From Acidimicrobiia bacterium (GTDB lineage Bacteria > Actinomycetota > Acidimicrobiia > Spongiisociales > ZC4RG35): DNA of 64,000 bases. Position 1 is the stretch's first letter. Every line of letters begins with the position of its first letter. Position numbers and translations under genes: made by a program. Below the pieces are notes generated by a model. That model did no database searches, was not told the DNA's origin, and saw only the letters and a list, made by a program, of their open reading frames with translations. The DNA lies in the NCBI GenBank assembly GCA_965248705.1, contig CBDFJY010000002.1:1322980-1386979 (forward strand). Reading direction: 5' to 3'. Positions 1 through 64,000 of this stretch are shown here, piece by piece.

Positions 1-1186
1 GCTTGGCTTGCTCCAGTTCCCAGTACTCCACCTCGAACATGTCCCCCTCGGGTAGAGCGACATACCCGCCCAGATGATCCTCGGCCCGCACCAGGGTGGT
101 GATGGTGTGGTGATAGATGTCCGAAGCTATCCCCGCCGCCGACGCGTTGGCGCCGATCGCCAGCATCCCGATCTCGGGATCGAGCACCACCCGGGGCGCC
201 GGATCCAGCATGGTCGTCTCGCCGCGCGCCCGGCCCAGGTTGCGCTGGTAGTAGCTCCGGTAGTCATCGGCGTATCGGGCAATATCTCTGCCCACCATCG
301 GTGTCCGTTTGGTTCGGATGATGTGATCGGGGGTGAGCGGTCCTCGACTGGCCAGGGAGGCGAGGTCAGGACGGCGGACGAAGCGGGCCACCTCCGGACA
401 GGTATGGCGCACCGAGATCACAGGTTGTCCTACCGCCCGGGAGATCCCTGCTCTCAGGCGGGCCAACTCCACCGGGTCAACCCAACCGAGCGGCTCGCCT
501 TCCGCGGCCCGGTGCGGGGCGTGGATGTCCAGCCACCGGGCGGCGCGGGAGATAAGGTCCAGATGACGTTGATAGGCGTGTCTGGTAGTGGGCCCGTAGG
601 TGAACAGGCCGTGGTTCATGAGCACCATACCGCTCGAGGCATCCCCCCCATCTGGCCACATGTCCCGTACTTCTCGGGCCAGGTCGAAGCCGGGCATCAC
701 GTAGGGCACGATCATCACTCCCTTTCCCAGCACCTCTCGCACGCGGTCGACGCCATCGGCGAGATTGGTGAGGGTGACTATCACATCGGCGTGGCTGTGA
801 AGAACCGCCCGGTGGGGGATCAGGGCGTGGAGCAAGGACTCCACCGACGGCTGGGGAGCGGCCGGATCAAGCCGCGCCGCCGACAATTCCCGCATCATCT
901 CGGAGTCCGAGAGACTCTCCAGTTCCAGAAGTTGGCGCAGGCGATCAAGAGGCAGGGGAGCGAACCCGGCCTTCTCGATGCTGGCCAGATCCCATCCCGA
1001 CCCTTTCACCCACAGGGTTTCCACCTGCGCGCCGGTTATGTCTCGAAATGGCGCTTTCACCGAGGTGTTGCCCCCGCCGTGCAACACCAAAAACGGATCG
1101 GACCCCATCAGCCGGGAGCCGTACACACACTCGGCCAGGGGATCGGAATGACCCGAGGCTATTTCGTCGTTCCAAAGGTCCTTCAT
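1..1186 (-). CDS. bifunctional class II aldolase / short-chain dehydrogenase (rhamnulose-1-phosphate aldolase/alcohol dehydrogenase-like); 3' end cut by the window edge
   Basis: Manual minus-strand translation from the ATG at 1186..1184 (GGAGGAG RBS just upstream) gives MKDLWNDEIASGHSDPLAECVYGSRLMG..LVLHGGGNTSVK..MVLMNHGLFTYG, which carries class II aldolase/adducin motifs. It continues into a linker ..DPAPRVVLDPEIGMLAIGANASAAG. There is no stop before position 1, which explains its absence from the ORF track. The 387-aa plus-strand ORF 74..1237 is its antisense. Confidence 0.7.
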   Translation of the reverse strand, partial: MKDLWNDEIASGHSDPLAECVYGSRLMGSDPFLVLHGGGNTSVKAPFRDITGAQVETLWVKGSGWDLASIEKAGFAPLPLDRLRQLLELESLSDSEMMRELSAARLDPAAPQPSVESLLHALIPHRAVLHSHADVIVTLTNLADGVDRVREVLGKGVMIVPYVMPGFDLAREVRDMWPDGGDASSGMVLMNHGLFTYGPTTRHAYQRHLDLISRAARWLDIHAPHRAAEGEPLGWVDPVELARLRAGISRAVGQPVISVRHTCPEVARFVRRPDLASLASRGPLTPDHIIRTKRTPMVGRDIARYADDYRSYYQRNLGRARGETTMLDPAPRVVLDPEIGMLAIGANASAAGIASDIYHHTITTLVRAEDHLGGYVALPEGDMFEVEYWELEQAK

Positions 1187-1205
1187 CACCCTTCTCCTCC
1201 AGGAT

Positions 1206-1976
1206 TTAGTAGGGAGTGTCTCCGCCGTCGATGCTGATCGCCTGACCGCGGATGATCCCAGCATCGTCGGAGAGCAGGAAGGCGATCACCCGCCCCACTT
1301 CCACCGGCTTGATCTTCCGACCCAGTTGGGCAGGCCCCATCTGTCCCAGCAGTTCATCAGCGGGTACTCCCAAACGGGGAGATAGCCACTCCGCCACTCC
1401 GGCCAGCATGGGGGTGTCCACCCCACCGGGGCAAACCGCATTGACATTGATTTGATCTTCTGCCCATTCCATGGAAAGGGACCGAGTGAGTCCCAGAACT
1501 GCTGCCTTTGAAGCGTTGTAGGCAGCCATATTCGGATATCCGGCCTTGCCGCAGTTGGAACTCACGTTGACCACCGCCCCGCCCCCGTGTTCCCGCAGGT
1601 GGGCCCCTACCGCCTGAGCGAACACGAACGAGCCCGTGACGTTCACCTCCAACTGGCGGTTCCAATCAGACGCAGAGGCGTCCCAGGCGGTGTCAAGGAA
1701 CACCACCCCCGCGCAGTTCACCAGTCCATCCAGCCGCTCGAAACGCCCCAAGGTCTCTGCCACCACCCGCCGGGCATCGGTGGAGATGGTGACATCGGTT
1801 GCCAGGGCCAGTGTCCGGTCTCCGTCGGGGTCGACCTGTGAAGCCGCTTCCGAGGGAGTCTGCAGGTCCACCATCGCCACTCCCCGGGCGCCGTCCTCCA
1901 AGAGGGCTTGAGTGATGCCCCGGCCGATGCCTCCCCCCGCTCCGGTCACCACATATACACGATCGGCAAGTCTCAT
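1206..1976 (-). CDS. short-chain dehydrogenase/reductase (SDR)
   Basis: N-terminal VVTGAGGGIGRG Rossmann motif and an NASKAA (YxxxK) catalytic region. The ORF is 256 aa, and its stop lies 20 nt upstream of the next gene's start. Confidence 0.8.
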   Translation of the reverse strand: MRLADRVYVVTGAGGGIGRGITQALLEDGARGVAMVDLQTPSEAASQVDPDGDRTLALATDVTISTDARRVVAETLGRFERLDGLVNCAGVVFLDTAWDASASDWNRQLEVNVTGSFVFAQAVGAHLREHGGGAVVNVSSNCGKAGYPNMAAYNASKAAVLGLTRSLSMEWAEDQINVNAVCPGGVDTPMLAGVAEWLSPRLGVPADELLGQMGPAQLGRKIKPVEVGRVIAFLLSDDAGIIRGQAISIDGGDTPY

Positions 1977-1989
1977 TGCTGTGTTCCTC

Positions 1990-2760
1990 TCACCAGGTGG
2001 GATGGGCCAGGACGCCGCCGTCCACCACCAGGTTGGCGCCGGTGATCCACCGCGCCAGGGGTGACACCAAAAACAGACAGGCGTCCGCCACGTCCTCGGG
2101 GGTTCCCAGTCTGGTCAGAGGAGCGGCGGCCTGCCAGCGGGCCACTCCCTCGGGCCACTGCTCTTCGAGCCCTTGGCGATGGATCAACCCCGGTGACACC
2201 GCGTTGACCCGAATTCCGTGGCTCCCGTACTCCAGGGCGGCCGCCCGGGCGTGCATGATCAACCCGGCTTTGGTGACTGCATAATGGCCGTGGAAGGCGG
2301 CTGGCTGGCTGCCTTCTATGGAGGCGATGTGGATCACCGAGCCCGGAGAGCCGCGCGAGATGAGATGGTCCGCCACGGCCTGGGTGAGACGATGCACTGC
2401 GGTCAGATTGGTGTCCACCATCACCCGCCACTCCTCTTCGTCCATCTCCGGCATGGAGGCCAAGGTCTGGACCGCGGCGTTGTTAACCACCGCGTCGAGT
2501 TTGCCGAAGGAGGCTACGGCGGCCTCCATCACCCGGCACGGTCCTTCAGGGTCCCGTAGATCAGCGGTGATTTCTGAAGCAGGACCGGGCAGGGAGTGCA
2601 CCAGCGGCCCAAGATCGGTGGTGCGGGTGTGGGCCACGACCGATGCGCCGGCCTCGGAGAATCGACGGGCTATACCCTGGCCGATTCCCCCTCCCGCTCC
2701 GGTGACGGCCACCACCATCCCGGAGAGGTCGAGCATGGCCGAGGGTGAGGGAAGCGTCAT
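1990..2760 (-). CDS. short-chain dehydrogenase/reductase (SDR)
   Basis: The ORF 1990..3153 contains MTLPSPSAMLDLSGMVVAVTGAGGGIGQGIA, an SDR glycine motif. The long upstream extension is Arg/Pro-rich junk. I trimmed the start to the ATG near 2760 (MTLPS..), or alternatively 2738 (MLDLS..). Confidence 0.7.
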   Translation of the reverse strand: MTLPSPSAMLDLSGMVVAVTGAGGGIGQGIARRFSEAGASVVAHTRTTDLGPLVHSLPGPASEITADLRDPEGPCRVMEAAVASFGKLDAVVNNAAVQTLASMPEMDEEEWRVMVDTNLTAVHRLTQAVADHLISRGSPGSVIHIASIEGSQPAAFHGHYAVTKAGLIMHARAAALEYGSHGIRVNAVSPGLIHRQGLEEQWPEGVARWQAAAPLTRLGTPEDVADACLFLVSPLARWITGANLVVDGGVLAHPTW

Positions 2761-3215
2761 GGGAGGGGACGGTCGCGGGTGAGTTCGCAAATCCGGGTCC
2801 CTGCCTCGGGGTACCGGTGGGCCAGGTGAGCGCTGTCTCCCAGTTCGAAGCCGTCGGGATTCCAGGCCGGCGCCATGGTGGTTCCCACCAGGCTCCAGTC
2901 TCCCAGCGTGGAGGCTCCCATCCATACCCCTGCGGGCACCGTCACGCAGGGTCGCTGGCCTTCTGCCAGTTCCTTTCCCAGGATGGGCCGGTCGACCGAG
3001 CCGTTGGGATGGAGCAGCAGCATGCTGGCGGGGGCGCCCAGGTAGTGATGCCAGATCTCGGGCGCGTCCAGGCGGTGCAAGGCGGAGAAATCGCCGGGTC
3101 GCATCAGAAAGTAGATGGCGCTTCCGTGTTCGTCGAGCCAGGTTTGAGCCCACATCCCACCCTCTTCCGGCATGGGCTCCAAGCCCAATAAAGTGATGAC
3201 TTTGTCGGCGTTCAT
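2757..3215 (-). CDS. cupin-fold protein (DUF985-like)
   Basis: Translation MNADKVITLLGLEPMPEEGGMWAQTWLDEHGSAIYFLM..HRLDAPEIWHHYLGAP matches the DUF985/cupin signature HRLxxDEIWH. Its start overlaps the preceding gene's stop and its stop overlaps the next gene's start. Confidence 0.6.
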   Translation of the reverse strand: MNADKVITLLGLEPMPEEGGMWAQTWLDEHGSAIYFLMRPGDFSALHRLDAPEIWHHYLGAPASMLLLHPNGSVDRPILGKELAEGQRPCVTVPAGVWMGASTLGDWSLVGTTMAPAWNPDGFELGDSAHLAHRYPEAGTRICELTRDRPLP

Positions 3216-4528
3216 CCCGTCGCCAGGCGGGCGGCGCGCCGGGAGATATCTACCGGGGACGCTTCGACGTCCACCGTCAGCACCTTGCCCTCCGACATCA
3301 CCCGCCTTCCCCCCACCCACGAGGAGTGAACTGCGGCTGGAGAACCCGACCAGACCAGGCGGGAGATGAGATCATCCTCTTCGGGGATCACCGGGCCGAA
3401 GGCGGGGTCGGTGGTGGAGACGGCGATCATGTCGGCCGGATTCCCGGGGGAAAGCCTGCCCAGGTCGGGCCGGTCTATGGCGGCGGCCGCTTCCTTGGTG
3501 ACCATCGCCAGGGCGTCATGGGGCAGGAGAGCAGCGGCGTCATGTGAACGGATGCGGGCCAGGCGCAGGGCCATCCGCATCTCCTCGAACATGTCCAGGC
3601 GATGGTGCGATGCCGGTCCGTCGGTGGCGATGCCCACCGGAATCCCGGCCTTTCGCATCTCGGCCACCGGGGCGATGCCCGAGGCGTGCTTGCCGTTGGA
3701 GCAGGGACAGTGGGCCACTCCCGCTCCCGCCTCGGCCAGGATGGCGATGTCGTCGGGTGAGATCCACACCGAATGGGCGGCCATCGTCGGTGAATCCAGG
3801 ATGCCCACCTTCGCCAGGTAGGCGGTTGCCGACATTCCGGTCTGCTTCCTTACCGCCTCCACCTCCCATTCCTGTTCGTCGACATGGATGTGGATCAACA
3901 TTCCGTTGGCGGCCGCCGCATCGGCCACCCCCTGCATGCACCGCTCCGAGAGGGAATACACGGCGTGGGGGCCGATTCCTATCTGGATGAGGTCGCTTCC
4001 CTGCCAATCCTTGGCCATTTCGGTCATCTGATGCAACTGGTCCTGCCAGGCGCCGAACCTGCTCAGCTGGGCGTCTTCGATGAGAGGGGCGGTTACCACG
4101 CACCGCAAACCGGCTCGCACCGCACCCGCCGCCACTGCCTGGCCGTAGAAATACATCTCCATCGAAGTGGTTACCCCACCGGCCAGCAGTTCCGCAGCGC
4201 CGGCCATCATTCCCATCTCCACGTCCTCGGGGGTGAGACGGGCCTCCCGCGGCCACATGACCTCGTGCAGCCACCGGTCCACCGGAAGGTCCTCCCCGGC
4301 GCCCCGCAGCAGCACCATGGGAGTGTGGCAGTGGATGTTCACCATGCCGGGCAGGACCACCCCCTCCACCCGCTCGATGGTTGCGTCTTCCCGAGCCGGC
4401 GCGTCTTCGGCCTTCCCCACCCATGTCACTTTGCTTTCTTCCACATCCACGGCGCCCGGCGAGAAAATGGACTCCTCGGCGTCCACCGGGATCAGGTGAT
4501 CCGCCAGATATCGATGCGTCTCGGTCAT
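3212..4528 (-). CDS. mtaD: amidohydrolase of the MtaD/SsnA deaminase family (5-methylthioadenosine/S-adenosylhomocysteine deaminase-like)
   Basis: Contains VNIHCHTPMVLLRGAGEDLPVDRWL (the metal-binding HxH motif and the MtaD-like loop). ..HIHVDEQEWE.. and ..IATDGPASHH.. are typical of the metal-dependent amidohydrolase superfamily. The start is trimmed to MTETHRYLADHLIPVD. Confidence 0.7.
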   Translation of the reverse strand: MTETHRYLADHLIPVDAEESIFSPGAVDVEESKVTWVGKAEDAPAREDATIERVEGVVLPGMVNIHCHTPMVLLRGAGEDLPVDRWLHEVMWPREARLTPEDVEMGMMAGAAELLAGGVTTSMEMYFYGQAVAAGAVRAGLRCVVTAPLIEDAQLSRFGAWQDQLHQMTEMAKDWQGSDLIQIGIGPHAVYSLSERCMQGVADAAAANGMLIHIHVDEQEWEVEAVRKQTGMSATAYLAKVGILDSPTMAAHSVWISPDDIAILAEAGAGVAHCPCSNGKHASGIAPVAEMRKAGIPVGIATDGPASHHRLDMFEEMRMALRLARIRSHDAAALLPHDALAMVTKEAAAAIDRPDLGRLSPGNPADMIAVSTTDPAFGPVIPEEDDLISRLVWSGSPAAVHSSWVGGRRVMSEGKVLTVDVEASPVDISRRAARLATG

Positions 4529-4548
4529 CCCCAATAGGCTAGGGCTCC

Positions 4549-5625
4549 ATGGAGCCGAAATCACAGGAGAGTTCCGTCGAAACGGTGGAGTGGGATGGCG
4601 AAGTCGTAAAGCTGATTGACCAGACTCGGCTCCCCCACCAACTGGTCATCCTGGAAATCTCGGATGTGCCGACTCTGGTGGCGGCTATCCAGCGGCTGTC
4701 GGTGCGGGGCGCTCCCGCTATCGGGGTAGCCGGCGCCTACGGGGTGGCCTTGGCGGTTCGCCACCACGGCACGCAGGGCCCCGAACTCGATGAGGCGATC
4801 GCCGCGCTCCGCTCGGCCCGCCCCACCGCTGTCAACCTGGCCAAGATGGTGGATCGGACGGCTGCTTTGGTGTCCCAGGGCTTGGAAAGGGTGCTGGACG
4901 AAGCCCACAACATCCGCGATGAGGAGCTGGCCGCCTCCATCTCCATGGGCGAATACGGAGCGGATCTGGCGGACGAGTTGATTGGCGAGGCGGCGGCGCG
5001 AACCATGACCATCTGCAACACCGGCGGGCTGGCCACGGTCGCCCGGGGGACGGCGCTGGCTGTCATCCAGACGCTTCACGAACGCGGACGCCTGGAGATG
5101 GCGCTCCCCGTCGAAACCCGTCCCCTCCTGCAGGGAGGGCGTCTCACCACCTGGGAACTGGCCCGGATGGGGGCGCCGTTCCGGCTGCTGGTGGACGGTG
5201 CCGGGCCGTTTCTCCTGGCCAGGGGAGAGGCCAATCTGGTGCTGGCCGGCGCCGACCGGATAGCCCGTAACGGCGATGTGGCCAACAAAATCGGCACTTT
5301 CAGCCTGGCGCTGGCCGCCCGCCACGCCGGGGTGCCGTTCATAGTGGTGGCTCCCGAGTCGACAGTCGATCTCGACACTCCGTCCGGCGCCGAAATAGAC
5401 ATAGAGGACCGGGGATCGAGGGAGGTGGTTTCCCTGGCGGGAGTGGACGTTGCGCCGCCCACCGCCGAGGCGCTGAACCCGGCCTTCGACATCACCCCCG
5501 CCGAATTCATCACCGCTATCGTTACTGATCGGCGGGTCATCAGGCCTCACCACGGCCAAACTCCCGAGAATGTCCCCTGGGGAGCGCTCAGGCGTTCCCG
5601 TGAGGGGGAGACAGCACCAAAATGA
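4549..5625 (+). CDS. mtnA: methylthioribose-1-phosphate isomerase / eIF-2B alpha-beta-delta family (MtnA-like)
   Basis: ..KLIDQTRLPHQLVILEISDVPTLVAAIQRLSVRGAPAIGVAGAYG.. and ..TICNTGGLAT..VLAGADRIARNGDVANKIGT.. are hallmarks of MtnA and the ribose-1,5-bisphosphate isomerase family. It is divergent from mtaD with a 20-bp gap. Confidence 0.75.
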   Translation: MEPKSQESSVETVEWDGEVVKLIDQTRLPHQLVILEISDVPTLVAAIQRLSVRGAPAIGVAGAYGVALAVRHHGTQGPELDEAIAALRSARPTAVNLAKMVDRTAALVSQGLERVLDEAHNIRDEELAASISMGEYGADLADELIGEAAARTMTICNTGGLATVARGTALAVIQTLHERGRLEMALPVETRPLLQGGRLTTWELARMGAPFRLLVDGAGPFLLARGEANLVLAGADRIARNGDVANKIGTFSLALAARHAGVPFIVVAPESTVDLDTPSGAEIDIEDRGSREVVSLAGVDVAPPTAEALNPAFDITPAEFITAIVTDRRVIRPHHGQTPENVPWGALRRSREGETAPK

Positions 5626-5640
5626 GAAGGAGAAAGCGAC

Positions 5641-6672
5641 ATGAGAAACCGAAGAGTGGTTCTGGGAATCACAGTCATGCTGGCCCTTGCCTTGTTGGCC
5701 TCGGCCTGCGCCGAAGAAGAAGAAGCCGCACCCGACGGCCCGAGTTTGATCTATGTAACCCCCAATCCGATTGGCGTTAACAAGTTCCTGGAACTGGGCC
5801 AAGTCGGCACCCAGCGGGTGGCCGAGGAAATGGGAGGGTCTTGGAAAACCTTTGAGTCGACCAACGACTCCGACCGGCGCGCCAACGTCGAGGCCGCCAT
5901 TGACGAGGCGCCCGACGTGGTGGTGCTCACCACCTTCACACTCCTCGAGTTGGCCGACGAAGTTTCCAAGGCCAATCCCGATCAGCAGTTCATTCTGATC
6001 GACGCCTGTCCCAACGAGCCTGCCGCCAACCTGCACTGCGGGGTTTTCCGGGAGCACGAAGGGGCCTACCTGCTGGGCATCATGGCGGGCCGTCTCAGCC
6101 AGGCCAAGCAGATAGGCTCGGTAGTGGCGCTGGACATTCCGTTCCTGCACCGCTGGTCCGACAGCTTCGCGCTGGGCGCCCAGAGCATCGATCCTTCCAT
6201 TACCGACACGCAAGTGTTCATCGGTGGCGACAATCCCTTCTCCGATCCGGCTCGCGCCAAGGAACAGGCGTTGGCGGTGGCGGCGCGCGGCGCCGATCAC
6301 ATCTTCGCAGTGGGCGCCGGGTCCAACGGCGGCATTTTCGAAGCCGCCCAGCAGGAGGGCTTCTTGAGCTATGGTGTGGATATCAACCAGTGCCCGGACG
6401 CTCCGGGAAGCATCGTTGACAACAACCTGAAGCTGGTGGATGTCCTGGTCGAACAGTTAGCGAAGCAGGTGCTGGACGGAACGGCCGGCTCGGTGGTGGC
6501 CTTCGGTCTGGCCGAGGGCGGCACCGGTGTGGTGGCCCTCTTCTCCGATGACGAACTAGCAGCAAGCGAGTGTGTGATTGCCGACCATCCCGATATCGTG
6601 GCCGAGGTCCGCGCCGCCCGGGACGCCATCGTGGCAGGCGACATCGTAGTCCCCGACCCCCTGTTCGGTTGA
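5641..6672 (+). CDS. BMP-family ABC transporter substrate-binding lipoprotein (nucleoside-binding PnrA-like)
   Basis: Lipoprotein signal peptide MRNRRVVLGITVMLALALLASAC, where LASAC is the lipobox. BMP/PnrA-like body. It is immediately followed by the ATPase and two permeases. Confidence 0.75.
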   Translation: MRNRRVVLGITVMLALALLASACAEEEEAAPDGPSLIYVTPNPIGVNKFLELGQVGTQRVAEEMGGSWKTFESTNDSDRRANVEAAIDEAPDVVVLTTFTLLELADEVSKANPDQQFILIDACPNEPAANLHCGVFREHEGAYLLGIMAGRLSQAKQIGSVVALDIPFLHRWSDSFALGAQSIDPSITDTQVFIGGDNPFSDPARAKEQALAVAARGADHIFAVGAGSNGGIFEAAQQEGFLSYGVDINQCPDAPGSIVDNNLKLVDVLVEQLAKQVLDGTAGSVVAFGLAEGGTGVVALFSDDELAASECVIADHPDIVAEVRAARDAIVAGDIVVPDPLFG

Positions 6673-6679
6673 TGACTTC

Positions 6680-8203
6680 TTGACCTTCGAGCTGGAGCTC
6701 CGCGGAATAACCAAGCGGTTCCCCGGCGTCGTTGCCAACGACGCGGTGGACTTGGCGGTGCGGCCCGGAGATATCCACGCCATTGTCGGCGAGAACGGGG
6801 CAGGCAAGACCACCCTGATGTCGTTGCTCTACGGACTGTTCCCCCCCGACGAGGGAGAGATCCTCATCAGGGGGGAACCGGTCCGTTTCTCATCGGCGTT
6901 GGACGCCATCGGGGCCGGGCTGGGCATGGTCCATCAGTCATTCAAACTGTTCCCGACCCTGAGCGTGGCCGACAATGTGGTGTTCCGCCAGGAACCCACC
7001 CGTGGCGGGCTCATCGACCGAGCAGCCAGCGCCGTCCGGGTCCGGGATCTGGCCGACCGGTACGGCTTGGCGGTGGATCCCGAGGCAGCGGTGGAGGATC
7101 TCCCGGTGGGAGTACTGCAGCGGGTAGAGATACTGAAGGCTCTCTACCGGGACGCGCAGGTCCTCATTCTGGATGAGCCCACCGCGGTGCTCACCCCCCA
7201 GGAACGGGACCAGCTGTTCGAGGTTATCCGGAGACTGCGTGACGCGGGGCGAACGATTCTCTTCATCACCCACAAGCTGGGGGAGGTGATGGCGATCTCC
7301 GACCGAGTGACCGTACTCCGCAACGGTCGGTCGGTGGCCAACCTGGTGACCGCCCAGACCAACCCGACCGAGATAACCTTGCATATGACCGGCCGGGCGG
7401 TCGACTTGCATCGGAGGGCCCCCGAACACGAGCCCGACCGGGTCGTGCTCGAGGTGGAGAGTCTCACCGTGCTGGGCGGCCATGGGCGGCCGGTAGTGGA
7501 TGACGCTAACTTCGAGGTGAGATCGGGGGAGATAGTGGGAATAGCCGGGGTGGCGGGAAACGGCCAGAGCGAGTTGATCGAGGCGCTCTGCGGGCTGCGG
7601 GAGGCGGCCTTTGGCTCGGTGACCCTATCGGGTAAGGACATCACCGGTGTCGACGTGGCCGGACGGCGAGATGCCGGACTGGCATACATACCCGAGGATC
7701 GCTACGGGGTGGGTACCACCCGTCAGGCATCGGTCTCCGAGAACCTCCTGATGGGTCATCACCGGAGAACGAAGGTCCAGCGTAAGGGCTGGTTCGACCG
7801 CCGCGCGGTCACCGAACTCACCCGACGGCTGGTGGAGGTGTTCGGGATCAAGGTGGGTTCGGTATCAGATCCGGTTTCAACGCTCTCGGGCGGGAACCTG
7901 CAGAAGGTGGTGGTGGCTCGGGAGATGGAATACGGTTCGCCGCTCCTCATCGCCGAGCAGCCCACCCGCGGACTCGACATCGGCGCCATCGAGTTCGTTC
8001 ACAGCCAGTTAGTGGATTACCGGGACCAGGGCGGAGCGGTGCTGATGGTGTCGGCCGAATTGTCGGAGATCCTAGCGCTGAGCACCCGCATCCTGGTGAT
8101 GTTCGAGGGGCGCATCGTGGCGAGTCTTGATCCCCGTAGCGTCGCCGAGCCCGAGATCGGCCTTTACATGACCGGAGCGCACCTAGAGGCAGCGGTTGCT
8201 TAA
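6680..8203 (+). CDS. ABC transporter ATP-binding protein with duplicated ATPase domains (nucleoside/sugar type)
   Basis: GENGAGKTTLMS (Walker A) in the first half and a second NBD (GVAGNGQSEL) in the second half. LSGGNLQKV signature motifs are present. Confidence 0.85.
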   Translation: MTFELELRGITKRFPGVVANDAVDLAVRPGDIHAIVGENGAGKTTLMSLLYGLFPPDEGEILIRGEPVRFSSALDAIGAGLGMVHQSFKLFPTLSVADNVVFRQEPTRGGLIDRAASAVRVRDLADRYGLAVDPEAAVEDLPVGVLQRVEILKALYRDAQVLILDEPTAVLTPQERDQLFEVIRRLRDAGRTILFITHKLGEVMAISDRVTVLRNGRSVANLVTAQTNPTEITLHMTGRAVDLHRRAPEHEPDRVVLEVESLTVLGGHGRPVVDDANFEVRSGEIVGIAGVAGNGQSELIEALCGLREAAFGSVTLSGKDITGVDVAGRRDAGLAYIPEDRYGVGTTRQASVSENLLMGHHRRTKVQRKGWFDRRAVTELTRRLVEVFGIKVGSVSDPVSTLSGGNLQKVVVAREMEYGSPLLIAEQPTRGLDIGAIEFVHSQLVDYRDQGGAVLMVSAELSEILALSTRILVMFEGRIVASLDPRSVAEPEIGLYMTGAHLEAAVA

Positions 8204-9290
8204 GCGGTTCCTGGACGAACTCCGGAGTATGAGCCAACGGGCGTTGGTGAGTCCGGTGACCTTCTCGTTGCTCTTTGCCTTTGCTCTGGCCGCCGCCATT
8301 GTGGCTGTCACCGGTGGTGATCCCCTGGCGGCGGGGGAGGAGATGTTCACCGGGGCGGTCACCGGCTCCGGGCTGCGCAACACCCTGGGCCGAGCGATCC
8401 CGATAGTGGGTATGGCCCTGGCGGTCTCTATCGCCTTTCGATCGGGAATCATCAATCTGGGGGGAGAGGGTCAGATGGTGATCGGCGGGCTGGCAGGGAC
8501 GATCGTGGCCATATACGTGCCGGGTCCGGGGATTCTGATCGTCCCCCTGGCGATGCTCACAGGAGCCGTGGTGGGCGCCCTGTGGGCGCTCCTCCCCGCC
8601 TACGGTCAGACCAGGCTTCGTCTTCCCATTCTCATCACCACCCTGCTCCTCAATTACGTGGCCCGCGCCATCACCGGATACCTGGTGCGGTTCCCGCTGG
8701 CCGACGTTTCGGTCACTCTGGCGACCACCCGCCAGGTTCCCGAGTCCGCCCGCATGCCCAAGATGCCGGTCTTCGGAGGAGTCAGCCTGTCGCTGATTCT
8801 TGTCATATTGCTGGTGGTGCTTCTCTGGATGGTGTACACCCGCACCGTGGCTGGCTACGAGACGCAGATGGCAGGCTTCAACATGCGCTCCGCCCGCTAC
8901 GGGGGCATCGATGTGGAGCAGCGCACAGTACAGGTGATGGTGGTGGGCGGGGCGATCGGGGGACTGATCGGGACCCATCTCATCATCGGCGAGGCGATTC
9001 GTTACATCGACGGCGAGTTGGTGCTGAGCGGCTTTGCCTGGACCGGTCTCCTGGTCGCCCTCTTGGCGGTGAACCGGCCCATTCCCATTTTCATTACGGG
9101 GCTCTTCTTCTCGGGTCTTCAGATCGGCGGGCTGGCGATGCAGCGGAACGCCGGCGTGTCGTGGCGCCTATCGCAGGTGTTGCAGGCGGTGGTGATCGTG
9201 GCGGTGGCTTGTCGACTTGCCATCCGAAGGGGTGAGCGGCGCCAGGCCGAGCCAGGGGAAGCCGAAGCGGCGGGGGTGGGGGAGGTCTGA
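8196..9290 (+). CDS. ABC transporter permease
   Basis: Polytopic hydrophobic protein. Its start overlaps the ATPase stop, which is classic operon coupling. Confidence 0.75.
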   Translation: MLKRFLDELRSMSQRALVSPVTFSLLFAFALAAAIVAVTGGDPLAAGEEMFTGAVTGSGLRNTLGRAIPIVGMALAVSIAFRSGIINLGGEGQMVIGGLAGTIVAIYVPGPGILIVPLAMLTGAVVGALWALLPAYGQTRLRLPILITTLLLNYVARAITGYLVRFPLADVSVTLATTRQVPESARMPKMPVFGGVSLSLILVILLVVLLWMVYTRTVAGYETQMAGFNMRSARYGGIDVEQRTVQVMVVGGAIGGLIGTHLIIGEAIRYIDGELVLSGFAWTGLLVALLAVNRPIPIFITGLFFSGLQIGGLAMQRNAGVSWRLSQVLQAVVIVAVACRLAIRRGERRQAEPGEAEAAGVGEV

Positions 9291-10207
9291 TGTTCGAACA
9301 GATCTTCGACACCGCTCTCTTCGACTCGGCCACCCGGGCCATGATCCCCATCCTGCTGGCGGCGCTCGGCGGCATGATCTGCGAGCGTGCGGGGGTCTTC
9401 CAGATCGCCCTGGAGGGAATCATGCTAGCGGGGGCTTTTGCGGCGGTGGCCGGTTCCTATCTGGCCCTGAGCTCCGGCGTGGGGGTGATCTTCGGGATGG
9501 CGGCCGGGATGCTGATTGCCCTCGCTCTTGCATACGGCACGGTTACCCGCCAAGGCGATTCCATCGTGCTGGGGATAGCCTTGAACCTGCTGGCGATGGG
9601 CCTCACCGGCTTCTTACTACCGCAACTCTTCGATGTGCGAGGGGTCTTGCAGCATCCCCGCATCGACGGGCTGGACAGGATCGCCATTCCGGGCCTGTCA
9701 CAGCTCCCCTGGGTCGGGCCGGTGCTCTTCGACAACACCGTCCCCACCTACCTGGCGCTGCTGCTGGTACCGGCCCTGTGGGTGTTCCTGTTCCGCTCTC
9801 CGATTGGTTTGCGTCTCCGGGGGGTGGGTGAGCGGCCCCTGGCTGCGGAGACTCTCGGGGTGAGTCCGACCGTCTACAAATACGGAGCGGTTTTGGCGTC
9901 CGGCGCCTTGGCCGGGATGGCCGGGGCTCAACTCTCATTGGGCAACGTGGTGCAGTTCGCCGAGAACATGTCCAGCGGGCGGGGCTGGGTGGCGGTGGTG
10001 GCGGTGATGTTGGGCCGGGCCCATCCGGTGGGTGTCCTGGCTGCCGCCGCTCTTTTCGCTTTGGCCGAGGCGCTTGGCTTCCGCTTCCAGGGCAACGGCC
10101 TCCCGGTGCAGATAACCGACGCCCTTCCCTTCGTGGTGACCCTGTTGGCTCTGGTGGTCGCTCGCAAGCGATTCGCCCGCCTTCTCGACCTGACCACCGC
10201 CGGTTGA
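9290..10207 (+). CDS. ABC transporter permease
   Basis: Second permease. The start ATG overlaps the previous stop (ctgATGttc). The C-terminus is ..LLALVVARKRFARLLDLTTAG. Confidence 0.75.
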   Translation: MFEQIFDTALFDSATRAMIPILLAALGGMICERAGVFQIALEGIMLAGAFAAVAGSYLALSSGVGVIFGMAAGMLIALALAYGTVTRQGDSIVLGIALNLLAMGLTGFLLPQLFDVRGVLQHPRIDGLDRIAIPGLSQLPWVGPVLFDNTVPTYLALLLVPALWVFLFRSPIGLRLRGVGERPLAAETLGVSPTVYKYGAVLASGALAGMAGAQLSLGNVVQFAENMSSGRGWVAVVAVMLGRAHPVGVLAAAALFALAEALGFRFQGNGLPVQITDALPFVVTLLALVVARKRFARLLDLTTAG

Positions 10208-10249
10208 GTAGGCTGGGTTTGGGTGAGAGGCGGGGCCGGGAGCGGCCGC
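10135..10249. repeat. direct repeat copy A (3' end of permease gene plus about 40 nt downstream)
   Basis: ggtgaccctgttggctctggtggtcgctcgcaagcgattcgcccgccttctcgacctgaccaccgccggttga.. recurs imperfectly at 11204..11318. Confidence 0.7.
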
Positions 10250-10313
10250 GCTGTTCCTGATCACATCCAAGAAGCGATGACCGACCGGAAATGGGAATAC
10301 AAGGAGCAATGTC

Positions 10314-11159
10314 ATGAGCAACAGGGGGCTTTGGGAGCGTTTAGAGCGACGCTTGAATCACAAGATTGAGAAATTCGCGGGAGTAGCGGGAGTTTCAGTG
10401 ATGGATCTGAAGCGTGGAGACGGAGTGTCCATACGTGGCAGCGAGGTGTTTCCCACGGCGTCCACTATCAAGATCCACATTTTGACACAGCTCTTGAGCC
10501 GTGCCGAGAGAGGTGAGATAGACCTTGGTGAGCGCGTCAGGATCACACCCGAGATGCGCGGAACAGGTAGTGGAGTAATCCACTATATGGAAGGTGAGCC
10601 CGAGTTGTCAGTGCTGGATATAGCCATCCTGATGATCATTGTGTCGGACAATACGTCGACGAACATGTGCATAGATTGGGCGGGCATGGAGGCAACCAAT
10701 GCGCTGTTGCGTGACATGGGACTGACCGCGACGAAGTTACGGCGCAAGATGATGGACAGCGAGGCTATACACAGGGGTGACGAGAATGTTTCGACGCCGA
10801 ACGAACTCGTTGCGATGCTGGAGATGCTGTATCGGGGTAAGCCGTCATCCAAAGTGGCGGAGCAGGTCCTGCGGATCATTGGTAAGCCCAAGACTGCACC
10901 GTTGAACCGGGCGATACCGTCCAACTTGGTGGTTGCGAACAAATCGGGCGGCATGGAACGGGTCCGCTGCGATGCTGGAATTGTGTTTCTGGGAAACCGA
11001 CCCTACGCCATAGCGGTGATGACCAAATTCGCATTGGAGGACGTCGTAGGCCGGGAAGCATTCATCATGGATCTGGCACGGGACGTACATCAGACGATGG
11101 TGGCACTGGACAGCACCAACGATTTCGGGTTGGGCGTACTTACGTACACGGGTTACTAG
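10314..11159 (+). CDS. class A beta-lactamase-like serine hydrolase (no signal peptide detected)
   Basis: STIK (SxxK), SDN and KSGG (KTG-like) motifs in canonical order and spacing. The coding region is visibly lower in GC than its flanks. Confidence 0.65.
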   Translation: MSNRGLWERLERRLNHKIEKFAGVAGVSVMDLKRGDGVSIRGSEVFPTASTIKIHILTQLLSRAERGEIDLGERVRITPEMRGTGSGVIHYMEGEPELSVLDIAILMIIVSDNTSTNMCIDWAGMEATNALLRDMGLTATKLRRKMMDSEAIHRGDENVSTPNELVAMLEMLYRGKPSSKVAEQVLRIIGKPKTAPLNRAIPSNLVVANKSGGMERVRCDAGIVFLGNRPYAIAVMTKFALEDVVGREAFIMDLARDVHQTMVALDSTNDFGLGVLTYTGY

Positions 11160-11203
11160 CAACAGTGTTTGCTTGTTGCGACAATGGAGGATTTGCGTAA
11201 CCC

Positions 11204-11318
11204 GGTGACCCTGCTGGCCTTGGTGATCGCTCGCAAGCGTTTCGCCCGCCCCCGGGACCTCACCACCGCCGGATGACTAAGCTGGAATCTGTGAAAGGAA
11301 AGGACCGGAGGCGGCCGT
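11204..11318. repeat. direct repeat copy B (diverged remnant of the permease 3' end)
   Basis: ggtgaccctgctggccttggtgatcgctcgcaagcgtttcgcccgcccccgggacctcaccaccgccggatga.. encodes PVTLLALVIARKRFARPRDLTTAG*. Compare VVTLLALVVARKRFARLLDLTTAG* for the real C-terminus. Confidence 0.7.
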
Positions 11319-11352
11319 AGAATTCCTATACCTGTTCGGGTTAGCGGTCGGG

Positions 11353-11838
11353 TTGCCGCTATTGCTGGTTTTCGCTTTTGGGGGCGAAGTGGGCGCCGAC
11401 ACCGACACTGGTTCGGACGGAGGTTTTTTCTCGCGGGTGTCGATCAGTGCTGTCGCCTTTGGGGCTACCTTCTTTGGACTTTCCGGTCTGTTCACCGTGT
11501 GGGTGGGGCTATCCCCTCTGCCGGGGGTGTTGATCTCCGCGGGGGTGGGAGTTCTGGGGGCAGCCTTTCACAACGCCCTTTTTGGTTGGCTGCGCCGCAC
11601 GGAGGCGTCCAGTGAAGTCACCAACCAGGACCTCGAAGGCGCCACCGGTTTGGTCGTGTTGCCGGTTTCTACCGACAGGCGGGGGCAGATAGTTGTAGAA
11701 GTGGCGGGGCAGCGACTTCGGATTAGCGCCTCCCCCGCCAATCCGGAAGATCGGCTGGCAAAGGGAATCAGGGTGAAAATCGTGGAAATGGATGGCGGCG
11801 TGGCTCTGGTAATAGACTTAGGCACAGAAAGAAAGTAG
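11353..11838 (+). CDS. NfeD-like membrane protein (partner of flotillin)
   Basis: N-terminal hydrophobic segments followed by a C-terminal OB-fold-like region (GQIVVEVAGQRLRI..VKIVEMDGGVALVI). It lies immediately upstream of an SPFH/flotillin gene. Confidence 0.6.
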   Translation: MPLLLVFAFGGEVGADTDTGSDGGFFSRVSISAVAFGATFFGLSGLFTVWVGLSPLPGVLISAGVGVLGAAFHNALFGWLRRTEASSEVTNQDLEGATGLVVLPVSTDRRGQIVVEVAGQRLRISASPANPEDRLAKGIRVKIVEMDGGVALVIDLGTERK

Positions 11839-13142
11839 TGAATATGTTTGGAAATGCAGGAACTCCGTTGTTGCTCGGCGCGGCAGTTGCGTTGGTGATA
11901 TTGATTCTGATCGGAATCGTCAAGTCTTTGGTGGTGATTTGTCCTCCCAACCGGGTGGCGGTGATTTCCGGACGCAAGCGCGCACTGAGCGACGGGCGGA
12001 AGGTGGGCTATCGCCTGCTACAAGGAGGACGGACGCTGCGTGTCCCTCTCATTGAGCGGGTCCAGTGGATGAGTCTGAACACCATTCCGTTGGAAGTGGC
12101 GGTGACCAACGCCTATTCGCGGGGGACGATTCCTCTGAATGTGGCGGGGATCGCCAATGTGAAAGTGTCAAGCCGTGAAGGATTGCTGGAAAACGCCGCT
12201 GAGCGGTTCCTGGGACGGTCCAGTGCTCAGATCGGACAGATTGCGAAGGAGACGCTGGAGGCCAACCTGCGAGGCGTGTTGGCGACCTTGTCGCCCGAAG
12301 AGGTGAATGAAGACCGACTCAAGTTTTCGCACCAGTTGATTGATGAGGCCGACGACGACATCAAGACCCTGGGTCTGGAACTTGATGTCCTCAAAATCCA
12401 GAACGTCACCGACGATGTCCAGTATTTGACCTCGGTGGGGCGCCTTCTCACCGCCGAGGTGATTCGTAATGCCCGTGTGGCGGAAGCAGAACGCAAAGCA
12501 GAGGCGGAAAAGGCCGAGGCTGCCGGTCGGCAAGTTGGACAGGTCGCCGGCCTTGAGGCGGACAGGGCGATCGTGGTGGAGAACAATGGTCTGCGGGTCC
12601 GTACCGCCGAACTGGAGGCCGTCTCGAACGCACGAGAGGAGGAAGCGCTGGTGGCGGGAGAGGTCGCCAAAGTCGTGGCCAGTCAGGAGTTGGAAGGCCA
12701 GCGCATCGAGCTGGAGAAACGACGCGTGGAGGCGGCGGTGGTGGTTCCGGCCCGAGCCGAATTGGAAGCTCAACAACTGCATGCCCGGGCCGAAGCAGCG
12801 TCGATCATCGAGGACGGAAGAGCCCAGGTTGAGGTGTTCAAACTCCTCACCGATCAGTATCAGGCAGCCGGCAAGGACGGGCACCATGTGCTGGTGCTCA
12901 ACATGCTTCCCGAACTGATCGACAAGATCGTCGCTACCGTGCAAGGAGTCAAGATCGACCGGGTGGCGGTGGTGGACTCCAACAGCGACCGGGGCAGCAG
13001 CGGTGGAGGTATACCCGGCCTGGTTTCCCAACTGCCCGCCGCTCTGGTGGCCCTGACGGAACAGATAGATGCCGCCACCGGAGTGGACATCCTTGGCTCG
13101 CTACGCCGCCATGTCGACGAACCGACGGAGGACAACGGGTAG
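11838..13142 (+). CDS. flotillin / SPFH (band 7) domain protein
   Basis: N-terminal TM, an SPFH domain, then a long Ala/Glu-rich coiled coil (AEAERKAEAEKAEAAGRQ..). Typical of YqiK/FloA-like flotillins. Confidence 0.8.
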   Translation: MNMFGNAGTPLLLGAAVALVILILIGIVKSLVVICPPNRVAVISGRKRALSDGRKVGYRLLQGGRTLRVPLIERVQWMSLNTIPLEVAVTNAYSRGTIPLNVAGIANVKVSSREGLLENAAERFLGRSSAQIGQIAKETLEANLRGVLATLSPEEVNEDRLKFSHQLIDEADDDIKTLGLELDVLKIQNVTDDVQYLTSVGRLLTAEVIRNARVAEAERKAEAEKAEAAGRQVGQVAGLEADRAIVVENNGLRVRTAELEAVSNAREEEALVAGEVAKVVASQELEGQRIELEKRRVEAAVVVPARAELEAQQLHARAEAASIIEDGRAQVEVFKLLTDQYQAAGKDGHHVLVLNMLPELIDKIVATVQGVKIDRVAVVDSNSDRGSSGGGIPGLVSQLPAALVALTEQIDAATGVDILGSLRRHVDEPTEDNG

Positions 13143-13149
13143 GCCTAGC

Positions 13150-13212
13150 CACAAGTCGGCTTTTGCCGGCTTGCTCGTATGGGTGGAGGGCTACCAAGAA
13201 CCCGATGAACAA
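13150..13212 (-). pseudogene. remnant copy of the 3' end of membrane-protein gene 15341..15700
   Basis: Minus-strand translation FIGFLVALHPYEQ matches the C-terminus FLGFLVALHQYEES of the intact gene. The nucleotide repeat gtatgggtggagggctaccaagaacccgatgaa matches gtattggtggagggctaccaggaacccgaggaa at 15371..15403. Confidence 0.6.
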
Positions 13213-13307
13213 TCCCCGCCGACCAGGGCCGGGCAGCCCAAACTGTCGCAGTGCGCCGCCAACCTTGGTGGAACAGCCGGAGGCAACGGCTGTAGGTTGG
13301 GTAACGC

Positions 13308-14309
13308 TTGGAGGTCCCTATGGAAAGCGCTCTGCAGACCGAGCTCGAACTGGAGATTGATCATCCGAAGCAGGGTCGCGTAAAGACACCTGTTTACCTC
13401 ATCCAAGCTGGGATGACTGATAAAATTAGCCCTATCAGATCGCACCAAATCGAAGTTTCGCCTATTCCCGCGGTAAACGTCGCCTCGGTGCCGCAACGCA
13501 GTCCGCTCCGCTATCCAGGCGGCAAGACATGGCTGGTCCCTCATATCCGTGCTTGGCTCAGCAGCTTCTCCGAGAGGCCCAGGTTGCTGGTCGAACCCTT
13601 CGCCGGCGGGGGGATTGTTTCACTGACCGCCGTTATGGAAAATTTGGTTGAACGTTGTCTTATGGTTGAGCTGGATCGCGACGTGGCTGCCTTCTGGCAC
13701 GCAGCCCTGCGTAAAGGGGAGGAACTCGCTGAAAAGGTGTCATGCTTCACGCCCACGAGAGAAGCGGTGCACTTGCTGGCGAGCCGCGAGACACACGACA
13801 TCGTGGAACACGGTTTTCGCACCCTCGTGTTGAATCGGACCCGCCGGGGTGGCATTCTGGCTCCGGGCGCCTCGTTCAGCCGAGTGGGTGAAAACGGCAA
13901 AGGGCTTGCTTCTCGCTGGTATCCCGAAACGATCGTGAATCGCTTGCAGGAAATAACGAAACACGCCGACCGCATCAGCTTCTGTGAGACGGATGGCATG
14001 AAGATGCTGGAAGCTTTCTCGGGCGAACTTGGTGGTGGCGCAGCTGTTTTCGTGGATCCGCCTTACACCGCCGGGGGCAAACGGGCCGGCAAGCGATTGT
14101 ACGCGCACAGCGAAATAGACCACCCACTGCTCTTTGAGATGCTCGCCGAGAGTGGCGCCGATTTTCTTATGACATACGATCTCTCATACGAAGTCGCCGC
14201 CTTGGTGCAAAAGCACGGCTTCCATGCTGTCCAGGTGACCATGAAGAACACGCACCACGCCCGGATTCCTGAATTGGTGATCACCCCTCGACCTGTGTTT
14301 GGTCCATGA
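13308..14309 (+). CDS. DNA methyltransferase, Dam-like D12 class (N6-adenine type motifs)
   Basis: LRYPGGK, EPFAGGG (FxGxG SAM motif I) and FVDPPY (DPPY motif IV). The true start may be the internal ATG near 13413. Lower GC than the host. Confidence 0.8.
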   Translation: MEVPMESALQTELELEIDHPKQGRVKTPVYLIQAGMTDKISPIRSHQIEVSPIPAVNVASVPQRSPLRYPGGKTWLVPHIRAWLSSFSERPRLLVEPFAGGGIVSLTAVMENLVERCLMVELDRDVAAFWHAALRKGEELAEKVSCFTPTREAVHLLASRETHDIVEHGFRTLVLNRTRRGGILAPGASFSRVGENGKGLASRWYPETIVNRLQEITKHADRISFCETDGMKMLEAFSGELGGGAAVFVDPPYTAGGKRAGKRLYAHSEIDHPLLFEMLAESGADFLMTYDLSYEVAALVQKHGFHAVQVTMKNTHHARIPELVITPRPVFGP

Positions 14310-15184
14310 GCACCCGTTACGGGATCGCGGAATGGTATGGCCGCCTATTTTCAGAACTCTCTCCCGAAACCCGGCATACCCTGGCAAGGAAGGCGTTGCG
14401 AGAAGATCCAGAGGCTCCGCCCTGTCCGTTTCAGAAGAACAAACCTCCCTGCCGCAAGCGTGGCGGAGTGTGTTCCCTGCGCCGTTACCAAAGAGGTGAG
14501 AGTGATCGCATCGGCCTTCCCAAGGGCGATCCGGTCGTAGTGTGCCCTGCTCGATTTGAGGAAGGACAATTATTGGTCGAATGGCTCGCTGAGATTGTCG
14601 GTTTCTCATCGAGCGAGGCGAGGCTGGCCCGCGAAGTGCCTTTCATGCAGGGCACCAGCACCGGTAAACCGGCTGGGAAGATAGATTTGGTAGTGGCCAA
14701 GGCCTCCAACGGCGACCTCAAATGGTATGGCTTGGAGATCCAGGCTGTTTATTTCTCAGGCAGAGGAATGAACTCCGAGTATTTGGGTCTTCGAGATGAC
14801 GACTGTAAAGACCCGCCGTTTCCGGGAGCGGTTCGCCGGCCGGATTGGCGATCCTCAAGTGCAAAGCGCCTCATGCCACAGTTGCAGATCAAGGTACCAA
14901 CCCTCCGTCGGTGGGGATCGAAGCTAGCTGTAGCGGTGGATCGGCCTTTTTTCGATTCGATGGGAGGGCCGAGTTCTGCTCCAAGCAGTGATCTCAATGA
15001 TGGTGATATCGTGTGGATGGTCCCGAGGCTCCTACCCAACGACACGGGGGGCAACGCGTTGTCCCGTGGCCACTGGGAAGTTCTTACCTTGGAGGAATCC
15101 AGCAGGAGACTTCTTGCCGCGGAAACCATCCCGCGTCGCGCCTTCGAACAAACACTAAGAGAGAAGCTGGAGCCCATCGGCTAG
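14306..15184 (+). CDS. putative type II restriction endonuclease, NotI-family-like
   Basis: Its ATG overlaps the MTase TGA (ATGA). A Cys cluster PPCPFQKNKPPCRKRGGVCSL, then VVCPARFEE and YGLEIQAVYFSG, resemble the NotI motifs TGTCPFL..SCVK..RGVCVV, LVCPNRALD and YGVLEIQTMDFHG. The comparison is from memory. Confidence 0.5.
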   Translation: MSTRYGIAEWYGRLFSELSPETRHTLARKALREDPEAPPCPFQKNKPPCRKRGGVCSLRRYQRGESDRIGLPKGDPVVVCPARFEEGQLLVEWLAEIVGFSSSEARLAREVPFMQGTSTGKPAGKIDLVVAKASNGDLKWYGLEIQAVYFSGRGMNSEYLGLRDDDCKDPPFPGAVRRPDWRSSSAKRLMPQLQIKVPTLRRWGSKLAVAVDRPFFDSMGGPSSAPSSDLNDGDIVWMVPRLLPNDTGGNALSRGHWEVLTLEESSRRLLAAETIPRRAFEQTLREKLEPIG

Positions 15185-15340
15185 CTAGAGCCTTATGGCC
15201 TTTAGTGATCTGATTGCATATCGTGCAAAGAGCATGGCCGGTTCGTTTTTACAAAATACCTTATTGGTAAGGGAAAACCGCCAAGGGCGTGACGCAGCAA
15301 AGTTATGACCGAATATGGCCTCCGGGTCATGCGCTCGGGT

Positions 15341-15700
15341 TTAGAGGTCGGCTTTTTCGCGGGATTCTTCGTATTGGTGGAGGGCTACCAGGAACCCGAG
15401 GAAGAGCACGGCCGAGACCACGGTGAAGGTGATTGGGATGATCCGCACCTCGAAGGCGTTGAGTCCCTCGATGTTGGCCGGGCGGGGACCTCGGGGAGCG
15501 TAGAGGACGAAAAGCAGGCTGCCGATGGTCATCCAGGCCGAAATCCCGGCCCCGGTCACCAAGAAAGCCAGCTTCTTTCCCAGGTTGGTGTAGTTCAGTA
15601 GGTAGACGGTGCCGTAGAAAACCAGGATCGCCGTCACCAAGAGGATGATTCCGGTGACGAACAGATTGGCCGAAAGCAGGGATCGAAACAGTTCACGCAT
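15341..15700 (-). CDS. small integral membrane protein (3 predicted TM)
   Basis: Hydrophobic 119-aa ORF, last gene of the respiratory operon. Its 3' terminus is duplicated at 13150..13212. Confidence 0.5.
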   Translation of the reverse strand: MRELFRSLLSANLFVTGIILLVTAILVFYGTVYLLNYTNLGKKLAFLVTGAGISAWMTIGSLLFVLYAPRGPRPANIEGLNAFEVRIIPITFTVVSAVLFLGFLVALHQYEESREKADL

Positions 15701-15703
15701 AGC

Positions 15704-17410
15704 TCAGTTCCCCTTGCCGTTGAGGTTGCCTGCCCACAGGTAGTCCACCAGCAGATCCAGGTCGTCGGAGGAAAGCACCGCCCCGAAAGCGGGCATCTGC
15801 CCGTTCCCGAACCCGCTCACCCCGTAGGGCAGGTCGGCCACCGCCCCCACCAGCAGGAAGGAGCGAAGGTCTTCCTTGGCGATGAACTGCACTCGCGGTC
15901 TGCCCTTCCACACTGCCGGCCCGAACCCTCCCGAGCCTGGCTCGGAGGCATAGGGTGTCCCCGCTGACCAGCCGGAAGTGTGACAGCGCGCACAATAGCC
16001 GGTGAACACTCCAACCGCCCGGGTGGCCTGGTCCGTATCGCCGTCAAAAGCCGCGTCGGCCACTCCTTCCAGATCTATCTCCCACTTCCGCTCCATCTGG
16101 GCGTCCCGCAACTCTTCGAGGCCGGCGCGGGCGGGAACGAGCAGCCGCTCGGCGTTTTCGGTTCGCACCGACAGGTTTATCGCCGCGCTCGCCATACCGG
16201 AGACCGCGGTGGCGGCTGCCCGGTCGTCGGTGATCCCCCCGCCCGAGGAAGCCCGCTCAGGATCCAGGTTGACCACCATCAGGGTGTTGGGGCGGAGCGC
16301 TGTCCGGGCTATGGCCAGTTCGGCGGTGAGCACCCTTTCCAACCGGTCGGAGAGGCCGTCTCCATCCGAGTCTTCCTCGTCCTCGGCGTTAGCCGCCGTC
16401 TCGATAGAGGCAAGCCGCAACTGGAGAATCGGGGCCTGGGGCGCCATCGCCCGCAGGGTGGAGCGGGCAAGGTCGGCCACGGCGGCGTCGGGTCGCCCGT
16501 CCGTTGCGGGGTTTTGCGGATCGAAGGTCAAAGCTTCGATGTCGGTGAAGTCGAACAGGGCGGCGGCTGAGGCGGTTAGCTGGGAGATCGTCACCTCGGA
16601 GATATCCGACAGGTTGTCCCCGTCGCGGTCGATTCCCTGGTCCGAGAGTTCGAGGGTCCGGCGGGCGAGGACCACCAGTTCGGCCATGGTCTCGGCATGC
16701 CGTGGCGCCTGTTCTATATCGGCGATCAACTGCTGTTGCTCGATGATGGCCCTTTCCAGCGACTGGTCGGCGTTCTCCAGAAGGCTCAGCTGGTTCACGA
16801 CCATGCCGTCGGTTTTGCGAAGGGTCTCCTGTTGGGAGATTTGGATGCTCTCCAGGTAGTTGACGATGTCAAAGATCTGCTGTTCGTTCATGGGCCCCCC
16901 TCCCACGGTGCCCCAGGGGGGCATGGGGGAGTTGCCCCGCCCGTATGTAATCCAATAGGTGATGATGTCGCGGTCGTAACGCAGGAAGACGTCATCGAGA
17001 GCCGGCGCCGACCAGGACACGTTCACCCCGGTCCGCTTCTCCACATAGCTGGCCACTCCCCCCACTCCGCTAGGGCCGTGACAGCTCCAGCAGTCGGCAT
17101 CGTCAGGTCCCACCAACTCGGCGCCCCGTTCCACCGACTCCTCGTGGAACTGATCGACGAAGCTGAGTTGACGATCGGTCTCACTCAGGTAGTAAACCGC
17201 CAGTCCGACCGCCAGGAAGGCGGAGAGCAGAACTGCGCCCTGTTGGATGCGCTCCAGCCGGCGGGTCTCCAAAGCGTCGTCGGTGACCCCCGGCGCCTGG
17301 TTGGGAGGTATTCCTTCCCGGCGACGGGATCGAAGCGCGGCCACTCCCAAAAAAGAGAGCCAGATCACCGCTCCCACGACGACCAGGGTTATTACCAGCG
17401 AAGAGTCCAT
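15704..17410 (-). CDS. membrane-anchored diheme cytochrome c with a large acidic insertion
   Basis: Two CxxCH motifs (CWSCH near the N-terminus, CARCH near the C-terminus). Each has a downstream Met ligand context (MPPWG, MPAFG). Two N-terminal TM helices. A roughly 300-aa Asp/Glu-rich insert carries DRDGDNLSD and DSDGDGLSD motifs. Confidence 0.8.
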   Translation of the reverse strand: MDSSLVITLVVVGAVIWLSFLGVAALRSRRREGIPPNQAPGVTDDALETRRLERIQQGAVLLSAFLAVGLAVYYLSETDRQLSFVDQFHEESVERGAELVGPDDADCWSCHGPSGVGGVASYVEKRTGVNVSWSAPALDDVFLRYDRDIITYWITYGRGNSPMPPWGTVGGGPMNEQQIFDIVNYLESIQISQQETLRKTDGMVVNQLSLLENADQSLERAIIEQQQLIADIEQAPRHAETMAELVVLARRTLELSDQGIDRDGDNLSDISEVTISQLTASAAALFDFTDIEALTFDPQNPATDGRPDAAVADLARSTLRAMAPQAPILQLRLASIETAANAEDEEDSDGDGLSDRLERVLTAELAIARTALRPNTLMVVNLDPERASSGGGITDDRAAATAVSGMASAAINLSVRTENAERLLVPARAGLEELRDAQMERKWEIDLEGVADAAFDGDTDQATRAVGVFTGYCARCHTSGWSAGTPYASEPGSGGFGPAVWKGRPRVQFIAKEDLRSFLLVGAVADLPYGVSGFGNGQMPAFGAVLSSDDLDLLVDYLWAGNLNGKGN

Positions 17411-17420
17411 GACATTCCTC

Positions 17421-18287
17421 CTATATGCAGGAGGGGCCTTGCGGATAGGATACGGATTGGGCGATGGCCCGGGGGGTTTCCACGATCATTCCGGTTCTGA
17501 TGACCAACCGTCCTTCCTCGGTGACGTTGACCGCGAATCGGTCGAGATTCCGGGGGGCGGGACCGGCGAAATACTCTCCGATCGAGTTGTACTTGGATCC
17601 GTGGCAGGGGCATTCGAAACCTTGGGAGTCGTTGCACCAGGGCACCCGACATCCCAGGTGGACGCAGCGCTGATAGAGGGCCATCAGCCCACCGGCGACC
17701 ACGTCTCTGTCCGCGAATTGCTGGCTCATCTCGGTGGGCGCCGGGACTACATAGGCGCGGGCGTCGGGGATGAAAGCCGGGGTGACCAGGCCGGCGCTGT
17801 CGGTCATCGCCGGTACCAGGTCGGCGGCGAGTCCGGCGTCCACATCGCTCCCGAAGCCTCCGGTTATTTTGGGCCACAAAAAGGCCAGGATCTCTATCCC
17901 CATGATGCCAAACCACGCGACCGACATGGCGGCCAGGGACCGGTTGAAGAACTGCCGGCGGGTGACCCCCACCTCCTCGGGGGAGGCTTCCACGATCACC
18001 TGAGATTCGGTGATGGGCGCCAGCGCCTCCATCACCTCGACCGGGGCCTCTTCTTCCGCAACGGCCGGGGCTTCGGCCTCCGACGGCTCCGTGTCCACAG
18101 AGGTTTCCAGCACCAAATCCATGGAGGGAGCGGAACGGTCGGCCTTCCGGGCGCGGCGTTCTACCCGCTTGGGCCAGAGAGAGGCCGAGTCGGGATCCGC
18201 GCGGCGGAAGGCGATGGTGAAGGCGCCAATCGCGGCGGCGATGGCCACCGCCGCCACCCCGATGATGATCAGCTCGACGCTGTCCAT
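17421..18287 (-). CDS. Rieske [2Fe-2S] iron-sulfur protein
   Basis: CVHLGC..CPCHGS Rieske boxes. An internal twin-arginine-like TRRQFF sits ahead of the hydrophobic anchor. There is an extra N-terminal TM and an acidic extension. Confidence 0.85.
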
Positions 18288-18309
18288 CAGACCATCAGAC
18301 TATTCGACA

Positions 18310-19182
18310 TCAGTGGCCCCCAAAGTCGACCCAGTCTTTCAGGTCATCGAAAAATATCCCGTCCACCCACGGGTAGGCAAAGTTGAATCCCGGCCCCCGG
18401 AACAGCACTCCCAGGATGGTGAGGGTGGCTGCTCCGGCCAGGAAGATGGTGAACATCATGATGGCCAGTTTGCGGTCGGAGGGGCGGGTGGAGGGGTTGC
18501 GGTCTATATAGGGAATCATCATGAATCCCACCAGCCCGATCACGGTCGGCACCGTGACTCCGGCGATTTGGGGGTCAAAATAGGAGAGCATCTCCTGGAG
18601 ACCCAGGAAATACCAGGGTGCCTTGGAAGGGTTGGGGGTGGCATTGAAGTTGGCCGATTCCAGGAGGGGCGCCTGGAGGATGACCGAGAGAACCAGGAGA
18701 AAGGCGGTCATCGCCAAAAGGGCGGTGAACTCGGTGATCATCAGATGCGGCCAGGTGTTTACCTTGTCGGTGGGGTCGGCCTTTACCTGTTGGATGGCTC
18801 GGGCCTTGACCACGGTGAGCAGTCGCTGATGGCGGACTCCCTCGGGCAGGTCGGTGGGTGGGACCGAGGGACGAACCGAGACCGAAGCCGCCAATCGTCC
18901 GTTCCCGGCGCCGTTTTCCCCACTCGCCGGGGCGGCTGTGACGGCCGGGGTGATTACCGGAGCGGGCTCGGGCGGCGGGGGAGCGGGGGGAGTCTCGGAG
19001 ACGGATGGCGGGGGGGCGGTGGGAACCATGCGGGGGGCGGGCACCACGACCTTCTCTGCGGCTATTTCGGTGACCGGGGCCTCTCCGCGCATCTCGGCCA
19101 GAACCTGTTCAACCGGCAGGCCCAATGCCTTGGCCTTGGCTTCGGCGGACCGTCTCAACAGTTCTTCAGGGATTTGTGGCAC
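18310..19182 (-). CDS. cytochrome b C-terminal-domain protein (b6f subunit IV / PetD-like) with a Pro-rich N-terminal extension
   Basis: WPHLMITEF.., ..APWYFLGLQEMLSYF.. (the PEWY-type motif) and ..IMMFTIF... The first 130 aa are Pro/Ala-rich low complexity. Confidence 0.7.
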   Translation of the reverse strand: MPQIPEELLRRSAEAKAKALGLPVEQVLAEMRGEAPVTEIAAEKVVVPAPRMVPTAPPPSVSETPPAPPPPEPAPVITPAVTAAPASGENGAGNGRLAASVSVRPSVPPTDLPEGVRHQRLLTVVKARAIQQVKADPTDKVNTWPHLMITEFTALLAMTAFLLVLSVILQAPLLESANFNATPNPSKAPWYFLGLQEMLSYFDPQIAGVTVPTVIGLVGFMMIPYIDRNPSTRPSDRKLAIMMFTIFLAGAATLTILGVLFRGPGFNFAYPWVDGIFFDDLKDWVDFGGH

Positions 19183-19201
19183 TAGTGCTCACCTCGCATG
19201 T

Positions 19202-19990
19202 TCAGAGAGGCCCGGAGATGCCGCCGTCTTTGCGGACTCTCCAAAAGTGGACCGCCAGGAATATCACGATGATGAACGGCAGAAAGAGAACATGAAGCAC
19301 ATACCATCGCAAAAGTGTCCCCGCCGTTACCTCCACCCCGCCCAATAGGGCGAATTTCACCTGCGCGCCTATCACAGGAACGAACCCGGCCATGTTGGTG
19401 CCCACCGTCACCGCCCACAGAGCCAACTGGTCCCAGGGAAGCAGATAGCCGGTGAAGGAGAGGAGCAAGGTCAGGAGCAGCAGGATGACTCCCACCACCC
19501 AGTTGAACTCGCGGGGAGGCTTGTAAGCCCCGTGGTAGAAAACCCTGGACATGTGGAGAAACACGGTTAGCACCATCAGATGGGCGCCCCAGCGGTGCAT
19601 ATTCCTCATCAGGGAGCCAAAGGCGATGTCGGTGGAGAGCGCCTGCACATCGATGTAGGCCCGTTCCGCGGTGGGGGCGTAGTAGAACATCAGGAAAATG
19701 CCGGTCACGGTCAGGAGAATGAAGAGGAAAAAGCTCATCCCTCCCAGACAAAGCGTGTAGGAGAGCTTGACGCCGTGTCGCTTCACCTTCACCGGATGGA
19801 GGTGATAGAGCACGTTGTTCATGATCACATAGGAGCGGTTGCGGGGAGTGTCGGTGTAGCCCTTTTTGAAGGGAGAGCCGGGTCGCAGCATCGAATCCAT
19901 GAACTGGCCCGACCAGACTCGTCCCATCAACCCCGACACTGAGGTGCGGGCTTTGGTCAGAAGGCCTTGTCTGCCGTTTTGGTTGCTCAC
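19202..19990 (-). CDS. cytochrome b6-type (N-terminal heme-binding half of a split cytochrome b)
   Basis: ..YHLHPVKV.., ..[17 protein letters not shown].. and ..LPWDQL..WA..V.. show the characteristic b-heme His pairs on helices B and D. Confidence 0.85.
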
Positions 19991-19999
19991 CCTTACTCC

Positions 20000-20449
20000 T
20001 TACCAACGCATTCCATAGGTATAGCCGTGTTTGAAGTCCCTTTGGCCGGTGTCCACCTCCCAGGGCGCCGCGTTGAGGCCCATCTCCTCGGCCTGGGCGG
20101 CCAGGGACCCCTCGAACTTGCCCAGGGAGATGACCCCGGTGGGGCAGCGATCGATGCACAGGGCGCAGCGGGTGCACTCGTTTTCGTCGACCACGAAGAA
20201 ACCGTAATTGGTGACGTCTTCCCGTGGGTCATCGACGTTGACCGCTTCGTCGATGGCGTCCATAGAGAGATAGAAGATGCACTTCCACGGGCAGATGTCC
20301 ACGCAGCCCTCGCAAATGATGCACTCGGACTGATCGATGTGGAGAAACTGCTTGGGGCGAATCTTGCCCAGGTAGAAGTCGTTTTCCACCAGGGCGAGCT
20401 GGTAGTCGTCTCGAAAGGGCGGGGTCTCATCTACAACTCCGCGGGGCAT
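20000..20449 (-). CDS. 2[4Fe-4S] ferredoxin-like protein
   Basis: Two CxxCxxCxxxCP motifs: CIICEGCVDICP and CTRCALCIDRCP. Confidence 0.8.
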   Translation of the reverse strand: MPRGVVDETPPFRDDYQLALVENDFYLGKIRPKQFLHIDQSECIICEGCVDICPWKCIFYLSMDAIDEAVNVDDPREDVTNYGFFVVDENECTRCALCIDRCPTGVISLGKFEGSLAAQAEEMGLNAAPWEVDTGQRDFKHGYTYGMRW

Positions 20450-20450
20450 C

Positions 20451-21083
20451 TCAGCGGTCTCCCTTCACCAGCGGTCGGCCGTACGGGGACAACTGGACGG
20501 GGGGAGTGGGCTTCTTCTTGGGCGACTTGTATAGCTGCTGCAGTTGGTAGGCGAAAAAACCGGCGGCGCCCAAGGCCACCATGTTGTAGGTTGCCGAGAT
20601 GATGTCTTTGATGGCGCCCCAGCTTATCGCCACCTCGTTGCCCAGCATCAGCAACGGTGGAATGTTGAGTGCGATTCTCTGTCCCGACCAGTCGAGATCG
20701 GTCTGGGAGAGGTTGAGCCATTCGGAAGGGACGATCCCGAATATCATTACCAGTTCCATCCAGACCAAAAAGGCGGCGAAAGCGGCTCTCGCCCAGGTCA
20801 TTTTCTGGTTGAGCACCCACAGGAAGGCGGCGCCCGCCAACATCATCTGGGAGGCGGCCAGGGCTCCGAGGTAGCCGAGGCTCTTCCAGAACCAGCCCCG
20901 TGGTATCCAGTTGAAGAAGTCCACCACCAGGGTCGTGGAGACCCCGTTGACGATCTCGGTCTCCGGCAGCTTGGAATAGTGAATCCAGATCACCGCCACG
21001 GTCATGAGGGCGGCACCCATCAACAGCGACGACCACCCTATGAGGATCCTTTTTTGCTGGTCTAAAGAGCCGATGCGATGCAT
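20451..21083 (-). CDS. integral membrane protein, first gene of the cytochrome operon
   Basis: 210-aa Trp-rich polytopic ORF. Its stop abuts the ferredoxin start. No family recognised. Confidence 0.45.
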   Translation of the reverse strand: MHRIGSLDQQKRILIGWSSLLMGAALMTVAVIWIHYSKLPETEIVNGVSTTLVVDFFNWIPRGWFWKSLGYLGALAASQMMLAGAAFLWVLNQKMTWARAAFAAFLVWMELVMIFGIVPSEWLNLSQTDLDWSGQRIALNIPPLLMLGNEVAISWGAIKDIISATYNMVALGAAGFFAYQLQQLYKSPKKKPTPPVQLSPYGRPLVKGDR

Positions 21084-21222
21084 CTGTACCAGATGGCCTT
21101 CCAGAGTCGAACCACTCCTATTTTTACACCGGAGCGGGTCTCAAACAAAGTTCTAACGCCTTTCTTCTTCACAAAGCCGACCATACGCCCTGAACGCCCC
21201 CGCGCCAAGGTGGGTTTGGAAC

Positions 21223-22770
21223 TTGCTATCTTTTGGAGCGGCTCTCATAGCTAACCTTTCCTTTTCCGGGGGTAGCGCTCTGAGTACAACCAAGAATAAT
21301 CAAGTCGGACATCCGAAAAATCGAGTCGGACGTTACGCGGCCTGGTCGGACGCGCTGGGTCCTGACGCCGCGGCCAAATGGCACATCATCATCTCCACCG
21401 CCTTTTTGGCGGTGGCCGGGATCGTATGGGTGGTAGGGATGGTGGAGCTGCGCTTCTCCGGAACGCTGACCGGGCCTTTCTCGTACGGGCGCATCCGCCC
21501 GATCGCCCTGTTGCTGGCCGTGGTGGGCTGGCTGACCCTGTCGCTGGCCGGTGGGGCCTACTACATTCTGCCCCGGCTCACCGGAACCCGGATGCGCAGC
21601 GAAGGCTTGGCGTTGGCGGGTGGGGTGGGAACGGCGCTGGTGACGGTGGTGGGAGCGGCGGTGGTGTTGTTGGGCGGAGGAGACGGGACCGGCCCTTTTT
21701 CTCTTCCCTGGTGGGTCTCTTTTCCGCTGCTCGCCACCCTTCTGGCGCCGATGGTGGTGACCGTCTCCACGGTTCGCCATCGACAAGAACCCAACATCTA
21801 CGTTTCTTTGTGGTATGCCCTGGCCGGGGTGGTTTGGCTTCCTCTCCTCTACCTGGTGGGCGCGCTTCCCGCACCCTCAGCCTTGGGGAGCGCCCTCTCC
21901 GGGTCGATATCTCTCTTCGGGCTCTCCAACCTGTGGGTGGTGGGAATGGGAGTCGGGCTTGCCTACTACGCCCTGGTGAAGGAGACGGGCAACCCCCTGG
22001 CCAGCCGACAGTTGGCGAGAGTGGGATTCTGGTCTCTGGCCTTTGCCTCGGCGTGGGCGGGATCCGCCCCCTTGGTTTTCGGTCCCATTCCCGGCTGGCT
22101 GGAGGCGGTGGCATTCCTGATGACGCTGGCGCTTCCTGTCTCGGCGCTGGCCAACGCCGCCAACCTCGCTTTGACCACCGACCAGTTCTGGGCGGAAAGG
22201 AAAGAGCGTCCGGTGGTGGCCGCGGCCTTGGCGGGCGTCTTTTTTGCTTTGATGACGGCGGCTCTAACCAGCTTTGGAACCATCCGCTCGGCGGCGGCGG
22301 TGGTGGGACTCACCCCCTTCTGGGACGGGGTGCTCTATGCCACCCTGTTCGGCGCGGGAGGCCTCCTGGTGGCTGCCTGGTCCTATCAGGCGCTGCCGTC
22401 GATCATCGGGCGGAAGCTGGCGGGGGTGAGGCTCGCCCGTCTTCATCTGCGTCTCACCTTCTGGGGAGTGGGTTTGACTTCCGCGCTGCTGGTGGGGGCC
22501 GGCTTGGTTTCGGGCTATAGCTGGGCGGGGGGTTCCTACAGTGGCATAAGTCCCACGGGCGAAGGCTGGGGGAGCCTGGTGGGCATGTCCTCGCTGATGG
22601 TGGGGTTGTCCATACTGTCGGGCCTGTTGACCCTGGTGGGCCAGCTCTCTTTCTGTTTGGCCATTGCCAGGACCTTTACCTCCGGACCCGCGTCCACCCA
22701 GGAGATATTCACTTTGGTTGCTGCTGATCGGTCGCCCGATTCCGAAGCTGAGGAAGAGGAAGAGGAATGA
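21223..22770 (+). CDS. polytopic membrane protein resembling heme-copper oxidase subunit I (CcoN-like) but lacking canonical His ligands
   Basis: At least 12 hydrophobic helices. ..FSYGRIRPIALLLAVVGW..GGAYYILPRLTG.. parallels the CcoN FGRLRPLHTNAV..YYVVQR region, with His replaced by Ala. There are only 4 His in 515 aa. The C-terminal tail is acidic (EAEEEEEE). It precedes a CcoO-like gene with overlapping stop and start. Confidence 0.4.
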   Translation: MLSFGAALIANLSFSGGSALSTTKNNQVGHPKNRVGRYAAWSDALGPDAAAKWHIIISTAFLAVAGIVWVVGMVELRFSGTLTGPFSYGRIRPIALLLAVVGWLTLSLAGGAYYILPRLTGTRMRSEGLALAGGVGTALVTVVGAAVVLLGGGDGTGPFSLPWWVSFPLLATLLAPMVVTVSTVRHRQEPNIYVSLWYALAGVVWLPLLYLVGALPAPSALGSALSGSISLFGLSNLWVVGMGVGLAYYALVKETGNPLASRQLARVGFWSLAFASAWAGSAPLVFGPIPGWLEAVAFLMTLALPVSALANAANLALTTDQFWAERKERPVVAAALAGVFFALMTAALTSFGTIRSAAAVVGLTPFWDGVLYATLFGAGGLLVAAWSYQALPSIIGRKLAGVRLARLHLRLTFWGVGLTSALLVGAGLVSGYSWAGGSYSGISPTGEGWGSLVGMSSLMVGLSILSGLLTLVGQLSFCLAIARTFTSGPASTQEIFTLVAADRSPDSEAEEEEEE

Positions 22771-23729
22771 GCGAGATACTGGAAGCGGCCGCTCGCGCCG
22801 TGGGCGCCCCCGCCGAGTTGGTGCAGCGCTCCGCCGAAGCGCGCGCCGGCGCCAGCGGCGTCTCTGTCGAAGAAGTTCTGACCGCCTGGGCGGGAGGTGG
22901 AGTGGCGCCCCCCTCCGTTCCACCCGCGGCTCCCGTTCCACCCGCGGCTCCGGCGCCTGCCGCGGCTCCCGTTCCACCCGCGGCTCCGGCGCCTGCCGCG
23001 GCTCCCGTTCCACCCGCGGCTCCGGCGCCTGCCGCGGCTCCCGTTCCACCCGCGGCTCCGGCGCCTGCCGCGGCCCCCGCTCCTGCCGTACCATTTCCCC
23101 CGCCTGTGGCCCCTCCAGTCGCAGCGCCGCCTGCCGCAACCCCCGCACCCCAGCCGTCGCCCGCGCTTGGCGCCGCGCCGTCGGCGCCTACCGCCCCTGT
23201 CGCCCCTGCGAGGCCCGCCCTGGTCACGCCCGGGGTCGCGGCGGGCCCGCCCCCGGTGCTGAAAGGTCGGGTGGATCGGCCGTTCCGGTATCTGTTCGGC
23301 GCCACTGCCCTGTTGATCCTGTGCTTGGGCGCCACTCTGGTGGTCCCCGCCCTTTCGGAAACGGGCCGGGGAGCACTCCACTCCGAGATCCCCTTCACCG
23401 CGCCGGCGCGGGCGGGAAAAGAGATATATCTGGCGGAGGGATGTGCGGGCTGTCACACCCAGATGGTCCGTCCCATCGTCGCCGACGCCCAACTGGCCGC
23501 TCTGGCCGGGGTGGGCGGGGTTACCCTGTCCGACACCAATCAGGTGATCGGCCGCCAGCGTTACGGTCCCGACTTGGCCAACGTGGGCAGTCGGATGTCC
23601 CCCGAGGACATCGAGGCGGTGCTTTCCGGCGAGGGAGACCATCTTTCCTACCGGGGCGACTGGACTGATTCCCTGGTGGCATACCTGGTGGAGTCGCGAG
23701 TTTTGACCGAGGACGGATCCAGTGAGTGA
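22767..23729 (+). CDS. CcoO/FixO-like monoheme cytochrome c with an N-terminal cytoplasmic domain and Pro/Ala repeat linker
   Basis: [34 protein letters not shown] closely follows the CcoO signature (G.x.Y..GC..CHSQM.RP..GPDL..VGGRYS). One TM ([20 protein letters not shown]) lies upstream of the heme domain. Confidence 0.6.
22914..23075. repeat. perfect 36-bp tandem repeat, 4 copies plus a partial copy, in frame ([12 protein letters not shown])n
   Basis: cccgttccacccgcggctccggcgcctgccgcggct repeated head-to-tail at 22932, 22968, 23004 and 23040. The last copy has one substitution. Confidence 0.9.
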
Positions 23730-24729
23730 GAATTTGGCGAGAGCGGCCCAGGCCATGGGTGCGCCGGAGGTTTTGGTGCAACGCTCGGCCGAAGCCCGGT
23801 CCCAGGCAAGCGGGGTCCCCGTCGAAGAAATTCTGGCGGCCTGGGCGGGTGGTGGCTCGGCGCCGACGGCCTCCTCCGCGGCTCCGGCTGGCGCTCCCGA
23901 TCCCGTACCTCCCCCGGCCCCAACCCAACCAGCCGCGCCGCCGCCCGTGGTTACCGCGCCTGTGGTTACCCCGCCCGCGGCTCCGAGGCCGGTGTCCCCC
24001 TCACCCGCTCCGGCGGCCCCGGTCGTGGCGCCGCCTCTTCCTCCTCCCTCGGAGGTGAGCACCAAGGAAGCGATTTCCTTCCCGGTGGTGGTGTCGGTGC
24101 CCACCGCCCGCCTGACGGAGAGAACCTCATCCACCCTTCCCCGCTGGCTCGCCGCTCTCTTCCTGGTCGTTCCGGTGATAGGTCTGCTCTATCTGGCGGG
24201 AAACTCCGCCCGGGCGGGATGTGTGGAGGGGGGAGTGGAGTTGGCTGTCAACCGGATCAACTCCACGGTGGTCAACTGCGACGGCAGCGAGTTCACCGGT
24301 CGCGCCGACCAATCGGCGGGGATTTTCCTGGTGATGGGGGAAACGATTTTCGAAACTTGTGCCGGATGTCATGGGGCCACCGGTGAAGGGGGAGTGGGGC
24401 CGGCGCTCGCCACCGTGCTCTCCACTTTTTCGGCTTGCGCGGCCCACATCGAGTGGGTGACCCTGGCCACCGGCGGCTTTCAGAACGCCGGAGAAACCAC
24501 CTACGGAGATTTGGCCAAATCGGTGGGCGGCGGGGGCTTCATGCCCGGATTCGCGACCAGTAACAGCCCCGAAGAGATTGCTTCGGTGGTCTCCTTCGAG
24601 CGGATCCGCTTCGGCGGGGCTGATCCCGATCAAACGCTGATGGAGTGTGGATTGGTAGAGGGCGACACGGGTGAGAGTGACACGGGAGAAGGCGAGGCGC
24701 CTCCCGCGGAGGAGGAAGGAAGCGAATGA
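23722..24729 (+). CDS. membrane-anchored c-type cytochrome (CxxCH) paralogous in its N-terminus to 22767..23729
   Basis: CAGCHGATGEGGVGPAL (class I cytochrome c). The N-terminal 45 aa, [45 protein letters not shown], are about 70% identical to the N-terminus of the preceding protein. A Pro/Ala linker and one TM follow. Confidence 0.6.
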   Translation: MSENLARAAQAMGAPEVLVQRSAEARSQASGVPVEEILAAWAGGGSAPTASSAAPAGAPDPVPPPAPTQPAAPPPVVTAPVVTPPAAPRPVSPSPAPAAPVVAPPLPPPSEVSTKEAISFPVVVSVPTARLTERTSSTLPRWLAALFLVVPVIGLLYLAGNSARAGCVEGGVELAVNRINSTVVNCDGSEFTGRADQSAGIFLVMGETIFETCAGCHGATGEGGVGPALATVLSTFSACAAHIEWVTLATGGFQNAGETTYGDLAKSVGGGGFMPGFATSNSPEEIASVVSFERIRFGGADPDQTLMECGLVEGDTGESDTGEGEAPPAEEEGSE

Positions 24730-24744
24730 GTCCCTGGGGGTGCG

Positions 24745-25019
24745 CTATTGGGCGGTCAGGCCCAAGCGTTTCCCGAGGATCGCTCTCCACAGCCGGAAAG
24801 TACTGATCTGTCCCTCGGCCAGTACCTGTCCGGCGGGATCTTCCACCACCGGGATGCGCAGCCCGTAGTCGACGGCCAACTCGGGGCGCTGATCGATGTC
24901 CACTTCTTGCAGGGCCAGGCCCGTGAGGAGCGCCACTCGTCGCACCCGGGGCGCCGCCACCGCGCACAGGTGGCACTCGGGGCGGGTGTAGAACACCAGG
25001 TAGCGCCGTTCTCTCTTCA
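24745..25019 (-). CDS. glutaredoxin-like thioredoxin-fold protein (DUF836-like)
   Basis: ..RYLVFYTRPECHLCAVAAP..LQEVDID..P..YG.RIPVV.. carries the CxxC motif. The likely GTG start at 25019 follows GGGAGGAG. The longer annotated ORF has a His/Arg-rich junk N-terminus. Confidence 0.5.
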
Positions 25020-25123
25020 CTCTCCTCCCTCCCGCGGGATATCCTGGGTAGTTCCCGTCCCCGATTTTGGGAGGAGTAGAATGCGACCCGCCACCGCGGT
25101 AGTGATAGTGACGCTGGCGTTGA

Positions 25124-25966
25124 TCATCGTTGTGGCGGCGGTGGTGCAACTGTGGGGATTGGTGTTCTCTCCATGACCACCGCCATTCCCTCGGCGAGGG
25201 AAAGCCGGTCACAAGCCCGCCCTCCCCTCATTGCCAAGGCCAAAAGTCCCGCCGAGTCGATGTGGATCAGCAAATCGCCCTCTCCAACTTGGGCGTAGGC
25301 CGCCGCTCTCCGAATCCGGTGGACGGATGCGCCCACCCGCACAGTCAGCTCTGAGCAGTCCTCCAAGCCGGCGGCTTCCAGATCACCAGGAGAGATGTTG
25401 GTTTGGACGTTGCCGTAGGTGTCCACCCACCAGGCCGCTCCGCTCACCCGCCCGGTGCTCACCTCGGGCAGGGGCAGCAGCAGGGGGGTTACCTCGTGGG
25501 GGCCAATCGGAGGGCCCAACTCGGAGAGCCGGACTTCTCCCGCGGCCAGGGCCGCCGCCGCCGGAGCGAAGACGTCCCGTCCCCAGAAGGTGTCTCCGGC
25601 GCCCGGCAGACGATATTCGAGGTTTTCGATGGAGACCATCCGCTGGGCGCCTCCCACCATAGCGACTGCCGGCGAGAGGAGACCGTTGTCAGGCCCGACG
25701 AAGGCCATTTCGGAGGTTTCGACCGCCAAGGCCCGCCGGTCGGTTCCCACCCCGGGATCCACCACCGCCAACACCACCCCGGCGGGCAGGTACTGGACGG
25801 CGCGGAGAAGCGATAGGGCGCCGGCCCGCACGTCTCCGGGAGCGATCCGGTGATTGATGTCGATTACCCGTGATTGGGGAGCAATCCGGGCAATTACCCC
25901 GTGAACCACCCCCACGAACTCGTCATCGGTTCCAAAATCGGAGAGAAAGCTGATGGGAAGGCTCAT
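25124..25966 (-). CDS. SAM hydroxide adenosyltransferase family protein (DUF62, fluorinase/chlorinase-like SAM hydrolase)
   Basis: N-terminal ISFLSDFGTDDEFVGVVHGVI matches the conserved (T/S)DFGxxDxYVG start of DUF62 proteins. Confidence 0.7.
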   Translation of the reverse strand: MSLPISFLSDFGTDDEFVGVVHGVIARIAPQSRVIDINHRIAPGDVRAGALSLLRAVQYLPAGVVLAVVDPGVGTDRRALAVETSEMAFVGPDNGLLSPAVAMVGGAQRMVSIENLEYRLPGAGDTFWGRDVFAPAAAALAAGEVRLSELGPPIGPHEVTPLLLPLPEVSTGRVSGAAWWVDTYGNVQTNISPGDLEAAGLEDCSELTVRVGASVHRIRRAAAYAQVGEGDLLIHIDSAGLLALAMRGGRACDRLSLAEGMAVVMERTPIPTVAPPPPQR

Positions 25967-26342
25967 AATGTCCCGGTGGGGTTGACAGCGTAAGCCCAGG
26001 TTACGAGTAAAGGCTAGAGACTTGGCGATTCAAAAGAAGAAGCCCACCCCGGCCGGGCCTGATCATGAGATCATCCCGACTCCGAGTCGGAAGAAAATTC
26101 CTAGATCGGCAAACAATCCAAGCCAAAAGAGTTGACTCCTGTCACAGGCCGGATACACACTGATGAAAGCTGAAACCACCTCACGGCCCGATCCGACGCG
26201 TCGTTCGGACCGCTCCAGGGATCATATTTCAAAAAGGCACCCCTCCAGAGGACTGGCAGAGCGCGTTTTGACCAAAGGAACGGTGGCGAGCTCCTATGAT
26301 GCTATGATTTCCAAATCGGGTTCGGGAGGTGTTGGGCTGGGG

Positions 26343-27389
26343 TTAGGAGGGGGGTGCTTCGCTTGATGGCGGCGGGTTTTCAAGTAGTCGGTATAGCTGT
26401 CGGGCGATGTACCGTTTGAGGCAGCGGCGGGTTTCTCGGGTGGTTTTGCCTTGGCTGGTGCGTTTGGTGATGTAGGCGCGGGTTTTGGGACAGTATCGGG
26501 CGCGGCTGATGGCGATGGTGTGGATGGCTTGGTTGAGTTGGCGGTCACCGCGTCGGTTCAGCCGGTGGCGGGTGTGTTGTCCCGATGAGGCTTCCAAGGG
26601 GGCTACGCCGGCTAGCCGAGCGAAGGCTGCTTCGTTGCGGCAGCGGCGAGGATGGGACCAGGCAATGAACACTTGGGCGGCTGTGATGGGGCCGATCCCG
26701 GGTTGTTGGAGCAGTTGGGGAGCTACGGTTTGGACTAGTTCGGTGATAGTTGTTTTGAGTTGGGCTGCTTCGGTGGTGAGTGCATTGATTCGCCGGGCGA
26801 GGGAACGCATGGCCTGTTTGGTGGCGGTGTGTTCGTTGGCCGGTGCTGATGTGAGTCGAAACCTGTGGCATTTAGCGACCAGAGCAGCAGTGGTAACACC
26901 TCGGAGTTGGTCTCTGAGATCGACTGGCGCGGTCACTAGGAGAGCTTTCAGTTCGTTGATCGCCGATGTTCTAGCTGTTATTGCGCCTCGTCGGGTGGTT
27001 TCCAACACTCGTAAGGCTTCTCGGTCTCCCCGAACTCGCGGTACAGAAGGTCGGAAGCGGCCCAGCGCCTGGCGGGCGGCCCGGCGAGCGTCCAGGGCAT
27101 CGGTCTTGGCGCCGTCGCCGCTGGGGGTGGGATCGTTGAACTCGGTCACCAGTTCCCCACTAGCGACCAAATAGGAGGTCACACCAGCTCCGTAACTGCC
27201 TGTGCCTTCCACAGACCATACCCGATCGGCGGCCTGGGTGTATTGGTCTACCCACTTCAACAACCGCTTGTATCCCAGCCCGCTGGTCTCGAACACCGCA
27301 GACGCCTGTTCTCCGGTGGTGGCGGTGTCCACTACCGACGCGGTGACCCGGTCACGATCCGGGTCGATCCCGATCACATGTTCTACCAA
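26343..27389 (-). mobile_element. IS110-family transposase gene (copy 1)
   Basis: ..HVIGIDPDRDRVTASVV.. DEDD N-terminal domain. C-terminal ..EASSGQHTRHRLNRRGDRQLNQAIHTIAISRAR.. is the Transposase_20-like region. The ATG-defined ORF extends to 27560, but the conserved core begins near 27389. Confidence 0.75.
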
Positions 27390-27474
27390 TGAGGCCAACA
27401 CAACAACCTTCTTTCCTTGTTTGCTACCTGGTTTGTCCAAGGAGGTGCGATCCGAACGGCAGGACTGTGATGAG

Positions 27475-28649
27475 TCACACCCCTTTGGGGTGGACAGGCT
27501 TCTGATCAGGCCAGCGCGGTACGCCAGGTCGGCGCTGGTGGTCAATGTCGGACAGATCATAGGAAAGACACCAAACCGGGTCAGTCAAATTGAGGGTCAC
27601 GACATCAATTCCAGCACCGTACCTGATAGCCTCCAAGGGCACCCGCCATATTCTCACAGTCAAATTGGGGGGGGGGGGTTGGAGGTGTTTGTAGACGCGG
27701 TTGGAGATGTGGCGTTTGAGGTTGCGGATGGCTTCTTTGGGGGTTTTGCCTCGGGCGAGTTGTTTTTGGTAGTAGCGGTGTCCTTCGCTGCCGGGTTGGG
27801 AGATTTGGGTGAGGGCTGCGGTGTAGAGGGCTTGGTTGATGCGGCGGTTTCCTCCTCGGTTGAGTCGATGGCGTGTTATGCGTCCCGAGCTGGCTTCCAG
27901 TGGTGCGGTGTCGTTGGCCATGGCAAATTTGGCTTTGGTGGGGTAGTGGGCGGGGTTCCCGACCTGGGCGATGATCTCGGCGGCGGTGAGGTTGCCGATG
28001 CCGTGGATGTGGGTGAGGGTGGCGCCGGTGGTTTTGACCACCGTGGTGATCTGTTGGGTGAGTTCTTGGATCTGTCGGCTCAGGGAGCGTATGTGGCGGG
28101 TTCTTTGTTTGGCGATCCGGGCGCGGGTGGTGGTGTCACGGGCGAGCATTCGTGTCACGCGGTCAACAGCGGACGGGTTGGTGAGAGCGGTGGGAAGTTT
28201 GGGATGATCGCCGCGCAGTTGGGTGAGATCGGCGTGGAGCCGGTTGATCTGGCGGGTGCGGGTTTCGACCAGTTCACGGCGGTATCCGACCAAAAGCCGC
28301 AGGTCTTCTGTGATACCGTCGGGGCGGCTACCCGGGCGATTAACAAAGCGTCAGTGGAATCGTTCTTGACAGGCGTGCGTTGTCTCCGCCGTTGCCTACT
28401 GGTCATCTGTGGTGGTACTTCCACCACCTCGATACCCGCTTCCACAAGCGCCAAAGCCGCGGGACGTCCGTAATGACCGGACCCTTCGATAGCTACCCGC
28501 CCGGCGCCGGTTTCCCGCGCCCAGGCCACCAACCGGGCACGACCCCCGGAGGTGTTAGGGACACAACGGGTCCCGACCTGGCGCAGGGCCTGGTCGATAA
28601 CACAGCCCATCAAAGTATCCTTGTGCGAGTCGATTCCAATAACAAACAT
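27475..28649 (-). pseudogene. IS110-family transposase (copy 2), split by a frameshift
   Basis: The N-terminal frame reads MFVIGIDSHKDTLMGCVI..ALLIARVAAP and runs to junk after about 28300. The C-terminal frame reads ..LLVGYRRELVETRTRQINRLHADL..EASSGRITRHRLNRGGNRRINQALY... A single-nucleotide shift near the gccgcccc run at about 28300 would join them. The C-terminus reads through a C12 tract (PPPP). Confidence 0.7.
27667..27678. repeat. G12 homopolymer tract
   Basis: caaattgggggggggggggttggagg. It encodes PPPP on the minus strand inside the IS110 copy 2 C-terminus. With 11 G the frame would stop two codons later (..PPPPI*), which resembles the copy 1 C-terminus. Confidence 0.9.
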
Positions 28650-29172
28650 GATTCGCGGTTCCTCTCTGAAGTCGGGAACATGGGATCGGCGGGTTCGGCG
28701 AAGCGCAGCCGTGCGTCGGTTCACACCCTCTGGGTGGAGAACCTCATGCTCCTATCAAGCGACAACACCGAACGAAACAGCCGGTGGGGAGACACTCGCC
28801 AACCAAAGTTACCAACCTGGGAACCAAGAACCGGGACAGACGGGGGAAGAGCCATCCCCACCGGCAACACCCATTCAAACACGCACGGCGGGGGAGGGCC
28901 CAACGGGTTAAAAAGATTCCCACGATTTTCGCGAGATAGAATTGTTCGGATCGGTGACCGGACAGGGTGGCTGTGTACGCAGCGGCGCTTGAGTAGTCGG
29001 GCGGTTGTGAACCGGCCCTCGGTGTCATCCCGCCTTCCCTTTAGGTGACGATCGAAGGATGCCCGATTTCCCGCCCGACCGATTACAGGATGGAGCAAAC
29101 CGGACGGGATTATCAAGTTTTTCGGAGCGCTCTTTTCGCGGATCGGAGAATCGCTGACCCGACGTCTCTTGC

Positions 29173-29592
29173 TCAGCTCTTTTGGAAGGCCATCATCGCC
29201 AGGGGCCGGAAGCTGAGCTCCACCGCCTCATAGATCTCTCCCAACAGCAGATCCAGGGACTCGGGGTTCACCTCGGAGACCGCCAGCCGGCCGGTCAGTA
29301 TCACCGCTCCCTCCCGGTCGAGCGCAAAGTGACATTGCCACAGGCGGTGGTTGCGCAACAGACAAAGCCGGTACACCTCAGCCTGGTTGGCGGGAGGGGC
29401 GGGCAGCACGTAGGCCTCGGCAATGATGCTCCGGTCTCCCACCGTCCACCAGACGGTGGTGGCCGATCGGACGCTCTGGCGCATCCGCACCGCCCAGCGA
29501 CCGTCCACCTGCTCGGAGTACTCGACATCGCTTTCGGGATCCTCCACCCACAAGGAGATGGTCTGAACGAGAGTTGCGGCGGGGTCGCTCAT
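29173..29592 (-). CDS. YbjN-like protein (putative sensory-transduction/chaperone-like fold)
   Basis: Start trimmed to MSDPAATLVQTISLWVEDPE... The family call is weak and made from memory. Confidence 0.4.
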   Translation of the reverse strand: MSDPAATLVQTISLWVEDPESDVEYSEQVDGRWAVRMRQSVRSATTVWWTVGDRSIIAEAYVLPAPPANQAEVYRLCLLRNHRLWQCHFALDREGAVILTGRLAVSEVNPESLDLLLGEIYEAVELSFRPLAMMAFQKS

Positions 29593-30809
29593 CTCCCAAA
29601 GAGTACGCTTCGATAGAGTTCTAATAGGCGGTCGGAGGCGACTTGCCAGGAGTACTGGCTGGCCCATTCCACCGCCCGTTCGGACATGGCGGCGCGCAGT
29701 TCGTCATCCTCCAGCACCTTGGCTATGGCCGCCACGTATCCCTCCGGTTCCCATCCTTCCACCAACAAGCCCGAGCCGCCGTCCTCCACGACATACATGA
29801 GCCCTCCTTTCCGGGCGGCCACCACCGGCAGCCCGCATGCCTGCGCCTCGGCGACCACCAACCCGAAGGACTCGCTGCGAGAGGGCGCCACCAACACATC
29901 CGCCGCCCGGTAGAAGTCGGCGAGCCGGTTGTGGCCGACCGGGGGGTGGAAGCGGACCGTCTCCGGTCCCAGGTCGTCGGCGGCGCTGCGCAGAGCTTGC
30001 ATCTCCCGCTGTCCCTCGGGTCCGCTCGGTCCCCCCACTATCAGCAGCCGGAGATCCGCAATGCGTTCCCGAGCCAGGGCCACCGCCGCCAGAGCCACGT
30101 CCGGTCCTTTCAGGGATTGAATTCTTCCCACGAATAGTGCCAGCGGCCCCTCCCCCAAGCCCAGCTTCGCCCGGGCTTCGGCCTGGTCTCCCGGCTGAAA
30201 GTGGGTGCGGTTGACCCCCGGAGGGGAGACGCACAACTTGGTGGGGTCGGCCCCGTAGTGGTCCATCAGGTCGTCCGCCTCGAAAGGGGTGGACGCCACC
30301 ACGCAGTTGGCGCTGGAAATCAGAGTCTGCTCGGCGGCGATTCGCCGCGGGTCGGTGGGGGATTGATCCGCCCGTCGGGTGGCGTCCTTCACTCTGCCCA
30401 GAGTGTGAAAAGAGTTCGCCATGGGGATGTTCAACCTCTGTTTGACCTCCAGCGCCGCCCATCCCGAAAGCCAGTAATGGCTGTGAACCAGGTCGGGCAG
30501 GGCCTCCCCGGCTTCCAACCGCTCCAACAGCGCCTTGCTGAATTCCTCCACATGCGGGAACTGCGCTTCGATGGAGAGCGATCGAAGCGGTCCGGCCTCC
30601 AAGTGGTGGACCCGATAGCCGGGCGCCACCTCCACCGTCTCTTCAAGCTCGGGGTGATCCTTGCGAGTGAACACGTCCACCACCACTTCCTGGGCGGCCA
30701 TGGTTGCGGAGAGCTCGTGCAGGTAGACATTCATGCCACCCGCGTCGCCCTCCCCGGGATCCCGGAGCGGAGAGGTGTGCATGGAAATAAAAGCGACCCG
30801 GGCGATCAT
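29589..30809 (-). CDS. mshA: D-inositol-3-phosphate glycosyltransferase MshA (GT4), mycothiol biosynthesis
   Basis: MIARVAFISMHTSPLRDPGEGDAGGMNVYLHEL is the characteristic MshA N-terminus (HTSPL..PG.GDAGGMNVY). The C-terminal EAQACGLPVVA is the GT4 motif. Confidence 0.8.
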   Translation of the reverse strand: MIARVAFISMHTSPLRDPGEGDAGGMNVYLHELSATMAAQEVVVDVFTRKDHPELEETVEVAPGYRVHHLEAGPLRSLSIEAQFPHVEEFSKALLERLEAGEALPDLVHSHYWLSGWAALEVKQRLNIPMANSFHTLGRVKDATRRADQSPTDPRRIAAEQTLISSANCVVASTPFEADDLMDHYGADPTKLCVSPPGVNRTHFQPGDQAEARAKLGLGEGPLALFVGRIQSLKGPDVALAAVALARERIADLRLLIVGGPSGPEGQREMQALRSAADDLGPETVRFHPPVGHNRLADFYRAADVLVAPSRSESFGLVVAEAQACGLPVVAARKGGLMYVVEDGGSGLLVEGWEPEGYVAAIAKVLEDDELRAAMSERAVEWASQYSWQVASDRLLELYRSVLFGR

Positions 30810-31720
30810 TTTCGACAGCTCACCGTGTAGAGGGGCCGCCGGACCGCGCCCAGCCGACGCTTGTAGGTCTCGTCACCTTTCAGGAAATCGAAGCGGGTGA
30901 GCCCCTCGCTGATCACCTTTTCGATCAAAGATGACAGCAAAACCATTCCCGGGGAGAAGGCCGAATAGGACGGATCGAACGAAGAGTTGTACAGGTAGTA
31001 GCAGTCGACGTCCGAATAACCGAACACACAAGCGGCGGTTTCCCCGTCTTCGGTGGCCAACAGGTCGACTCGCCATCCCCGAAGGTCGGCCAGCCGTCGG
31101 AACAGTGGCGTCGTTTCCTCATCCATGAACTGTCCTTTGGCCCCGCCCGCCAGTTTGTGCAGCCGCACGAACTCCTCAAACCCCCATCCCGGTCCCCGTT
31201 GGGTCCGAAGCGTCGCTTCTCCCAGCCCCTTGTGATAGCGTCTGGTCTTGCGACGTATCTCGTGGCGCTCTTTTTTGCCGACCAGTTGCAGGTACTCGTC
31301 GAAGGTGGGGGGCAGGTGCAGCACCGCCGCCACGGCGGTCTGTTCCCTGGTGGGGGTGGCGCCGGCCATGCCCAGTCCTTCTTCGGCCACCTCGGCGGCC
31401 CGATGGGGAAGAGAGTCCCAACTGAGTTCCACGCCTTGTTCCTGACCTTGCCACCACTCCGCCACCAAAGCAGGGACGCCTGAGCCCCGCGGACTGTGAT
31501 AGTCCGTCAAAGAAGATCGACCCGCCATGCGAACCGTGCGCTCCTCTCGCTCCAACGCCAGCAGGCCGTCTTCTCCCTCCACCAGCTCCACCCGGGTTGG
31601 AGCGCCGGGGGACCGCTCGGTTACGGCCCGCAGGAATTCCCGGTCGGGGAAGGGTCCAAGATGATCGCCCACCGTGGGAAGATGAAATGAAGCGGCGTCC
31701 CAGTCTTGATGAAGGCGCAT
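30806..31720 (-). CDS. GNAT-fold protein of the CelD/BioF2-like (FemAB-related) family
   Basis: Start trimmed to MRLHQDWDAASFH... The C-terminal ..CYYLYNSSFDPSYSAFSPGMVLL.. pattern resembles the cellulose-biosynthesis CelD-like acetyltransferase fold. Confidence 0.5.
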   Translation of the reverse strand: MRLHQDWDAASFHLPTVGDHLGPFPDREFLRAVTERSPGAPTRVELVEGEDGLLALEREERTVRMAGRSSLTDYHSPRGSGVPALVAEWWQGQEQGVELSWDSLPHRAAEVAEEGLGMAGATPTREQTAVAAVLHLPPTFDEYLQLVGKKERHEIRRKTRRYHKGLGEATLRTQRGPGWGFEEFVRLHKLAGGAKGQFMDEETTPLFRRLADLRGWRVDLLATEDGETAACVFGYSDVDCYYLYNSSFDPSYSAFSPGMVLLSSLIEKVISEGLTRFDFLKGDETYKRRLGAVRRPLYTVSCRK

Positions 31721-31724
31721 CCGG

Positions 31725-32927
31725 CTAACAGGCCGCTCGTACGGTCGGGTAGGGGTTGTAAGCGGGCCCCTCCCTTCCGTTGGGGTGGAGTTGGAGGTGG
31801 AGGTGGGGGAGTCCTCCGTAGGCGTTGCCGGAGGCGCCGTTGTATCCCACCACTTGGCCCGCATTCACTCGTTGGTCCTCACTCACCGCCCATCCACTCA
31901 GGTGAGCGTAGTAGTAGTCGACCCCGGTGTCGGAGTGCAGCCAGAGGCCCCTCCCCCCCAGGCCGCCGTTGGTTATGGTGATTGTTCCGTTGGCCACCGC
32001 ATACAGGGGAGCGCCTTGCCGGCCGAACATGTCCACTCCCTTGTGGGCTCTTCCTCCCGAGCGGGGCGCGCCCCAGGAATCCACGAACGCCGACCCCGGG
32101 AAAGGACAGACCAAACTGGGAATGGGCCCCACTCCCTGTCCTTGCCGGGAAGAGAGGGCGATCGCCTGGATGCGAGCCTGCTCACGGCGCCGGGCCGCGG
32201 CGGCTCTCTGGCGGGCTTCCTCCGCTCTTTGGCGGGCCTCTTCGGCTCTCTGGCGGGCTTCCTGTGCCTCCCATTGTCTGACCAGTTCCTGGCAGTCCTC
32301 GTCGAGCTCTTCCCAGGCTGTGTACTGATTTCGGGCCGCCAGCGCCAGTTGTCCCATCCAGGCCTGGCGATCCTCTTCCAACTCCGCCAACTCGCCTTGC
32401 AGGGCGGCGACGTCTTCCCGATGGAGGTCGAGGTCCCTTTGGGAACTCAGGTAGTTGTTGATATCGGCGAGCTTCGTGTCCGTGTCGCTTTCCAGATACT
32501 GGCGGCCCACTATCAGTTCTCCGGGGGTTTCTCCGAGAAAGGGCGTCAGGCTCACGACGCCTTGCTGCATATAGATATCGATGGCTGTTTGTTCCAATCC
32601 GGCGCGGAGTTTTTCCACCTCATCGGCTTTGAGAGCCGCCAGTGATAGCGCCACATCTTGGCGCCCTTGCGCGATCTCGATGTCTTCTAATACGATATCC
32701 CATTCCGCGGTTGCCTCATGGAAGGAGTCCAGAGCGTTCTCGTAGGCGGCCAACTGGTCGAGCGAAACCGCGCACGCCTCTTCAACTTCTCCCTTTTCTA
32801 TCTGGGAGGTTTCCTGCTGCTCCTCCTCCTGAGCTATCGAGAGCAAGGCTCCGCTGGCGGCCAAGACCACTCCCATGAGGATCACTACGAGAACCCGACC
32901 AGCCGGGATGCGCTCTGATCTTCCCAT
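31725..32927 (-). CDS. M23 family metallopeptidase with N-terminal anchor and coiled coil
   Basis: HKGVDM..(N)G..G..HLHLQLH LytM catalytic motifs. An internal EARQRAEEARQRAEEARQRA repeat. Confidence 0.75.
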   Translation of the reverse strand: MGRSERIPAGRVLVVILMGVVLAASGALLSIAQEEEQQETSQIEKGEVEEACAVSLDQLAAYENALDSFHEATAEWDIVLEDIEIAQGRQDVALSLAALKADEVEKLRAGLEQTAIDIYMQQGVVSLTPFLGETPGELIVGRQYLESDTDTKLADINNYLSSQRDLDLHREDVAALQGELAELEEDRQAWMGQLALAARNQYTAWEELDEDCQELVRQWEAQEARQRAEEARQRAEEARQRAAAARRREQARIQAIALSSRQGQGVGPIPSLVCPFPGSAFVDSWGAPRSGGRAHKGVDMFGRQGAPLYAVANGTITITNGGLGGRGLWLHSDTGVDYYYAHLSGWAVSEDQRVNAGQVVGYNGASGNAYGGLPHLHLQLHPNGREGPAYNPYPTVRAAC

Positions 32928-32972
32928 GTGAGATAGGTTAAAGGATTTGCCTGGCTAAATAGTCCGCTGCCT

Positions 32973-33965
32973 CTAGAGAACCAGTGTGAGCAAAGCGAAA
33001 AAGACCATTCCCGCACAGAGGGGCCCGTCCAGGCTGGCCAGGATCCCGGGCAGGGAGGTAGACCACAGCCGTCCGGAGCGAAGCGCCGTGCCGAAACCTT
33101 CCCCGGCCAGATAAGCCGCGGCCAAGCCGAATCCGATCAGGAGAAAGTCCGTGAGGGAGAACCCCCACACGTACGCTCCCACCAACGAAAGGATCACCAC
33201 TCCTAGCACCACCGTATTCTGACGGTTGAAAAGTCGGTTGGAACTCATCCGCCGAGCAACTTCCGCCAAAGTTATGGTTCCCACGGTCACCACCAAAAAG
33301 AACCCGATTGTCCGCCCCCCCGGCTCGAAGACGGTTCGGGCCAGCATCAACGACGCCAGTGCGCCGCAGGTCAGCGTGCCGATTCCGGCCGTGATTCCAA
33401 TCGAGGCGAGATTGCGGCGGTGGGGCACGAAAGCCGCCGCGCCCAGAGGGAAAATGACTCCCATCGCCAGGGCGGGCAGCAGAGCCGAGGGGCCCATCAG
33501 GTGGGTGATCGCCATGGCCGCCACCTGGCCTCCCAGCAGCGCTCCCACCGCGAGCTGATATCCCCGTTCTCCGGCCGCGGCGGTGATGTCGATTGTCCAC
33601 AGCCCCACCATGGCGGCCAGGATGGGTGTCCACAGGTCGAATCCGCTCGCCAGGTTGCCCAGGATCAGAGCCAATACCACTATCAGGGTGGCGAATCCTC
33701 CAGAGCCGATCTGTTTTCCCCAGGCCATGGAGCCGCCGGAGACGGGAGGCAGCAGCGCTATTTCATCGTCGGGGGCCACCGGTTGGAAAACGTCGGTCTC
33801 TTCTCCGTTTCGCCATATCTTGGCAGTGGCCACCCCGGCGGCGAACTGCTCTCCGAAGCGGGAGGAAGCGGCCTCCAGCACCTCTCCCACCGTGGCGCCC
33901 TCGATCACCACTTCCGAGGCGCGCGCCGCCTCTCTCAAACCGGCGAAAAGACGGACCCGCGGCAT
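32973..33965 (-). CDS. MoaD/ThiS-like beta-grasp domain fused in frame to a polytopic membrane domain
   Basis: The N-terminal 82 aa, MPRVRLFAGLREAARASEVVIEGATVGEVLEA..ETDVFQPVAPDDEIALLPPVSGG, end in the Gly-Gly typical of sulfur-carrier proteins. The frame continues without a stop into roughly 245 aa of hydrophobic helices. Confidence 0.5.
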   Translation of the reverse strand: MPRVRLFAGLREAARASEVVIEGATVGEVLEAASSRFGEQFAAGVATAKIWRNGEETDVFQPVAPDDEIALLPPVSGGSMAWGKQIGSGGFATLIVVLALILGNLASGFDLWTPILAAMVGLWTIDITAAAGERGYQLAVGALLGGQVAAMAITHLMGPSALLPALAMGVIFPLGAAAFVPHRRNLASIGITAGIGTLTCGALASLMLARTVFEPGGRTIGFFLVVTVGTITLAEVARRMSSNRLFNRQNTVVLGVVILSLVGAYVWGFSLTDFLLIGFGLAAAYLAGEGFGTALRSGRLWSTSLPGILASLDGPLCAGMVFFALLTLVL

Positions 33966-34077
33966 CTTTTACCAGCATAGACAGAATTGCCACTTTCTGG
34001 ATGCTTCTTGGCGGGTGGGAAATGGCCGGGGGCTATAGTCTGCGGTGCCAATCGAGAAACACTGAACCTGGAGGTGA

Positions 34078-35047
34078 GATGCACTCCATAAGGGTCGAAA
34101 GCCACGGGGGCGCCGAGCAGTTGAAGTGGAGGAAGACCCCCGATCTTCGTCCGGGTCCGGGTCAGGCGCTGGTCACGGTGCTGGCCGCGGGAGTGAATTT
34201 CATCGACACCTATCAGCGGACCGGCCTCTATCCGGTGGAACTCCCCTTTACTCCCGGTTTGGAGGGAGCGGGGATAGTGCGGGAGTTGGGGGAGGGGGTG
34301 GAGGGGATCGAAGTGGGCGACCGGGTGGCCTGGAGCCAGTGCCTGGGCTCCTACGCCGAGCAGGTGGTGGGGCCGGCGGAGAAGATGGTTCCCGTGCCCC
34401 CGGATCTCGAGATCGAGTCGGCGGCGGGGGTGCTGGTGCAGGGGCTGACCGCCTACTTCCTGGCGCACGACACCTTCCCCCTCCGAGAAGGTCATCGGGC
34501 GCTGGTGCATGCCGGGGCGGGGGGAGTGGGGCTGCTGCTGATCCAGATGGCCAAACAGCGCGGGGCGGAAGTGTTCACCACCGTGGGCTCCGAAGAGAAA
34601 GGCGGGCTGGCCAAGAGCGCGGGGGCCGACCATGTCATCTACTACCGGGAGACCGACTTCGGGGACTCAGTGGAGGAGATCGCGGGTCCCAGGCCGCTCG
34701 ATGTGGTCTATGACGGGGTGGGCGCCGTTACTTTTGACCGGGGGCTCTCCCTGCTTCGTCCCCGGGGGATGATGGTCACCTTCGGAAACGCCAGCGGGCC
34801 GGTGCCTCCCGTGGCGCCGCTGCGCCTCACCCAGGAGGGGTCGCTGTTCTTGACCCGCCCCACGGGGTCCGACTATGTGTCGACCCGCGCCGAACTGCTG
34901 GAAAGAACCTCCTCGTTGTTCGGAATGGTGCTCAGCGGCGAGTTGGGCTTGCGGATCGCACACAGCCTTCCCATTCGGGAAGCCGCCCGCGCCCATCGGA
35001 TGCTGGAGGGGAGAGAGACCACCGGAAAGGTGATCCTCATCCCCTGA
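34078..35047 (+). CDS. qor: NADPH:quinone oxidoreductase / zinc-type MDR alcohol dehydrogenase family
   Basis: MHSIRVESHGGAEQLKWRK..VLAAGVNFIDTYQRTGLYP.. and HAGAGGVGLLLIQ (AxxGxxG cofactor motif). The longer annotated ORF 33593..35047 has a junk N-terminus. Confidence 0.8.
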
Positions 35048-36197
35048 GCCCCTCCATTCGCTTCAGGGCGGCGCGGAGCGTGGATTCGCTCTTGCAGAAG
35101 GCGAAACGGACCAACTCGGCGCCGTCGGTGGGATCGTCGTAAAAGACTGAGGGCGGAATCGCCGCCACCCCTACTTCGTCTATCAGGTGGTTGACGAAGG
35201 CCACGTCGTCGGGGTGTCCGAAGGGGCGATGATCGGCCAGCAGGAAATAGGTGCCCTCCGGTGTGTAGACCTCAAACCCCAGCCGGTCCAGCCCCTCGGC
35301 CAAGAGGTCCCGCCGTGCGGTGTACAGCCCTCGCAGATCCTCAAAATACTCCTCAGGGGCCGAGAGAGCGGCGACCGCGCCATATTGCATGGGGTTGGGA
35401 GTGGTGAAAGTGAGGAACTGGTGGGCGGCGCGCACCCCGGAGGTGAGAGTCTCCGGCGCCACCGCCCATCCGGTTTTCCAACCGGTGAGGGAAAAGCTCT
35501 TCCCCAAGGAAGATAAGGTCACGGTCCGTTCCCACATTCCCGGCAGAGAAGCGAGGGAGAGATGAGAACGCTGGTCGAAGAGGATGTGCTCGTAGACTTC
35601 GTCGGTGAAGGCGATGACGTCGTGGGCAACGCACAGCTCGGCCACCAGTGCTAGCTCATCGTGGTCAAAGACCCGGCCGGTGGGGTTGTGGGGCGTGTTG
35701 AAGACGATCGCCCGGGCGCCGGCCTCGAAAGCCGTCCGCAGTGCGGCTTCGGGCAGTCGGAAACCCGGGGGACGGAGCGTTACGAACCGGGGCAGGGCGC
35801 CGGCCAGGGCGCAGCCCACCGGGTAGGCGTCGTACCAGGGCTGGAGAAGAATCACCCGGTCTCCGGGCTCCACCAGACCCAGAAAGGAGGCCGCCAGCGC
35901 CTCGGTACATCCCGAGGTGACGGTCACATGCCGATCTGGATCGGCCTTGATCCCGGTCTGATCATGGAAACGGGCGGCGATCTCCTCCCGCAGGACGGGA
36001 ATGCCCATCGAAGGCGGATACTGGTTGGATTCGAGGTCGATTCCCGCCTTGGCGGCCTGCTTGACGAAATCCGGACCCTCGAAATCGGGGAAACCCTGCC
36101 CGAGATCGATTGCCTTCCGCTGCCGGGCCCGATGCGATATCTCGGTGAAGATAGTGTTCCCAAAAGGGCGCAGACGAGTAGCGACGGCCATGATCAA
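35037..36197 (-). CDS. PLP-dependent aminotransferase, class I/II
   Basis: ..NTPHNPTG.. and ..SLGKSFSLTGWKTGW.. (the PLP-lysine region). Confidence 0.8.
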   Translation of the reverse strand: MIMAVATRLRPFGNTIFTEISHRARQRKAIDLGQGFPDFEGPDFVKQAAKAGIDLESNQYPPSMGIPVLREEIAARFHDQTGIKADPDRHVTVTSGCTEALAASFLGLVEPGDRVILLQPWYDAYPVGCALAGALPRFVTLRPPGFRLPEAALRTAFEAGARAIVFNTPHNPTGRVFDHDELALVAELCVAHDVIAFTDEVYEHILFDQRSHLSLASLPGMWERTVTLSSLGKSFSLTGWKTGWAVAPETLTSGVRAAHQFLTFTTPNPMQYGAVAALSAPEEYFEDLRGLYTARRDLLAEGLDRLGFEVYTPEGTYFLLADHRPFGHPDDVAFVNHLIDEVGVAAIPPSVFYDDPTDGAELVRFAFCKSESTLRAALKRMEGLRG

Positions 36198-36373
36198 ACC
36201 AGATTAGGTGAGATTGTCCGGAGGTGCGGAACACTATTGCTCCATCCAACGTCCCTGAGAGGGAGCCCTGTTCGTCGGATCACCAATGTCACAGCGGAGT
36301 CCCATAGTTAAGGGGTAAGGCCAGGGACGGGTTAGATGTCGGGCCGGAGACGCGATAAAGAGAGGAGTTTTGC

Positions 36374-37183
36374 ATGTCGGAGGACCAGAGATACAGGACA
36401 TCAGAGAACGAGTTGATGCGGCGATTGTTGAATGCGGGAATAGAAGTGACTGGGGGTTCGGCTACCAGTGTCGTAAGTGCCGCGCTTGGCTTCCTCGTAG
36501 CTGGTCCGGTTGGGGTGGCGATTGGCGGTGCGGCCGGTGCGGGTCTCATGATGGCATTGAGGAAGGTCGGTAGTGAGGTTGATCAACGCTTGCTGGGCCC
36601 GAGAGAAAGAAGACGTGTCGGAGAAGTGTTGACCCTTGGGGCAGTGGCGATTCAAAAGCGTATCAAGAGGGGAGACATTCTCCGTACTGATGGGTTTTTT
36701 GACTCTAAGCAGTCAGGGAGATCGGATGCGGAGGAAGTCGCAGAAAGCGTGTTGCTAAAAAGCCAGAGAGAACCTGAGGAACAAAAACTGCCGTACATGG
36801 CGCACCTGTTGGCGAACATATCCTTTGATATCGAGATCAGCCCAGAGATGGCGCATCAGATTACGAAGGCTGCCGAACAACTTACCTATCGGCAACTCTG
36901 TTTGCTTAAGCTCGCGGTCAATAAAGACGCATACGGTCTACGTCGCGCCGACTACAGGGGGCAGGAAGGCTTTTCGAAAGAGCTATATCAGGTGCTCGAT
37001 GAGTGCTTCGATCTCTATCGCAGGGCGTATGTCAACTTTGGCGGCAAAGTTGCATTCGGCCCTACAGATGTAAAACCTGGGGAGATGACCGTCCAAGGGA
37101 TCGGAGCAGACATGTTCAACCTTATGGATCTCTCCTTGGTTCCAAATGAAGACATAGAGCCAATGGCTATGCGACTGCAATGA
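36374..37183 (+). CDS. hypothetical protein with an N-terminal glycine-zipper transmembrane segment (low-GC gene)
   Basis: GGSATSVVSAALGFLVAGPVGVAIGGAAGAGLMMAL glycine zipper, followed by a roughly 200-aa soluble domain. GC is clearly below that of the flanking genes. No family recognised. Confidence 0.45.
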   Translation: MSEDQRYRTSENELMRRLLNAGIEVTGGSATSVVSAALGFLVAGPVGVAIGGAAGAGLMMALRKVGSEVDQRLLGPRERRRVGEVLTLGAVAIQKRIKRGDILRTDGFFDSKQSGRSDAEEVAESVLLKSQREPEEQKLPYMAHLLANISFDIEISPEMAHQITKAAEQLTYRQLCLLKLAVNKDAYGLRRADYRGQEGFSKELYQVLDECFDLYRRAYVNFGGKVAFGPTDVKPGEMTVQGIGADMFNLMDLSLVPNEDIEPMAMRLQ

Positions 37184-37220
37184 TGAAAAACCCGGGAGCC
37201 TGAGGGGTACGGGGTGGGGG

Positions 37221-37874
37221 CTACAGCAGCACCGCGTGGATTTCGCCGGGTCCGTGCACTCCTTTGGTAAGGATAAGTTCGATGTCTCCGGTGCGGCTGG
37301 GTCCGGTTATGACCACCATGTTTGCCAATAGTTCGGGCGATTCGGCATGTGCCGCCCAATGTGAGAGGGAGCGGAAGATTCGGTCGGTGGGTACCAGCAC
37401 TATGTGCACCGCCGGGATCACCGAGGCCAGCCGGGACCGTCCCCGTCCGGAAGCCACCACCATTGAGCCGGACTCGGCGAAGGCGGCCACAGCCGCGGAG
37501 ACTCCCACCTTTGCGTCCATGTAGCCCATCTGATGGGGGATCCGGCCGTCCGGGTCCGAAGGCAGGACGGTCTCGGTCCGCCGGTATCCCTTCTTTGCCA
37601 GAGCGGCCAGTAATCCGTCGGCGGGAAGCTGCTCGTCGTCCCAGGCCAGGAACTTCGCCGCCTGGCGTTCCTCCATAATCCCGGTTATCACTTCCAGGGG
37701 CGATTGGCGGTGGACGATCCCGTCCAGCGCTTGGAAGGCCTCGACGAAGTGAGCGGTCAGGTCTACGTCGGCCAGGTCGGGGAGGGCATGGCCGGGATGG
37801 GGAGCGGGAAGCCCGGGGAGAGAACCGGCCCCCACCGCTTCTTCGACCCGCTTCAGAAACCGGCTACGCTCCAC
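37221..37874 (-). CDS. lutC: lactate utilization protein C (LutC/YkgG, LUD domain)
   Basis: The conserved core begins near VERSRFLKRVEEAVG, probably from the GTG near 37874. Operon position after lutB. The annotated longer ORF has an Arg/Trp-rich junk N-terminus. Confidence 0.55.
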   Translation of the reverse strand: MERSRFLKRVEEAVGAGSLPGLPAPHPGHALPDLADVDLTAHFVEAFQALDGIVHRQSPLEVITGIMEERQAAKFLAWDDEQLPADGLLAALAKKGYRRTETVLPSDPDGRIPHQMGYMDAKVGVSAAVAAFAESGSMVVASGRGRSRLASVIPAVHIVLVPTDRIFRSLSHWAAHAESPELLANMVVITGPSRTGDIELILTKGVHGPGEIHAVLL

Positions 37875-39267
37875 CGCGGTTCTCTTTCCACCATTGCCGG
37901 AAAGACTGGGTCGCCGGCGACGGAAAGTCCCGGCTGTTGGTCCACCCCTTGGCGTGAAAGGGCAGGTGGCGGAACCACTCGTCCTTCTTTTTGATCCGTC
38001 CTGCCACTCGCCCGGCCGCCAGCACCGTCTTCCACAGCGCGGGGCGTTTGCCCACCTGTCGGTAGACCGCCAGCCCCGGTCCCATCCATCGGAACGGATC
38101 ATTCTCCTTGGTTGCCCGAACCCGTTGGTTCACCAACAGCTTGGGGATGTCGATCCGCACCGGGCACACCTCTCGGCACGCTCCGCACAGGCTGGAGGCG
38201 TAGGGCAGGTCGACCCATTCCTTGAAATCCGCCAGCCCGGGCGCCAGCACCGCGCCCACCGGACCCGAATAGACCTGTCCGTAGGCATGGCCGCCCACCT
38301 CTCGGAAGACGGGGCAGACGTTCAGGCAGGCCCCGCAGCGGATGCAGGCCAGTATCTCGGAGGCGTCGCTTGCCAGGACCAGGCTGCGTCCGTTGTCCAC
38401 GATCACCACCACGAACTCGTCGGGTCCGTCCGGATCGCCGGGTCTTCTCGGCCCGGTTACCACATTGGTGTAGACACTGAGCCGCTGACCCGTGGCTGAT
38501 CGGGCCAGTATCTCCACAATGGTGGCCGCGTCACGGAAAGTGGGAACCAGCCTCTCCATGCCCATCACTGCGATGTGCATCCGGGGGGCGGCGGTGGTCA
38601 GCCAGCCGTTGCCCTCGTTGGTGACGGTTATGATCGACCCGGTCTCGGCTATTCCCATGTTCACCCCCGAGATACCCACATCGGCGGAGAGGAAAAAACG
38701 GCGCAGGTGGCGGCGGGCCACCTTGTTGAGTTCTTCGTGATCATCGGTGTAGGGAATACCCAGCCGCTCGTGGAAAAGAGTGCCGATGTCTTGGCGGGTG
38801 AGGTGCATCACCGGCGCAATGATGTGTGAAGGATGATCCTCGGCCAGTTGGGCGATGAACTCTCCCAGGTCGGTCTCCACCACGGTGTGCCCCTCGCTCT
38901 GTAGGTGGTGGTTAAGTTCGAGTTCTTCGGTGACCATCGACTTGGATTTGATCACCAACGACTCTCTTTTCCCCCCGACCAGGCTGGCGATTAGTTCATT
39001 GGCTTCCGCCGCGTCGTCCGCCCAAAGCACTTTGCCTCCGGCTCGCTCAACTCCTTCGGCGAACTGATCCAGGTAGCTGTGGAGGTTGGCCAGGGTGTGT
39101 AGCCGGATTTCCCGGGCCCGGTCCCGGGTCTCCTCCATGGCCGTGAAATCGTCGACCGCCCACTGGCGCTGGGAGGTGAAGCGGCGAGCCGCCCGGCCCA
39201 CCGCCGATGGTTTGGAGGTAGCCATTTGCTCAATGGCGCGGCGACGGAAGGTGACCGGTTGGTTCAT
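37864..39267 (-). CDS. lutB: lactate utilization protein B (LutB/YkgF, 4Fe-4S cluster-binding)
   Basis: Start trimmed to MNQPVTFRRRA (RBS GGAGGAATCGGAGAA). Two CxxCxxCxxxCP ferredoxin motifs (CIRCGACLNVCP, CGACREVCP). Confidence 0.85.
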   Translation of the reverse strand: MNQPVTFRRRAIEQMATSKPSAVGRAARRFTSQRQWAVDDFTAMEETRDRAREIRLHTLANLHSYLDQFAEGVERAGGKVLWADDAAEANELIASLVGGKRESLVIKSKSMVTEELELNHHLQSEGHTVVETDLGEFIAQLAEDHPSHIIAPVMHLTRQDIGTLFHERLGIPYTDDHEELNKVARRHLRRFFLSADVGISGVNMGIAETGSIITVTNEGNGWLTTAAPRMHIAVMGMERLVPTFRDAATIVEILARSATGQRLSVYTNVVTGPRRPGDPDGPDEFVVVIVDNGRSLVLASDASEILACIRCGACLNVCPVFREVGGHAYGQVYSGPVGAVLAPGLADFKEWVDLPYASSLCGACREVCPVRIDIPKLLVNQRVRATKENDPFRWMGPGLAVYRQVGKRPALWKTVLAAGRVAGRIKKKDEWFRHLPFHAKGWTNSRDFPSPATQSFRQWWKENRGGA

Positions 39268-40040
39268 TTCTCCGATTCCTCCGCACGGCCGCCGACCAGC
39301 GCCGAGGCGATGTGCAGCACCTGCATGCGGTTTTCCCGGCGCCGGAGGCCCCCTTCCAGGTGTATTAGGCAGGCCGCGTCCGCTCCCACCAGCATCTCGA
39401 CGCCCGCTTCTTCCAACTGATCCAGCTTGGTGTTCATGATCTCGGTGGAAATCTCGGGCATTTCCACCGAGAACAGGCCACCGAACCCACAGCAGTCCTC
39501 GGCGCCTTCGATCTCCACCCGCTCCACCCCTTTCACCGATTCCAACAGCGTCTCCCCTTCCCGGCGCAGACCCAGGCCGCGGAGTGCATGACATGAAGGG
39601 TGGTAGAAAGCCCGGCGCGACGGCTCCGAGCTCCGATGATCGCTTGTTTTCGGTTGGTCGGCTACGTCTTCTCCCCGTCTTTCGACCGCATAGGAGGTGA
39701 ATTCTCGGATTCGCGCGGCGACTCGCTCGGCCAAAGCAGCCTTTTCCGGGCGGTCGGCTGCCAGCCGCGGGCCGTGATGCATAAGGAAGTCCGCACAGGA
39801 GCCGGAGGGAATCACTATGGGGCCGTCGGTGGCGTCCAGCACCTCCAGATTGTGGATCAGCACCTCGGTCGATGCCCGACGATGCCCGGCGTTGTAGGCG
39901 GGCTGGCCACAGCAGGTTTGATTTGTGGGAAACTCCACCGTTACGCCACTCCGTTCCAGCTCTGCCACTACATCCCGGCCCACTTGCGGGAAGACCGCGT
40001 CAATAACGCAGGTGACGAACAGTTGAACGGTTTCGGACAT
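39264..40040 (-). CDS. lutA: lactate utilization protein A (LutA/YkgE, CCG-domain Fe-S oxidoreductase)
   Basis: Two Cys-rich CCG motifs (..TCCGQPAYNAG.., ..DCCGFGGLFS..). Confidence 0.85.
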   Translation of the reverse strand: MSETVQLFVTCVIDAVFPQVGRDVVAELERSGVTVEFPTNQTCCGQPAYNAGHRRASTEVLIHNLEVLDATDGPIVIPSGSCADFLMHHGPRLAADRPEKAALAERVAARIREFTSYAVERRGEDVADQPKTSDHRSSEPSRRAFYHPSCHALRGLGLRREGETLLESVKGVERVEIEGAEDCCGFGGLFSVEMPEISTEIMNTKLDQLEEAGVEMLVGADAACLIHLEGGLRRRENRMQVLHIASALVGGRAEESEK

Positions 40041-40093
40041 GGATGAGACAATACAGAGGCTTGCGCCGCTGACTTGCCAAACTAGGCAGGGTC

Positions 40094-40942
40094 ATGCCGG
40101 ATTTTGGGTTACGCGTCGCCCCGCCCTACCGCGGCCCGATTCATGGAGTGATTCTCGACTGGAGCGGAACTGTTTGCGACGCATATGTGATTGCTCCGGC
40201 CAGGGTGTTTGTGGAAGTGTTCAGGAGAAGAGGGGTGGAGATCAGCATGAGCGAGGCTCGCGGGCCGATGGGCTTGACCAAGGATCTTCACATCAAGAAG
40301 CTGATCGAGGTTCCCGTCATTCGAGAAAGGTGGCGAGCGGTCCACAGCAGGTATCCCGATCAGACCGACGCGGAGGACATGTTCGAAGATTTCGTGCCTC
40401 TCCAGATCGAATGTCTGCCCGATCACGCGGCGCTCTTGCCGGGGGTTAGTGAGATGGCCGGAACGTTGCAGCGGGACTATGGCATCAAGATCGGCATGAC
40501 CACCGGCTTTACCCGGCCGATGGTCGATGTCTTGTTGGAGCACACCCGGATTCAGGGCTTTTTTCCCGACTGCACGGTGGCGGGCGACGAAGTGGCGCAC
40601 GGCGCCAGGCCCCGTCCTTTCATGGTGTATCGCAACCTCGATCTCTTGGATGTCCATCCCATCCGGTCGGTGGTCAAAGTGGATGACACCACCTCGGGAG
40701 TGGGGGAGGGGCTGGCGGCGGGATGCTGGTCGGTGGGGATCGCTCGGTACAGCAACTATATGAATGCCGACACTTTGGAGGAGGCCCGGGACTGGTCGCC
40801 GGCGCAGGTGGCAGAACGCCTCGAAGGTGTCCGCCGCTTGCTGTGGGAGGCGGGCGCCCACTATGTGATAGACGAGCCATTGGAATTGTTGGGGGTGGTG
40901 GACGACATCAATGTCCGGTTGGGGAGGGGCGAGCAGCCGTAG
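40094..40942 (+). CDS. phnX: phosphonoacetaldehyde hydrolase (HAD family, PhnX)
   Basis: VILDWSGTVCDAY..ARGPMGL..GIKIGMTTGFTRPMVD..KVDDTTSGVGEG follows the PhnX signature (DWAGT..ARKPMGL..GIKIG.TTGYTR.M.D..KVGDT..D). The start may be a few codons downstream. Confidence 0.7.
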   Translation: MPDFGLRVAPPYRGPIHGVILDWSGTVCDAYVIAPARVFVEVFRRRGVEISMSEARGPMGLTKDLHIKKLIEVPVIRERWRAVHSRYPDQTDAEDMFEDFVPLQIECLPDHAALLPGVSEMAGTLQRDYGIKIGMTTGFTRPMVDVLLEHTRIQGFFPDCTVAGDEVAHGARPRPFMVYRNLDLLDVHPIRSVVKVDDTTSGVGEGLAAGCWSVGIARYSNYMNADTLEEARDWSPAQVAERLEGVRRLLWEAGAHYVIDEPLELLGVVDDINVRLGRGEQP

Positions 40943-41012
40943 CGGTTACCACTCCCAGAAGATAAGACTTTTTAGCGATATTTCCGTGTTTTGGTGCTAC
41001 TCTTTTAGAGAC

Positions 41013-42008
41013 ATGTTTAACCTCGCTTCTCAGGCTCTTTTTCGTCGAATTCTTTGGCCAGCGCTGTTGATGATCCTGGTGGCGGCAACAGCCTGCGGCG
41101 GCGACGACGGGGAAGAACCCGATGCTACCGCTTCCGCGGATGGGGGGACGGTTGCGACTGCGGATGGGACTTCGGCGGGTAACGGGACGGGTACCACCAC
41201 GGACGCCGCTCCCACCCCCTCTGAGGCGCCTGCTACCACTACCGCCACAACCCTTCCTCCCCGACGGAGCATGGGAGTGGTGTTGCTTGCTCCCGATGAC
41301 GCAAACAACAGCTTGAACATTCGGGAAGGCCCCGGCACCGACAATCCCGTCGTCGGTGAACTTCTGCCGGCTCAAGCAGAACTTTCTCCCACCGGCGACA
41401 TTGAGGTGGTTGAAGGTCGGGTGTGGCATGAACTGCTGACCGCAGAGTTTGGGGGATGGGTGTACGGCTATTACCTCACCGAGATTTGGACGCCCGCAGA
41501 GGTCGAGGAGGAGTGGGACTGGGAGTTGGCTCTCGACGACTTCGCCAACGCTCTGGTATTGGGTGAAGGCTTGACGGAGACCGTGTCTTGGAGAGGCCTC
41601 TTCGCCATCTATTTCGACCAGACCCTGCGTCGTTGGACACCTGAGGAGTTGCCTGGCCTTGCGGCGGACGAAACCGAGTTGCAATGGTCCAACACCGGAG
41701 CCTCGGCCGAGGAGGGTGACGCCACAGTCGGAACATGGAAAGAGGTAATCGCCGATGCCTTCTTGTCCGATTATCTCGATTCGGATGTGGAGATCGAGGA
41801 GGGAGGCCTGACTCTGGGCCCCAACGCGGTTCTGCCGGGTTCAGCTATCTCCTCGGCCTTCGCCAACTTCCCATGGGTGGCCATACACGATCCGGGAGAC
41901 GATGAGAACCTGGACGGACTCGACTGGTCCACCTGGCTGGTGTTCATGGAGTTGGAAGAGGGCGAATCCCGAGTGGTAGGTCTCCAACCGCAGTTCGGCT
42001 ATCCCTGA
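41013..42008 (+). CDS. secreted lipoprotein of unknown function
   Basis: Start trimmed to MFNLASQALFRRILWPALLMILVAATACGG (lipobox). A Thr/Ala-rich linker, then an acidic Trp-rich domain. Confidence 0.5.
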   Translation: MFNLASQALFRRILWPALLMILVAATACGGDDGEEPDATASADGGTVATADGTSAGNGTGTTTDAAPTPSEAPATTTATTLPPRRSMGVVLLAPDDANNSLNIREGPGTDNPVVGELLPAQAELSPTGDIEVVEGRVWHELLTAEFGGWVYGYYLTEIWTPAEVEEEWDWELALDDFANALVLGEGLTETVSWRGLFAIYFDQTLRRWTPEELPGLAADETELQWSNTGASAEEGDATVGTWKEVIADAFLSDYLDSDVEIEEGGLTLGPNAVLPGSAISSAFANFPWVAIHDPGDDENLDGLDWSTWLVFMELEEGESRVVGLQPQFGYP

Positions 42009-42327
42009 GCGGATTGCCCAGCGGTGGGGACGGACACCTGATCTGAAAACGCCGTCCAATCCTATCTCGCGAAAATCGCTCCTGAATTTCCCCTGCCAGG
42101 GCCCTCCCCCGCCACCAGCCTACCGTTGGTCAAAAACGCGCTCCGCCGGTCCCTGAGGGGTCGTTTTTGAAAGAAAATAATCCCTGGAGCGGCCTGAACG
42201 ACGCGTCGGATCAGACCGTGAGGTTGTTGTGACTACTTACCACTATGGGCCGGGCCTGGGATAAGAGTCAAGCCTTGCTAAGGCCGTTTTTTCCCAACTA
42301 TGTGATGTGGAGCGTTAAGCCGGGAAG

Positions 42328-42882
42328 CTATACCCAGGCTTCTATCCGGTCGGCCAGATAAACGCTGACCTCTTTTGCCAAATCCAGGGTTTCGCACAGT
42401 TGCTCGCGACCCATCACCATCTCCACCAGGGAGATATGCACGGTTCCGGTGATCATCAGGCGACGTTGGGGAGACTCGCCCAGCGGTGCGTAGGAGTCGA
42501 TCGCCTGCACCTCGATGGGGAGAGAGAGGTTTCCCACCCCGGCCAGATCGGTGGCCAGCACCAACAGGTCGGGTGGGTTGGTGAGAGGGGGAACCGACCA
42601 GTTGAAGTACAAATGCATCTGATAGATGTCCTCGGGTTCCTCGAAATCGTCTTCCATCTCGTCCAGGCGGTCGATGAGGGCGAGGAGCGCTCGGGGTTCT
42701 ACATCCAGCGACAAGTGGAGGTCGATCGGCAGGTTGCAGGACTCAGCGGGATGCAGGTCCACCTCCCAAGACTGGCGAAGAGAGTAGGTCTCCACGAAGT
42801 GCCGCTCGTCGTGGATATGAAATCCGTGTTTGATCGCGTGTTCTTTGACGTTGTGGATGAACCCGGCGATATCGATGGACAT
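42328..42882 (-). CDS. hypothetical protein
   Basis: 184-aa ORF with no recognised motifs. Moderate GC. Confidence 0.35.
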   Translation of the reverse strand: MSIDIAGFIHNVKEHAIKHGFHIHDERHFVETYSLRQSWEVDLHPAESCNLPIDLHLSLDVEPRALLALIDRLDEMEDDFEEPEDIYQMHLYFNWSVPPLTNPPDLLVLATDLAGVGNLSLPIEVQAIDSYAPLGESPQRRLMITGTVHISLVEMVMGREQLCETLDLAKEVSVYLADRIEAWV

Positions 42883-43034
42883 ACTGGCAAGAGATTACCG
42901 GAGCGGATGACTAACAGATCGATCCGGCGTTGGAAATGTTTGGCGGGACGCGTCAGCCAGATGAGGTAAATCAACGAACGCCTGCCCGGTGCGGAGCCGT
43001 AACATTGATGGTGGGGTTGACCAAAGGATTATCG

Positions 43035-44048
43035 ATGATCATCGTGATGCGAAAAGATGCCACCCAGGATCAGATCAAGGTGGTGGTGAACAGGCTTGAG
43101 TCGATAGATTGCGAAGCACATGTGTCGGTGGGACGTTTTAGAACTGTTATCGGGGCGGTGGGTGATCGCCAGCAAATCCTGCAGCTACCGCTGGAGGCGC
43201 TGGGCGGAGTGGAGCGGGCGGTGCCGGTGATGAGGCCTTACAAGCTGGTTAGTCGCGAGTTTCGGGAGACCAACACGGTGGTCGAGATCAGGGGGGTAAG
43301 AATCGGAGACGGCTCGTTCACTGCCATCGCCGGGCCGTGCGCGGTGGAATCGCGCGACCTGTTGTTCGAGACAGCCGCGGCCGTCAAAGAAGCGGGCGCC
43401 ACCGTGCTGCGGGGAGATGCCTTCAAGCCGCGCACTTCTCCCTTTTCCTTCCAGGGGCTGAAAGAGAAGGCGCTGATTTTTCTGGCCGAGGCTCGCGAGG
43501 AATTCGATATGCCCTTCGTGGCCGAGGTGCTGGACCCCAGAGATGTGAAACTGGTAGCCGAATACGCCGATATGCTTCGCATCGGCACCCGCAATATGTC
43601 CAACTTCGCTCTTTTGACCGAGGTGGGCCGCACCAACACTCCGGTAATGCTCAAGCGAGGCTTCACAGCCACTCTGGAAGAATGGTTGAACGCTGCCGAG
43701 TACATCTACAAGGAGGGAAACCAGGAGATCGTATTGGCGGAGCGGGGCATCCGCACTTTCGAGACCGCTTCCCGCAACACCCTCGATATCACCGCGGTTC
43801 CCCTGCTTAAGGAGTTTTCGCATCTGCCGGTGCTTATTGATCCTTCCCACTCCTCGGGCAAAAGACAATTGGTGGCACCCCTTTCCCGGGCGGCTTTGGC
43901 GGTGGGATCTGATGGAATCATGATCGATGTTCATCCTGTCCCCGAGCAAGCTCTGGTCGACGGTTCCCAGGCGATTCTGCCCGAAGAGTTCGCCGAGTTG
44001 ATGAAAAGCATTGAGGTGATAGCCAAAGCTCTTTGCATTCCCATCTAG
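43035..44048 (+). CDS. aroG: 3-deoxy-7-phosphoheptulonate (DAHP) synthase, type I-beta with N-terminal regulatory domain
   Basis: Start trimmed to MIIVMRKDATQDQIKVV (ferredoxin-like regulatory domain). Core motifs ..AGPCAVES.. and ..LKRG..AT..EW... Its stop abuts the tyrA start. Confidence 0.75.
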   Translation: MIIVMRKDATQDQIKVVVNRLESIDCEAHVSVGRFRTVIGAVGDRQQILQLPLEALGGVERAVPVMRPYKLVSREFRETNTVVEIRGVRIGDGSFTAIAGPCAVESRDLLFETAAAVKEAGATVLRGDAFKPRTSPFSFQGLKEKALIFLAEAREEFDMPFVAEVLDPRDVKLVAEYADMLRIGTRNMSNFALLTEVGRTNTPVMLKRGFTATLEEWLNAAEYIYKEGNQEIVLAERGIRTFETASRNTLDITAVPLLKEFSHLPVLIDPSHSSGKRQLVAPLSRAALAVGSDGIMIDVHPVPEQALVDGSQAILPEEFAELMKSIEVIAKALCIPI

Positions 44049-45131
44049 ATGCGTTCGGTCACCATTGTCGGTACCGGGCTGATCGGGACTTCGATCGGGA
44101 TCGGGCTTTCCGGCGCCGGATGGGAAGTGTGCGGATGGGACACCAACCCCCAACATCTTGCTCAGGCGGTTTCCATAGGGGCGGTCGCAAAGCAGGCATC
44201 CAGTTTCGAGGAGGCAGTCACCGCCTCGGAGTTGGTAATTCTGGCGGTCTCTCCCAAGGGCACGATTTCTATGCTTTCAGACTTGCGCACCCAGGCGTTG
44301 GTCACCGATGTGGCGGGAATCAAACAGCCAGTGGTGGAAGCCGCCGCTGGTCTTTCCCGGTTTGTGGGCGGCCATCCTATGTCCGGACGGGAGGTCTCGG
44401 GTCCGCTCGGAGCCAGCGGGGGGCTTTTCCGAGGCGCCACTTGGGTGCTCACCACCGACCACGCCGCTCCGAACGACCTGGAAACGCTTTCGGAAGTAGT
44501 GCGGTCACTGGACGCCCATCCGGTGGAAATGACCGCCGCTCGTCACGACCACATAGTGGCGCTGGTCAGCCACCTTCCCATGGTGCTGGCCGCCACCTTG
44601 GTCGACCAGTTGACCACGACCGGCCAATCCGCCGACACTTTGGTGGCGGGAGGATTCCGCGACCTGACCAGGATTGCGCTGTCGAGTTCGGACTGGTGGG
44701 CGGACCTGTTGGTGGCAAACCGTCGATCTCTTGTCTCTGTGCTTCGGAACATGTCGGCCGGGTTGGAGGACTGGGCGAAGCACCTGGACGAGTTAGAACT
44801 GGAATGGGTCTCCGAATTGTTGGGTTCGGCACGACAGACGCGTGCCGGGCTCGCTCCACCCGGAGAAAGCGTAGGGGTGCTCTTGGATGACCATCCGGGG
44901 GAGATTGCCCGGGTGGGCCATGCGCTGGCGGAGAGCGGAGTGGATATACGGGATTTGCAACTTCGTCACTCCACTCATGGCGGAGGGGGTGTGCTCACCC
45001 TGTCAGTCCGACCGAAAGAGGCCGCCAGTCTGCGGGACGCCCTGATCTTGGAGGGGTTCCGGATTCTGGAGATTGAGTCCGGAGAGCGACCCTTAGCCGA
45101 CGATCGGTTGGGACAAAAGGCCCAGCACTGA
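44049..45131 (+). CDS. tyrA: prephenate dehydrogenase with C-terminal ACT domain
   Basis: MRSVTIVGTGLIGTSIGIGL NAD-binding motif, ..GGHPMSGRE.., and a C-terminal ACT-like region. Confidence 0.8.
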   Translation: MRSVTIVGTGLIGTSIGIGLSGAGWEVCGWDTNPQHLAQAVSIGAVAKQASSFEEAVTASELVILAVSPKGTISMLSDLRTQALVTDVAGIKQPVVEAAAGLSRFVGGHPMSGREVSGPLGASGGLFRGATWVLTTDHAAPNDLETLSEVVRSLDAHPVEMTAARHDHIVALVSHLPMVLAATLVDQLTTTGQSADTLVAGGFRDLTRIALSSSDWWADLLVANRRSLVSVLRNMSAGLEDWAKHLDELELEWVSELLGSARQTRAGLAPPGESVGVLLDDHPGEIARVGHALAESGVDIRDLQLRHSTHGGGGVLTLSVRPKEAASLRDALILEGFRILEIESGERPLADDRLGQKAQH

Positions 45132-46274
45132 GGCTATTCCAATCTTGACCCCGACTTCCAGACAGTCTTCGTCTATCTGGAACCACGCCGAATGGATATC
45201 CCGTCGATTGCCGTCGGTCATGGTGCCCAGCCTCACCATCACGCCCGGCGCGCGGTCGAGGTAGAAGGAAAAATCTTCCGCTCCAAGGGAGGTAAAGGTG
45301 TCCGTCACCGCTGGGCCGCCCAGCAACTCGGTCAGGGAGCGTCGCAGAGTATCGACGGTGGAGGGATCGTTGTACACCGGCGCCAAGACCGGCTGCCATT
45401 CGGTCTGCACCTCTGCTCCAGTGGGCGCCGCGATTTCGGCCGTTAGTCGCCGCACCAGTTGCGGAAGGCGCTCGCGCAGCTGAGGATCGGAGGTGCGGCA
45501 GGTGCCCCTGATCGTCACTTCGGTGGGGATCACGTTCTCGGCTTGGCCTCCCCGTATGGAGCCGAAGGTCAGCGTGAAAGGCAGGCGGGGGTCGACCAGG
45601 CGACCGAGCAGACCGGGGAGTTCGGTGACCACCTTCCCCGCCGCATAGATGAGATCGGTGGTCAGATGAGGTCGGGCGGTGTGGCCTCCCGGGCCCCGGA
45701 GAACTATTCGCATGCGGTCGACCGAACTGGTGATCGGGCCTTCTTTCAATCCCACCTTCCCCACTTCCAAAGAAGCGTCGACATGCAGCGCCGCGATTGC
45801 TTCCACTTCGTCCATCACTCCCTCCTCCACCATCTCCGCCGCTCCACTGGGAACAGACTCCTCAGAGTGTTGGAAGACCATCCGGACTCTGCCCTCCAGG
45901 TGCGGCAGCCTGTTCAGGGCGGCCGCCACCCCCAAACCGATGGCCGCATGGGCGTCGTGGCCGCAGGCGTGCATCACCCCCGGCCTCTCCGACGGGTAGG
46001 CATTGGTGGACGGCTCCTCGATGGGCAACGCGTCCAGATCACAGCGCCAGGCAACCAGACGACCTGCCGATCCGACCTCGGCCACCAGACCTGTCTGGGA
46101 GGGAAACCGAATCCGGGGGTTTATCCCCTGGTTTCCGAGCGCGTCCGCCAGTAGGGCGGTGGTGCGGTGCTCAGAATGCGCCAGCTCCGGATGGCGGTGG
46201 AGCATTCTTCGCACCGCAATCACCTCATCGAGAACTGCCCGGACCGCTTTTTCGATCAGTTTGCGCTCCACCAT
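45093..46274 (-). CDS. M20 family amidohydrolase (N-acyl-amino acid amidohydrolase / hippuricase-like)
   Basis: ..HRHPELAHSEH.., ..MHACGHDAH.., ..FQHSEE.. metal-binding motifs. Confidence 0.8.
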   Translation of the reverse strand: MVERKLIEKAVRAVLDEVIAVRRMLHRHPELAHSEHRTTALLADALGNQGINPRIRFPSQTGLVAEVGSAGRLVAWRCDLDALPIEEPSTNAYPSERPGVMHACGHDAHAAIGLGVAAALNRLPHLEGRVRMVFQHSEESVPSGAAEMVEEGVMDEVEAIAALHVDASLEVGKVGLKEGPITSSVDRMRIVLRGPGGHTARPHLTTDLIYAAGKVVTELPGLLGRLVDPRLPFTLTFGSIRGGQAENVIPTEVTIRGTCRTSDPQLRERLPQLVRRLTAEIAAPTGAEVQTEWQPVLAPVYNDPSTVDTLRRSLTELLGGPAVTDTFTSLGAEDFSFYLDRAPGVMVRLGTMTDGNRRDIHSAWFQIDEDCLEVGVKIGIASVLGLLSQPIVG

Positions 46275-46383
46275 GTCTTCGAGAGGCTATCGAAGAAGCG
46301 GGCGGTGGCGAAGATCGTAGCCCTGACACGCGAAACCAACACCTTGTCGAGAAAACGCTGCCGGAACACTCACCATGGGTCGA

Positions 46384-46740
46384 TCACATGACACCGCTGC
46401 CGATCCACGCCAGTGCGATTCCGGTGAGGGCCAGGGGTACGGTCCGTAACCAGGCGTTTCTCGGTTTCCTCACAGATTCTTCGAGAGTTTCAACCATCCA
46501 CGTCGAAAACGTGGTCAACCCGCCCAGGAGGCCGACCCCAAGCACCAGTCCCAAATCCGAGTGGAGTCGCCCGTTGTCCACGAGGGCGACGACGACCCCG
46601 AGTGCGAAGGCGCCGACCAGATTGACCACCGCCGTGCCGGTTCCTCGTCGACAGCGATCGGCGAACCAGGCCGTCACCAGCCACCGTATGCATGCCCCGA
46701 CCCCACCAGCCAGCGCCACGCCGATGATCACCACGCGATA
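46384..46740 (-). CDS. crcB: fluoride ion channel CrcB/Fluc (second of a tandem pair)
   Basis: Small 4-TM protein. ..GGLTTFSTWMVE.. is the Fluc signature. Likely GTG start overlapping the upstream crcB. Confidence 0.7.
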   Translation of the reverse strand, partial: YRVVIIGVALAGGVGACIRWLVTAWFADRCRRGTGTAVVNLVGAFALGVVVALVDNGRLHSDLGLVLGVGLLGGLTTFSTWMVETLEESVRKPRNAWLRTVPLALTGIALAWIGSGVM

Positions 46741-47120
46741 CTCCGCTTGCGGGCGGTGGTGGCGATCCACAGACCGGCGAGCACACTACCGCCGGCGTAG
46801 AGCACCGCGGTGGCCAGGCCCTGGTCGTTGAAAATGGTTATTGCTTCCAAAGCGAAGGTGGAGAAGGTCGTGAGGGCGCCGGCGAAGCCGACGCCCAGCA
46901 GCGGCCAAGCCACACCTCGACCGACCCGCCGCGCCGTGAGCCCGGCCAAGACCCCGAGGATCGCCGATCCCACGAGGTTGGCGATCAAAGTCGCGGTGAC
47001 GACCTCGCCCACCGGCGCCAGCCACTCGCCGAGTCCGTAGCGAGCCAGTGCACCCAACGACCCGCCACCGAAGACAGCGGCGGCCGTGGCGCCGCGGCCG
47101 ATCAGGGCAGGAGTGGTCAC
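46728..47120 (-). CDS. crcB: fluoride ion channel CrcB/Fluc (first of a tandem pair)
   Basis: ..GALTTFSTFALE.. signature. GTG start. Confidence 0.75.
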   Translation of the reverse strand: MTTPALIGRGATAAAVFGGGSLGALARYGLGEWLAPVGEVVTATLIANLVGSAILGVLAGLTARRVGRGVAWPLLGVGFAGALTTFSTFALEAITIFNDQGLATAVLYAGGSVLAGLWIATTARKRSIAW

Positions 47121-47215
47121 CGCAGCTGAGCGTATCAGGTGATCTCCGCTTAGGGCGCAAACCCCGGGTTCAGAGGACTAACTGTCGGTGTAGCGGTGTT
47201 TTCCTCCGTATCCTT

Positions 47216-48883
47216 ATGGACATGGCGTTGCGGATTGCGGGTGCCCAACTCAACCTGGTCGTCGGGGATTTGGACGGAAACTGTCGACGGCTCCTGGATG
47301 CCATGGATTGGGCGGAGGAGGAAAACGCCGACCTTCTGGTGTTCCCCGAACTGGCTATCAGTGGATATCCGCCCGAGGACCTGGCATTGCGCGGTGGTTT
47401 CCTGGAAGCCAACCGGGCGGTGCTGTCCCAACTTGCCGACCGGTCCCGCCGCACGGTTACCGTGGTGGGCTTCTTGGATTCCTCCCGCCCCGTGGCAGGC
47501 GGGTCGATGGCGGGCGACACCTTCTCTGGTCGGGTGTCCAACGCGGCGGCGATTCTGGGAGGAGGCCGTGTTCAGGGGATCTATCGCAAGACGATTCTGC
47601 CCAACTACGGAGTTTTCGACGAGCGGCGCTGGTTTTATCCCGGCCGTGATCCGGTCCGCACCTGGCTGGTCGGCGAGGTAACGGTGGGGGTCTCTATCTG
47701 TGAGGACTTGTGGATGGAAGACGGTCCCTGGCGGCGGCAGGCCGCGGCCGGCGCCAGGGTGATCGTCAACCTCAACGCATCTCCCTATCACATGGGAAAG
47801 GCCGCTGAGCGAGAAGTGTTGGTGTCCCGGCGAGCCCGGGCGGCGGGTGTGCCGGTGGTTTATTTGAACCTGGTGGGAGGCCAGGACGAGCTGGTTTTCG
47901 ACGGCGCCTCGCTGGTTGCCGGCGCCAACGGCGCCATCCTCCATCGGTCTGCCCAGTTCGAAGAGGACCGGTTCGTTCTCGACGTCCCCCTGGCCGGCGA
48001 GCCTGTCGCACCTTGTCGGCCGGAGCGGAACTGGATGGAACCCGAAGAGGAGATCTGGGCCGCTTTGATCCTGGCCACCGGTGACTACGTGCGCAAAAAC
48101 GGTTTCGACTCAGCAGTGGTGGGTCTTTCGGGGGGTATCGACTCGGCGGTCACCGCCTGCCTGGCAGCCGATGCCCTGGGCGCCGACCGGGTTTGGGGGG
48201 TCTCCATGCCGTCGGTCTACAGCTCCGAGCACTCCAAGACCGACGCCAAGCGGCTGGCGTCCAATCTGGGCATCCGCTTCGACATGGTTCCGATCGAACG
48301 CGCCCACACTGCGTTTTTGGACACCTTGTCGCCGGTGATGGGCAAAGACGGATGGGGAGTGGCCGGTGAGAACTTGCAAGCCCGCGCCCGGGGGTCGATT
48401 CTCATGGCCCTCTCCAACCGCCACGGTGGATTGGTGCTTGCCACCGGCAATAAATCGGAGTTGTCGGTGGGCTATGCCACCCTCTATGGCGACATGGTGG
48501 GGGGATTCGCTCCCCTCAAAGACATCTACAAGACCTGGGTGTACCGCTTGGCCCAGTGGAGAAACCGCCAACGCCTCGACATCCCCGAGGACATCCTCAT
48601 CAAGCCGCCCTCCGCCGAACTGCGCCCCGATCAGCTTGATACCGACTCACTGCCTCCCTATGATGTTTTGGATGCCATTCTTACCATGTACATCGATTCT
48701 GAACGTTCCATAGAAGAGATAACCGCGGCTGGGTTCGACCCAGCGTTGGTGCACCGGGTGGTGGGCCTGGTGGAGCGATCCGAGTACAAGAGACACCAAT
48801 CGGCGCCGGGTCCCAAGATCACCACCAAATCCCTGGGGCGGGAGAGGCGACGTCCCATCACCAGCAGATGGAACCTCCGATGA
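47216..48883 (+). CDS. nadE: glutamine-dependent NAD+ synthetase (N-terminal CN-hydrolase domain plus NadE)
   Basis: Start trimmed to MDMALRIAGAQLNLVVGDLDGN.. The C-N hydrolase region contains ..VFPELAISGYPPEDL... The synthetase domain contains ..VVGLSGGIDSAV.. (PP-loop SGGxDS). Confidence 0.85.
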   Translation: MDMALRIAGAQLNLVVGDLDGNCRRLLDAMDWAEEENADLLVFPELAISGYPPEDLALRGGFLEANRAVLSQLADRSRRTVTVVGFLDSSRPVAGGSMAGDTFSGRVSNAAAILGGGRVQGIYRKTILPNYGVFDERRWFYPGRDPVRTWLVGEVTVGVSICEDLWMEDGPWRRQAAAGARVIVNLNASPYHMGKAAEREVLVSRRARAAGVPVVYLNLVGGQDELVFDGASLVAGANGAILHRSAQFEEDRFVLDVPLAGEPVAPCRPERNWMEPEEEIWAALILATGDYVRKNGFDSAVVGLSGGIDSAVTACLAADALGADRVWGVSMPSVYSSEHSKTDAKRLASNLGIRFDMVPIERAHTAFLDTLSPVMGKDGWGVAGENLQARARGSILMALSNRHGGLVLATGNKSELSVGYATLYGDMVGGFAPLKDIYKTWVYRLAQWRNRQRLDIPEDILIKPPSAELRPDQLDTDSLPPYDVLDAILTMYIDSERSIEEITAAGFDPALVHRVVGLVERSEYKRHQSAPGPKITTKSLGRERRRPITSRWNLR

Positions 48884-49698
48884 GCGGGCATCCTATCCTG
48901 GTCGACGGGAAGCCCTCGGGGCCGATGATTTTCTCCATAAACAGTCCCACCATCACCCGGGGCGACGGCTGCTTCGAGGTGATGCGCGTCTACGAGGGAC
49001 ATCCTTTCGAATGTGACTCCCACCTCGACCGTCTGGACCGTTCCGCCGAGATGCTCGATCTCCGGGTTCCCGACCGCGCCGATCTGGACTCCTGGGTGGA
49101 GCAGGTGGCGGCCTGTGGCACAGAAGGGCTGATCAGGGTGGTGCTCGGCCGGGGGAACCAGCCCGGCGAAGAACAATGCGTGGTGACCTGGCATGACCTT
49201 CCCTCCCGGCCCGACCAGATCCGCCTGCTGCCGGTCAGCGCTCCCTGGCATTCGGCCGGTCGACCCTGGGATCTGGCCGGCGGCAAGACGCTCTCCTATG
49301 CGCCCAACATGGCGGCCGCCCGCCGCGCCGTGAAGGAGGGGTATGATGATGCCCTGCTGATCTCCGACGACCAGACGGTTCTGGAGGGCCCGGTCTTTTC
49401 GGTGGCCTGGGTTTACCGGGGAGTGTGGGAAACCCCTTCCTTGGATCTGCTGATCCTCGACTCCATAACCCGTCGGGTAGTGCTGGAGCTTGTGTCGGAG
49501 TCGGGTGTGCCTTTTCGGGAGGGACGCTTCGGCCTCGATCGGGTTCTGGATGCAGACGAGGTGATGGTGATCGGAACCACCCGGGAAGTGACGCCCGTGG
49601 TTGCTGTGGGGGAGCAGGAGTTTTCCCACGGGCCGGTCTCCAAACTGCTGAGAGAGGCTTTTTTCAGACGCGTCCGACAGGCCATTGACCAAGCCTGA
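48880..49698 (+). CDS. class IV aminotransferase (branched-chain amino acid aminotransferase / aminodeoxychorismate lyase-like)
   Basis: Its ATG overlaps the nadE TGA (ATGA). ..FEVMRVYEGHPFE.. and a ..E.G..S.. fold-type IV pattern. The subfamily is not resolved. Confidence 0.65.
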   Translation: MSGHPILVDGKPSGPMIFSINSPTITRGDGCFEVMRVYEGHPFECDSHLDRLDRSAEMLDLRVPDRADLDSWVEQVAACGTEGLIRVVLGRGNQPGEEQCVVTWHDLPSRPDQIRLLPVSAPWHSAGRPWDLAGGKTLSYAPNMAAARRAVKEGYDDALLISDDQTVLEGPVFSVAWVYRGVWETPSLDLLILDSITRRVVLELVSESGVPFREGRFGLDRVLDADEVMVIGTTREVTPVVAVGEQEFSHGPVSKLLREAFFRRVRQAIDQA

Positions 49699-49746
49699 GG
49701 GTAGTTCACCCCGATGGGCAAACGGAGCAGGCGTGGGCTTTTTGGC

Positions 49747-50304
49747 ATGACAGAGTCGAGAAGGATGCTCGGTGCCTACGCCGTGGCGGGGTTGGCGGTC
49801 CTGGCGATGGCCGCAGCTTGCGGAAGTGACGACGGCCCGGCCTTGGTCACCACCTCCTCTCGGGTGGTCACTACCGCCGCGCCCACTACCACCGCGCCCA
49901 CCACCACCGCGCCCATCACGACCGCCGCGGCGCCCACCACGACCCCCGCGCCCACCACCATCGCAGAGGAGCAGGACACCAATCAGATTTATTATCGGGT
50001 GGCACGCCAGGAGTCAACCCGCGATGGCAGCGTTTTGTATGTGGAGATCCCTCCGGGCGACTACACCGACATTGATCTGGAGAACCTGGTGCTCTCCGTA
50101 TACGAAGAGCGGGGTGATCTCTATGAGCTGCATGTGGTGGACGATCGGGAGGCGGTTGCGGCGTTGCTCAAAGCAGAGGGGGAGCGGACTCCCGAAGAGG
50201 CCGACTCGCTGGAACGCCACTATCTGGTCAGCTTTCTGGAGGGATCAATCTTGCGTTTCCAGGGACCCTTTGCCGAGTTGGAGGGATTCATCGTCGGCTC
50301 GTAG
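49747..50304 (+). CDS. secreted lipoprotein with Thr/Pro-rich linker
   Basis: MTESRRMLGAYAVAGLAVLAMAAACGS (lipobox), then (TTAPTTT)n low complexity. Confidence 0.5.
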   Translation: MTESRRMLGAYAVAGLAVLAMAAACGSDDGPALVTTSSRVVTTAAPTTTAPTTTAPITTAAAPTTTPAPTTIAEEQDTNQIYYRVARQESTRDGSVLYVEIPPGDYTDIDLENLVLSVYEERGDLYELHVVDDREAVAALLKAEGERTPEEADSLERHYLVSFLEGSILRFQGPFAELEGFIVGS

Positions 50305-50632
50305 ATGTTCGACGCCGGGTGTCCGCCCCGGCGGTCTGCGTTTGTCAATTCTTGGGTTTACCCTCCCGACCCGCCGCCGCCGGTCCGGTTGAAACCTTTA
50401 GGGTGGGCGCGTAGGGCCTGCCCGAACCTGGGATTGGTCGTCGGCTAAGCGCTCGGTCCCCGGGGATGCGTTGTCGAAGGCCGCTTTTCGGGGAGCGAGA
50501 CTTTTGATGATCGAGCCGGTCCGGACCTTGCTCTGATGTTTGTTCTTATCACTATGTAGAACCGCGGTGACGAAAATTCAAGGCTCCAAGCCGATTTGTT
50601 GGGGGACTTTTCCGCGACTCCTCGCTTGCTGT

Positions 50633-52036
50633 TCAGAGCAGTGCGGCGGCCACCATCAGGAATCCTCCGAATCCCACCACGTCGGTGATCAGGGTCAGGA
50701 AGATGCTGGAGGCCAGCGCCGGGTCGAATCCCATCCGACGCAGCGCCATGGGGATGCCGGCGCCGGCCAGGGTGGCGATGGTCAGGTTGGCCAACGCCGC
50801 CACGCCCACCACCACCGCCACCTGCACTGCGCCGAAGTTGGAGGAAAACAGTTTCAGCGACAAGAGAGCGATGGTCAGGCCCATGGCCGCCAGAGCCAAA
50901 AAGGCGCCGTTGATTAGCCCGATGCCTATTTGACGTTTCATCACCTCCCGGATCCGCGCTCGGGGAAGATCGCCGGAGGCCATGGAGCGGATCACCACCG
51001 CCAGGCTCTGGATGCCCCCGTTTCCGCCTAGGAGCGCCACCACCGGCATGAGCGCGGCCAACACCGGCTCAGCGGAGATGATCCCGGTCTGCAGTTCGAT
51101 GACAAACGCCACGATCAGAGCCAGACACAAGTTGAGCGTAAGCCAGGGAAGCCGCATCCTCACCGAGGACCGCACCGGCGTGTAGATGGTCTCCTCAGCG
51201 CCCGCACCCACCGAGGCGGCGAAGTCTTCGGAGGCCTCGGCCTGCACGGCGTCGATCACCTCGTCGTATGTCACCATCCCCTGCAGGTGTCCCAGGTCGT
51301 CCACCACCGGCAACCCCAGCAGCCGGTAGCGCTGCATCAGCTCGGAGACTTCTTCCCGGTCGGCGGTGGTGTGCACCACTATCGGGTTGGCCTCCATGGC
51401 CTCGTCGAGACCCACCGACGGTCTTGCAAACACCAGGTCTCGAAAAGAGAGCACCCCCCGCAGCACTCCGAAGTCGTCGACGATGTACACATAGGTAAGG
51501 TCGTTCACTGTTTCGCGGATGTTTCGGATCCGCTCTATGGCCTCTCCGGCGGTGAGGCCGATGGGCAGCACCGCCACTTCGGTGGTCATGAGACCCCCGG
51601 CGGTGTCGGACGGGTAGTGAAACAGCCGGCTGACTTCCGAGCTGGCCGGCTCCGCCATCAGTTCGATCAAGGCGCTCACCGTCTCGGTGGGCATATTCTC
51701 CAGAATGTCCACCGCTTCGGTGGAGGGCATTTCCTCCAGCACCGAGGCCGCCTCCAAGAGGGGCAGCTCTTGCAGAAGAGTGGCGGCCAGTTCGTCGCGC
51801 AGCTCCTCGAGAATGAAGGCGCTTTGCTTCTGGGCGAGCGGACTAAGGAGCTCCCCGGCGATCTCGGGGGAAACCGATTCCAGGATGTCCGCCGCATCGT
51901 GGGGAGACGCCTCCGCCAAAGCCATCCACATTTCGGTGTTGGCGCCCAGGTACTCCTCGACGTCGGTGGGTCGGAGATGGGCGATCCTGCGCAGACGCTG
52001 GGCAAGCTCCCGGGGACGATGCAGTCGCAATTTCAT
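50633..52036 (-). CDS. mgtE: magnesium transporter MgtE
   Basis: N-terminal MgtE-N helical domain, tandem CBS domains, and a C-terminal 5-TM MgtE channel domain. Confidence 0.85.
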   Translation of the reverse strand: MKLRLHRPRELAQRLRRIAHLRPTDVEEYLGANTEMWMALAEASPHDAADILESVSPEIAGELLSPLAQKQSAFILEELRDELAATLLQELPLLEAASVLEEMPSTEAVDILENMPTETVSALIELMAEPASSEVSRLFHYPSDTAGGLMTTEVAVLPIGLTAGEAIERIRNIRETVNDLTYVYIVDDFGVLRGVLSFRDLVFARPSVGLDEAMEANPIVVHTTADREEVSELMQRYRLLGLPVVDDLGHLQGMVTYDEVIDAVQAEASEDFAASVGAGAEETIYTPVRSSVRMRLPWLTLNLCLALIVAFVIELQTGIISAEPVLAALMPVVALLGGNGGIQSLAVVIRSMASGDLPRARIREVMKRQIGIGLINGAFLALAAMGLTIALLSLKLFSSNFGAVQVAVVVGVAALANLTIATLAGAGIPMALRRMGFDPALASSIFLTLITDVVGFGGFLMVAAALL

Positions 52037-52109
52037 CCCTCAAGAGACTACGGCTTCTTCGGGCGACAGCCACCGATTGAGGGGTCCAGGCCTAGCGGTA
52101 GGGGAGGGG

Positions 52110-52586
52110 TTAGCTGGAGTAGGGACGGACCGAGGTTACTTTTACCTCGAAAGTGCCGCCGGGAGCGACATAGGTGACCAGATCTCCGGGCGTTTTGGTC
52201 AACACGGCTTTTCCCAGGGGGCTGGTGGGCGAGACCACCAACCGGGCCGATCCCTTGTTCTCCGCCGGCGCCAACAAGAACTCCATCTCGTCCCCGTCGC
52301 TGTCCACCACGGTCACCATGGTGCCGATCTCCACCCGTCCGGTGTCGTCAACCTCCATCACCGTGACGTCTCTCAACACCGACTCAAGATGTGCGATCCG
52401 CGCTTCCATCAGACCCTGTTGCTCCTTGGCGGCGTGATAGTCGGCGTTCTCTCGGATGTCGCCGTGTGAACGAGCCTCGGCGATGCGATCGGAGATCTCG
52501 ATCCGCTTGGGTCCTTTCAACTCGTCCAGTTCGGCCACCAGCCGCCGGTGCGCCTCGGGAGTGAGAAAGGTGCTAGGGGTTTGCAT
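52110..52586 (-). CDS. greA: transcription elongation factor GreA
   Basis: N-terminal coiled coil ..AEARSHGDIRENADYHAAKEQQ.. and a C-terminal FKBP-like domain. Confidence 0.85.
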   Translation of the reverse strand: MQTPSTFLTPEAHRRLVAELDELKGPKRIEISDRIAEARSHGDIRENADYHAAKEQQGLMEARIAHLESVLRDVTVMEVDDTGRVEIGTMVTVVDSDGDEMEFLLAPAENKGSARLVVSPTSPLGKAVLTKTPGDLVTYVAPGGTFEVKVTSVRPYSS

Positions 52587-52654
52587 CGTACCCAGAAAGG
52601 ATATCGCCCACCGGTTGGGGGATAACCCGGTCCGGCTTTGGTAGCTTTGTGGCG

Positions 52655-53680
52655 ATGAGCACCAAGCTGACCCGGTTCAGTCACGGCGCCGGCTGAGGCT
52701 GCAAGCTCGGATCAGCCGAGCTGGCGCAGGTTCTGCGCCCCTTGCAGGGTCATCCCGCCTATTCCTCCCCCCATCTGCTAGTGGGGGTGGATACCCGTGA
52801 CGATGCAGGCGTATATCGCCTGTCGGATGGACGCGTCCTCATCCAGACGGTCGATTTTTTCACTCCGGTGGTGGATAGCCCCGAGGATTGGGGGCGGATT
52901 GCCGCCGCCAACGCTTTGTCCGATATCTACGCCATGGGCGGGACGCCGCTCACTGCTCTCCAGTTGGTGTGCTGGCCAGCACAATCCCTATCACTGGAGA
53001 TCCTGACAACGGTTGTCCGGGGAGGAGCGGAGGTGATGGCTCGAGCGGGATGCACGGTGGTGGGCGGCCACTCCGTTGACGATCCTGAGCCAAAATACGG
53101 GTTCGCGGTGACCGGGATCGCTACGGAGGTGACCACCAACTCCGGCGCCCGACCGGGCGATCGGCTAGTGCTAACCAAGCCGCTCGGAACCGGGATCATC
53201 ACCACCGCCCACAAAGCGGGTGATTGCCCCCCGTCCTCCCTGGATGCGGCGGTGGAGGCAATGATCTCCCTCAACGACCGAGCTTCTCGGGCGATGATCT
53301 CGGTCGGAGTTTCCGCCGCCACCGATGTCACCGGCTACGGATTGGCGGGCCACCTCCTTTCCATGCTGGACGCCTCGGAGGCGGCGGCCCGGATAGAGAC
53401 CGCCCGGCTGCCGCTCCTGGCGGGGGCCGAACAAATCCTGGCCGCCGGATTCTATCCGGGGGGAAGCCTTCGCAATCTGGAGGCGGCCGGCGACCGGCTC
53501 CGGGGCGGAAACGAGATGTCCCGACGTCTGGTGTGCGACGCGCAGACCAGCGGGGGACTGCTGATGTCGGTTCACCCATCCAAGCTGGCCGAACTCAAGG
53601 GCAGGCTCAAAGAAGAAGGCGTGCGCGGGACGGTGATTGGAGCGGTGGTGGAGGGTAAACCTTCGGTGGAGCTGTTCTAG
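52655..53680 (+). CDS. selD: selenide, water dikinase SelD, selenocysteine-containing (in-frame TGA at 52694..52696)
   Basis: Manual translation from the ATG at 52655 gives MSTKLTRFSHGAG-U-GCKLGSAELAQVL..LLVGVDTRDDAGVY..VDFFTPVVD..GRIAAANALSDIYAMGG. This aligns position-for-position with the E. coli SelD N-terminus (..YSHGAGCGCKISPKVL..LLVGNETRDDAAVY..), with the TGA at the Cys17 position. The ORF track's 52742 start would delete the catalytic loop. Confidence 0.85.
52705..52721 (+). promoter_or_regulatory. SECIS-like hairpin 11 nt downstream of the selD UGA
   Basis: Perfect stem gctcgg / ccgagc with loop atcag, extendable to agctcgg/ccgagct. This is the expected position for a bacterial SECIS. 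Confidence 0.55.
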
Positions 53681-54852
53681 CCCAGAATCGCCTGAAGACC
53701 GGGTTCAAACTTTTCGGGCTCCAACAGAAAGGCGTCGTGTCCCTTGTCGGAGTGGACGGTGTGCCAGAGAACCGGCACTCCCGCCTCGTTGAGCGTCTTG
53801 ACCATGGTCTCCTGCTCCTCGGGGTAGAAGCAGACGTCGGAGTCGATGGTGAAGATCAGCCACTGTTGGTGGCGACAGCGGCTCAGCAGCTCCTCGACGC
53901 TATCTCCACCCACCTCTTTGAGCAGATTGAACTTCTGCCAGATCCGCACCACCCGCAGATAGGTGTTGGCGTCGAATCGTTCCACGAACTTTTGCCCCTG
54001 ATGCAGCATGTAGGACTCCATGGGATGCTGCACCCGGTATCCGCCCAGGTCTTCCTGCTCGATAATCTCGTGGCGGATCCGCTCCCGGAAAGCCGACAGG
54101 GAGACGAAGGTCTTGTGGCTGATCATCCGGGCCAGGGCCAGTCCCAGGTCCGGCCGGGTCCCCCCGTAGAAGTCGCCGCCCGCGAAATGTGGATCGGTGA
54201 CGATGGCGAACATCTGCTCGAAGTTGTGAATCACTTGCAGGGTGGTTACCTCGAGGCCCGCGGCGATGGGGATCACCACCTTCACCTGGTCGGGATAGCG
54301 GGTACCTAACACCAACGCCATCAAACCGCCCACCGAGCCTCCCGTGCAGGCGTGGATCCGCTCCACGCCGAGATGATCCAAGAGTTTCATCTGAGAGTCG
54401 ACGATATCGGTGATGGTCAGGGCGGGGAAAGCCGAGCCGTAGGGGCGGCCGGTGGAAGGGTTGGTGGAGGACGGACCGGTGGAGCCATAGCAGCCACCCA
54501 GGTAGTTGACGCACAAAACCGCGTATTTGTCGGTGTCCAGAGCCCGTCCCGGTCCGATGAACCCGTCCCACCAGCCCACCTGCATCTCTTCGGTCCACTG
54601 GGCGCCCACCCCGGGCACCGAGGGATTGAATCCGGCCGCGTGCTGGCTTCCGGTGAGGGCGTGGAATACCAGAATGACGTTGTCCCGGGCCTCGTTGAGC
54701 TCCCCGTACAGCTCATAGGCCAGGGTTACTTCGGGAATGGTCTTGCCGCCCAAAGTGGTGTAAGGATCGTCCAGACGAAGAAACCGGGTCTCGGTGCGCG
54801 TCAGGTCTGGTGGGATGGGGGAACTGTTTGTCACCGACTCTCCTTTACTCAT
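53677..54852 (-). CDS. metX: homoserine O-acetyltransferase MetX
   Basis: ..IPEVTLAYELYGELN.. MetX N-terminus and an alpha/beta-hydrolase nucleophile elbow. Alternative GTG start at 54834 behind AAGGAGAG. The 3' end overlaps the selD 3' end by 4 nt (convergent). Confidence 0.85.
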   Translation of the reverse strand: MSKGESVTNSSPIPPDLTRTETRFLRLDDPYTTLGGKTIPEVTLAYELYGELNEARDNVILVFHALTGSQHAAGFNPSVPGVGAQWTEEMQVGWWDGFIGPGRALDTDKYAVLCVNYLGGCYGSTGPSSTNPSTGRPYGSAFPALTITDIVDSQMKLLDHLGVERIHACTGGSVGGLMALVLGTRYPDQVKVVIPIAAGLEVTTLQVIHNFEQMFAIVTDPHFAGGDFYGGTRPDLGLALARMISHKTFVSLSAFRERIRHEIIEQEDLGGYRVQHPMESYMLHQGQKFVERFDANTYLRVVRIWQKFNLLKEVGGDSVEELLSRCRHQQWLIFTIDSDVCFYPEEQETMVKTLNEAGVPVLWHTVHSDKGHDAFLLEPEKFEPGLQAILG

Positions 54853-54938
54853 CGGTCAGGCGTTGGCACCGTGTCGGCTGGCCGACCGGTTGCCGCGGTT
54901 TCACGGGGCCTGATCCCTCCACCGCTCTGGATGAGCGT
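54848..54938 (-). ncRNA. SAM-I (S-box) riboswitch candidate in the metX leader
   Basis: Minus-strand RNA: ACGCUCAUCCAGAGCGGUGGAGGGAUCAGGCCCCGUGAAACCGCGGCAACCGGUCGGCCAGCCGACACGGUGCCAACGCCUGACCGAUGAG. It matches the SAM-I consensus CUUAUCAAGAGNGGNGGAGGGANNGGCCCNAUGAANCCCGGCAACC..GGUGCNAANUCC..AGAUGAG. The P1 arms are CUCAUC/GAUGAG. The P4 hairpin is reduced to about 5 nt. Confidence 0.65.
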
Positions 54939-55108
54939 CTGGTGACGCTACCTGTCCCAGTTTGGCAGAAGTCTCCGCCAAAATCAACCCGGATGCCACA
55001 TCGGGTACTGGGAGACGGCTGGGGCCATTTGGTTCAGCCGGGCGCGGAGTTCACGAGGAGAACGAGAGTTGCCTCCCGCCCCGTGGAGGAGCGCCGCCCC
55101 TATCGGCG

Positions 55109-56236
55109 CTAGTGCATTTGGGGGTGGTTGCTCACCCAAACGGTATTCCCTTCGGGATCGGTTACTCCCGTCAGGTCGAGAGGCAGGCTTGTTCGAGAGG
55201 CTGGCATCTTCATCACTGCCAGGCCCTGAGCGGTCAGATAATCTTCCCACTCTCCTATGTCGTCCGCCCACAGCACGGTCTCTCTTGATCCGGAGGGCGG
55301 CGAATTGGCTTGCCTTTTGCGGAGGATGAGGTAGGCGCCGCCGATCGCCATCCACACAAACCCGCGGGTGGCCATCCGGGGCGCGGTGATCTCATGCAGG
55401 CCGAGGGCCGTGGAGTAAAAGTTGGACATCTTTTCCAGGTCGTCCACCCAGACAATCATGCTCATCCCTCCTCGGCGGCTGAGCGACGGCGCCTCTTCCC
55501 CGGCCATTACCGTTTTCTTGGCTTGCGCCAGGCTGAATCGGCCGTGGGTTACCTCTCTTCCCACGATCACCCCGGCCAGTTTGCGGCCCGACACCGACAA
55601 CCGGGCCAGGGCGCTGAGGTCATCCACCGATCCCACGCCGCCCGCCACTATCACCGGCTCGGGCACCAATCCCAGTACTTCCCCGTAGATGTCCAGGTCG
55701 ACTGGTTCCTTCAGCGGATCACGCCCGGCTTCGGCCACCAAAAAGGAGGCCACTCCCGCCGAAGACATCTCCAAGAGCACCTCTTCGAGGTAGCGTCCGC
55801 TTCGTTCCGACCACCCCTGGGTGACGATCTCATGGTCGGACCGGACATCGAGGGACACCGTGATCTTGCCTGGATAGTCCCGGCAGAGGTCCCAAATCAT
55901 GATCTGGTCTTCGATGGCGGCGGTTCCCATCACCACTCTCCAGGCGCCGTTTCGGATCAACCGGGCGGCCTCGAGATGCGAGCGGATTCCTCCCGCCACC
56001 TGTACCGGTGTCTCCAGTTCCGAGACGATGGCGTCGATCAGGGGCCGGTTCTGGTAGTCGCCCAACGCCGCAGCGTTGAGATCCACGACATGCAAATAGT
56101 CGGCGCCCTGATTGACCCAGCTCTTGGCGCGGCTCAGGGGATCGTTGTCCAAGACAATGGCCTGGGTTACGTCACCGGTGGGGAGGCGGACCGATCTGCC
56201 GCCCAGAATGTTTATTCGCCCATAGACGTCCATGCT
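55109..56236 (-). CDS. HisA-like (beta/alpha)8 isomerase domain fused to a C-terminal VOC/glyoxalase-like domain
   Basis: Start trimmed to MDVYGRINILGGRSVRLPTGD. HisA-like motifs HVVDLNAA, VAGGIRS, SLDVR, VIVAGGVGS and GVIVGRE. The first catalytic Asp of HisA (IDL) reads N (INIL). The C-terminal 120 aa (MSMIVWVDDLEKMSNFYSTALGLHE..) look VOC-like. Confidence 0.6.
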   Translation of the reverse strand, partial: SMDVYGRINILGGRSVRLPTGDVTQAIVLDNDPLSRAKSWVNQGADYLHVVDLNAAALGDYQNRPLIDAIVSELETPVQVAGGIRSHLEAARLIRNGAWRVVMGTAAIEDQIMIWDLCRDYPGKITVSLDVRSDHEIVTQGWSERSGRYLEEVLLEMSSAGVASFLVAEAGRDPLKEPVDLDIYGEVLGLVPEPVIVAGGVGSVDDLSALARLSVSGRKLAGVIVGREVTHGRFSLAQAKKTVMAGEEAPSLSRRGGMSMIVWVDDLEKMSNFYSTALGLHEITAPRMATRGFVWMAIGGAYLILRKRQANSPPSGSRETVLWADDIGEWEDYLTAQGLAVMKMPASRTSLPLDLTGVTDPEGNTVWVSNHPQMH

Positions 56237-56282
56237 GTTAAGAAGAATACCCGCTCTCGGGCTGGTTTTCCATACCAAATTG

Positions 56283-58169
56283 CTACAGAGGTTCGAGTTC
56301 CAAAGCCTGCTCGGCCGATTCCAGGGTTTGATTTCCCGCCAGCACCGGCAGGAACAGGTCGCCATAGCGGGAAAGACGCTCCCAGAGGTTGGTGATATCA
56401 ATGTCGCCGTTGCGGAAATGTCCCACCTCTTCCCAGAGCAGGGGAACAGAGACGGGAGCGCCGGGAAGGGGGCGTACCGAGTACACCGAGGCGATCGTCT
56501 GGCCGAAAGCGTTGCGGTTGTGGTCGATGAACACCTTCCCCGCCCGCTTGGGCTTGTCCCAGGCGATGGTCAGGTCGTCGGGGTTGGCCGCCACCAACAA
56601 CCCGGCCACTGCTCCCACGAAACGCCGCACCCGCTCATAGGTGTGGACGGGCCGGAGGGGAAGGTAGACGTGCATGCCGCGGCTTCCCGAAAGCTTGGCG
56701 ACCGACCGCAGCCCCAGTTGCTCCAGCGCCATCCCCAGCAGGCGGGTTCCCGCCACCACCTGGGACCATGAGGAGCCCTCGGCCGGATCGAAGTCGAATA
56801 CTGCCCAGTCGGGGTATCCGAGGTCCGGGTGGCGGGAATGAAAAGGGTGGGTTTCCACACACCCCATGTTGGCGAACCACATCAGGGACTCGGGGTGGTC
56901 GGCGCAGAGAAAGTCGATATTCCCGCCCGCCGAGTGCGAGCCCACCGGGAGGGTACGCATCCACTCGGGCTGGTGTCCCGGCGCTCGCTTCTCATAAAAA
57001 GACGGTCCCCCGATCCCGTCTGGATAGCGGGACATCGAGAGGGGGCGGTCCCGGAGATGGGGGAGGAGCGTGGCGGCTATCGAGGAGTAGTAGGTGATCA
57101 GATCACCCTTGGTGTAGCCCTCGGGAAAAAACGGCTTCGACAGGTTGGAGAGCCGTAGGGGAAGAGTGGCGTCGGTTGGCCGGTAGCGGTCTTCCACCGG
57201 CTCGACCGGCGTGGGGTCGGGGAAGTCCACCAGCCCCGATCCGGCCGGCAGGCGGGTGGACGGCTCTTCTTCCAGCCGGTGGAGAACCGAGCGAAGTTCG
57301 GCGCCGATGGCCAGGTGGCTCTTCCACTCCCGCGCCTCGGAGATGACCACCATCGCCAATCCCGTCTCATGGGCGGCCTCGGCCAGAGGGCCGATCCGAA
57401 GAGTCCCCTCTCCGTAGGGAAGATGGCTGATCTCCCCGGCGGGTCCGAATCGGTTGTCGGTGAACTGGGTGTGGAGGGGAGAGAGCATCCAGGCGGGGAA
57501 GGAGTCTTTTATGAAGGCCATCACCGTTTTGAAGCGCTCTGTTCCGGTCAGTCCGCCGCCCGACATGGCGTGAAGATGCGCCCAGTCGATCACCGGTCTC
57601 ACGAAGGGGAACTCCGCAGCCAGCAGGGCAATGTCGCCCAGCGTTCCGAAAGAGCGGTTATTGCCGGCGGTCTCGATCCCCAGTCCCACCCCCAGGTGGG
57701 CCACTTTGGGCGCCAGCATCTCCAAACGTTCTCGGATCGTCTCCATTACCTCGTGCGGCGGACGACCCTTCAGATGACCGGCGTGGGCGACGATCAAGGG
57801 AGCGCCCAGTTCCCGTCCGAGTTTCATGGTGTGCTCCAAAGCCGAGAGGCACATGCGGGCCTTCTCGGGGTCTTCGACGGTCAGCACCGCGAAATAGGGA
57901 GCGTGCGCAGAGAGCCGAAATCCCCGGGCGGCGGCCTGTGTTCCGAACTGGGCGCACCGCGCCTCTTTCCAAGGGAAACCTTTGACGAACGAAAGCTCAT
58001 AGGATGAGATATTCTGCTTTGCTAGGCCGTCCAGGAAAGCTCCGTCGTCGGCGCCCCGAGGAGGTGGGGGGCCCGACACTCCGAACAGGATGGGTTCCCG
58101 GCGTTTGCGGGTGGTGGCCATGGCCGCTATTAATGGTTGCCGAGGCACCGTCCAACCCCGCGCGGGCAA
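56283..58169 (-). CDS. fusion protein: AP endonuclease IV-like TIM-barrel domain plus LigD-type primase-polymerase (PolDom)
   Basis: N-terminal ..LSAHAPYFAVLT.. and ..VAHAGH.. resemble Nfo (HAPYLINL). The C-terminal half contains ..GSRGMHVYLPLRP.. and ..KVFIDHNRNAFGQT.., typical of the NHEJ LigD polymerase domain. Confidence 0.6.
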   Translation of the reverse strand: MPARGWTVPRQPLIAAMATTRKRREPILFGVSGPPPPRGADDGAFLDGLAKQNISSYELSFVKGFPWKEARCAQFGTQAAARGFRLSAHAPYFAVLTVEDPEKARMCLSALEHTMKLGRELGAPLIVAHAGHLKGRPPHEVMETIRERLEMLAPKVAHLGVGLGIETAGNNRSFGTLGDIALLAAEFPFVRPVIDWAHLHAMSGGGLTGTERFKTVMAFIKDSFPAWMLSPLHTQFTDNRFGPAGEISHLPYGEGTLRIGPLAEAAHETGLAMVVISEAREWKSHLAIGAELRSVLHRLEEEPSTRLPAGSGLVDFPDPTPVEPVEDRYRPTDATLPLRLSNLSKPFFPEGYTKGDLITYYSSIAATLLPHLRDRPLSMSRYPDGIGGPSFYEKRAPGHQPEWMRTLPVGSHSAGGNIDFLCADHPESLMWFANMGCVETHPFHSRHPDLGYPDWAVFDFDPAEGSSWSQVVAGTRLLGMALEQLGLRSVAKLSGSRGMHVYLPLRPVHTYERVRRFVGAVAGLLVAANPDDLTIAWDKPKRAGKVFIDHNRNAFGQTIASVYSVRPLPGAPVSVPLLWEEVGHFRNGDIDITNLWERLSRYGDLFLPVLAGNQTLESAEQALELEPL

Positions 58170-58277
58170 AGATAGGCCGGGTTGGCTGTCATAAGGCCAT
58201 TTTTTAAGAAAGTGATGTTTATAGTATCATACGAAAGTGAGTCAATACCGGCTCATCACCTAGGTAAGGAAGTAAAT

Positions 58278-58478
58278 ATGGATCTCCAAGGTATAAGCAT
58301 TGTGGTAGCGGCCATCGGGGCTATCAACTGGGGTTTGATCGGACTGTTCGGCTTTGACCTGGTAGCGGCCATCACTACCGCTGGCAAGTTCGGGTCAACC
58401 AACCTCATCTCACGAATTGTTTATGTCATCGTCGGGATAGGGGGCGGCTGGGCGCTTTACATCCAACTCTTTGGGTAG
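58278..58478 (+). CDS. DUF378-like small membrane protein
   Basis: MDLQGISIVVAAIGAINWGLIGLFGFDLVA. The ATG follows an AAGGAAG RBS in a locally AT-rich, promoter-like stretch. Confidence 0.5.
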   Translation: MDLQGISIVVAAIGAINWGLIGLFGFDLVAAITTAGKFGSTNLISRIVYVIVGIGGGWALYIQLFG

Positions 58479-58510
58479 GGAGCACCAGAGCATCCACTGA
58501 TAATCGCCGT

Positions 58511-58568
58511 CGTCCCATCCTGGCGACCTTTTTCCCAAGCGGGAGTCGGCAGGATGGGACGGCTTTTT
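58511..58568 (+). terminator. putative intrinsic terminator after the DUF378 gene
   Basis: 11-12 bp stem (cgtcccatcctg .. caggatgggacg) with a long loop, followed by gcTTTTTg. Confidence 0.4.
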
Positions 58569-58709
58569 GTTGCACGGGCTAAGGTTTTGGATGGGGCAGG
58601 AAAGAGAAAGCACATTGATGAACATGCTTAAGCGTCCAAAATGGCGTTCACCGGATCACCGCCGGGTGATAGGGGGCGAGGTGATGACCTGATGGGAGGT
58701 GATGACCTG

Positions 58710-59576
58710 ATGGATGGAGACATCCGGTTCGGGATCTGCACCGATCAGTCGATGCCCTACGCCACTTTGGTGGACCGGTGGCGCTACTTTGAGGAACTGG
58801 GGTTCGACAGTGTCTGGGACTGTGACCATTTCCTCCGGCCCAGCAATCCCTCCCATCCCTACTTCGAGGGGTGGACTCTGTTGGCCGCCCTTGCCACCCA
58901 AACCACCCGGATCCGGGTGGGGGTGCTGGTGGGAAGCAACACTTTCCGTCACCCCGCGCTCTTGGCGCAGCAGGCCATCACCATCGACCACATCTCGGAG
59001 GGGCGCTTGGAGTTCGGTTTCGGCGCCGGATGGTTTGTGGAGGAACATCAGCGGTTCGGGATACCTTTCGGTGATCCGCCGGTGCTGGTCGAAAGGTTCC
59101 GAGAAGCGGTCGAGATTATCGACTCGCTCCTCTGTGGCCGGGAAGTCACCTATGAGGGTCGGCACTATCAGCTGAGTGAGGCCCGGCTCCGGCCCCGGCC
59201 GGTGCAGTCTCCCCGTCCGCCTCTCACCCTGGGCGCACACCGTCCTCGTATGCTGGCGATTTGCGCGCGGTTCGCCGACCGGTGGAACTCGTTCGGGACG
59301 GTGGAGGAGATCGCCGAGCGCAATCGGCTGCTGGATCAGGCCTGTGGGAGGATCGGGAGGGATCCCACCGAGATCATCCGCTCCTTCTACGGGTGGTCAT
59401 CCAACATGGCCGCCCAGGGTCTGCCCGACCCGTGGTCGAGCCCCGACGCCTTCACCGAGGTGGTGGGCAGATACGTCGAGGCGGGGGTGAACGAGTTCAT
59501 TCTGGATCAACCCCGTCCCGAACAGTTCAAGATCGCCGAACGGATCGTCTCGGACGTCATCGAGCCGACTCGTTGA
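58710..59576 (+). CDS. LLM-class (luciferase-like monooxygenase family) flavin/F420-dependent oxidoreductase, tandem copy 1
   Basis: MDGDIRFGI..VDRWRYFEELGFDSVWDCDHF..GW..LAAL..T..IR.G.LV..N..RHPALLAQQA.T.DH.S.GRLE.G.G.GW is the LLM fold pattern. Start chosen at the ATG after the GGAGGTGA RBS. Confidence 0.7.
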   Translation: MDGDIRFGICTDQSMPYATLVDRWRYFEELGFDSVWDCDHFLRPSNPSHPYFEGWTLLAALATQTTRIRVGVLVGSNTFRHPALLAQQAITIDHISEGRLEFGFGAGWFVEEHQRFGIPFGDPPVLVERFREAVEIIDSLLCGREVTYEGRHYQLSEARLRPRPVQSPRPPLTLGAHRPRMLAICARFADRWNSFGTVEEIAERNRLLDQACGRIGRDPTEIIRSFYGWSSNMAAQGLPDPWSSPDAFTEVVGRYVEAGVNEFILDQPRPEQFKIAERIVSDVIEPTR

Positions 59577-59791
59577 GTGGCGACGGGCCGTTTGGCCGGC
59601 GCTGTAGGGCGGGCATCCGCAAATTGTTTTGTGTTATGTTGGTTATGACATTGGAAATGGCCGAATGATCGTGCCGCTCGGCCCCAACGGCGTGCGCAGC
59701 GCGGGGGGAACCACCGATGCGCACCGTGGATGGCGCACCGAAGGCGGTTCGAGGAAAACCGGTTTGTGATGAGAGTCGAGGTGATGCTCTG

Positions 59792-60655
59792 GTGAAAGGA
59801 ATGAGGTTCGGTGTTTACACCCCCCAGTGGAAGCCGTATCGGGTTCTGGTGGAGAATTGGCGGTATTTCGAAGAATTGGGGTTCGACAGCGTGTGGCCCT
59901 GTGATCATTTCCACAATCCCGGGCATCCGGACAAGCCCTTTTTCGAGGGGTGGACTGTACTGGCCGCCCTGGCTGCCGAAACCTCCCGGATCAGGGTGGG
60001 AGTGCTGGTGAGCAGCAACACGTTCCGCCATCCGGCGCTCCTGGCGCAGCAGGCCATCACCCTGGATCACATCTCCGAAGGGCGGCTCGACTTTGGGATC
60101 GGCGCCGGGTGGTACGAGTTGGAGCACGAGTGGTTCAGGATCCCCCTGTATGAGCCACGGGTGCGGGTGGACCGCTTTTCCGAGGCGATGGAGATCATCG
60201 ATCCCCTGATGCGCGGGGAGACCGTCTCCTATGAGGGTCGGCACTATCAGCTGAGTGAGGCCCGGCTCCGTCCCCGCTCCGTTCAGTTGCCCCGCCCACC
60301 GTTCATGCTGGCCGGCCACCGCCCCCGGATGCTGGGGATCTGCGCGCGGTACGCGGACGCGTGGAACTCCACCGGGACGGTGGAGGATCTCACCGAACGT
60401 AACCGCCTGGTTGACGAGGCCTGTCGGAGGATCGGGAGGGATCCGACCGAGATAGTCCGTTCCTATCTGGGAGGAAACTCCACCCTGGGCCCCCAGGGTC
60501 TGCCCGATATGTGGTCGAGCCCCGATGCCTTCTCGGAGGTGGTGGGGCGATACGCCGAAGCGGGGGTGAACGAGTTTATCTTCGTCGAACCCCTGCCCGA
60601 GCAGTACAAGATGGTCGAGCGGATCGCCTCTGAGGTGATCGAGCCGAGCCGTTGA
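59792..60655 (+). CDS. LLM-class oxidoreductase, tandem copy 2
   Basis: Paralog of copy 1 (..NWRYFEELGFDSVWPCDHF..). GTG start 7 nt after AGGTGA. The annotated 59717 start adds unrelated leader residues. Confidence 0.7.
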   Translation: MKGMRFGVYTPQWKPYRVLVENWRYFEELGFDSVWPCDHFHNPGHPDKPFFEGWTVLAALAAETSRIRVGVLVSSNTFRHPALLAQQAITLDHISEGRLDFGIGAGWYELEHEWFRIPLYEPRVRVDRFSEAMEIIDPLMRGETVSYEGRHYQLSEARLRPRSVQLPRPPFMLAGHRPRMLGICARYADAWNSTGTVEDLTERNRLVDEACRRIGRDPTEIVRSYLGGNSTLGPQGLPDMWSSPDAFSEVVGRYAEAGVNEFIFVEPLPEQYKMVERIASEVIEPSR

Positions 60656-60706
60656 GTGCGACTGCCCGGCGGGCCCGTTTGTGATGAGAGTGGAGGCGAT
60701 GCTCCG

Positions 60707-61570
60707 GTGAAGGGATTGAAGTTCGGACTCACCGTGACTCCGTCCGAGCCGTATCCGGTCCTGGCGAAGAAGTGGCGGTACTTCGAGGAGTTGGGGTTCG
60801 ACAGCATCTGGCATTGTGATCATCTCCTTCGTCCCAACGATCCGACCGGTCCCCTCTTCGAGGCGTGGACTCTGCTGGCCGCCCTGGCCACCGAAACCTC
60901 CCGGATCCGGGTGGGTGTGATGGTGACCAGCAACGTCCTCCGTCATCCCGCCCTCCTGGCGCAAGAGGCTATCACCGTCGATCACATCTCCGAGGGGCGC
61001 CTGGAGCTGGGGATTGGCTGCGGGTGGTTCGAGGAGGAACACAAGCGGTTCAGGATCCCCCTCTATGAGCCACGGGTTCGGGTGGACCGATTTGAGGAGG
61101 CCTTGGAGATCATCGACCCCCTGCTGAGGGGGGAGACCGTCTCCTATGAGGGTCGGCACTATCAGCTGAGCGAGGCCCGGCTCCGTCCTATGCCGGTGCA
61201 GTCGCCCCGCCCGCCCCTCACCCTGGCCGCCCACCGTCCCCGGATGCTTCGGATCTGCTCCCGCTATGCGGACCGGTGGAATTCCTCAGGAACGATCGAG
61301 GAGATGGCCGGACGGAACCGGCTCTTGGACGAGGCCTGTGAGAGAATCGGGAGGGATCCGACCGAGATCATCCGTTCTTTCCGCGCGGGAGTCTCCAACG
61401 TGGGCAGCCGGGGCCTGCCCGATATGTGGTCGAGCCCCGATGCTTTCACGGAGGTGGTGGGGATATTCGGAGAGGCCGGCGCGACCGAGTTCATCATGGA
61501 CCAGCCCCGTCCCGACCAGTACCAGACGGTCGAGCGGATCGCGTCGGAGGTCATCGAACCCAGTCGTTAA
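60707..61570 (+). CDS. LLM-class oxidoreductase, tandem copy 3
   Basis: Paralog. GTG start (VKGLKFGL) overlaps the uORF stop. Confidence 0.7.
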   Translation: MKGLKFGLTVTPSEPYPVLAKKWRYFEELGFDSIWHCDHLLRPNDPTGPLFEAWTLLAALATETSRIRVGVMVTSNVLRHPALLAQEAITVDHISEGRLELGIGCGWFEEEHKRFRIPLYEPRVRVDRFEEALEIIDPLLRGETVSYEGRHYQLSEARLRPMPVQSPRPPLTLAAHRPRMLRICSRYADRWNSSGTIEEMAGRNRLLDEACERIGRDPTEIIRSFRAGVSNVGSRGLPDMWSSPDAFTEVVGIFGEAGATEFIMDQPRPDQYQTVERIASEVIEPSR

Positions 61571-61609
61571 GGTGGAACCGTCTGTGATGAGAGTGAAGGT
61601 GATGTTCCG

Positions 61610-62473
61610 ATGAAGGGCTTTAGAGTCGGAATTTCCGCCATGCAGTACGAGCCGTATCCGGTTCTCCGGAAGAAGTGGCGATATTTTGAGGAGTTGGGGT
61701 TCGAGAGCATTTGGCACTGTGATCATTTGCTTTTCACCTCGGATTCGACCGTTCCCCTCTTCGAGGGTTGGACTGTCCTGGCCGCCCTGTCCGCCGAAAC
61801 CTCCCGGATCCGGCTGGGGGTGCTGGTGAGCAGCAATGTCCTCCGTCATCCCGCTCTCCTTGCCCAGGAGGCCATCACCGTCGATCACATCTCCGAGGGG
61901 CGCCTGGAAGTGGGGATTGGCTGCGGGTGGTTCGAGGAGGAACACGAGCGGTTCGGAATCCCGCTGTATGAGCCGGGGGTTCGGGTGGACCGATTTGAGG
62001 AGGCCTTGGAGATCATCGACCCGCTGTTGCGGGGAGAGACCGTCTCCTATGAGGGTCGGCACTATCAGTTGGCAGAGGCCCGGCTCCGTCCTCTCCCCGT
62101 TCAGTTGCCCCGCCCGCCCCTCACCCTGGCCGCCCACGGTCCCCGCATGCTTCGGATCTGCGCCCGCTACGCGGACCGGTGGAACTCCACCGGGACAGTG
62201 GAGGAGATGGCCGGACGGAACCGGCTCCTGGACGAGGTGTGTCGCAAGATCGGGAGGGATCCCACCGGGATCATCCGCTCCCTCCGCTTATCGATCCCCA
62301 AATTAGTCTCCCGGGGTCTGCCCGATCCGTGGTCGAGCGCCGGTGCCTTCACGGAGGTGGTGGGCAGATACGGAGAGGCCGGCGTGGACGAGTTCATTAT
62401 CGACCAGCCCCGTCCCGACCAGTACAAGACGGCCGAGCGAATCGCGCTGGAGGTCATCGAACCGAGTGGTTGA
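61610..62473 (+). CDS. LLM-class oxidoreductase, tandem copy 4
   Basis: Paralog. ATG start (MKGFRVGI) overlaps the uORF stop (ATGA). Confidence 0.75.
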   Translation: MKGFRVGISAMQYEPYPVLRKKWRYFEELGFESIWHCDHLLFTSDSTVPLFEGWTVLAALSAETSRIRLGVLVSSNVLRHPALLAQEAITVDHISEGRLEVGIGCGWFEEEHERFGIPLYEPGVRVDRFEEALEIIDPLLRGETVSYEGRHYQLAEARLRPLPVQLPRPPLTLAAHGPRMLRICARYADRWNSTGTVEEMAGRNRLLDEVCRKIGRDPTGIIRSLRLSIPKLVSRGLPDPWSSAGAFTEVVGRYGEAGVDEFIIDQPRPDQYKTAERIALEVIEPSG

Positions 62474-62681
62474 GTTGGGACTGGCGGGTGGGCTGGAGGG
62501 CCATCGTGGGGACGGAGAACTCGGTGTATGTTGGTGACGACATTGGAAGAGGCCGAGTGATCGGGTTGCCGGGGCCATGCCGGCGGGTGCGGCTCGGGTA
62601 GGATCACCGATGCGCGCCGCGGGTGGCGGTAGAGAATATGATCGGGGAATGCCCGTTTGTAACGAGAGTGGAGGTGATGGT

Positions 62682-63560
62682 GTGACGAAAGGACTGAGGT
62701 TCGGTATTACCGTCGTTCAGTCGGATCCGTATCCGGTTCTGGCCGAGAAGTGGCGGTACTTCGAGGAGTTGGGGTTCGACAGCATCTGGCACTGCGACCA
62801 CCTCCTCCGTTCCTTGGATCCGACCGCTCCCCTCTTCGAGGCATGGACCCTGCTGGCCGCCCTGGCCGCCGAGACTTCCCGGATCCGGGTGGGAGCGCTG
62901 GTGAGCAGCAACGTCCTCCGCCATCCGGCGCTCCTGGCGCAGCAGGCCATCACGGTCGATCACATCTCCGAGGGCCGCCTGGAAGTGGGGATTGGCTGCG
63001 GGTGGTTCGAGGAGGAGCACCGCCGGTTCGGGATCCCCCTCTATGAGCCGGGGGTGCGGGTGGACCGCTTCTCCGAGGCCCTGGAGATCATCGACCTCTT
63101 GCTGGTGGGGAAGACGGTCTCCCATGGGGGGCGGCATTATCAGTTGAGCGAGGCCCGGCTCCGTCCCCGCCCCGTGCAGTTGCCCCGCCCGCCGTTCATG
63201 CTGGCCGCTCACGGTCCCCGGATGCTGCGGATCTGCGCACGCTATGCGGACCGGTGGAACTCGTTCGGGACGGTGGAGGAGATGGCCCGAAGGAACCGCC
63301 TGCTGGACGAGGCCTGTGAGAGGATCGGGAGGGATCCCACCGGGATAAGCCGTTCCCTCTGCGTCGAGGACTCCACCAACCTGGCCTCCCAGGGCCTGCC
63401 GGACATATGGTCAAGCCCCGGCGGCTTCGCCGAAGTGGCGGGGAGGTACGCCGAGGCAGGGGTGAACGAGTTCATCATCGAACAGCCCCGGCCCGACCAG
63501 CACAAGACGGTCGAGCGGATCGTTTCAGAGGTGATCGAGCCGGGACGTCGATCTTTGTGA
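62682..63560 (+). CDS. LLM-class oxidoreductase, tandem copy 5
   Basis: Paralog. GTG start (VTKGLRFGI). The leader is degenerated (ATG to ACG). Confidence 0.65.
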   Translation: MTKGLRFGITVVQSDPYPVLAEKWRYFEELGFDSIWHCDHLLRSLDPTAPLFEAWTLLAALAAETSRIRVGALVSSNVLRHPALLAQQAITVDHISEGRLEVGIGCGWFEEEHRRFGIPLYEPGVRVDRFSEALEIIDLLLVGKTVSHGGRHYQLSEARLRPRPVQLPRPPFMLAAHGPRMLRICARYADRWNSFGTVEEMARRNRLLDEACERIGRDPTGISRSLCVEDSTNLASQGLPDIWSSPGGFAEVAGRYAEAGVNEFIIEQPRPDQHKTVERIVSEVIEPGRRSL

Positions 63561-63989
63561 TCAGGCGCTGGCGCTGAGCGGTTTGGTGGGGCGTGACAGC
63601 ACGTACCACCAGGCTACGGCAGCCACCGCCACCAGTATCACCCGCAGCGCGGTGTCGTTGGTGAGCAAGACCGCGGAGACGCTGATCGAGGCTGTGATGC
63701 CCACCAACGCGATGGTCTTGGCGCGGACGGTGAGGCCTCCCTGGTAGCTTCGGATGATCTTTCCGAACACCGGATGGTTGCGGAGCCACATCTCAAAGCG
63801 GCGGGAGGAGCGGGTGAAAAAGAACAGGGCGAGGACCACGAAGTCCGCGGTGGGGATGCCTGGCAGCCAACTCAGGAAAACAAACCCGAGACAGATCAGT
63901 CCCAGGATGAAATAGATCAGGCGGACGAGGGGGAAGCGGGCGATCTTTGCCACGGCCCACAAGGCTACGAAAGTCGGGGCCTTTATCAA
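63561..63989 (-). CDS. DUF454/YbaN-like inner membrane protein
   Basis: Small 3-4 TM protein. ..SWLPGIPTADFVVLALFFFTRSS.. resembles the YbaN family. Confidence 0.45.
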   Translation of the reverse strand: MIKAPTFVALWAVAKIARFPLVRLIYFILGLICLGFVFLSWLPGIPTADFVVLALFFFTRSSRRFEMWLRNHPVFGKIIRSYQGGLTVRAKTIALVGITASISVSAVLLTNDTALRVILVAVAAVAWWYVLSRPTKPLSASA

Positions 63990-64000
63990 AAGCCTCTTGC

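Follow-up and report, generated by a model that had tools for sequence, protein, structure and literature searches.

A translation-initiation leader with a putative coupled mini-ORF recurs along a tandem array of LLM oxidoreductase genes in Acidimicrobiia

In the 64,000-nt stretch of DNA from an Acidimicrobiia bacterium analyzed here (the window), five paralogous LLM oxidoreductase genes form a tandem array on the + strand (58710-63560), and in three of them the leader includes a short upstream ORF (uORF, or mini-ORF) that ends on the start codon of the enzyme gene. Is this leader a mere trace of gene duplication, an ordinary ribosome-binding site or an element of translational control? The five collinear, same-strand genes of about 290 codons listed in the initial annotation are indeed present (287-292 aa). 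However, the gaps of 40-140 bp given there are wrong because the longest ORFs were used; the starts supported by Shine-Dalgarno (SD) sequences yield spacers of 215, 51, 39 and 208 nt. With these starts, which are the most likely ones (ATG58710, GTG59792, GTG60707, ATG61610 and GTG62682), the array reads:

58710..59576, + strand: LLM paralog 1, 288 aa; alternative in-frame start ATG58692
59792..60655, + strand: LLM paralog 2, 287 aa; start GTG59792
60707..61570, + strand: LLM paralog 3, 287 aa; start GTG60707
61610..62473, + strand: LLM paralog 4, 287 aa; start ATG61610
62682..63560, + strand: LLM paralog 5, 292 aa from GTG62682

Pairwise, the paralogs are 68-79% identical in amino acid sequence and 73-85% in nucleotide sequence (61-79% at third codon positions). 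All five contain the luciferase-like TIM-barrel domain (Pfam PF00296, Bac_luciferase; E 6e-49 to 1e-53, with 5.8e-49 for paralog 1). In the profile search proposed in the initial annotation, TIGR03560, the Rv1855c family of F420-dependent LLM class oxidoreductases, was the top NCBIfam match for each of the five proteins, which share the Bac_luciferase fold family with it, but the scores, 212.4-221.8 bits (220.7 for paralog 1), do not reach the curated cutoff, which is 231.4 bits. The relatives in the PDB include 3rao, 9fp4 and Mer (~1e-20), and F420 enzymes, namely Mer and hydroxymycolic acid dehydrogenase, are among the nearest solved structures. The five genes appear to encode Rv1855c-like (TIGR03560-like), probably F420-dependent LLM oxidoreductases.

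A 27-nt block, CCGTTTGTGATGAGAGTGGAGGTGATG, is found in four copies with at most two mismatches (at 59760, 60675, 61578 and 62653), in front of paralogs 2-5, and is absent elsewhere in the 64 kb, where shuffled sequences give an expectation of 0 matches. The elements of the leaders are:

58678..58713, + strand: two identical tandem copies of an 18-nt SD/start module (GAGGTGATGACCTGATGG x2), before paralog 1
59760..59791, + strand: leader block of paralog 2, CGGTTTGTGATGAGAGTCGAGGTGATGCTCTG
59769..59795, + strand: uORF 2, ATG AGA GTC GAG GTG ATG CTC TGG TGA, MRVEVMLW*; TGA on GTG59792
60675..60706, + strand: leader block of paralog 3
60684..60710, + strand: uORF 3, MRVEAMLR*; TGA on GTG60707; ATG 28 nt past the paralog 2 stop
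61578..61609, + strand: leader block of paralog 4
61587..61613, + strand: uORF 4, MRVKVMFR*; TGA on ATG61610; ATG 16 nt past the paralog 3 stop
62653..62681, + strand: leader block of paralog 5, in which ACG (62662-62664) replaces the uORF ATG

The claim of a conserved block before every gene thus holds for copies 2-5, but copy 1 retains only the SD and start part, and the conserved sequence extends about 17 nt upstream of the SD core rather than the 30 nt or more initially proposed. In contrast, the 8-codon uORFs of copies 2, 3 and 4, which end in GTGA, GTGA and ATGA (an overlap of -4 at all three junctions), are exactly as first described, as are the loss of the uORF ATG in copy 5 and the duplication before paralog 1 (TRF period 18, 2.0 copies, 100% match), whose SD, GGAGGTGAT, lies 6 nt before the start. 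In copy 5, the uORF frame is open back to ATG62638, resulting in a 15-codon ORF (MIGECPFVTRVEVMV*) that also ends in GTGA.

The SD (GAGGTGAT/GGAGG) of copies 2-4 lies within the uORF, and the main starts of the LLM genes have the strongest SDs of the window among ~45 crude gene calls. The AGAGU that precedes GGAGGUGAU and is part of the conserved stretch may be only a longer SD pairing: AGAGU and G/CGAGGUGAU together may pair with up to 13/15 nt of the 16S rRNA 3' tail, as judged against the general actinobacterial tail, which may not be that of the host. None of the uORF ATGs in the window is preceded by a convincing SD, and the distances to the stop before them are 16, 28 and 192 nt (copies 4, 3 and 2, respectively), which gives no obvious advantage to either de novo initiation or tight reinitiation. 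No -10-like hexamer is found at the right distance from the uORF start in copies 2-4 of the window.

The same array, with 4-7 paralogs (L001-L006, L010 and L011), is present in about 10 genomes of sponge-associated Acidimicrobiia. In the neighbor-joining tree, the groups follow the position in the array, each group uniting the window gene with those of loci L001-L011; hence the duplications predate speciation, and gene conversion has not erased the groups. Recent segmental duplication, which the initial annotation named as the explanation that would undo its proposal, does not account for the leader given that the array is older than the split of these ~10 genomes. The leaders of the paralogs are alike because each duplication copied the gene together with its leader. 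Duplication and selection are nevertheless both true and are not alternatives: the leader is under purifying selection, being conserved above the neutral expectation. The 27-nt block has a mean identity of 87% among paralogs 2-5, whose third codon positions are 68-79% identical. Across the 10 genomes of the copy-2 group, only 35 of the 116 four-fold sites are invariant (30%), whereas the 9 nt 5' of the SD core, GATGAGAGT, are all invariant, and the whole GATGAGAGT(C/T)GAGGT block contains a single variable site in the 10 orthologous loci.

The mini-ORF itself is retained in orthologous loci to different extents. The copy-2 type is kept in 11/11 loci, including L077, with the consensus MRVEV[ML][AV][LWS]* and two changes within codons 1-5, both synonymous (GTC/GTT and GTG/GTC/GTT). 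The copy-4 type is kept in 9 of 10 loci; comparison of ATGAAG (L002, L005) with ATAATG (L004, L007) reveals an ATG moved by one codon in frame. The copy-3 type is found in seven of nine loci and encodes unrelated peptides, for example, MTMGVIR*, MGTLR* and MDVLE*; the peptide is not conserved from one ortholog group to another. The orthologous junctions also include TGATG, TAATG and TAGTG. In three genomes, the overlap is double, the uORF start overlapping the upstream stop (ATGA or TAATG) and the uORF stop overlapping the next start (L002_4, ccATGAagagagtggaggtgatggatTGATG; L004_4, caTAATGagggtggaggtgatggagTGATG; L007_1, caTAATGagagtggaggtgaaggtGTGA), and two pairs of LLM genes overlap directly via ATGA (L002_5/6 and L005_5/6). 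There are exceptions: the uORF of L003_3 stops 9 nt too soon owing to a 2-nt insertion, the frame is broken in L010_3, and L011_3 lacks the ATG. The orthologs of copy 5 likewise lack the uORF ATG (ACG in L001_6, GCG in L003_6). Because the copy 5 group and the group of the extra L001_5/L003_5 gene retain GAGAGT and the SD while having lost the ATG, part of the conservation is independent of the uORF. An ATG-initiated uORF that spans 5-10 codons and terminates on the start codon precedes 29 of 50 LLM genes (58%) compared to 3 of 155 other genes (1.9%; Fisher p = 1.5e-18, with kinship ignored and identical crude automatic start calling in both sets). Any stop codon overlaps the start in 65/73 LLM genes and in 50/188 other genes, the latter being crude control calls; the ortholog loci are related, so none of these counts are independent.

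The first genes of the arrays suggest a source of the mini-ORF. In related genomes, 17 of the 18 leaders of first genes have TANNNT followed, after 7-8 nt, by RTG, compared to 0.007 occurrences expected per 40 nt, a pattern read from sequence only. This RTG opens an ORF of 5-8 codons that ends in TAATG, TGATG, TAGTG or RTGA; in L013_1 and L015_1, it shares the reading frame of the enzyme. In L017_2 and L009_1, the stretch from the mini-ORF start to the main start contains no SD at all. The orthologs of paralog 1 display the same TANNNT, 7-8 nt and ATG with a mini-ORF, and copy 1 of the window has lost both. In more distant actinobacterial orthologs, TAGCCT is followed after 6-7 nt by the gene's own ATG, the arrangement predicted for leaderless genes. 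The TANNNT-RTG pattern suggests that the mini-ORF of array-initial genes is leaderless; it probably descends from the start of an ancestral LLM gene that was itself leaderless. Within the window, a candidate promoter lies between paralogs 1 and 2:

59630..59642, + strand: extended -10-like motif TGTGTTATGTTGG (TGnTATGTT), upstream of paralog 2

TATGTT recurs at 62527-62532 in a paralogous copy of the motif. All 10 copy-2 intergenic regions have an invariant GTGTTATGTT amid otherwise variable sequence, pointing to a promoter function of TGTGTTATGTTGG; a simple sigma-70 scan did not call this motif.

The scenario that we favour, with a probability of roughly 0.6, is that the mini-ORF delivers ribosomes to the LLM start via termination-reinitiation, in addition to initiation at a strong SD that may be extended. 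The five genes constitute an old tandem array, in the genome of a sponge-associated member of the Acidimicrobiia, in which, under this scenario, a translation-initiation module was copied along with each gene. The module would consist of the upstream ATG; AGAGU with the adjoining G/CGAGGUGAU, which form a strong SD; a spacer of 5-6 nt; and the RTG start followed by A. The ATG would open an 8-codon mini-ORF running through the SD, and the UGA would terminate translation on the start codon, so that ribosomes finishing the mini-ORF would be freed at the LLM start and could reinitiate, adding to the ordinary SD-driven initiation. Within the operon, the mini-ORF would span the SD-holding spacer of 20-50 nt, otherwise a break in the coupling between successive LLM genes, whereas in the first gene of the orthologous arrays, it appears to be the 5' end of a leaderless mRNA. 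Counted against coupling is that the main starts already carry the strongest SDs of the window. The initial proposal of shared translational control, as opposed to simple duplication, stands insofar as the leader is selected and the uORF is kept in orthologs, but only three of the five copies have the uORF, and conditional control is unsupported.

Could the leader be a ribosome-binding site and nothing else? On this account, AGAGUGGAGGUGAU would be a long SD pairing with 3'-UCUUUCCUCCACUA of the 16S rRNA plus start context, and the ATG and ORF would be by-products. Indeed, the groups that lost the ATG still have GAGAGT and the SD, the uORF frame and stop follow automatically from the fixed SD-start spacing and the RTG-A start, the uORF ATGs lack SDs of their own, and the LLM genes stand out by SD strength. 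However, the ATG located 9 nt 5' of the SD core that is invariant in 11/11 copy-2 orthologs, the in-frame shift of the copy-4 ATG, the three genomes in which that ATG overlaps the upstream stop exactly, and the mini-ORFs of unrelated sequence or without any SD (L017_2, L009_1) are all left unexplained, and the predicted pairing depends on the same general actinobacterial tail, perhaps different from that of the host. We consider this account unlikely. A longer N-terminus of each enzyme (PVCDESGGDxxV-KG), translated from an upstream in-frame start, would make the block coding sequence; the main frame of copies 2, 3 and 5 indeed continues upstream without a stop, and copy 5 has TATGAT followed, after 6 nt, by an in-frame ATG62649. 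Nevertheless, copy 4 has no start codon in the main frame from the paralog 3 TAA to ATG61610, an in-frame TGA in the L003 copy-2 leader rules out the longer form, and homologs align from the SD-led start, so coding by the block is highly improbable in general; a longer form, from a leaderless ATG62649, is possible in copy 5 only.

Neutral persistence of the leader, through duplication and gene conversion among tandem copies with selection on the SD only, is already disfavoured and scarcely probable. Homogenisation of tandem paralogs is possible, the coding regions contain long identical patches, and paralogy between intergenic regions 1>2 and 4>5 extends for ~200 nt, but this is at odds with the grouping of orthologs by array position, with the conservation of the leader block above four-fold sites across 10 genomes, and with the preservation of start, frame and stop through independent changes. 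A somewhat less remote, yet still improbable, alternative is a repressive or sensing uORF, whereby translating ribosomes would cover the SD and modulate LLM expression in response to a signal, for instance, via pausing at the AGA arginine codon or on the nascent peptide. Compatible with this are the path of the uORF across the SD, the conservation of MRVEV in the copy-2 group and the rarity of AGA (only 5.6% of the Arg codons in the window). However, the AGA coincides with the possible SD extension, such that constraint at the nucleotide level accounts for it; the leaders of copies 2-5 show no stable or alternative structure (folding z -1.2 to +1.1), and the leaders contain no terminator/antiterminator pair, no relevant Rfam match at E<=1 and no codon bias pointing to sensing. 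The peptide differs between ortholog groups, and a stop on the start codon is a signature of coupling, not of occlusion. Constitutive delivery of ribosomes by coupling therefore appears to fit better than a regulatory switch.

Among known systems, leader-peptide attenuators (trpL, ermCL and the cysteine-rich mycobacterial uORFs) resemble this locus in having a short ORF in the leader of a metabolic operon, but the window leaders lack regulatory codon runs, alternative hairpins and a conserved arrest peptide, and have the stop on the start. The leaders match neither an attenuator nor a riboswitch in RNA structure or family, and the long intergenic regions show no convincing covariation. Termination-reinitiation occurs at gene pairs overlapping by ATGA or TGATG (Huber et al. 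2019, PMC6728339; 2023, PMC10666635) and is nearly abolished by a gap of ~20 nt (PMC10666635); a ribosome-delivery role has been proposed in a review (PMC12548453). The -4/-1 junctions and the embedding of the downstream SD in the upstream ORF are the same here, and some LLM pairs of related arrays overlap directly. Unlike in such gene pairs, the upstream partner is an ORF of 5-8 codons with no plausible protein function, and in the window, only the downstream junction of the mini-ORF is tight. The coupled small ORFs of mycobacteria (Shell et al. 2015, PLoS Genet, PMC4633059) differ in that the three predicted uORFs of the window lie within an operon or 5' UTR, lack a properly placed -10-like hexamer, enclose a very strong SD, recur along a tandem array and, in some genomes, overlap genes at both ends. 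Nevertheless, the layout most likely matches this known mechanism. The 8-codon, out-of-frame ORFs fall within the range of 5-50 codons upstream of an annotated gene, TGA and the downstream start form RTGA in copies 2-4 as they do in mycobacteria, orthologs keep the architecture over the peptide, the host likewise belongs to the phylum Actinomycetota, and the first-gene versions in related arrays may be leaderless too, as their RTG follows a -10-like hexamer at a distance of 7-8 nt.

The 58710-63560 region (+ strand) encompasses five tandem genes (copies 1-5) for luciferase-like (LLM) proteins of 287-292 aa, all of which match Pfam Bac_luciferase (E 6e-49 to 1e-53). The top NCBIfam match for all five is TIGR03560, the Rv1855c family of F420-dependent LLM oxidoreductases, at 212-222 bits, just below the curated 231.4-bit cutoff; for TIGR03619, the scores are 138-146 bits (cutoff 166.9). 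The closest solved structures, at ~1e-20, are an uncharacterised LLM protein (3rao), F420-dependent hydroxymycolic acid dehydrogenase and Mer. Given the sub-cutoff best match and these structures, the most that can be claimed is that the five proteins are probably F420-dependent and Rv1855c-like. An exact-sequence lookup with the copy 4 protein returned no record, and a literature search on Acidimicrobiia, sponge and luciferase-like monooxygenase found no papers. The genes start at the following Shine-Dalgarno (SD)-supported positions.

ATG58710, + strand: start of copy 1
GTG59792, + strand: start of copy 2
GTG60707, + strand: start of copy 3
ATG61610, + strand: start of copy 4
GTG62682, + strand: start of copy 5

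Measured from these starts, the spacers are 215, 51, 39 and 208 nt, so the initial annotation was too generous with its gene spacing figures. The longest-ORF starts of copies 2, 3 and 5 are probably wrong, and standard annotation pipelines would leave the short upstream ORFs described below uncalled. The array is preceded by a DUF378 gene and a LigD Prim-Pol/AP-endonuclease-2 fusion, and followed by a DUF454 gene. The 628-aa fusion ORF (56283-58169, - strand) combines an AP_endonuc_2/xylose-isomerase-like TIM barrel (residues 54-280), an unusual partner, with a LigD primase-polymerase (353-606). At 58500-58570, past the DUF378 gene, a pair of GC-rich, T-run-containing hairpins that are complementary to each other (CGTCCCATCCTGGCGAC... 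and GTCGGCAGGATGGGACGGCTTTTT) looks like a terminator between that gene and the LLM array.

A 27-nt block, CCGTTTGTGATGAGAGTGGAGGTGATG, occurs with 1-2 mismatches at 59760, 60675, 61578 and 62653 and at no other site in the window; shuffled sequence gave zero matches. The uORFs reported initially for copies 2-4 are present, encoding MRVEVMLW, MRVEAMLR and MRVKVMFR, each with a TGA that overlaps the main start, and in copy 5 ACG indeed replaces the uORF ATG. For copy 1, the exact twofold 18-nt duplication (58678-58713) is there, together with only the SD/start portion of the leader block; the claimed conservation of 30 or more nucleotides beyond the SD shrinks to ~17 nt upstream of the SD core. 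The copy 2 uORF is located in the 5' UTR, and those of copies 3 and 4 start 28 and 16 nt past the stop of the preceding gene. The spacers between copies 2 and 3 (60653-60709) and 3 and 4 (61568-61612) are multiples of three with a stop-free main frame, so that readthrough of the stop would fuse adjacent enzymes. We dropped this possibility because the length is not kept in other genomes (49, 22 and 34 nt); the in-frame lengths are probably coincidental.

Scanning one genome per species, we detected this array in MAGs of sponge-associated Acidimicrobiia, with 4-7 tandem LLM genes in the related loci L001-L006, L010 and L011, and two or three in L007-L009, L012, L013, L015 and L017. Copy 3 is 92-93% identical to its counterparts in L001 and L003. 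In a neighbor-joining tree, the proteins cluster by array position, each group including the window and related genomes; therefore, the duplications are older than the divergence of these species, and recent duplication alone does not account for the leaders. Among copies 2-5 of the window, block identity averages 87%, compared with 68-79% at third codon positions; the equal identity of neighbouring coding DNA that was initially named as a refutation is not seen. Within the copy-2 group (10 genomes), mean pairwise third-position identity is 75% and 35 of 116 four-fold sites are invariant, whereas GATGAGAGT is invariant and the 15-nt block GATGAGAGT(C/T)GAGGT has one variable site, a conservation equal to that of the longest invariant coding runs (14-17 nt); the leader further upstream varies far more. 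A metagenome scan added one informative locus (L077), the other matches being distant single-copy homologs. The copy-3 ortholog of L006 (3271-4111) appears frameshifted or truncated, with 244 aa to the stop and a second tblastn segment in a different frame, possibly a pseudogene or an assembly indel.

Across the orthologs, the uORF is largely conserved as an architecture. In the copy-2 group, ATG at -23 and TGA within GTGA are found in 11 of 11 loci, L077 included, with peptides of the form MRVEV[ML][AV][LWS] and only synonymous changes in codons 1-5 (GTC/GTT; GTG/GTC/GTT). The copy-4 group retains the start, open frame and stop-on-start in 9 of 10 loci although the peptides vary (MRVKVMFR, MKRVEVMD, MRVEVME, MRVEVKV); here, the ATG is shifted by exactly one codon between CCATGAAGAGAG in L002 and L005 and C(C/A)TAATGAG(A/G)G in L004 and L007. 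At junctions of L002, L004 and L007, the uORF overlaps LLM genes at both ends: its start with the stop of the preceding gene (ATGA or TAATG), its stop with the start of the following one (TGATG or GTGA). Among copy-3 orthologs, 7 of 9 loci have a uORF, with unrelated peptides (MTMGVIR, MGTLR, MDVLE, MRSEARRR). Exceptions across the ortholog groups are L003_3 (2-nt insertion and early stop), L010_3 (frame-broken) and L011_3 (lacking the ATG). The copy-5 group and an extra gene, L001_5/L003_5, retain GAGAGT and the SD, and the ATG is absent.

A uORF that begins with ATG, is 5-10 codons long and stops on the main start codon precedes 29 of 50 LLM genes versus 3 of 155 others across the window and L001-L022, under identical crude automatic gene and start calling for both classes, and a stop codon overlaps the start in 65 of 73 LLM genes versus 50 of 188 others; both counts are inflated by the relatedness of the loci, the pattern being present in at least six unrelated leader sequences. 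Adjacent LLM genes also overlap directly through ATGA (L002_5/6, L005_5/6), and neighbouring paralogs overlap or abut (ATGA, -7 nt, +1 nt) at L002 8705, L005 8702, L009 6870 and L013 6863. Thus, the same gene family would couple either directly or via a mini-ORF.

In actinobacteria, the -10 element is typically TANNNT, with transcription starting 6-8 nt downstream. In 17 of 18 leaders of copy-1 orthologs and related first or solitary genes, TANNNT (TAACCT, TAAGCT, TACCCT, TAATCT, TAGCCT, TATCCT) is followed after 7-8 nt by ATG or GTG, a combined pattern with a frequency of 0.17 per kb in these loci. This RTG opens a 5-8 codon ORF (MALSVT, MPMEVMS, MAIEVMR, MAVTWW, VNGEEQR, MTRRTIHG) that ends on the LLM start as TAATG, TGATG, TAGTG or RTGA; in L013_1 and L015_1, it is in the frame of the enzyme. 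In more distant actinobacterial orthologs, TAGCCT is followed, after 6-7 nt, by the ATG of the LLM gene itself. Leaderless genes are recognised by an RTG that is preceded by a -10 hexamer rather than an SD (PMC4633059). From the TANNNT-RTG spacing, the distant orthologs' own ATG and the in-frame RTG of L013_1 and L015_1, we infer a leaderless ancestor of the LLM genes, whose start gave rise to the coupled mini-ORF in this clade. Between the start of the mini-ORF and that of the LLM gene, an SD is missing in L017_2 (TAGCCT, 7 nt, then ATGaccagacgcaccatccacggATGA) and in L009_1, where reinitiation would be the sole route to the main ORF.

Copy 1 of the window retains neither the hexamer nor the ATG and carries the duplicated SD/start module instead. 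As a result of the duplication, an identical SD and start recur 18 nt further on, in frame, and the 58580-58713 region also contains a 24-33 codon ORF running from ATG58618 or ATG58591 to TGA58690, with TGATG on ATG58692. A comparable triple repeat (ggagcgcctgatga) lies upstream of an LLM start in L018.

The long intergenic regions upstream of copies 2 and 5 (59577-59791 and 62474-62681) are paralogous over ~200 nt, having in common GACATTGGAAnnGGCCGAnTGATCG, CACCGATGCGCnCCG and GTGT(T)ATGTTGG, an extended -10-like motif that is invariant throughout the copy-2 orthologous spacers.

59635-59640: TATGTT upstream of copy 2
62527-62532: TATGTT upstream of copy 5

These motifs were identified by comparative alignment; a sigma-70 consensus scan of the LLM array called no promoter. 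The lineage of the window, L001 and L003 has ~105 nt more between GTGT(T)ATGTTGG and the uORF than L002-type genomes. In copy 5 (62632-62685), TATGAT is followed after 6 nt by ATG62649 in the enzyme frame (MPVCNESGGDGV-TKGLRFG), which may be the start of a leaderless long isoform, and, in the uORF frame, a 15-codon ORF that opens at ATG62638 (MIGECPFVTRVEVMV) terminates in the GTGA of GTG62682. L001_6 and L003_6 have both features but are too closely related to add information.

The conserved features are the start codon, the open frame through the SD and the stop on the start; therefore, ribosome delivery by termination-reinitiation, on top of SD-led initiation, is the best explanation of the mini-ORF. 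A gap of ~20 nt nearly eliminates termination-reinitiation (PMC10666635); thus, a mini-ORF spanning a 22-51 nt SD-containing spacer could plausibly keep neighbouring LLM genes coupled, and the doubly overlapped junctions of L002, L004 and L007 match this exactly. Within the block, AGAGU before GGAGGUGAU could also pair with the 16S rRNA, which, judged by the canonical actinobacterial 3' tail, would bring the SD match to 13 of 15 nt and would explain the survival of AGAGU where the ATG is lost. Were the block simply a ribosome-binding site, AGAG and the frame would be accounted for, but not an ATG that is conserved, relocates and overlaps, and we consider this explanation unlikely. A regulatory or repressive uORF is less probable still, with neither structure nor peptide conservation in its support. 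An Rfam scan of 57500-64000 (E<=1) gave only a chance sRNA match within a coding region, and single-sequence folding of the leaders of copies 2-5 detected no significant structure (z -1.2 to +1.1), the value for copy 1 (-2.3) being due to its duplication only. RNAalifold, run on 170 nt of paralogous 5' sequence from copies 2 and 5 in three genomes, yielded a weak consensus without convincing covariation; the apparent covariation is produced by two sequence types. Rare-codon sensing was rejected as well, since AGA, at 5.6% of Arg codons, is not exceptionally rare.

That the block is an N-terminal extension of the enzyme seems highly improbable: in copy 2, it is excluded by an in-frame TGA in L003, and in copy 4 because no start follows the copy 3 TAA, leaving only copy 5, with its TATGAT and in-frame ATG, as a candidate. 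We give equally little credence to a neutral relic or gene conversion, which is contradicted by orthology and by leader conservation exceeding that of four-fold sites.

Our specific proposal, to which we assign a probability of about 0.35, is that the mini-ORF acts as a dedicated relay for ribosomes and derives from the start codon of a leaderless gene. A leaderless LLM gene would have gained an SD-led start in a different frame, the old start persisting as a 5-8 codon ORF terminating on the new one. Tandem duplication would then have set this module between genes, where ribosomes would cross the SD-containing spacer by two successive termination-reinitiations, from gene stop to mini-ORF start and from mini-ORF stop to the next gene start. 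The leaderless gene, in-frame extension, leaderless coupled mini-ORF, internal relay and direct ATGA overlap found in different genomes would represent all stages of this process.

The mini-ORFs reveal no new regulatory principle. If functional, they would widen the range of coupled small ORFs beyond mycobacteria, to an uncultured, deep-branching actinobacterial class (sponge-associated Acidimicrobiia), and provide a natural series of ~60 related junctions (leaderless, in-frame, coupled, doubly overlapped and SD-less) for studying the interplay of termination-reinitiation, leaderless initiation and SD pairing. Shell et al. described coupled small ORFs in mycobacteria, with over-represented RTGA junctions and a linkage more conserved than the peptide (PMC4633059), and a 2025 review lists them as a proposed route of translation initiation (PMC12548453). 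The LLM mini-ORFs display the same stop-on-start junction and the same conservation of architecture over peptide and so belong to a known class, that of coupled small ORFs and of coupling by stop-start overlap. What is new is the occurrence in this lineage, the recurrence along an old array of paralogs, the internal relay form with overlaps at both ends, and what looks like an evolutionary path leading from a leaderless gene to a coupled mini-ORF.
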